Part shown: positions 1-64,000 of the stretch, piece by piece
Position numbering within the stretch: position 1 is the first letter of the stretch
How the letters are laid out: each line of letters opens with the position of its first letter
Origin: Hormiphora californensis
Lineage: Eukaryota; Animalia; Ctenophora
Direction: 5' to 3'
DNA length: 64,000 nt
NCBI GenBank assembly: GCA_020137815.1
Contig: CM035360.1
Coordinates: forward strand, 5,952,001-6,016,000
Program-made: the position numbers and the translations under genes
Notes under the pieces: generated by a model
What the model saw: only the letters and a program-made list of their open reading frames with translations
Told to the model about the DNA's origin: nothing
Databases searched by the model: none

Positions 1-1
1 T

Positions 2-2676
2 CCCTCCGTGACCCCCGCCATGTCGGGAAGATACGTTGCCAGGGCTACCAACTGTGAGACCGATCATCAGTTTAGCAGGAGCTTCGTTTTAGAGGTACAG
101 CCCCATGATTTCTAATGGGATTGGTATCCACTATGTAACCCACTTGTTGCCCTTAAGACATGCACCTTCACTGCACTGTGCAGGTTGAATTGAACTGAAT
201 TTTAATTGAGTAACTAAAAGACTGCCCTCTCATCTCCGAACAGTGTGTGCGATGTTTTTACGAACCATCAATTTATAGGTGCTTATAGAAATGATGTTCT
301 CTTTTAATTTTGTAACAACTTCATTATCTAGGTTGAGCCAAAGCCAGTTGAACCAGCGAAAGAGGTTGATACCAAGGTGAATGTGTGCAGTATATTCGGG
401 GACCCCCATATTCTAACATACGACGCTCACACCTACAACTTTGCTGGTAAGTTGTTACTCACACTGCAGGCAGGTAGTCGAATACAGTTTACTAAACTAT
501 TATAGTGTTATAGTGTAAGTAAACTATAGTCTGACTAAATATATGTAGGTAAACCTTAGCTATTGTTAGTGTAAATTTAGAGGAAGGTGCACTACAAATC
601 ATAACCGCGATTCAAGAAAGCTTTCTGATACCCAAGCCTATGTTTTAATTTCCTTGATCCCCGGCCACACAGGGAGTCCTACTGCCTAAATAATTAATTT
701 TATGCTTTTTTATACTAATCCTATGCCTTTTTTTGGCTAACTCCTGTCAGAGCATTGGCCTGACCCATTCTCGTTTCTCGGAGCGCGAGAACTGTGGTCA
801 GAGCATTGGCCTGACAGGCTAACTCAGTACTTCTTGGAAAAGTGGGGATATTATTGGAACTTGAATAAAAGTTTTACATCTTCTATCTTCCAGGGGAGTG
901 CACGTATTTGTTATCAATGGATTGTACCAACTTTGTCTGGCTTGTGTATGGTGACTTCACACCCTGTGGAGCTGGAACGTGTCTTGAGCAGGTATAGTAT
1001 TGTGGACCTTTTATTGGGACGTCACCGGTCACATAAAAGTACAGTCGGACTCCAAGTTTACAATTGGTAGTACCAACCTGTTACCTTCTGATTGTGTGAA
1101 CCGAGGCCGGCATAACAACCAACAGTTTACTTGGTGACGAAGCTACCCCTCGCCATCGGGATAGCATCACAATTTCGTTACCAACAGTTTACCAGCTCCA
1201 AATTTTATAACCGTAACCCCGATTCACCGAATAAATAACTTTCCCCGATATGGTAGCAATAACTCAATAACTGTGCACGCTGATTTACCCTGCTGTAATC
1301 ATCGTTTCCCGAGAAACTCGGCAAATATAATTCTCGACTAGCTGCTATACGTAGTTACAATAAATACTGAAAGGTAGTATGATGCTACTAGCTCTCTCAA
1401 GTTGTCGTAATGGTGATTTAGTAGTAAAATAATTTCGAAAATTACACTTTTCCCTCTGACTCTCTCTCTCTCCCCCTCCAGCTCTCTCTCCCTCCAGCTC
1501 TCTCCCTCCAGCTCTCTCCCCCTCAAGCTCTATCCCTCTCCATATCCCTCTACCCACTGATCTATCTCCCACGGCAGGTTACGATATTCCATACCCCTCT
1601 ACCCCCTCTATTTCACTATCTCCATATCCTTCTACCCTCTCTATCTCCCACGGCAGGTTACGATATTCATTAACCAGCGGCCCGTCATCCTGATGAGAGG
1701 ATGGATAATAAACATCGACGGAGAGAAGAGGGAGTTTATACAGGGGGAGACAGTGAACACTGAGAACATGGTGTTCACATTCGATGGGATGATCCTTACC
1801 GGTCGGAATGACGACATTGGACTAACTATCAGGTACTGCTGACTGCACTTATGATTGTGTTCTCTCTTATTTCTTAAGTGGGGGGTGGGGGGGGGGGTAA
1901 TGCATTATTGCATTCTGAGTGATAAAAGCACGAGAAAAAAAGCTCATATAATAAGCGACTGTTAAATGTGCTATCTGAAGATACATGACCGGCTAACTAA
2001 GCCTTCGACTGAAATATTCAGCCATTGTTCAAACTAACAATGTTAGTTAGTAACATCTCTCCCTCTCTCTCTCTCTAGATGGGATGGATTCGTTAGTGTC
2101 CAGATTGGTGTTGACCAAGACAAGGAAGGGAGTATGTGTGGGGTGTGTGGTAACAATGACCAAAATGACGACAATGAACACAGACAAGCCACCAAGCTAG
2201 ATGATGGTTTGATTGACTCCATGGAGCCTAATGTATACACGGACAACTGGAAGATAGACAGAGAGAGGGTGTGTGTTCTCTCCCCCAATGTCATGTTCAA
2301 CCCCTCCGAACCGTGCGGATCCAACTACGGGAAGAGCCAGAAAGCGAAGGAGGTGTGCCAGAATCTGGTTGAGAATCCTGCCCTAAAAAGGTGTGAGGAC
2401 ACTGTTGATCTCAAATTCTACTACGAGGGGTGCCTCTATGATTACTGTTACCTGGACCTGCTACGTGAGGAGGAAGACCCCTTTGCAGGGGAGAAACCCT
2501 TTGCAGCGGTAGAGTGCACCACAGCCAGGGCTTATGTCTCCCACTGTGAGCTCCGAGGTATTGATATGAGAGGTTGGGATAGTTACATGGAGTGTAATGT
2601 TGAGCAGGCCCAGGATGCTATTATCAGCATTAGCTGCCCTCAGATCAATCAACCATTTGTGAGGTTTAGAAGGTAA
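2..2676 (+). CDS. 3' part of an extracellular Ig-like + VWD + C8 domain protein (mucin/vWF/BMPER-like); 5' end lies outside the window
   Basis: Exons ~2-94, 332-446, 894-991, 1658-1832, 2079-2676 with GT/AG ends. They translate to VTPAMSGRYVARATN (Ig F-strand), CSIFGDPHILTYDAHTYNFAGECTYLL (VWD start), WDG..MCGVCGNND (VWD end) and a Cys-rich C8 segment (CEDTVD..YYEGCLYDYC..AYVSHC). Confidence 0.85.
744..817. mobile_element. Ultra-short TIR element (CTGTCAG...CTGACAG) with 8-bp TSD, family A
   Basis: TSD gctaactc at 736-743 and 818-825; related copy at 16344-16430. Confidence 0.8.
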
Positions 2677-2752
2677 ATGATAGAGCGGGAAAGAGACACG
2701 AAATGACACTTGAATATATTAAGGGAAAGTTGGGTTTTTGCCACACCAGTTT

Positions 2753-2833
2753 AATTATAAATAGGAGACAAGTTGTCTCCTATTTATAATTTCGTGGCCT
2801 TCACAATTGTCTGACAACTGTGAAGGCCACGAA
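2753..2833. repeat. Two back-to-back palindromes
   Basis: aattataaataggagacaa-g-ttgtctcctatttataatt (perfect 19-bp arms), followed directly by ttcgtggccttcacaattgtc-t-gacaactgtgaaggccacgaa (21-bp arms, 1 mismatch). Confidence 0.9.
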
Positions 2834-2924
2834 GTAAAATGTGACGCTCTGTATTAGTTTTCTACTTCCATTTCCGAACTTCCTCCTTCTTCTCGAAGGA
2901 ATATATATAAACAACAGAGCTGTA

Positions 2925-3068
2925 CAATGAAATAGTGTTTATTTGGGACTGTAGACGACTCGGAGATTTATTTCAGGAAAGATAATACGGTCTACAGTCC
3001 CAAATAAACACTATTTCATTCTATCAAAACTATGCGACTCAAAAACAGCCGATTGGTCAACTTATTGG
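2925..3068. mobile_element. Short Penelope-like non-autonomous retroposon, copy 1 (5'-inverted; lacks the SL and hammerhead core)
   Basis: 12-bp TSD aacagagctgta (2913-2924 / 3069-3080); near-identical to 7265-7330 plus 7407-7464 plus 8251-8270. Confidence 0.8.
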
Positions 3069-3236
3069 AACAGAGCTGTAGTAAGTCTGAACGTTTATAT
3101 TTTATAATTATAGATATACATAGGTGAATTAATAATTATACTTATACAGCAGCATGAATTTCTTATCATCCACTAATTGCTTGATAATTTTATATTATAA
3201 ACATAAAAATACAATGTTTTGTAATTTGTCTGAGAT

Positions 3237-3299
3237 CTGTCTGGCGCCTCGACCCATCTGAGCGCACTGAATCAAATGGGGTATGGCGCCGCCATACAG
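3237..3299. mobile_element. Ultra-short TIR element (CTGTCTGGCG...CGCCA(T/G)ACAG) with 8-bp TSD, family B
   Basis: TSD tctgagat on both sides; other copies at 24030-24114, 35972-36041, 36517-36586, 58554-58612. Confidence 0.85.
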
Positions 3300-3339
3300 T
3301 CTGAGATCGAGAGGCCGAGAGCTTGGGTACGTCGCGCCC

Positions 3340-3990
3340 TCTTTTTTCCTGCGGAGGGGCTGCTTCGCAGCCAAACCGAGAGCTAGCTCAAGCTATAATT
3401 GCTTGGGTCAATGGGTTTTCTTCCCAGTTGCGGTGTTGGCCACATTGATGCCTGAGTGAGATCGAGGTCGCACATCTAGGCCTCCGGCGCGTTATTGATT
3501 TTAGAGCAAACTTTTTCAAAGACCTGGCTGCAAGGAACTACTGAACCGATTTGCATCTCGTTTGTTGCTCCTGGCAGATAATTGTCTCTAGTTTTACGGA
3601 AAATACCCGCGAATATCAGCATTTGAGGAATAGTGGGTCAAAATTGACGCTAAACATGAGCAATTCTTTAAAGACCTGGCTGCAAGCTCCTACTCGGTCC
3701 TGGGACAATCTGCGGGTACTGGGTGAATCGTCATGGCCTTGTGAGTATGGGAAAATACCCGCCGATACATCAAAGTGCCAATTGAGGCGATAATTGGGGT
3801 TTTGGTAGTGCTATGTCGGCTAAAAATGCCTGCTAAAACAGTATATCGCGCGCGATTTGATAGTCCCACTGCTGAAAACGTGCTTTACATCGCGCGCACG
3901 TGAGTTCTTGCTGTCCACAGGCCGGGAGCCTATTCTTCGCGGAGCGAGAATAGGTTGCAATGGAGCCAAGTTGCGGTGCTACAACTTCCA
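3340..3990. mobile_element. Probable non-autonomous interspersed repeat (Helentron/DINE-like), boundaries uncertain
   Basis: GC-richer non-coding block with the internal duplication aaagacctggctgcaag (~3518, ~3670) and an aactactgaaccgatttgca motif like those in Helentron-derived repeats. Confidence 0.35.
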
Positions 3991-5072
3991 TAAAGAAGTA
4001 GAAAACATGTTAAACGACATGGGCTGGAGTATTCTAATCATATTAGCACTTTCTTCATGTAACGCGCGGAAAACATTCGCTTTGTCTGCGCATTTGTAAC
4101 GCGCGAAATCGGCTTTTTCTTAAAATAAAATTCAAAAAAAAGTTCTGTTTTGGGATTTGAAAATTTAACCTTTGGGCTTTGAAAAGCGCTGCCTTATCCC
4201 GCGCTGCGAACCTATCAGGGGCCAGCAACGTTTGCCAAATTTAACCTTTTTTTCCTGTTCAAGTGTTCATTTTCTGTTTAAGTACTCGCACTGAGCTTGG
4301 TGCGTGAAGTGAATAAGACGAGGATGAGAAGAATTACCAAGACCATGAATCGATTCTCAAAACCCACCTGTTTGAAAAGTCGTATGGTGTTTAGGATGGA
4401 CTGTCCCATTAATTTATGTGTAAATCTATACCTGACGCATGCTTTGAGCTTCAGAATTATGGAGCAGTGATTCGCTCCACTCTTTTATTTCGTGATTAAT
4501 CTCTTTTCTATGTAACTTATTACATTAATACATTGATCTAACATATATTTTCATACATATAATTATTTCTTACTTAATCAAAAACATTTAATTTATTATC
4601 TACTTATTATCATCATATCTGGACTATTAATATCACTCATATCATCTTTCTTTTCCACTTTGGGTTCACCGCTTTAGAAGGCGGGTAGGAGTGCTCTGGC
4701 GCTCATCGAGTAACTTTGTATGACGTTTATCACTCTTACTATTATTAGTTCAAAAAGCGGGATGTTAAATGTACATTTTGATTGATTGATTGATTTATTT
4801 ATTTAGTTGTGCTTAAAACGCGACTCTCTCTATTTAGACCCGATCGAGAGGGGGGTTCCATTGCGTAATTTGTAATAAATAGGGACAGTGCCCCATTACA
4901 AAACAATCACACTCTTAATCCCGAAGTTTAACTGAAAATGCGTATTACTTCCGCACGTGGCGGTGGCAAGGCCGAAAGTCTGACAGTAGATCACTCAGGC
5001 GGTACTGAACTTAAAAATTTACCGTTTATGTAACAAAAATTTGAAATATTCCCTCTCTCCTAGACAGCAATC

Positions 5073-8000
5073 ATGGGAAAAGATTATTACGCTATTCTGA
5101 GCGTCCCCAAGGATGCTACTGACGATGTCATCAAGAAGGCATACCGGAAACTAGCCCTGAAATATCACCCGGACAAGAATAAGGAACCTGGGGCAGAGGA
5201 GAAATTCAAGGAAATCGCAGAGGCATTTGAGGTACTGAGCGATCCTGAAAAGAGGCAGATATTTGACCAGTATGGAGAGGAAGGATTGAAAGGTGGAGCT
5301 GGCCCATCAGGCAGTGGTCCCTCCTCAGCAAACTTTAACGGAAATACCTTTATATTCCATGGAAATCCTTTCGCCACTTTTTCCTCGTTTTTTGGGGACG
5401 AGGACCCATTTCAGTCAGCATTCTTTGTTAATGGACCTAATATCAGTGGAATGCCTAATATGGGAGGGATGGGGCCCAATATCAGTGGAATGCCTAATAT
5501 GGGAGGATTTCCGGGTGGAATGGGTGGTCCAGGGATGAGTTCTATGTTCCAACAAATGGGAGGGGGTCCATCATCAGGGACTCCTGCTGAAAAGGTACAG
5601 ACCAAGTGGTAAAATAGTTGTACCACTAATCACCACACCATGGTGCACCACTCTTTAACTATTTAAAATGAAAATTTATTCACAGAGCAAATCCCGGTCA
5701 CATTTCACAGTCGATAGTTTATGCTATGTTTTCTGACACCCGTATTGCCCCCCCCCCCCTGGCCCTCCTGGTGAATGGTGTCAGTATTATCCCCCTGTTT
5801 TAAACACCCACTCCACTTTCTTTAATTAACACACCACTCCACTAATTAACTCACCACTTCACTAATTAACACACCACTTCAGGAAGTGTATCTGACACTG
5901 GAAGAGTTATATCAGGGATGTACTAAGAAGATGAAGATAACCCGATCTATCTTCCAGGACCCACATGGGAGGACCCCCTCACGTCAGGTACCATGCCTTG
6001 TAGTGTCTGTGTAGTGTCTGCCAGGTACCACCACCAATACCATTATTACCGCCCGCCATAACAAATGTACTCGCTCGTTTAAGTGGACTGGGCCGTGTAG
6101 TCGGTCTCTCAGTCTAGATTTAGGAAAGCATGGTCAAAGCTGTGTAATGCACTGTCTAGATTTGGGATGGAATGGAGTCATGTGTAATGACTAATGTGAG
6201 ATGTTCCACTGTCCGTCTGTTTGTGTAGAAATTGTTAGTAATAATATACATAAGATGTGTACAAGCAATATAAAGGCAGTTTGACTCATATATGATTTTT
6301 GGGGCTTCATGCGTGTAAATGTATTCAATGTTAAAAAGTGAAATAATACCTAACTAACCTAACACTTTTTGTCGATTAGTAGTTCTAAAGTATCAGTGGA
6401 ACCGATACCTTAGAACTTCCACCTTGTGCAAATGTGAGTTTGCTCAAAGCTAGTAGGACTGATAGTTTGAATGTTTACACGATTTCCCCTATTTTAGGAG
6501 GAGAAAATTCTAACGCTAGACATAAAGCCAGGCTGGAAGGAGGGAACGAAGATGACTTTTAATAACGAGGTTCGATAATGTCTTCTTTATAATATCTTCC
6601 GAGATCATTTGATGGTTTCATGATTCATGAATCATCTCTCGTGAATAAAGCATATTCTTCCCAACCATTTTCACATCTGAAAGTTAGGGGAAACTCTAAC
6701 TGAATGGCATCCCATTAATGGGATCCCATCAACAGTAAAACTCTAACTGTCTCACACAGAGAGAATACAGAGAAAGAACCATCACTGTGGTCCATTATCA
6801 GTTAGAGTTTTACTGCTGATGGGATCCCATTAATGGGATGCCATTCAGTTAGAGTTTCCCCTTACTCTCTTGTTATCTCCAATCTTCTCTTTTCAGGGTG
6901 ACGTATATCCTGGTAAAAAGGCACAGGACATCGTTTTTATAGTTCGGCAAAAACCACACTCCGTCTTCACCAGAGAAGGTAATAAGGTGTACCCCCCCCC
7001 CCCCCCTCAACTCCCCCCTCCTCTCTCCCCCACAAAACTTTAGTCCTGGCCCCATGAGCGGCGGAATGGTTTTTCTCCAGGAGACGAGCTAATACCTTTT
7101 GTTGGAAGCAAAATATGTTACTATGTTAATATTAGATTACCTGACAAAACAAACGTTCTACAGGGAACGATATCCACTACAACACTCAGATAGCACTGGG
7201 AGAGGCGCTGTGTGGCAACACAGAGATCGTGGTACCTACAATTACACACGAGGTAATATTGATACAATGAAATAGTGTTTATTTAGGACTGTAGACGACT
7301 CGGAGATTTATTTCAGGAAAGATAATACGGGACGGTTTCGACGTTTAACGTCATCATCAGCTCAAATTAATTTGTTTAAAGTAGTGTTGAAAAGTTTGTT
7401 TCAAACGTCTACAGTCCTAAATAAACACTATTTCATTGTATCAAAACTATGCGACTCAAAAACACCACCAAACACCTCCTTGGCACAGGAACTGCCAATC
7501 AAAAAATCCTCATCAATTGCGATAGCCAAGGAACAATCAAAGCACTGGACAGCACCGTATGCAGATCCAAAACCACCCAAAACACCATTTCCAACCTGAA
7601 CGCCCTTGCAGTTTTCAACACCGTTAAAATACGGTGGATCCCTGCTCACAAAGGCCACGAAGGGAATGAACTAGCAGACTCCCTCGCCAAAAAGGGAGCA
7701 CAAGAGATTGAAAACATCATACGCCCTCCAATCCCGAAGAAAGCCGCCTATGCGGCCCTCAGGGAGAAGACAAAAATGACAACGGCTCCAACGGCTCACA
7801 TGAATCTTTTCTGGAACCCGAACCACGTCAAACAGCTCCAGAAACTGGACCGAAACCACTTGAGAGCGGCAACCCAGCTTCTGACTGGGCACAACACACT
7901 TAAATACCATTTTCACAAGATGAAACTAGCAAACACTCCAACCTGCCGCCTATGCGGCATAGAAAATGAAACAGCCAAACACCTCCTCACCGACTGTCCA

Positions 8001-9529
8001 GCTCTCTGGAAACAGCGGCAAGAGAGGTTTGATCGGCTTGGTTTAACCCTCGATGACATCAAGAATGGCTTCCCGATCACCAAGACTGTTTCATTCTTCA
8101 TGGATATCCTGAAACAGTTAAACCGGGGGGAAGAGGACTAACAAATCCAAACCCCCAAACCAGGCCGGGGAAAGGAATCACTTTGGTACCACCCCTCTAT
8201 CTCACCTACGAGACGGCCTAATAGAAGAAGAAGAAGAAGACTCAAAAACAGCCGATTGGTCAACTTATTGATTCAGTAATATTGATAAACAGTTCATTTT
8301 CATCATCTGATGGTGTTTTGTACTGGGTCAATACTACTTTTACTGCGATGTCTAGAAAACAAAGTGTCTTTCTAAAATATGATTCAGCTCAGAAACATAC
8401 TGTTATATGAGGTATAAACTCTGGCCACTGGCGCGTTATTTCAGATAACTTTCTCCCAGCGCGCCGCTGGGAGAAGTTAGCTGAAGTTTATCCGCCGCTG
8501 GCGGATAAACTGGTTTAAATCACGACGACGATCCCGAGGCGGAGCCGAGGGAGAGGCGGAGGGGTTTAAACCTATAACGTGCCAGTGGTCAGAGTTTATA
8601 GGTTATATACCCTGCTTTAGTTGTTTATTTCAAGTATTACACACCAACAAGAGAGAGAACACTAATCAAAACACTCAAAGAGGACTGAGAAATAGTTAAA
8701 ACACCTCACAATTGAGTGTACACTATTTGGTAACAGTTACTAAGCAGTTGCTAAGGAAAGAGAGTGAAAGAAATAGCTTGATAAGGGGCATGTCACACAT
8801 AACACAGAGGAAGAGATAGTGAGACAAAAGGGGAGATAAAGAGAGAGTAATTGACGGAATGTGTCCTTTCTTTCTCTCCAATGTAGTGTGTAAGTGTTGC
8901 ACATAGTGTTCCCTCTGTATTTTAGTAAGAACTGATCATTTACACACACTTTGAATGTTCAAAATAAATAACCTGCCAGTGGGAAATAATCTGCCGCTGG
9001 ACTGGCTGTTTATTGAGAGCGCGCTAGTGGGACTGGCGGGTTATTTAAGTTAGCAGGGTATATACTGTTATAGCTGCTATTCTGCACTGGCAGTGTGTAA
9101 CAGGTGTACACTGCAGTACATGTATGATGTGTTTAACATAATTATGTGAATTGTCTACACACTGAAAAAGGGGGTATGTGTGCAGCACACATAACACAAT
9201 CAACTAATAATGGTTCCATATACGAGTATTTCAATCATTTCCAATCTAACCCCTTGGTGACGCCATCCCCTTCGCGGGCTTCGTAGTGGAGACTGGAGGG
9301 GTGACTGCGTCATCAATCTAACCCCTTGATACTTCTTCAGAAAATTCCAATTCCAATTGGGGATTCTACAGTTAAACCTGGGTCAAAGAGAAAGATCAAG
9401 GGTTATGGTATGCCCCTCAGCAAGAGGCCCGGGCAATATGGAGATATGTTGGTTACTATCAATGTTGAATTTCCCGATAAACTCTCTCCGCAGCAGAAAA
9501 GTGCAGTCCGAGAATTGTTTCCAAAGTGA
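5073..9529 (+). CDS. DnaJ/Hsp40 class B chaperone (DNAJB1/4/5-like)
   Basis: MGKDYY..HPDKN J-domain and G/F-rich region. Exons ~5073-5594, 5883-5987, 6499-6569, 6898-6978, 7164-7252, 9341-9529 give [59 protein letters not shown]. Confidence 0.95.
6687..6861. mobile_element. Tourist/PIF-Harbinger-type MITE
   Basis: ~60-bp TIRs ggggaaactctaactgaatggcatcccattaatgggatccc...; TTA on both flanks (6684-6686, 6862-6864). Confidence 0.85.
7331..7360 (-). ncRNA. Minimal hammerhead ribozyme core
   Basis: Minus strand CTGATGA-t-GACGTT-a-AACGTC-GAAA-c-c-GTC: conserved CUGAUGA box, stem II, GAAA box, rudimentary stem III and GUC triplet, as in Penelope-type minimal hammerheads. Stem I is not formed in this copy. 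Confidence 0.7.
7361..7398 (-). other. Spliced-leader-like exon sequence (retrocopied, not an SL RNA gene)
   Basis: Minus strand caaacttttcaacactactttaaacaaattaatttgag ends in TTTGAG and matches my recollection of the ctenophore (Pleurobrachia) SL. It is followed by CT, not the GT donor expected in an SL RNA gene. Confidence 0.7.
7465..8238 (+). mobile_element. 5'-truncated non-LTR retrotransposon (RNase H + C-terminal zinc finger; I/R1-LOA group)
   Basis: ORF to 8141 with [25 protein letters not shown] and LTGH..CRLC..ET..HLL..C; (GAA)n tail; 12-bp TSD gactcaaaaaca (7453-7464 / 8239-8250); the empty site is seen in copy 1. Confidence 0.92.
8397..9072. mobile_element. Non-autonomous element with two tandem inverted-repeat pairs (Crypton-like layout)
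   Basis: IR 8413-8439 / 8574-8600; second IR tatataccctgct 8604-8616 / ~9052-9064; internal palindromes and a ccgaggcggagccgagg motif; flanking direct repeat atactgttata. Confidence 0.55.
9256..9314. mobile_element. Short TIR element with 13-14 bp flanking duplication, family C
   Basis: ggtgacgc...ttcgcgggcttcgt...ggtgactgcgtcatc flanked by aatctaacccctt; related copy at 16191-16267. Confidence 0.6.
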
Positions 9530-10007
9530 TTTACTAAAGATATGTTGTTAGTTGAGTTGTATTTTATTGTAGTTGATATGTTGTAAACACATGCATTTCG
9601 TGTTAACAAGTTTATTTAATTAAGTAGATAGTTGTACAATACAAGTTTATAAGGTGATGACAATTAAAGCCTACAGTCTGACTTATATTTATTCAAGTTG
9701 ATTTCAACTTGAAACAGTGTTTTTTTCAAAATATGGTTCATTTTAAGTTTTATCAAAGAGATGTTTCATTTGATTTGTTTCTTGGCATCACATGTGCCAG
9801 CCAGCCGCTGCAGACTACAAAGGTATTTTTAGGCCAAAATCCAACCTCGGCCTCTCGACAACAGCTTATTGTTGACATGTCGAAAGTGGGGCGCGCGCGT
9901 ACTTTTTTACTGTAGAAAGTAGAGTAGCGCGCATTGTTAGCACGAACTGGTCGACAAAGCTGGATTACTGGAACCTTGTGGACAATTCCAGCATGTTTGA
10001 GAACTCT

Positions 10008-10010
<3 letters not shown>

Positions 10011-10082
<72 letters not shown>
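10011..10082. repeat. (CT)n microsatellite; others at ~13915, 16747, 24500-24680, 34270-34395, 36190-36335, 39325-39448, 60764-60892
   Basis: Direct reading. Confidence 0.95.
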
Positions 10083-10087
<5 letters not shown>

Positions 10088-10421
10088 CTCACACTTTCAA
10101 CAGTCTGCGCCGCCGACCCAGCCGCGCAGCGCGTGAGGTGCAATCTAGTTTTTGAAAAAAATTTTGTGGACACTTTTTGATATTTTTTGGAACTTTTTGA
10201 AAAGTTTACTTTTTTGGACGTTTAAGGACGTCAAAAAATTACTTGAAGTGTGAAGTATGAACCTCTTTCTCTCGCGATAAGGCACCTCGATATATCTGAT
10301 TAGAAAGCCTTCCTCTAGGGTACAGCTTATTAAGTTTTTTGTATAAATTAAAGAAAATTACATACTCCGGAGACTGGAGTTCGGTAAGTCAAACTTAAAA
10401 CACATTACTGATTCCCTCTAG

Positions 10422-13400
10422 ATGATTCTATATGTGACTAAAGACTGTGACGAATCTCTTGCTTTACTTGTCCTAAGCAAGCTCAGCGGATCAAAGGCCG
10501 AAGTAAAGGTGGTACCATCGGACTTCAAAGTTGTTTCTTATCTGAAATCCACAAAACAAGTTCCCTCGATTCTCCTTGATTCGGGAGATCTACTCTTCAC
10601 ATTTGAGGCGATAGTACTATACCTGTCAGACTCAGTATCTCCCTATCTGCTGTCGACTCCCTCCATTGAAGAGCTAAACCGATATATCCCCTCTCGTTCT
10701 CTATTTGGTGAGAATGAAACCCTGAGCCCTACCGACATGGTACTTTGGACAAAACTTGGCGGTGCTCTTCGCTCCTGCAAAGCTTCTGGTGCGTTCTACA
10801 GTCAATGTCCACGTGTTGCTTTTTGGTTTGAGAAAGTTTCCGGTGATGCCAGTGTGACGGCAGCCATTAAACAACTGGGATATGTACCACCAAAAAATGC
10901 TCCAGTCAAACCCGCAACAACAGAGAGCAAGGCCCAAGGTAAACAGCAACAGCAAAAACCACAAAAGCAGCAACAGCAGAAAAAAGAAGCAAAGAAACCG
11001 GTAGCAGATGCAGTGGAAAACTTTCTTCAACAGATGGTAACTGCTGAACAGAAAAGTGCAGGTCTAAAGAAATGGACGGAAGGTTATCCTACTGGGAATG
11101 TCTCACGCCAGGAGGTCCATCCAAAAGTACCCATCCCGGGTCAAAAGAATAACTTGATCACCAGTGCTCTACCCTACGTGAACAACGTCCCCCATCTGGG
11201 TAATATTATTGGAGCGGTCCTCAGTGGGGACTGTTACGCGAGATACTGTCGGCTAAAGGGTGAGAACACCCTGTACATCTGTGGAACAGACGAGTATGGG
11301 ACTGCGACAGAAACCAAAGCCCTGGCGGAGGGTTTGACACCCAAGCAGATTTGTGATAAATACAACCAACTTCACGCACAGGTTTACCAATGGTTCAACA
11401 TTAGTTTCGATTACTTTGGCCGAACAACGACGTCTCAACAAACTGAAATTGCCCAGGACATTTTCTGGAAGGTCCACAATAACGGATTTACAGTGGAACA
11501 AACAGTGGAACAACTGTACTGTAACGCCTGTAAAAAGTTCCTGGCGGACAGGTTTGTGGAGGGCACGTGTCCGTTTTGTGGATATGAGGATGCTCGAGGA
11601 GACCAGTGTGACAAGTGTAGTAAGCTGATAAACCCAGTGGAACTCAAGGATCCGAAATGTAAGGTGTGTTCTGCGTCACCCACGGTGAAAACATCCAAAC
11701 ACATGTTCCTGGATTTACCTAAACTTGAGGAGAAGATTGCCGAGCTGAGCCGAGAAAGGGAGTCAAGTAAATCATACAACCCCACCGCTTGTGCGATCAC
11801 CAACTCCTGGTTGAAAACCGGCCTGAAACCTCGGTGCATTACCCGGGACCTGAAATGGGGGACACCAGTTCCCCATCCTGAGTTTAAAGACAAGGTGTTC
11901 TATGTCTGGTTTGATGCCCCCATTGGGTACATCTCCATCACTGCTAATTACATGAAGGACTGGGAGTTGTGGTGGAAAAACCCGGAGCAGGTCACCCTGA
12001 CGCAGTTCATGGCAAAGGATAACGTACCCTTCCATACGGTTAGTGTTGTTGGTTTGGGATGAGATGAGATTGTGATCAGTACACATCTCCAAGTCTCACT
12101 TCTATTCAGATAATGACGAATGTCTCAACTAATCTTTAGTCTTGTGTTGTTTCTCCAATGTATGAGTTAATAGGGGATACTAATTCAGTACATACCAGTG
12201 AGATTACTACTAGAAAGAGAGGACACACACACAATATTTTATTTACCTACCCCCCCCCCCCCAATCATCAGGTGGTGTTCCCGGCCTCTCTCATAGCGGC
12301 CCAGGACAATTACACTATGGTTAATGTACTGGATGGTATTGAGTACCTGCAATACGAGGGCATGAAGTTCTCTAAGAGCCGGGGAACAGGTGTATTTGGA
12401 GACCAGTGTATTGAGACCAATATACCCTGTGATATTTTCAGGTAGAGTAGCTGATATCTTCAGGGTCGCTGGTTTTTATGATGATGATGTTTTGTTGCAC
12501 GTCAGTTGGCTGTTGGTTAACTAAGTTTGGGTAGCTAGAGCTTTGACTTATTGGGTGTATTGGGTGTAGAATTCAGTGTCCTTCGGAAACTAATCATGTA
12601 ATAATTAACACTGTATCTCCCTTGTTTCATAGGTGTTATCCTGCTGCTAAACCGACCAGAGACAAGTGACACTAACTTCACCTGGGATGGCCTAGGCCCA
12701 GACAAACAACAATATCCTCCTAAACAACTTAGGAAACTTCACTCTTCGGGCCCTGACATTCTGCAGGAACTCCTTCGGCTCTGAAATCTCAAAGATATCC
12801 CTCAACTCAGAGGATGAGCACTTTATTGCTCTTGTTAACACCCACCTTGCAGCATACTACAAGCACTTTGAGGCGAGGTTGTTCAGTCGGGCCTTTGAGA
12901 GCGTGTTCTCCATCTCGAAGATTGGTAACCAATACCTCCAGTACAACCAGCCCTGGGTGCTGGCCAAGGGAAATGAGGTTGACAAGGCTAGGGCTGGATC
13001 TGTTATTGCACTAGCTAGTAATCTTGCTGCCCTACTCTCAGTCACCCTCTCCCCCTTCATGCCAACCATTTCGAAGATCCTCCAAGAGCAGCTGGCCCTC
13101 CCTGAGGACAGAAAACAGTTCACTGACACCTTTGTGCCACTTCCTAAAGATCAGGCCATAAGATCGGTACACCCTTCCCACTATTTAGCAAGATTGAAGA
13201 TGCCAGAGTAGCTGAATTGAGGTCCAAGTTTTGTGGCTCTGATGGTTCTGCTGCCCCCGCCACTACTCCTGGAGATATCGCAGCCCTTCAAGCTGAGATA
13301 GAGAAACAGGGAGGGAAGGTCCGCGAGTTGAAGGCAGCTAAAGCGGATCCTGCAGCTATCAAAGCTGAGGTTGCTAAGTTGTTGGAACTGAAGAAACAAC

Positions 13401-13724
13401 TCCCAGCTGAGCTACAGCAGCCTGCCCCTAGTAATAAGAACAAGAAGAAATCACCACCTGCTGCTACAGAAGAAGGGACCATCACCACCTGCTGGACAAA
13501 AGAATAATCCCACACCCGCCACGACACCAGCACCTGTGTCAGCTGATGTTGCAGCTTTACAGAAGGAAATAGAGGTACAGGGGCTGAAAGTCCGGGAGTT
13601 AAAGGCAGCGAAGGCTGATAAAGCAACCATTGATGCTGAAGTGAAGGTGTTGTTAGCGCTGAAGGGTAAACTCCCTGCCGAGCTACAACAACAGCCAGGA
13701 GGAAAGAAGGGGAAGAAGAAGTAG
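10422..13724 (+). CDS. MARS1: Cytoplasmic methionyl-tRNA synthetase (GST-like N-terminus, catalytic and anticodon domains, two WHEP domains); apparent frameshifts in the last exon
   Basis: [16 protein letters not shown] (HIGH), CGTDEYG, zinc knuckles, [20 protein letters not shown] (KMSKS), two [16 protein letters not shown] repeats. Exons ~10422-12038, 12272-12441, 12633-13724. Confidence 0.97.
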
Positions 13725-13943
13725 TGTGTGACGTAATATAGTTCATTAGGTGCATTCATGGTTTTAGTTTAACTTATATCTTCATTTTCTTTTTTCATTT
13801 CATGTGTTTTATTTCTTGCCAAGAAGAACTTTTGAGTTAGTTGATGCTATCTCAACAGTTGATGTCCTTAACCTAGTGCCCTAAATCCCCCCATTAATTC
13901 CCTTTCTATCTCTCTATATCTCTCTCTCTCTCTCTCTGTAGCA

Positions 13944-16753
13944 ATGTCAGGGTGTACAGTAGACTTCCCATTGTACGGTGTGGTGGATGTTGATACAGCC
14001 CGGGTTGCAATATGTGGAGGGGGAGGTCCAGTTAAATCAGGGGTGCCCAATATTGTGGTAAGTGGAAATATTAACGCACATGTTAATAGGCTAGGTGTAC
14101 CCTAACCCAGTAATCGGGACAGACCTAGCCTTTATCATTTCTTTTGAAACAGATACATATTGCATTGTTCAAACATTTAATTTGGAGACGGAGGCAACGA
14201 GCGAGAGAGTGAACAATACAAGTTTTAGATTAGCTATTATAACACAAATCAAGAGAGAAAAACATAACATAGGACTAGGTTTTCTGGAGCTAAGCCAAAG
14301 AAGAATAAGGAGAGTCCCGCTCCTACTACTTATCACTAAGAATTATCTCTTAACGGGACCTAACTCTCTTGTATACCCATCCTCTTATAATACACCATTT
14401 ATTCTTTCAATCACATGCATACTAACGGGCCCAATAAAAGTATTCCTTTTCAGTCTCCTCCTTCCCAACTTTCTCCCAATTTTCCCCTCAATTTTCTAAA
14501 AACAGTTCTCCCTGCAGGAAGTGTACAATATCAGGGGAAAGGGGATGGACCTCAAGTACAGATATGACTGTGATCGTGTTGCTCCTACGTGTATTGCTGC
14601 TCACCCTGCTGATCCCATCCTGGCGGTGGGTGTCGATAATATCCTCCTTATTCTTGAGGTAATTACTTGCTCGACCCTCTTTCCGTGTGCTCCGGAGGGT
14701 TAGAACGTAACAAGTACATAGAACTTAGTAATCACCAATAATACTATATAATACGTCAAGATGAAATAGAGAGACAATAATCCAAATGAACCCCAATTAT
14801 GACATCCTCTCTCCCCTTCTCAGATGGAGAAACATAGCCAGACCCTTACCAAAGAGATACCATCACTAAAGAAGGTGTTAGAGAGAGAAGTTGTAAAGAC
14901 AACCGAGAAGGGAGGTGAGATTATAAAGGCCATATCATACTGCTGTTATGGAGAGAAGTTGGTGACGGTAGGAGAGGACAAGGCTGTTACCATCTGGGAG
15001 GTATTAACTGTTCCTGTTTTAACTTGCATTTGTGAACACATGCTTGTCTTTGTTTGTTTGTTTGTCTGTTTGTGTTAAGTCATGTAGGATGTAGGATATA
15101 AGCGCAAACACATCCCTTTGTTACATTGTTCTGGGTGTGTAGTAAAATTGAAACAATGGATTCCACATAATAATAGTGTTCCCCGCGAGGGCTGTTCCTT
15201 GCTATCTCTTATCTTTCCAATTGAAAGAGGAAAGTAACACACCATTCTCCATTCTCACAGCCACAATTATTGATTCGAACATGCATATCATCCCCTCCAG
15301 TTCGCAGTTCGTGCCTAACCAGTATCCCCCCACCCCCAGTCCCCACATACCCCCTCAGTAAGTAGCATCCTAACCACCAACCCCCCGTTCCCCCAGTTCC
15401 CCAGTATGGTTAAAAGATGGCGGATAACGCACCACTTGAGTGAGGTGACCCAGATCACATCTCATCCCAATGGAGAACCTGAAATCGTCACCTCTACACG
15501 GGGTAGGTTCCCCATTTGGGGCGAGTTACTACAGTCTACACTGGTAGTAAACTGTTTAAATCTTCAGTGAATTTTGTGTGAAAAGGACGGTATTATCATC
15601 ACCAACTAATCAAATGAATACCGAAAACGTGAAATCAATGGATTGATTAATAACCATTTAAAACACACCTTTCTTTAGGTCCGAGTTGTTAATGACAAAA
15701 TACACCTTTCATTAGGTTCAGAGTGTATTGTATGGGATGTAGAGACTGGACAGAAAGTTAGGCAGCTTCAATTTACACGAGGACAAGAGGGTGTCAAATA
15801 CAGGTTCCGTAACATCAGGTAGGTTGACTAATGGTTAATCCATGGCGTTGATATATGGTAACTACTCCCCTCCATTTTAATCAGCACCAATTAATTTATT
15901 TACCAGTTAACTAATTAGTCCTGTCTAGGTACGGTGGTACAGGTGACTCATTCTACGCGGTCATCCTGCCCGTAATCTGGACTAAACAGTGCACATCCCA
16001 CGTTGTCAAGTACAGTACAGGGGCCTCCTGGGAGGTGGTCAGAGAGGCACGGATGAGGGGGGAGCCGTTAGCAGAACTTGCAGTTTCACCTGATGATACT
16101 CTGCTGGCTACAGCTAGTTCTAATGGGCACGTGTTTGTGTATGATACCTTCTCAATGGGGGTAAGTTGTGTAACTATTGGAGGTTTCAGTGGTGGCGCAG
16201 TCACCTCTTTTCGCGGGCCTCGTTTTGCCGCGCTACATGCGGGAGTTGTAAGGGTGACTGGGTCACCAAGGAGGTTTGAGTGGTGTTGTATTTGGGAGTT
16301 AGACGAAATCTCTGCATTCTAGATATTCGTGTTTTTGTCAACCCTGTCAGAGCATTGTCCTGACCCTTTTCTCATTTCTTTCAAATAAGCGAAGCGCACG
16401 AGAACTGTGTTCAGATCATTGGCCTGACAGTTTCAACCTATATCTTTGAATTCCTTTATCAATGCTTATTCCCCCCCTTCCAGTTAAGAAGATGCATAAT
16501 GGACGCACATGGTTTGTTCGTGACAGGTCTATCCTTCATGCCCACTGAACAGCCGGGCCAGTTTAAACTGCTGAGTATCAGTGCAGACAGACAGGTCAAG
16601 GTCCATAACCCACACCTAGCGGATCCCGCACGGTATTTCAAGGCACTCGCTGTCGTCTTGCTGTTTATCGGTAGGTTATTTAACACTTTTATAATTGTAT
16701 AGACCATTGACCGTATGGATATATGTCGTATGGATGATATTCTGTTCTCTCTC

Positions 16754-16799
<46 letters not shown>

Positions 16800-16957
16800 T
16801 CGCCGGCTGTTACATTCCCCCTCCCACAGGTCTATGCTACATGATATTCTGCATACTCAACTCGTTTGATTTGCTGCCCCATATTAACGACTTTGACAGT
16901 GAGCCTGAACCTGGTACCCCAGAGCATCACCATCATCACCACCATAACGAGTTATAG
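13944..16957 (+). CDS. PREB: SEC12/PREB, WD40 Sar1 guanine nucleotide exchange factor
   Basis: N-terminus VDFPLYGV..ICGGGGPVKSGVPN (K-loop), YRFR, AHGLFVTGLSF..LLSISADRQVK, C-terminal TM helix. Exons ~13944-14057, 14518-14658, 14824-15000, 15404-15502, 15716-15818, 15930-16160, 16484-16670, 16830-16957. Confidence 0.9.
16191..16267. mobile_element. Family C short TIR element
   Basis: ggtggcgcagtcacc...ttcgcgggcctcgt...ggtgactgggtcacc; flanks ttggaggtttcagt / aaggaggtttgagt. Confidence 0.55.
16344..16430. mobile_element. Family A short TIR element
   Basis: Homologous to 744-817; flanks tgtcaacc / tttcaacc. Confidence 0.75.
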
Positions 16958-17431
16958 AGAGGGCTGGCATGTTTCTTAGTTTGGAGTAGGTCGTGAAACA
17001 AGGATTGGTATGTTGCAGTTGTTTTATAGTTAGACGATGGGTAGAAGATTGATAAACAAAGAGGCGCAGAGAAATAGTATTTGAAGTGTTGAAAAGGAAA
17101 TGTTATGTGACTTTGTAAATCATATAGTGATAACAGAACAGCTTAAACGAGCGTTACAGAGAAAGAGAGATACAGAGAGTTACAGAGAAAGAGAGATACA
17201 GAGAGATGCAGAGAGCTAGAGAGAAAGAAAGATACATGGAGAGAGAAAGAGCGATACAGAGAAAGAAAGAGAGATACAGAGAAAGAGAAAAATTCACTGT
17301 CTTTTATTTTGTAGCAGGGTAGCTTAAAAAAGTGAGCACAAAATTATGTGTGATTATTTTCATCTGCTGTAAGTGTTGTTTTTGAGTGACCGGAATTAAT
17401 TTCTCAATTGATTGTTAACTCCTGACTGATT

Positions 17432-17511
17432 CAGTCAGACCTCGATTTACCGGGGCCCAATTTACCGGATAACCATTTCCCCCGAGCATTCCGGTAAATC
17501 GGGGTCTGACT
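17432..17511. mobile_element. Short Tc1/mariner(pogo)-type MITE
   Basis: TIR cagtcagacctcgatttaccgg / ccggtaaatcggggtctgact, related to the ends of 21679-22533. Confidence 0.65.
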
Positions 17512-17782
17512 ATATAATATTCGGTCTTGGGGCATGCAGTATGTTTAGTGATAGATATAATTTATTTCAGACATTTTGTGCAGTGTGATGATTTATGGTA
17601 TAAAGTAAAATATTTTGTTTGGCAGTTCCCTTTTGTTTCTCATTGCAATATCAATATAGAGAGTTCTGTAATAACCCCCCAACGAACCCGATCCCCCTGT
17701 TTCTCCGTTCATATTATTTACCCCTGACCTGGAAATCTTAATGTATTTCCCAAACTAACTACCACTAACCCTAGTAGTTGCA

Positions 17783-19421
17783 ATGACAGTAAACACGATA
17801 CCAGACCTCCCTGAGTTTTATGATTGTCTCAGCTCTCTCTCCACATCTACCAAAGGTAATAGCAGCTGTGTTTGCACTTTATTGAGCTAGAAAACAAGAT
17901 GCTTTATTGTGGCCAAACGGCCAACAAAACGATTTATAACAGCATCTTGATCGCTGGTATGTAGTATTTATTCATTTATTGGTTTTCTCTGTCCCTCTTA
18001 TTAAATAACAATTAAATGTTAGTTTGACCATCAAACCTCTTTTCTCAGAGTTCTCTGAAGCTGTTGGGAAAGTAAAGAACATGCTGACATCTGAGTCCCA
18101 TGATACTACCCCTGGGATATCCCTGTTGGACCTGAAAAACCAGACAGTCCTCGATTATCTGATATCACTGGTAATTGCTAACATGCATAATGGGTCTAGA
18201 TAGTATTACAATCTCTTGGTAAACCAAGAAGTTTAACCATCTTACCTTACATTACTATAAACCTTACTATAAACTATAAACTTTTATCATCACTCTGAGT
18301 ACATCTGATAACTTACTATGTATCCCATTGTAGGTAACACTAATGTTAAGAAGGGCTGAAGGAAAGGGAGATATTGAAGATGTAAGGTGGTCCTCCATAG
18401 TCAATAGGACAGTTCTGGAGAGAATCAGACCGTTAGAGAACAAGCTACAGTATCAGGTAAAACATCGGCAGTGCCCATAAAATTTCAACTTTTACTCCTA
18501 ACATTTAATTTGGCAAGTCTGATAAATGGATTTCACTCTTATCCATTTCCCTGATAACACCACCCCACCCCAGATAGAAAAGCTACTCCGGGGTCCCACT
18601 GCAAACGGGGATGCTCTAAGCCACAAGCCCTCTGTAGACGATTTGGATAGCAGCGAAGGAGAGGAAGGGGAAGAGGGAGATGGAACATCTGGAGGGGTCT
18701 ACAAGGCACCCAAGATTGCTGCACAACATTACTACTGAACAAGGTATTTGTGGGGAGGATAGTTCCGATGCACTGTGTGTCACAGTTACGACACGTGTTT
18801 CGTCACAATTTCACCCAATTCCCTCTGACCGTGGCTGCCGCGCGGATTCCACGCGCCGAAAGTGCACCATTTCAGCACCACGCTCACCCGTGTTCCCCAT
18901 CCCTAGAAATGCGTGGGAAGAGAGGGAAGGCCTGCTGGAGATGCAAGCTGCCCCGCCCAAGCTGGGTAGGAAGGTGCTTGAGGAGCTGAGGAAGGAGATG
19001 AGTTCAGCTCCTGACGAAGCAGACTTATGGATCATCAGGAAAACAAGACAAGAGGGTCCGAGATCGAACTGCGTAAGTAGAAATTACCGATACGGCAGTT
19101 GATGAGAGTTGTCTTCAGTCAAGACTCTTAGACTCGTTATTACGTTTGTTGATATATCAGCTAATTCTAATTGAAAGGCCTATAATGGTTTCTAACCCCC
19201 CTTTCTTTCACAGATACGAGGAGGAGAACTTCATGAGGATGACACTGAACAGATCGGAACGTAAGAAACCTAGAATGCAGTCAGGTCTGAACAGTATCAT
19301 GGACCTAGAGGATGAGGACATGATGAGAAGTGCAGAACAGGAGAGGAGGGGAGGAAGGAAGAGCGGTGGTGGGAAGAGGGGAGGGAAGAAGGGAGGAAAA
19401 TTCAGGAAGAAGAAGCGATGA
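17783..19421 (+). CDS. NGDN: Neuroguidin / Lcp5 (SSU processome, Sas10/Utp3 family)
   Basis: GISLLDLKNQTVLDYL, RTVLERIRPLENKLQYQIEKLL, GVYKAPKIA, EELRKEMSSAPDE, RYEEENFMRM, basic C-terminus; local frameshifts around 18730-19060. Confidence 0.9.
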
Positions 19422-19578
19422 AATGGATGAGATGGCATTTTAATTAACTTATACACCAACATTTCTTACATTCTTTTATAGCTCTAACTTTATGATTTAT
19501 TGACTATATGTTCTCTATTTCGCTAACTGCCCTCCCCACACCCCCTAACTCACTACTAATTAACCAATTAACCTAGCA

Positions 19579-22500
19579 ATGGAAGAAGACCAGGTCATGA
19601 AGCCACACCTCTCCAAAGTCTGGGGGCTCTCCTCAGATATACCTGACTGCGAGGAGCTCTCCTCCAACAGGCGAGATCCAACTCTCAGACTTTTTGTAAA
19701 CAGGAGTCTAAGTCTGGAGACTATCCAGTATTATGGCTTTGATATGGACTACACCATAGCGGAGTATTGCACACCGTATATGGAGGCAGAAACTGCTAAA
19801 TACGCTTGTAAGTTTTATCAGAATTTAGGTTTGAATAAATCAACGTAAGAAATTTTGAATTTTAATCCTCCCCGGAACTTGCCTGGCTAGACTGTGTTTC
19901 GGGCGCCAAATGTAAAGGGAGGGTTAGAACATAACAACCCGGAACATATTCCAATGACTCTCATTTTGTTCCTTCCTCAGTTGAAAAGCTGGTTGAGCTG
20001 GGTTACCCAAAGGAGCTGAAAGACACCAAATACCTTGATGACTTTGCAGTTAGGGGACTTATATTTGACAAGAAGTTAGGAACTTTTCTAAAACTTGATC
20101 TTCACGGTCTTGTTCTCACCGCATGTAAAGGTACCTTCAAATTATTAGTTTTTAATGCTCTCCCTTCACCCTTGCATCACCTGGAGATCTCACGGGGGAT
20201 CTCACAGAGGTATAACAAGGGAGGCATTGAAAGTTAGATACAGAACGGGTATCTTGTCAATTTTTCATTCGCCCCGTTCTAGGAACACGAAAGTTTACCA
20301 GAAATGAAATCAGGGAGGAGTATCCGACCAAGTTTTGTAAATTGTTTGAAAAGATGGAGAATGGAGACAGCAGATACCTCCAAAATTTTGACACTCTCTT
20401 TGATACACCCAAGGTATGTAAAATATTGAACTATAACGTTCGTCTAAGACACTATGTGTTTCGCTTTGTGCTGGTGGATTAGATAAAATCTAATAAATAT
20501 CAACTAATTAGTTAATTGATTTTTCCTTCTAGATCTTTGTGACAAGTATTTTGATAGATTGGTTGGAGAAGTCACCCCAATACTCCAAATCTGCTGATGG
20601 TTATTTTGATCAGGCCACCAACCTTGAGGTAAGGTGAACCAGTAGAAAACAACTATAAATCCGTCATTTATCAGTTTATTGTCTCCTTATCAAGTCAAGA
20701 ATAGTTGAAGAACATGAGGTTTAAGTTAGCTTTATAAATCCTTGCCTTGTTCGACCCTCCCTCCCCGCACCCCGGTTTGAAAAAAACAAATAAATCACAT
20801 CCCCTAACCGATATATATATCACGGGGGGGGGGGGGGGGGGGGGGGCAACGAATTTTTTATATATTTCCTTAATTTTGGAATTTTTTATATATATATATA
20901 AAAATATATAAAAATATATAAAAATATATAAAAATATATAAAAATATATAAAGTTATATAAATAATATATAAAAATATATAAAAATATATAAAAATATAT
21001 AAAATAAACCCTTTTTTCACCCCTTTTACTTTAAAAAAAGGGGATTATTTCCATCTATTGTTCACTTGAATATGTTTCATAGAGTTAATTTAAGTGTTTG
21101 AGAGGGTGATAGCTGTTTTACATAATTAAGAATGTGTTCAAAAGTGAATTATGCACTGTCAAAAGTAGAACTGGTGAAGAGAGGTTCCGGCCTAATAATA
21201 TCTACCAGTTTTGGTGTGATTTCAATCATTTTTTGTATGTTGATCCGTGCAGATGTACTAGAACTGGTGAAGAGAGGTTGGGATCGCGAAACTAAAAAAC
21301 AAATCATTTTTGACGTCATTTTGACGTCATGACGTTATTGACGCGACGTCACGATGTTACAAACGTCACATTGATGACGGAAAATCATCAGGATTATCTA
21401 GATGAAGATGCTGACCAAGTTTGAGATCAATTGAATGATATTTGATCCCGCTATGGCGAAAAACAGCTTTCTGTTTTCACACTTTCGGCACAATTTTTTA
21501 TATATTTTTATATATTTTTAATATATTTTTATATATTTTTATATATTTTTATATATTCATATGTATTTTTATATATTTTTATATATTTTATTTGTTATGT
21601 TCTAACCCTCCTTTACATTTGTGTTTCGCGGGCGGGGCTCGCGAAACACAGTCTAGCTAGGCAAATATTTTATATATACAGTCGGACCCCGATTTAACGG
21701 CCCCCGATTTAGCGGCACCCCGATTTAACGGCAGGATAAATTTCCCCCAAAAATTTTTTGAAATTTTTTTTGAAATTTTTTGAAACTTTTTTAAAAATTT
21801 TTCATAGGTGTATCAACCACGTCCGAATCGTGTTTCGAATCGGTGCATCTTATTGCATGACTTGCCGGTAATTAGACGGTTCGAAACGAACAGATATGTG
21901 ATCCCCATGAGGCCCATCGAATCGCAATTTTGACACTTGTTAATGTTAAACTGGCTCAATGGGGATCACGTATCAGTTCGTTTCGAACCGTCTAATTAGC
22001 GACACGACGTGCGATAAGATGCACTGATTCGAAACACGATTCGGACGTGGTTGATATACCTTTGAAAAATTTTCATAACTTTTTTTGCAAAATTTTACAG
22101 AATGATTGGCAATGCTTTGATCGGTGCTCCCCAAGATATTTTGAAATTCAAATTCTTCCTCACCCCGCTTAAAGTGCCCCGATTCGGCATGGTATCACGT
22201 ATCGGTTCGTTTCGAACCGTCTAATTAGCAGCAAGACATGCGATAAGATGCACTGATTCGATAAACGATTCGGACGTGGTTAATATAGTACCTTAGAAAT
22301 TTTTATAACTTTTTTTGAAAATTTTGAAAATTATTTTCTTTTTCTAATCAGAAATTATCATAATATGTAAATACATGGACATTGTATTTAACACTTAGAG
22401 GTGTTTTAGATAGCATTTTGGACAAAAATAGGGTTTTATACGCCAAATATGCTCTACCCCGATTTAACGGACACCCCGATTTAACGGACAAAACCCTTTC

Positions 22501-24505
22501 CCCCGAGGGTGCCGTTAAATCGGGGTCCGACTGTATATAAAAAATTATGTTTTTTTTTTCCAAAAAAAAGGTATATAAAATATCTCGACCAAAACGCGGA
22601 GTTTTTACGTCAGCCGACCCGAAACCGGATTAAATTTTGCCACCCGCTGGTCTCAGGGCCTCCAAATATGTCAAAATATGTCTGAATTGTCATTTGGGGT
22701 CATTTAGACCTTTTAATTACATGTAATTACCCTTCAATTACATGTAATTACATTTTAATTACATGTAATTACTTCCAATTACATTCCAATTACTTCAGCA
22801 CCTCGAGAGCTTTCGAACGCACCCTAGAACACCTTTCTACTCCTTCTAATTGCCGAGTTCTGTATACCCCTTATTTTGACTGTTTTTCGCGTCCTACCCC
22901 TTATAGGTTTGGGCACACCCATCGCCACACCCCCTATACGTCGCGGGACCTCGAGACCTTTCCAACGAGCCATAGAACACCTCTCTACTACTTCAGGGGG
23001 CTTCAAAACTTTCACTCTAAAAATATCTATGGTTTTATGGTTTATGGTTATGGTTATGGTTATGGTTTTTTTTTCATCTGGTATTAAGGGCCTGTCGGCT
23101 CGGCCCCGTTGTTTTAGTTTTAGGGGGGATGTTTTAGGGGGGATGGGTTGAGTTTGGGTTATATTCGGGTCGGGGGGCCTTGCCAGGCCCCGAATATAAA
23201 AATATATAAAAAATGAGCGTTGGCCCCCCCCCCCTATATCACCCTATCTCCAGATCACCTACTGTACGGTATGGTCTGATGTGCGGCATGTATTTGAGAT
23301 GATTCACGGCCGGGGCCCTCTTCATAAAAACATCATGTCTCATCCGGAGCAGTTTATCAATAAGAACCCCCTGCTACCCAAGTTCCTTAACTACCTCAAA
23401 GAAAATGGTAAGATGATGTTTATAAAACTAAGAAGGGCCCGTTCCCATGGATACAATTGTTTCCTTGCAGGATGAACCATGGGCCGCGTGTTCGGTGCGG
23501 CTGCCACTACTTTCGGCAGGTCATCCTCCCGACGCAGCAACCACAAACAAACAAAACAACCACCATCCTATCCTCTTTTTCAGACAAGAAAGTGTTCATG
23601 TTAACCAACTCTCCCTTCACCTTCACCAACACTGTCATGAAGCACATACTGGATGATAAATGGCAGGAGTATTTTGATACGGTGGTAGTGAAGGCATGTA
23701 AACCTGCTTTCTTTCAACAGGGCACACCACTCAGGTAACAGATCATCGGGGATGTAGTTTTTATATTTTGTTGAACTATATCAGGGATACACTGGGAATA
23801 CGTGCCATTTTGATTGATAACGAAATTACCTCTCTGATTTAGGGCACTTTTAACTTTTCAAATAAACAGGAAAGGTTCATGAAACACTCTTGAATATAAA
23901 CTCTCTCTCTCTCTAGGCTGATAAACCAGCAAACGGGAGCAGCAAATATAGGTCTCTATAGAAACCCTACCATGGTGAAGGGGGAGATCTACAGCGGGGG
24001 AAACTGTGATCAGTTTTGTCAGGTAAAATCTGTCTGGCGCCGCGACCCATCTGAGCGCACTGAGACCCATCTGAGCGCACTGAGAATCAAATGGGGTATG
24101 GCGCCGCCATACAGGGTAAAATTACCCCTACCACTCACCTGGTTGTGAAAATCACAAAATGCAGATGTGGTTAACTCTTCCAACATGCTGAATATTGTAG
24201 AAACTATACTCGCATGTTCTTCTTAGAACCACACAGTCCACACAGTCTGTGTGTGGACCACACAGAAATATAATTCTCAAACCCCCCTATTATTTTTTAG
24301 ATGACCGGAGCTGAAGGGCCGGATATTCTCTACTTTGGGGATCACATCTACGGAGATGTAGTGAGGTCTAAAAAGACAAACGGGTGGAAAACGTTCCTTG
24401 TCGTTCCTGAGCTGAAACATGAACTCGATGTTTGGACTAGGTATGTTAGAAACTAGGATCGGTCTTTGTCTGTCTTACTGTATCTCTTTCATTATTACTC
24501 ATCTC

Positions 24506-24574
<69 letters not shown>

Positions 24575-24582
24575 CTCTCTCC

Positions 24583-24672
<90 letters not shown>

Positions 24673-25332
24673 ATCTCTCCCCTATCTCCCAGTGAACACG
24701 AGCTATTTGAGGAGCACCACAACCTGGAGAAGCGACTTGGTGAACTCCAGGCTCAGAGCTGTCCAGATAACAGTGTCATCAGGAAACTGGACAAGGAACG
24801 AAAATTGGTAAGTTATCGGGGGTAATAGACATGAGAGCTCTATTCCGTGATTTATTTCGAAAAGAGGCCCTGAATAATAATTAATAAACAGAACGAACTA
24901 TGTTGCTGATGGAAATGGCACATTGCCCAACTTGCTCCTTTATAAATATATCCATCTTCCTTAGGTAGTAGACCAGATAGATGCCAAGTATAACCCCTAC
25001 TTTGGGAGTGTGTTTAGAAAGGGTGGCCGTCTCTCCTCCTTCGCTAACCAGGTACATAGCACGATTGTAGAACTGCAGAGTGGACCAATACAGCCTCTTT
25101 AGTTTAGTGATTTCATACGATCTATAAAAACAATACTAACACCATTCCCCGTTCGCCCCTTACTAAAAACCCCATTCCCCAGATGGACCGCTATGCGGAC
25201 GTTTACTCGAGCAGCATAAACAACCTCCTAAACTACTCTCTAAAACATCAGTTCTGGAGTCCTCCCAAGCTGCTCCCTCATGAGGCCACAGTGGCCCAGG
25301 ACCACCAGGATAATATATTAGATGGACAGTAG
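19579..25332 (+). CDS. NT5C2: Cytosolic purine 5'-nucleotidase (cN-II / NT5C2-NT5DC family, HAD fold)
   Basis: [15 protein letters not shown] (motif I), [77 protein letters not shown]; about 11 exons. Confidence 0.9.
19879..19937. mobile_element. Short imperfect-TIR element (TTGCC...GAGGGTTAGAACATAACAA), family D
   Basis: 8-bp TSD cccggaac; related ends at ~14668-14712, 20742, 21591-21664, 26151-26243, 28981-29032, 33481, 58833-58892, 62757-62824. Confidence 0.65.
20810..23239. mobile_element. Composite nested transposon block in an NT5C2 intron
   Basis: Outer inverted ends gatat..G-run-caacg / cgttgg-C-run-tatatc; (aaaatatata)n arrays in opposite orientations; contains a family D copy and a TA-flanked MITE. 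Confidence 0.55.
21679..22533. mobile_element. Tc1/mariner(pogo)-type non-autonomous element
   Basis: TIR cagtcggaccccgatttaacggc / gccgttaaatcggggtccgactg, TA on both sides, repeated subterminal ccccgatttaacgg and internal inverted and direct repeats. Confidence 0.9.
24030..24114. mobile_element. Family B short TIR element inserted at a splice donor
   Basis: TSD ggtaaaat (24022-24029 / 24115-24122) contains the intron GT. Confidence 0.85.
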
Positions 25333-25991
25333 AATATCGAACTGGGTTACCATGGTAACTTACCTGGTAACTGTGTTACCATGGTGTGCTTGTGTTATTA
25401 GTTTCATGTGTAATACGAAGTGTTTAGGATGTGATAATATTAATTGCTCTGTTTTGAGAGTTTATGGTTGTGGTCCTTTGATGTTGGTTGGTGGTATACA
25501 TATGTGTAATACTCATCGGGAAATCCATTTTATGTGATATAAATATAATCATCGAGAGAATTAAAATATTTCTGTGTATTTGCCATTTTTTATATCGTTT
25601 GTATATTTAATGTCCATTGCTATATCACAATAGTAAATAGTTATCCACTATAAACAGTTAGTTTCTCAAATGTCAATATTTAATTTTGTTTCCAGACATA
25701 AACCTAGTGTTTGTCTAGTTTTAGCCAAATTCTTGTAACTTCAAAGAGGAACTTAAAGTATTGTGCGAAATATGAAACATTAATACGCCGCAAAATTTGC
25801 GCGTGAAAACAAAAGGCGCGCACCTATGCCTACGAATTTAAAAATACGAGAGACGTGAAGGTCACTTTTTCAAGATGGCCGTTTTTAAGAATTTCAACCA
25901 ACTTTAGAGTTTTGTGTGAGACAGATGATGCGGACGTTTGTTCATCGCTTACACGCTAACTAATTTAGTTTCCTATCTTTTAGGCAAAATA

Positions 25992-26535
25992 ATGGGTCCG
26001 ATGCCAAGGCAGCGTTACCCGTACTTCATGCAGTCCATGTGGGGTTCCTGGTGGCACGTTCCTGATCCCGTGAAACATAGGTGGTAAGTAGCCGCTGATT
26101 ATTTATTAGCTATCTACTACTCACTACTCAGTTCGTCTGATCACTGTTCCTTGCCTTGTTCGACCCTGTTTCACCACGCCACACACGGTTAAACAGGGAT
26201 TTAACATCGTTTACAAACGTAAAGTAGCGTTATAACATAACAAAATATTCTCTGTAGGGGCACTCTCAAGGCGTATACCGTAATTTTCGGAGGAGCTATC
26301 CTGCTGACCGAGTTCAGTAACTCGAAATTTCATGCACACATTTGACGAATACCCCTCTGAGGAGGTGAGAAGGACCTACCAGTTCCCCCTGCCCCTGCGA
26401 CAAAAATACAGGGAGATCTTTGGAGAGTTGGACCACGATGGAAAGTTTGTTGACCCCACTGAGTTTCATTTTGAGGCCAATAAAGATAAGGAGCTGCCCC
26501 TGTTGAGTGGTGATGATGGACACGGACACCACTGA
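25992..26535 (+). CDS. Small single-pass membrane protein of unknown family (two exons, one probable frameshift near 26330)
   Basis: Exon 25992-26083 MGPMPRQRYPYFMQSMWGSWWHVPDPVKHRW; exon from 26258 GTLKAYTVIFGGAILLTEF.., continuing in the frame of ORF 26332-26535. Confidence 0.6.
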
Positions 26536-26699
26536 AATGTTGAGAGAGATAAAGAAACAATTAGTTATTGTAACAATATTATGAGTTCTTTTTGTTCGAA
26601 CTTTCTGTTTTGTAGATCACTAAATTCAACCACTTCAGTTTCATTACTTCCCTCCCCTATTGACCTCCTAATTACCTCCTAACTACTTTTAGTCCTCTA

Positions 26700-28519
26700 A
26701 TGACACTGTCGTTCGAGTTCGATATCCCACAACGATATGAATTCAACTGCGATGATTTTGGTTACGTTGATAGGTAGGCTGCACTCGAAATAAATTAATT
26801 CCCCCTTCGCCACTATGTTGAACATGAAGTTTTAATTTTATTATTTATGGACGTAACATTTGATATTTGTTTCTTATTTTCAGTGAGGAGAATGAGAAGT
26901 GGTTTCAGTCCATCCACCCGCACCTCCAGACCCCGAAATGGATGATCGAGGCTGATGAACGTCGTGAGAAACAATCTGCCGATGACGGAGATGATTTCCT
27001 TACATCGGTCCAGAAAACCCCGACAGTCCGACCTAGGAAGAGTGTCTGTACTGCATCAGAGAGGGTGGACTTGAAGCGGACCAAGTTGGTGTTTGATGAT
27101 GAGATGATAGAGGACGAGGTTGATAAGATGCTGAGGGAACATAATGAACGTATCCTGAAACAACAACATGAACAAGCTACTAACAAGAAACCAGCCAGTG
27201 TTCCAGCAGTTACCACTGAAACTGCAGTACCCCCTATCAAGAAACCTAACAAGAGAGTCAGTTGCCTACCATTACTGGCAGCAGCCAAGAAGAATTCCAA
27301 ATTCAGACTTATCTCACCCCAGGAGGACAAACAGTCTGTTATTTCTGAACTGGATGAGGAGCCAAAACAACCTGTCGTTGATACCTGCAAGACTACCCCT
27401 AAAACAACAGAAGAGAAGAGTAGAGGAGTGAATTCTCGAAAGGTTCCTGTGCCTGTGAAACTTGTTGGTGCAGAGAAAGGAAAAGCAGGGGCAGATAACT
27501 TAGTAGCGAAGGCAGATAAAGCATCAGCCTCTATCAAGGTTGATAAAGCCCCTATAATCAAGGCAGATAAAGCCCCTACCAAAGTGGATAAAGGGGTACC
27601 ATGTAAGGCTGAGAAGGAGAACACCAAACCAGCCAAGAAACCTCCCCCAACAGGGGCAGCCCTGAAAAACAAAGTCCCACGGAGAAGTGTTCTGCCCAGT
27701 AAACCTCCCCTCACCACATCTCGTGCTGGAGGTCCGGCCAAGAAACCAATTGCTGCTCCACCTCCAACAACACGACCACAAGCTCCCCCATCCCGTCGAG
27801 TCTCCTCAGCACCTCCCACCCGACCACCTTTCAGAGGTGGCAGCGCTCCCCCAGTTCGGCCATCATCAGCTCGTTTGGGACGGCCTGGTAGCGGGGTTAG
27901 ACCTGCTGGTCCTCCACAACCAGCCAAACAGACAACACGGGGTACTGTTACTAAAACAGCAGCTCCCACTAATAAGACAGCAACATCATCTCGTACTGTA
28001 GGGAGTACAGCTGCCCAGAAATCAACCAGATCTAAGACGGGAACTAAACCAGGTGTTCCTGATACTAAGGGGAAATCAGTTGTACCGGGTAAATCATCCC
28101 AGCCTGCTACCACAAACAACACAAAGAGACAGACGAGGCAGGGCAGCGAGGCAGTAATGCGGCCAGTACGACCCAAGACACTCCGAGAAAGCCAGGCATT
28201 CTCAGTAAATAGTCGAACAATGGCAATAATCAACGAGGCTCCTCCCTCATCGCTAGTTCGAGCTAAACCACGCCACTCAATCGAGACACCCTCTCCTATA
28301 CGGAGTTTTAGCCGCTATGATGAGAAGGACCCTGAAGCTGTAGCTATTGATGAGGATCAATACGAGACTGTTGGAATGAATAACAATGATGACGATGATG
28401 ATGACTTTGACCCATATCTGGACGAGATGTTACGAGCTCACAATAAAAAAGTTCTCGAAAGGGAGAGGGCACGCCATAGGATTCCAGGAAACCAAAGAGG
28501 AGAAGGAGAGGGTAGTTAG
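26700..28519 (+). CDS. Basic low-complexity protein with a TPX2-like Aurora-A-binding N-terminus
   Basis: Exon 26700-26773 MTLSFEFDIPQRYEFNCDDFGYVDS joins 26884 EENEKWF..; pattern resembles TPX2 Y-x-Y/F-D-A-P...F...WF; long K/P/T/S-rich body. Confidence 0.65.
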
Positions 28520-28864
28520 AAGAGGAGGACGAGGGGAATAAAATAAAGAGAGTTTTAAGAGAGTTATTTATGCGTGCCACATTGAGGAGAGAGTTAGCGA
28601 ATAGAAAGAGGGGGAGAAGAGAAAATATGCAAGAGTGAGAAAAAAAGAGTGAGTTCAAGTGAGTTCAAGTGAGTTTAAGTAAAGAAAGAGAGTGAGTTGA
28701 CATGACAAGAGTCGTGTTTTTTATTATGTGCTTTAATATTTTGTAAATTGTAATATTTTGTCGAGACATTCGAGCGTGTTTTACTTTGAATTATGGTTTA
28801 TTTCATCACCTGTTTCACCACATCTCTATATTAGTTGAGATAAATTGTGATGATAATGATGTAA

Positions 28865-31800
28865 ATGATGCATGCTGTGCGGCCCAGGACCAGAGCACCG
28901 AAGAGGAAGTTTGATAGGGATGCAGAGAGGACCAAAGCATTCACCCCACCTGACTGGTAAGAGAGAAGTTGTCATTTCTGTTGCCTTGTCGGACCCTCTC
29001 TTACAAATTCAAAGGAGGGTTAGAATATAACAAAAAGTTATGTACTGGGAGTTTTAAAATGTTGGTTTATCGGGCTAATAGTAGAGTCGATAACTACATC
29101 GACCTCTCCCAATTGTTCCAGTTTTTGTCACATCTGTTTGGAGCCTCGACACGACCTCTAAACAGATGTTACTTTTTCACAAACTGTTTTCATCTTGGCG
29201 TAATCAGCAGTTGAAATGTTGCTGATCATAACAAAAACCTGACTAAATTTTTTCAACTTGGGGCAAAACCATGGGTGTCAAAAGTTAGCTCTAGGTCCCC
29301 TGAGTAACCATCCGGAGACTCCAAGAGATATTTCAAGCCGTTCTCCTGTAATCATTAATCCCGGTAGAGCACATATTTGAGTATGGACGTACGTGCAATT
29401 GCCTACAACCTCAACTTTAATGTATAACGTTAATGTGCGTCTCTCTCTTTTCTCCCCCTTGAGAAAGAGTTATCTCGCGCGGCGCAGCCGCACGTGCGGT
29501 TTTTCCAGAGAGAGTGAGAGAGATACAATAACATGTAAACAGCCTGCCAGCGCTCACGTACGTCCGCATTGTATTTTTTTCTCCACCGGGATTAATGATT
29601 ACGGGAGAACGGCTTGAAATATCTCTTGGAGTCTCCGGATGGTTACTCAGGGGACCTAGAGCTAACTTTTGACACCCATGGTTTTGCCCCAAGTTGAAAA
29701 AATTTAGTCAGGTTTTTGTTATGATCAGCAACATTTCAACTGCTGATTACACCAAGATGAAAACAGTTTGTGAAAAAGTAACACCTGTTTAGAGGGGGGG
29801 GGTGACACGTAACACTTTGTAACACTTTGTAACATGTGCAGAAAACTTTTTGTGCACGTTACATGTTACAAAGTGTTACAAAGTGTTACAAAGTGTTACA
29901 AAGTGTTACAAAATGTTACAAAATGTTACAAAGTGTTACAAAATGTTACAAAATGGGCATTTTTTGTAACTTTTTGCAACATTTTGCAACATTTTGTAAC
30001 ACTTTGTAACACTTTGTAACACTTTGTAACACATGTAACACTTTGTAACATGTGCAGAAAATATTTTGTGCACGTTACATGTTACAAAGTGTTACGTGTC
30101 ACCCCCCCCCCCTTAGAGGTCGTGTCGAGGCTCCAAACAGATGTGACAAAAACTGGAACAATTGGGAGAGGTCGATGTAGTTATCGACTCTACTATAAAA
30201 GTTATGAAAATATACTTTTTAACTAACTTTCTTCCTTTTTATCCAGGGTTGGTAAGCCTCCTGCTGGGCTCCATTTAGACGTCATAAAGAATGATAAACT
30301 GATTGAGAAGAAGATGATAGATGAAAAGCCATACTACCTGTTTGGTAATTGTTTAGCAGAAACTCAATACAACTCTAGTTCCCATAGATGTATCTTTTAT
30401 GCAATCAATCAAACAATCAAGTGAATCGTAGATAAATCACAGTTGTGGACTAAATAACAGCCCCTGTGAAAGTTATACAACAAATAATACTAACTATTTC
30501 AGGTAGAAACGCGGATGTGGTTGATATCACGATAGACCACGCCTCAGCTAGTCGATACCACGCTGCCCTTGTCTACCACAAAGTCCTCAAACGATCCTTT
30601 ATCATCGACTTAAACAGCAGTATGTAACATGAACTGTGTATGTTGTTCAGCTGTTGTTGAATTGTTTGGGGGTTACTCTCACCTGAATTTGATCTGGGAT
30701 AATCGATTGTTTCGGTAATGGTCCACTATATCCCTCTCCCTCTGAGACACTCCCTCTCCCCAGCTCACGGTTCATTTATTGGAACTATCCGGCTAGATGG
30801 GACCACCCCTAAACAACTCCTAGTGGACCAATCCTTCCATTTCGGGGCATCCAGTAGGGCCTTCACTCTGAGAGAGAGACCCCAGGGAACACATGTCTAC
30901 TCAATTCAAGGAGAGAACAAGCAGCTTCAGGAACTTTTAGGTAAGCTGTTTTAGGGATTTTGTATACAATTTAGCATGGAATAGCCATTAGGGTGTGATA
31001 TATGATACTGTGATTCTATTCCAACGGCTACGGGCTATAAAAACTCACGAATCAATTTGTATTTAAAAAACCGACGGGTTTTACCAAAAGTGTAAAAGGA
31101 TAACTTTCTGACACACCTCGTTACACACCAGGCATAGAGAACGAGAAAGAGCTGGACGACTTGACAGAGTTCAACACAACCCACAACAAGAGAGTTGTCA
31201 TAGCAACAGCTGGGGATAAAACAGAACAACGCCGATCTAGTTCGGGGTCCAACAGGATCTCATTTACAGATGATCCCCTTGTTATAAATCCTGAGGATAT
31301 AGATCCGACTATTGGGAGGTTCAGAAACATGATATCTTCCAGTATCATCACCCCTAACACGGTATGTGAGATGTGTGGATATTGGTAAAAATTAGCTGTG
31401 AATTGTGTGGATATTGGTAAACATTAGCTGTGAGCTGGAACAATGTGCTTGTTATTGTGGACTGGCCCTACTCAATTAACAGGAGGAAAGAGTTCCGAGT
31501 TTCGAGTAAATTACCTTATTCTAGTTCTGAAATTATTAATCTCTCTTGTTAGCCTGGGGATGGTACGAACACTCTGTATGACAGTAAAAGGAAAGCGGAG
31601 ACAGCCCGTGACAACAGTCTCTATAGCAACCTACCACCACTAACATCGCCAACAAAGACAAAAACTAGGTAACATCTCCTAACCGGTACTAAACAGCTGA
31701 TAAAGTCCTCTGGAGCGATAATGTTCTCATATCTCAATCACTTCTAACATCCAATTATATGTATTAGATCTGAATGACTTGTTTTCAGTTATTTACCCCG

Positions 31801-32129
31801 GGTTAATGCAGCCCCTGAGCCGGTTGATTTGGCGGCTATTGTTCCACAACCTGTACCCGAGCCTCTAAAACAAGGTGTGTATGTCTCCACTCTCACATAC
31901 CTTTACACAATTCCAACTCTAACATACCTACATATTCCATTTTTTGTACTTTTCCAGTTCTGTGTTTTTGGCTTTTGCGGACCCCGAAACAAGTTCCACT
32001 TACCCCTCCTAAAATTTGTTCTAACTTGTATTGTTTTCAGAATCAGAAGATTTGGAGCCAAAACGAAAGAAGTACGCGAAGGAAAGCTGGCCTGGTCGAA
32101 AACCAGAGACCAAAATTGCGCTTTTTTAA
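28865..32129 (+). CDS. PPP1R8: Nuclear inhibitor of protein phosphatase 1 (NIPP1), FHA domain
   Basis: PPDWVGKPPAGLHLDVIKNDKLIEK..YYLFGRN, DHASASRYHAALVYH, HGSFIG, ELDDLTEFNTTHNKR, RISF PP1-docking motif, INPEDIDPTIGRFRNMI, KKYAKESWPG. Confidence 0.96.
29079..30195. mobile_element. Foldback element with ~290-bp TIRs (TAG termini, TAA TSD; Academ- or Harbinger-like)
   Basis: 29079-29369 is inverted at 29581-29792 plus 30114-30195; taa on both flanks. Confidence 0.85.
29793..30113. mobile_element. MITE nested in the right TIR of the foldback element
   Basis: TIR aggggggggtgacacgtaacactttgtaaca; internal 10-bp tandem (acactttgta)n in both orientations; 3-bp duplication tag; the left TIR shows the empty site. 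Confidence 0.85.
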
Positions 32130-32337
32130 AATCGATGCCTTTGACGAAAGAGACACTATATTTTACCCCACAATGTTGTTATCTTGATCTATTTATACAC
32201 ACAAGTTCTGGTTTCCCGCCATTAATCATATATGCCTTGTTAATTGGTCTTCCCTTCCTAAATCGTTAATTGGTTTCTGCAATCTAAATGCATACTTCTC
32301 CCTACTATGCATTTGATCTTTTTCAAAGGTTTTCGAA

Positions 32338-33691
32338 ATGACTAAGCTGAGGATATTGTGTCTCCACGGTTATAGACAAGGTGAATGATAGTTTTAGGGA
32401 GAAAACGGGCGGACTCCGAAAAGCTTTGAAATCCCTTGCAGAATTTGGTAGGTTATGATCCAATGATGTTTCCTCCACCTTTTCTAATTGACTGATAACT
32501 AACTTATCGCTCTATCATCTACATGTTCGTCCATTGGCCATTTCCCCATTATATTTCTATAGCCAGTATTCCCAAATCCCCTTCTAACCCAATATCCCCC
32601 AGAGTTTGTGAAGGCACCCCACGCTGTGCACGGGGAAGAAGGCAGCTTCAGTTGGTTTTATAGTAACCCCTCCACACACGATCTCCAAACATACAACTGC
32701 CTCGATTACAGTTGTGAGGACCCCGGGTTTGATGAAAGTGTACAGTTTATCAGCTGATTATTTAAAAGAAAAGGTTTGTGGACTGTTATTTTGATTTGTC
32801 ATGTTGGTCTAAAATTTTCTGAGGGCTTTTGTTGTAAATGCCGATAAAACGGGATAAAAAACAACAGAAGGTCAGTTGGCCATCGTGCGTCACAATTTCT
32901 GTCGTGGCTCTTGAAATCCCTCCCACCATGCGCGTTTCTTATGAGAAAAGCAAAGCGGTTTTAGCGCGCACGTCTCTCAGCGAGATTTGAAGGTGAGATA
33001 TTCAAAATTCAAACATTGCACAGCTGCAGGAGCTTCTTCTCCTATCACTGATAACTGATTGAGTGATAACACATTCCATGTTTCAGGGCCCATTTGACGG
33101 AATACTGGCATTTAGCCAGGGATCATGTTTTGCTGCCTTGCTTTGCTCCATGAAGGACATTCCCAAGCCGAGATTTGTTATTCTGTTTGGCGGGTATAAA
33201 TCCCGGATATCCAAACATGACAAGTACTATGAGAATGTTCTACAGACTCCTAGTCTACATGTCTATGGCATGGGAGACAATGTCATTTCACCGGGTATGT
33301 GATGTTTGGTGGTGGGTGGGGGACTCGCTCAGATGACTTTCAATAATCATTTGAATTATGAATATATGATATTTGAATCTTGAATCTGTCACTTTTCCTG
33401 CCAGAGATGAGTGAGAAACTGACGACCTACTTCGCTGATCCCGTTATACTAGCACACAGTGGAGGTAAGGGAAATGTAAAGGAGGGTTAGAAGTTAGAAC
33501 ATTACAAAAGGGAAACTGGTTCACTTTGTTAGGATGGGGTTGAGTTTGAACCGTGGTTGTTAGTGTTTGTCAATTAGGACACTTTCTTTCACCCCTCTTT
33601 CTCCTAATTAGGACATTTTGTACCAACTACGGCTGAGGTCAGGAACAAGTGTAAGGAGTTCTTGAGAGCACAGCAACTTGAACCAAGTTAA
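32338..33691 (+). CDS. OVCA2: OVCA2/FSH1-family serine hydrolase (esterase)
   Basis: LRILCLHGYRQ..FREKTGGLRKALK, FVKAPH, GPFDGILAFSQG (nucleophile), PSLHVYGMGDNVI, HSGGHFVP; small indels near 32380 and 32755. Confidence 0.92.
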
Positions 33692-34265
33692 ACAGGTAAA
33701 TAATACACAGGGTAATACATAGCTGAAATGATTTGTTTAGTAACTCAGCAAGATATGATAGCGCTAAGGTCTCCAGAGAAACTTGTCTAAGAGATGAGAG
33801 ATCATGATTTTCTAACATCCTCCCTCTTTCAGATAATGGAGGAATCGTTTACTGCATACACGAGGTTAGGAGAACCATTCTTGTGGCAATTTCATGAAAA
33901 GTTCAAATCTATGTGTATAGCCCATTGCCCAATAATGGGAGTTGGACCTGTTAGTTGTTGATAGTGCGATTGTACAGCTGCTTTATCTTGGAATTGGGAA
34001 TCTAACTTGTTTAATTTCTTCCTATACTTTTTCATTCTCATTTCAATCTTCAATCACGGCCCCGATTTTCAGTCGGTAAACAACGATACGAATGGATATA
34101 CAGTATTTGCAGGGTTCCATATTTTAAAATCTTTAGCTATTGTTTCTGAAAAAGCTGTTCATTTATCCCATCTTTCTCTGTAAAAATTTCCATCTCAATA
34201 CCCGCTATCTGTTTCCATTTCAATCTGTCTCTTTCAATCCTTCTCTCTTCATCTCTACAACTATT

Positions 34266-34397
<132 letters not shown>

Positions 34398-35467
34398 GTC
34401 TCAATCTTCGTTCCATTTCAACTTCCACATATGAAGTCACAACGAAGAGCGCTGTCTCAGGGTCCAGTTTGCGCTCTAAACAAGACTGAAAATGTTTTAC
34501 GTCACGATCTTTCATCCAGGGTCCCCACACACGCAGGAAGAGGGGACCTCTCCCTTCACCCCCTGTCGACGTTGCTTACTTAGTAGCCTGGTCTTATCGT
34601 GTATTCGGGTGAAATATGATTGGAAGTGGTTGAGGGAGAGTGAGAGAGTGGGGGAGGAGAATAGAGAGTGAGACCTGAAGTAAAGAGAGCTTTAATTAAT
34701 ACTTGCATAGCAAAAAACAGCGTCCTATAACATGCAATCTCACAATGCCTCCCCTCAGATCACGAGATAATCTTTACCAGTTTACCATATCCATGTTCTG
34801 ATCGTAGCTTCCATTGTCAGGTTCCACCCTGAAATATCTCAGAGTCTCACTCTCTCCCCATCATATTAAGGCATTCACTACAACTGTTTCAGTAAACGTG
34901 GGACTTGTCACCCCATCGGTGTAATACCATCAGTATCTTTTGTCGTGCTCAATTCAAATAGAGAGCTGTCGTGATCCCGCTCTATCTAGTTCACCTTGGT
35001 CCCAATTAGAAACTCAGAGCAATAGTTTACACAAACAATTCCATCCCCATTTGTTTGTTTTAGTCTTTCTCTCGCAGATATATTTCTCTCTCTCTAGATA
35101 TCTGTCTGCAAAAGTTAGTATCTCGACCCCACATTTGTTTGTTGTTACACTGTGTGGATAGGCGGTAGGCCCCAGACTGTCCTCTTTTGTCGACTTGACA
35201 CTCAGCAAGTCCTCTCTTGGCCCCCACCCTACCCCCTAGAGTACTTTTTGTGTTATCCACTGTCGTATGATTGATTGGCAACATAAATTGAGAAACCGTT
35301 CAATATTTGTACTTATAATGTTATGTGCCAAATCACTAACAGTGAACCTTTATAATTGTGTTAGTTCCCGACCCAAATCACTAACCTAGTGAACCATTAT
35401 AATTGTGTTAGTTCCCTACCTGGGACGTTAGTCCAACCCTAGTGCCAGACACCCAACTAGTCACCCA

Positions 35468-44490
<9,023 letters not shown>

Positions 44491-45450
44491 TGACTTGTTA
44501 TACACAGAATTAAAGACTCGAACAAAACGGAGAACCCTCTGAATCTCTGATTTTCTTGTTGATTATTTTATAAAACGTTGAGCGAATAGTAGACTTAGCA
44601 CCAGTGCTGCAGCAAGAACAATTACGTTGCTTCAATCACTGTATACTGTATAACCCAGACTCGCTGACTATACACTGGAACTGCACTGTGTACTACACTG
44701 TAAACTGCACTGTACTCAATTGATTGTATTCTAGTGTTAGTAATTTCGATATTATACAAGAATCTGATCAATGAAATCATCGAATTCGAAATCTAATTAC
44801 ATTTATCAAACAGTTCCATCTTCATTTCAGTATTGAAGTAGTTGACTTTCTCAGCGTATTTCTATTGTTATATCCATATTGAAACTTATTCGTATTATTC
44901 GGGATTTTAATTCAAAATTGAACGGCTTTTACTTGGTGTTTTTACTTTTAGGAGAGAGGAGGCGGCTACTTTTAATATCTTACGCTGCAAAGTATACCGC
45001 GCGTCATAAGATTCTTTGTAAGCGCGCGTTCACAATCAAGCACATAAAAAATTGAAATTTAAAAAAACGGCAGAGGTTTTTTTTCTTGGCATGCGCTGCA
45101 GACCCCAAGTGCGCGCGTTTTCCACGGCTTCTAGCTTTAGGGCCTGTAGCATAGGCCAATTTTTTTTCTAAAACCAAAAAAAAATCTTAGGAAATTTGAA
45201 AAAGGCCGGCTATAAATTATAATAGCCATTAATGACTGGTTCCGATCTCTTATGGACGTTTTTCGTAACCAGTAATAACTGGTATTGATGTCACCTATAG
45301 TGACCTATAATTTTCTGCAGTTGGTCCGGACTCAGGCGACCGGTGTTGGTCACCGGACCTTGTCCTATGACCGATAGTGACCGATATAGTACAGGTTTCA
45401 ACTAAATGGTGTCTGGCAAAGCAGTTGTGATCGGTGGCTGTATGATTTAA

Positions 45451-46330
45451 CCCTTTGAGACCGATAGGGTCACCAGTGACCCCACGCTAATTATGCATCT
45501 AGCGTCTGTCCGAACTAAATCTAAGAAGTTTAAATGGTTTTCCGGGTTAGAATAGACACTTTTTGGCTGTTTTTGGGGTCATTTTAAGCTTTGAACATCT
45601 TAGTTTACTAGAAATGCCAACTCTAAGCCATAAAAGTTGAAATTTTGGTGTAAAGTTGGCCATATCTCTAAAACGGTATAAGTAAGCCAATAATGGACCT
45701 ACAAATCAAAAGAAAACCATAGGTTTTACCCCGGTATGAAGTTTCGTGATGATTTGATCAAATTTACAACGCTCAGAGGGCAAATAATGCCGGGGTCACC
45801 AGTGACCCTATCGTCCCCTAACGCTAATATAGAAATTTGGATTTTACGTGCATTTCTAAAGGATTGGCCACCGATAAAGGTCCAAAACGGCATTTTTCAA
45901 ACGGGTGCTAGCGACTAACCGACTCCCTCAGTGTTATCTATACATCTTAGAGAGTCGCTGAAAATTTTTTTGAGATTCGTGCTCCTTCATAAAAATTTCC
46001 ATCTCGGCCAATTTGAAATTCTAAAATCGGCTACAGATGAGATACAGAGGTCCATAGGGTGTGTAAAATGTGCAGAATGGCCGGGTTTATATAAGTGTTA
46101 TGAAGAAACATAGGGTCTAAGATGAGCGGTTTTCGAGTTATGAGGCAAAATAGCTACGAAATCTCAATTGTTTGCATTCCATTTGAGACCGATAGGGTCA
46201 CTGGTGACCCCACAGAAACAAAGTTCGTAGAGACGAGTTTTTTGGTTCTGCTTTCAAGTAGGCTTGTTAGGAGTGTCTCCAGCAATTTTCAGATATTTCT
46301 GTCGATGGCGCCACTATCGGTCCCAAAGGG
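45451..46330. mobile_element. piggyBac-type non-autonomous element
   Basis: TTAA on both flanks; TIR ccctttg(a/g)gaccgatag; internal repeats of gatagggtcac..gtgaccc. Confidence 0.9.
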
Positions 46331-46546
46331 TTAAGACTATTTGAAATTTTCAAATTGAAAATACGATCTGAAGTGTGAAAGTACTTTTCGTCGAACAACA
46401 CAGCGCTACAGATCAAGTTTCATTCAGTTAATTTCCATTAGGAAGGCGTCCATGAGCGTTATATGCTGAAGACTCGTCTTGTCTCTTTGGTGAAAGATTC
46501 CGTCAAAATTGGTTCGTGCATCAGTCGGACATTTTTAAGCGCTGAA

Positions 46547-56336
<9,790 letters not shown>

Positions 56337-56899
56337 GATCTAAATAGAGATCAAGAGATAGAGAGACAGAGTTAAACGTATATTGTGTAACGTTTACGTG
56401 TTGTTTTTAGAAAATATCGAATCGTTGATGTCCTTGCAGAAAGTGTTCATCCCTCGAACGCAGAAACCACAAACCTCCGAAATTGCAAACCATCCGATGT
56501 GGTCGCCTTTTGGAACGCGCGAGCAATGCAGACTTTTACACGAAAAAAGTACAACAATGTATCGCGCTAATAGTTTGCACGCGCAATTACAACACGCGCC
56601 GCGCATACATATGTCATGTTTTTAGGCCGGATTTAGTAGATACAAAATTTAAAAACGGCCTTGAAAATTTAAGGCGTCAAGACCGCAGGCGACAGCAGTT
56701 TCTGGCGTCTGCAAAGGTCCCCGAGCTAGATCACTGGGCGTGGGAAGCTTGGTTAGGTGCAGCAATTCCAGATATATCCGTCTGTAAGTACTCAGTTTTG
56801 TTAGAAGATTGAAGATTCATCAAGAATTTTATGATTTTAGAGAAAGGTTTAGTTTTACAAAATACAAATAACAGATAGTTACTAAGCACAGAGTCTCAT

Positions 56900-57237
56900 T
56901 CAGCCGAATACACAGTTCTTCTGATTCACTGTCTATAATTCATAGTCATATCTTCTACAAAGCGTATTGGCGAAAAGACTGATAACCGACCGAGACCAGT
57001 AATTGTTACACTTGAAAGGAGGGAAACTTTGTTACAACTTCTAAGAAAACTTTTCTTCTTAGAAAAGCAAAACAGCTCCGAGATTCAGAGAAATTCTCCT
57101 CGGTGTTTCTCTCCCCCGACCTAACACCGGAGGAGCAGCGAGAGCGGAAAACTCTCGTTGATACAGTGAAAGGACTGAGGCGAGACAATCCGAATGGACG
57201 ATACTGGGTTAGCAGGGGGGTAATTAAATGTGGCTGA
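56900..57237 (+). mobile_element. Degenerate LINE ORF1 C-terminal fragment
   Basis: RIGEKTDNRPRPVIVTL..LLRKAKQLRDSEKFSSVFLSPDLTPEEQRERK, with a frameshift; typical of the L2/CR1-type ORF1 tail. Confidence 0.7.
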
Positions 57238-57380
57238 CCTGCTACATGTAATTTGTACTCTAACGAGACTTCAAAAGGAACCTTATGACTATCAATTTAG
57301 CCCACAAAAAGGGGCAGTATATGTTGTATTTTATCCAATGTATACATTTTAGAATTAATAATAATAATAAATAATAATGT

Positions 57381-60012
57381 CTATAATTCATCACCAGGAT
57401 ACACCGTGTTGATGTCCTCAGGCAGGGGCTGACTCGCCAGAAACTGCTGCTGAAGGAAGTCCACAACGGATAGAAGATTTCCCGAGGACTTGAGGGACAT
57501 CTTTTGGTCAGCATCCCTAACAAGCTTGGCAGTTATCGTAAAAGTGATATCTTTTTGGTAGTCACCTACAACAGGGTTATCAATTATAATGAGGTTCAAT
57601 GTTCATCACTCATCATCAACAGTCATGTCAGTAATATAGTGGCAACTTCTGTCTCGTCTGAATGAAGTTATCTAACTTCTAAATTCCCTTTCTTACCTTG
57701 TGCTTGAACGAGAACGTGGACAGGCCCAAATTCTTCTTTCTTAATATCAGTTGTCACCGAAGCAATCATAGCACCACTCGCATCGTAAAACTGCTGGCCC
57801 CTCCTTTTAACCTGCAGATACAGATATTGGTTACAAAGTACAAAGAAGTATTACTGCACAGAGTGAGATATCAGAACCTCGGTGGGAGCCTCTCACTGGG
57901 AGGTATGGGAGGGGGCAGGGTTAACTCACCACACCCCTGTAGGGGGGGGAGGTATGGGAGGGGGCAGGGTTAACTCCCCACACCCCTGTAGGGGGAGGTA
58001 TGGGAGGGGGCAGGGTTAACTCACCACACCCCTGTAGCACTCTTTGTTATTCAGCATCTTGTCAGTACACATGTATGCAGTCACACCTCCCGCTCTCCCG
58101 TCATTCGCTGCATCACTAACCTGCAACAACAATGTCTTTCTATCGCTCATATTGTAGTGAGATACAAAGATAATAAATATCAAATATAACAAATAGTATT
58201 TCCGTTCAGATTGAATTGCTCATGTGGGAAGCGTGACAGTCTCAGGCGACTCAACGTTCACACGTCAATAACGGTTTGTGGAGTCATCCTAAACTGCTTA
58301 CCAGGGAAACAGAGTTCATCCTTCGGGCGATATAGCTATCCTCAAAACAGAAGGGAACCTTATACTGACCAGTAGTTCCGGTTGTTAGTTTGGAAATGAA
58401 GGGCACTGCAACCTGCTCCATAACGTAGGTTTCCAGGTCCTTAGCTAGCTCAAAGTCACCATCAGAATCAATAGCGCTGTAATGGAGAAATGGTGTCAGA
58501 CATGTGTGTTTGTTTGTCTGCACAATGCTAGGTATATGGTGATCTGGATTCAACTGTCTGGCGGCGTCAGACCCCTATTCGATTCTCAGATGGAATCTGC
58601 GGCGCCAGATAGGGATTCAAGTAGTGCACAAGAGGTACGGTGAGAAGTGAGCTACACACTAACCTTGAGATGGCATCAGGTACAGGGTGAAATGCATCAT
58701 TCTCACTGGCAACCACCTCCAGACCATACTGGTAGGTAGCTGATCCGGAACTGGAGGTTACAAGCACATACAGATCATCAGGGCCCCCTGAAACAATATG
58801 GTGTGTTTGTTATCAAGAAATATGATGTGGTATGTTCTAACACTCTATTTGTAAATGAGGGGCACTGGGACAGAGAGGGTCGAACAAGGCAACCAAGGTT
58901 TGAATATATAGTCCTGAAACAATGAATTGTCAGGTCAATATAACTGTGTGATCTGGATATTATAAGTTATAACTGACATATTGTATTGGTTATCACGATG
59001 TGACAACTTACATGTTGCAGGGTCATATGTGAAGGGAGGACAGACGGGAGCAGGGTCAGCATCATTGTTACCAGCAGTGTCACACACTTTAGTTTTCATG
59101 TCCGCACTAAGAATGATTAATGGTTATCATTTAGTTACTATTATAGTTACCATTGGTTACCATTGGTTACTATTGGTTACCATTGGTTACTACCACTGCC
59201 ATTATACCACACAAAACCCAGTTGAACTCACTACTAAGTAGCAGCAGTTACTACCTTCACAACTACCTCTAACCCTGCAACTACTTACCTAGTGTAAACT
59301 CGCTACTTGCTACTAAGTAGCAGCAGTTACTACCTTCACAACTACATGTACCTCTAACCCTGCAACTACTCACCTAGTGTAAACTCGGAGTCGGAGCCAA
59401 TTGTCGTCTCCGATGGGCCTGCTGTCCCATTGAACGTTCATTAGGTACGCCTTCACAGTGAAACTCCACTTGCCGATGAACATGCCTTTACACAGAGGTG
59501 CCCTGTTATAGGAGATAGAGTTGTTGTTAGCGAACTGACAGAAACCAATAATAAACTATCATAACTTGATCCCCCTTATGGCGGTTCTGACCCCCTGTAG
59601 CTGTTTGGGACGGTCCCTGTTTACCCCAACTTTCCTACCTGAAGAGTTGTTCCTTGTTTTCATTTATCACCATGGATGTTTCAGGGGAGTAGCTGATACC
59701 CACTGTCTTGTACTCGATCGGAGTTGTGGAACTCACTCCTGCATTATGGAGGGGGTTTACAGGGGGACGGGGGTACAGAGCTAATAGAATATCGGTTACA
59801 GTGGTGCTCCGTCATATATTGGCGGAGCACTACTGTTAGGTTGTTAAAGAAACATCGCTGATATAATCGATATATCCAATAGGATGCCAGCTCAAGTAAA
59901 GCTAGTATAATTTTGAACATAAAGGTGTATGACGGTTAAAATACTAGAAGAAGGATCACTCACCCCATGATAGCACGGTTGCAATAGCAAATAGGACCGT
60001 TACAGAGGACAT
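57381..60012 (-). CDS. Unknown multi-exon protein with signal peptide and C-terminal GDEL
   Basis: About 8 exons with GT/AG ends; starts MSSVTVLFAIATVLSW; internal KVPFCFED, GGVTAYMCTD, FYDASGAMIASV..GPVHVLVQAQ; ends VYPGDEL*. Two joins need a small indel to stay in frame. Confidence 0.7.
57898..58037. repeat. ~48-bp tandem repeat x3 spanning an exon end and donor site
   Basis: Unit gggaggtatgggagggggcagggttaactcaccacacccctgtag. Confidence 0.9.
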
Positions 60013-60420
60013 GACAACAATAGAGTAGTAATTCTGTCTATAAACAGGAGATGAGAGAATTGTAGCAGAGAATGAGCTGAATATATTGCCTTTGTGCTTG
60101 CTTTTATACCTGCCTTATCTACTCACTGGGCTTATTGAACCATGGGTCATGGGAAAGAATAACAAAACTGTCGACTCAAGATTAGGTTTTGGGGTGACTT
60201 TGTCATTAGATCACCCTGGAGCTCTGCAGTGCTTCTAAATTATTCCATGGTATAACATGGTTTGGTTACGAAATCTCGCACGCGGAGGGGTAATTTCATT
60301 ACCAATAACATAGTAGAGTCGATATTACGCTATGCACGGTTTTATACCTTCTCCACTATTTACCAGTTATCTCTATTAACCACCAATTTTAACCCAGCTT
60401 ACAGCTCAATGGTCTGAAGT
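60013..60420. promoter_or_regulatory. Probable bidirectional promoter region
   Basis: 408 bp between divergent ATGs; central CpG-containing patch near 60268-60290; a pyrimidine-AG acceptor precedes each ATG. Confidence 0.5.

Positions 60421-64000
<3,580 letters not shown>

Follow-up and report, generated by a model that had tools for sequence, protein, structure and literature searches.

How does the 3′ end of a host spliced leader (SL) come to lie directly against the core of a hammerhead ribozyme, within a small retroposon? This question is raised by a locus in a stretch of 64,000 nucleotides from the ctenophore Hormiphora californensis (assembly GCA_020137815.1, contig CM035360.1, positions 5,952,001 to 6,016,000), which we call the window and whose own numbering is used throughout. 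An initial annotation, made from the letters only, had read the insertion as the cDNA of a non-coding RNA of about 190 nt that was SL trans-spliced exactly at the ribozyme edge, and had described it as a retrozyme-like element exploiting host trans-splicing. Here, the anatomy of the insertion, its junction, its other copies and the rival explanations of its origin are considered.

Besides the window, contigs from public sequencing runs were used. Part of the stretch is present in 20 of the 24 runs listed, four of which were compared: the DNA runs X1, X5 and X8 and the RNA run X15. X1 is perhaps the window's own source, while X5 and X8 come from other studies, X8 under another organism label. 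The pieces examined are the 32 listed out of 4068 and the loose ends the 24 listed out of 200.

Anatomy of the insertion

The insertion spans 7265-8275 between the two copies of a 12-bp target-site duplication (TSD; Table 1). It had been placed at 7265..7464, which is too short: an unrelated LINE fragment is nested in its tail, with a 12-bp TSD of its own (7453-7464 / 8239-8250). By coincidence, the frame of this fragment is in register with one of the arm, and the two form a chimeric ORF of 238 aa (7425-8141). Minus the LINE fragment, the element consists of a 96-nt sense part (the core and 66 nt), the SL, 7-8 nt of inverted SL and an inverted arm, with a perfect 39-bp inverted repeat between 7259-7297 and 7406-7444. 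The last 6 nt of the left TSD (7259-7264) also match the element's own continuation, i.e., there is microhomology at the priming site. The insertion carries no poly(A), and all three features that the initial annotation had listed (12-bp TSD, inverted 5′ arm, no poly(A)) are confirmed.

Table 1. Features of the insertion and of its sister copy, in window coordinates.
Feature	Position	Strand	Basis or remark
Sister copy	2925..3068	-	same 3′ end, inverted arm, 47-nt tail
Left copy of the outer 12-bp TSD	7253..7264		repeat search, sequence
Element body below the predicted cut, 66 nt	7265..7330	-	65/66 identical to sister copy
Minimal hammerhead core	7331..7360	-	stem-requiring descriptor; published consensus (PMC4209133, Fig S3, rows available)
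Spliced-leader exon, nt 7-44	7361..7398	-	published leader, exact exon boundary
Putative inverted copy of SL nt 4-11	7399..7406	-	sequence against published leader; inference
Inverted 5′ arm, first part, and start of tail	7406..7464	+	repeat search
Nested unrelated LINE 3′ fragment	7465..8238	+	domain scan: RNase H, zf-RVT; (GAA)n end
Rest of the arm's tail	8251..8275	+	total tail length 51 nt, counted from the sense 3′ end
Right copy of the outer 12-bp TSD	8276..8287		repeat search, sequence

A sister copy, missed by the initial annotation, is flanked by another 12-bp TSD (2913-2924 / 3069-3080). Both copies in the window carry an inverted, 5′-truncated copy followed by a tail (47 and 51 nt), as do Penelope-like elements (PLEs) of the EN+ type. 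An inverted 5′ copy with a tail of 30-40 bp is given as a PLE hallmark in the portion of PMC8557442 available, and both window tails are somewhat longer than that. The PLE-type anatomy proposed earlier on the basis of one copy therefore holds for two. A direct repeat (partial tandem pLTR) is found in neither window copy, an organisation that short-read contigs cannot show.

A PLE protein (RT, GIY-YIG) is absent from the five window ORFs that were scanned for domains. The copy's own reading frame, considered as a clue to a partner ORF, is uninformative, as each of the three frames meets a stop after the core. The body pattern has no match in metagenome contigs and the arm pattern none in viral contigs. 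Patterns combining the SL end with the core occur at three viral and five metagenome loci, all without the rest of the SL and without a proper stem II, and are therefore due to chance; a 13-nt match at 63753-63765 of the window extends into no further similarity. Ctenophore Naiads are a possible partner clade. Beroe Naiads are described, in the part of the source available, with an 'HHR_core' and no insertion preference.

The surroundings of both copies are host genes: a VWD/C8 exon (2047-2676) and a DnaJ gene (5064-5612), both from the domain scan, and a methionyl-tRNA-synthetase-like gene (10422-13724; by eye). Some 500 nt to the left of the element, two mutually inverted sequences of about 65 nt, which contain internal palindromes (6684-6749 and 6799-6865; by eye), possibly represent the ends of a small DNA transposon.

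The spliced leader and its joint to the core

The minus-strand sequence 7398-7361 corresponds to nt 7-44 of the 44-nt H. californensis SL at 38 of 38 positions, by eye against the leader given in PMC8527503, which confirms the ctenophore SL named in the initial annotation. Its 3′ end, AATTTGAG, lies at the exact exon boundary, and CTGATGA follows immediately from 7360. The direct joining of SL and hammerhead-type core without GT, as first reported, is thus seen at 7361/7360. In the window copy the exon continues with CT and has no GT donor or intron part of an SL RNA gene. Contigs resembling SL genes do occur in X1, where the loose-end consensus before 7361 has GTAAG right after the exon boundary. 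Among X1, X5 and X8, only the consensus of X1 has a GT donor after the genomic SL, and the loose ends before 7361 in these three runs are highly mixed (agreement 0.45-0.56).

Adjacent to the 38-mer, the segment 7399..7406 suggests, if it is an inverted SL copy, that cDNA synthesis proceeded to about 3 nt from the cap; a 4-nt insertion in the SL 5′ end is an equally good alternative reading. In record 8 of X1 (window 7377-7440), the arm is joined directly to the 38-mer and the 7 additional letters found in the window copy are missing; this record is another copy or allele with the same architecture.

The initial annotation had stated that ctenophores use SL trans-splicing, and the host puts this leader on many of its RNAs. 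In the RNA run X15, SL depth is about 2.6e5 versus 4-13 on the element body, with varied and unrelated loose ends. The SL is present on many different RNAs in this run, although contigs cannot show true 5′ ends. The accessible part of PMC8527503 reports the SL on 56% of Hormiphora Iso-Seq reads, and 718 SL loci in Hormiphora.

The hammerhead core and the predicted effect of the leader

The core is composed, in this order, of CTGATGA, a bulged T, a 5-bp stem II with a G-C closing pair, GAAA (7339-7336), C-C-G and TC ending at 7331, which places the predicted cut between 7331 and 7330. A stem-requiring descriptor finds one core in the window, against one core in 200 block-shuffled windows. When the stem is not required, the pattern matches in 16 of 100 shuffles and is not significant alone. 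Core and stem II fit the published PLE minimal-hammerhead consensus, with an atypical loop 3 of 1 nt (C-C-G) and without the 5′ strand of helix I in the window copy. No row compared from PMC4209133 Fig S3 has such a loop 3, and among the indel rows listed from public runs none restores the usual form. The ATG of the core at 7357 opens a frame of 14 codons, followed by a stop in the window copy.

The covariance-model check that the initial annotation had proposed turned out negative: the Rfam scan of the window gave no hammerhead model, either at gathering score or at E up to 10, probably because helix I is missing and helix III is minimal. At gathering score the scan returns a single tRNA gene, at 42387-42458 on the minus strand (RF00005, 55.3 bits). 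Up to E of 10 there are six matches, all below gathering score, and the best of these are miRNA hairpins caused by the inverted repeat.

Can the leader stand in for the missing strand? Paired with the post-cut strand, the final 15 nt of the SL yield -0.8 kcal/mol, a value matched or bettered by 385 of 500 shuffles, compared with -5.2 kcal/mol for a perfect 5-bp helix I. The SL as a substitute helix I is rejected on these values. In the SL-joined copy, helix I is not closed on both sides of the cut, and since the pairing is no better than in shuffles, the SL form is predicted not to cut in cis. The loss of the stem I 5′ strand that the initial annotation had pointed out is thereby upheld, and the block of cleavage that it had deduced agrees with this prediction.

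A further consideration concerns the nucleotides before the core. The post-cut strand starts with CC in the window family and with CG in a second family, so that with an AG acceptor the second position of helix I would not pair. AG would be missing from a perfect helix I, which would count against a simple switch. In the row Latimeria 3 of PMC4209133 Fig S3, AG does directly precede the core, but it is paired there. According to the same paper, as far as available, the consensus has a U-rich stretch upstream of helix I, and PLE minimal hammerheads cleave poorly in vitro.

Copies starting at the predicted cut site

In the sister copy, 65 of 66 nt of the sense part are identical, and the start of this part coincides with the predicted cut site (1-nt ambiguity); neither core nor SL is present. 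One private variant is common to its sense part and its arm, and both are therefore likely to derive from one template. In one X8 contig, the arm joint lies exactly at 7330 with no microhomology and with a different arm start, which marks it as a second cut-site copy, independent of the sister copy and likewise lacking SL and core. These two are the only cut-site copies known. Cleavage at 7331/7330 is what we infer from two copies starting at the predicted site. For Poseidon of Anolis carolinensis (PAc), the passages available of PMC11167929 report no RNA reads beginning at the cut site and an insertion that does not need cleavage.

Recurrence of the junction in other copies

Body depth is hundreds of times flank depth in the three DNA runs, indicating a multi-copy element rather than giving a copy count. 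Among the 32 listed pieces, three bridge SL and core with at least 31 letters on each side (X1 record 6, X5 record 24 and X8 record 32). Each DNA run contributes one of these bridging pieces; with 3, 5 and 7 letters unlike those of the window copy, they are hence other copies. When the listed pieces that cover the body and reach 7359 are considered (n = 18), 12 run into the SL for at least 5 letters, five stop at 7360-7362, where the contig itself ends or has one letter left, and one clearly continues into non-SL sequence. As the listing favours long, SL-joined alignments, 12 of 18 among the listed pieces is not to be taken as a share.

The junction is not confined to one core. Behind the SL, a four-contig consensus from X5 (agreement 0.66) has a second core with CTGAAGA, a 4-bp stem II and GAAACG-TT. 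It lies directly behind the SL in the same register, and it fits the published consensus rows available in PMC4209133. In addition, 11, 9 and 9 contigs of the three DNA runs have the SL, one C and then CTGATGATG (agreement 0.51-0.64). At the RNA level, the check for reads across the SL-core junction that had been suggested gave a partial answer: a single 50-nt contig of X15 crosses it with 28 and 22 letters, which is below the 31-letter rule, and it could be DNA.

Trans-splicing exactly at the ribozyme edge, as initially claimed, is backed by the recurrent SL-core junction in other copies. A precursor with AG directly before the core is not seen among the listed pieces. At 7362, immediately past AG, four listed pieces from three runs come to an end, which hints at other alleles that have this AG in common but diverge past it.

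The SL is also found on a retrotransposon of another type. The last 15 nt of the SL occur exactly at 51122-51108 (minus), 21 nt ahead of an ORF1 ATG (51086), with a chance expectation of 4e-4. Behind this remnant lies a LINE at about 46762-51107 (minus) with two ORFs and APE and RT domains. No TSD was found for this SL-headed LINE, and its SL piece is followed by GT but not by GTAAG. It is likely a retrocopy of an SL trans-spliced LINE mRNA. SL heads on retrotransposon copies may accordingly be routine in this host, and they need no ribozyme. The remnant supports trans-splicing as the mechanism and at the same time weakens the claim of a special adaptation; that the element 'exploits' host trans-splicing, as the initial annotation put it, is unproven, given a LINE in the same window that also has an SL remnant.

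Origin of the junction

The explanation that we favour, with moderate confidence, is that the insertion represents a short copy of the 5′ end of a PLE RNA, in which the SL was joined at the core most likely by trans-splicing, the spliced RNA remaining uncut and the unspliced RNA being cut. The precursor would be transcribed with an outron, and an AG directly before CTGATGA would double as the 5′ strand of helix I. Upon splicing, the SL would replace the outron, by which the RNA would gain a cap and lose helix I; the junction that this would leave is the one observed. Transcripts that keep the outron could be cut at 7331/7330, 30 nt beyond the splice site, where the cut-site copies begin. A PLE reverse transcriptase would then prime at the target nick, as the anatomy of the copies suggests, start inside the RNA about 96 nt below the core and copy to whichever 5′ end exists, and the inverted arm and tail would be added from the same RNA template. 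Two kinds of RNA 5′ end, one capped and the other cut, would thus be recorded in the genome. Should the RNA serve as the mRNA of an autonomous element, splicing would place the capped leader 3 nt before a start codon and, by analogy with PAc, shield the RNA from its own ribozyme.

According to the available text of PMC11167929, PLE reverse transcription starts internally and the PAc tail is the stretch between two internal RT start sites. With an internal start, RNA length cannot be read from the length of a copy, and a short copy can derive from a long RNA. The non-coding RNA of about 190 nt in the initial annotation is therefore unsupported.

A rather unlikely alternative is that trans-splicing is real but incidental, with the U-rich stretch serving as a pyrimidine tract, a weak or dead ribozyme and no switch. 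Such an acceptor would be in keeping with the share of Hormiphora Iso-Seq reads that carry the SL (PMC8527503) and with the SL 15-mer ahead of the LINE ORF1 in the same window, while the U-rich consensus upstream of helix I (PMC4209133) would provide the tract. The atypical loop 3, the predicted helix I mismatch and the poor cleavage of minimal hammerheads in vitro (PMC4209133) all fit a ribozyme of little effect. Nonetheless, two independent copies begin at the predicted cut nucleotide, and the junction register is equal or 1 nt off in two to three sequence types, both of which argue against this alternative. Taken over both of these explanations, trans-splicing as such is highly probable.

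Alternatively, the SL exon could be genomic in a master element, a PLE piece having fused behind the exon of an SL RNA gene and being driven by the SL promoter in a SINE-like manner. We consider this improbable. SL-joined copies are common among the listed pieces, where the precursor is not seen, SL loci are numerous (718 in Hormiphora; PMC8527503) and retrotransposons that target the SL exon exist (NeSL; PMC4640811), all of which would suit such a master. Yet at least two different cores share the junction, which would require repeated exact fusions, and the cut-site copies in this family presuppose a helix I, which the SL cannot supply. Most improbable of all is a junction formed during copying, in the manner of U6/LINE chimeras: the reverse transcriptase, on reaching an RNA 5′ end at the core edge, would jump to a free SL exon, or the RNA would be ligated to one. 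In its favour, a perfect helix I would have G as its last letter and offer 1 nt of microhomology with the SL end. This mechanism, however, requires a supply of free SL exons cut precisely at the donor site, which are known only as a transient intermediate of splicing. Ligation should take place at the cut site (5′-OH) and not 30 nt upstream, and four listed pieces end right after AG.

Extending the favoured explanation, an SL acceptor at the core edge may act in several ctenophore PLE families as a cap-or-cut switch with both RNA forms retrocopied, a generalisation that we put forward tentatively and hold to be the less probable side of the question.

Implications

The role of the hammerhead in PLEs is an open question, as it cuts poorly in vitro (PMC4209133) and is dispensable for PAc insertion in vitro (PMC11167929, in the sections available). 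The SL can serve as a tag showing which RNA form was copied. Counts of capped, cut and outron-bearing copies would tell whether cutting occurs in vivo, whether splicing switches it off and which form spreads, and bear on why PLEs usually keep introns. If the proposed mechanism is true, host trans-splicing would control a transposon ribozyme as a switch, and by comparing the numbers of capped and cut copies one could read, as from a fossil record, how active the hammerhead is in living cells. Retrocopy heads may account for many genomic SL copies, and some of the hundreds of ctenophore 'SL loci' may likewise be such heads rather than SL genes.

Comparison with known systems

Cis-splicing at a PLE hammerhead is already known, while SL trans-splicing there was found in no paper in our literature search, much of the subscription PLE literature being beyond its reach. 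Neither the part of PMC8008620 available nor the repeat passages of PMC8527503 contain an SL-joined hammerhead element.

Animal non-LTR retrozymes resemble the present element in being short, non-coding in the copies seen, PLE-related and equipped with a type I hammerhead (bioRxiv 10.64898/2026.07.22.740005, part available). They consist, however, of tandem units with a ribozyme in each and have circular RNA, whereas the copies seen here are dispersed monomers with a minimal core, an inverted arm, a tail and a TSD. The window holds two such monomers, one without core, and no tandem array, and the term retrozyme-like is for that reason not retained. In NeSL and its kin, retroelement sequence also adjoins an SL exon, but these nematode elements insert into SL genes (PMC4640811, as far as accessible), while here the SL is inside a TSD-bounded insertion at an unrelated site. 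SL-tagged retrocopies of dinoflagellates are closer in that a genomic SL without intron donor reportedly marks the copy of a trans-spliced RNA (PMC12014239 and PMC5585692). Those cases are host genes, whereas here the RNA copied is the leader of a retroelement itself, with a junction that interrupts a ribozyme.

In PAc as in the present element, the ATG lies in the core/stem II region, the cut falls about 26-27 nt after the frame opens, and RT starts internally, about 90-120 nt downstream, with a tail between two start sites. In the accessible description (PMC11167929), PAc has no SL, a long ORF and a tail of 30-40 bp, in contrast to the frame that stops after 14 codons, the tails of 47-51 nt and the ORF partner not found here. 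The closest parallel is Penelope of D. virilis, which likewise has a splice acceptor at helix I of a PLE minimal hammerhead, so that spliced and unspliced RNAs carry different ribozyme forms (PMC4209133, portion available). In the pLTR intron of D. virilis, the cis-splice ends 4 nt upstream of the core and a 2-bp helix I is kept. In Hormiphora, by contrast, the apparently trans-spliced SL borders directly on the core, so that helix I is lost, and the spliced form itself has been retrocopied.
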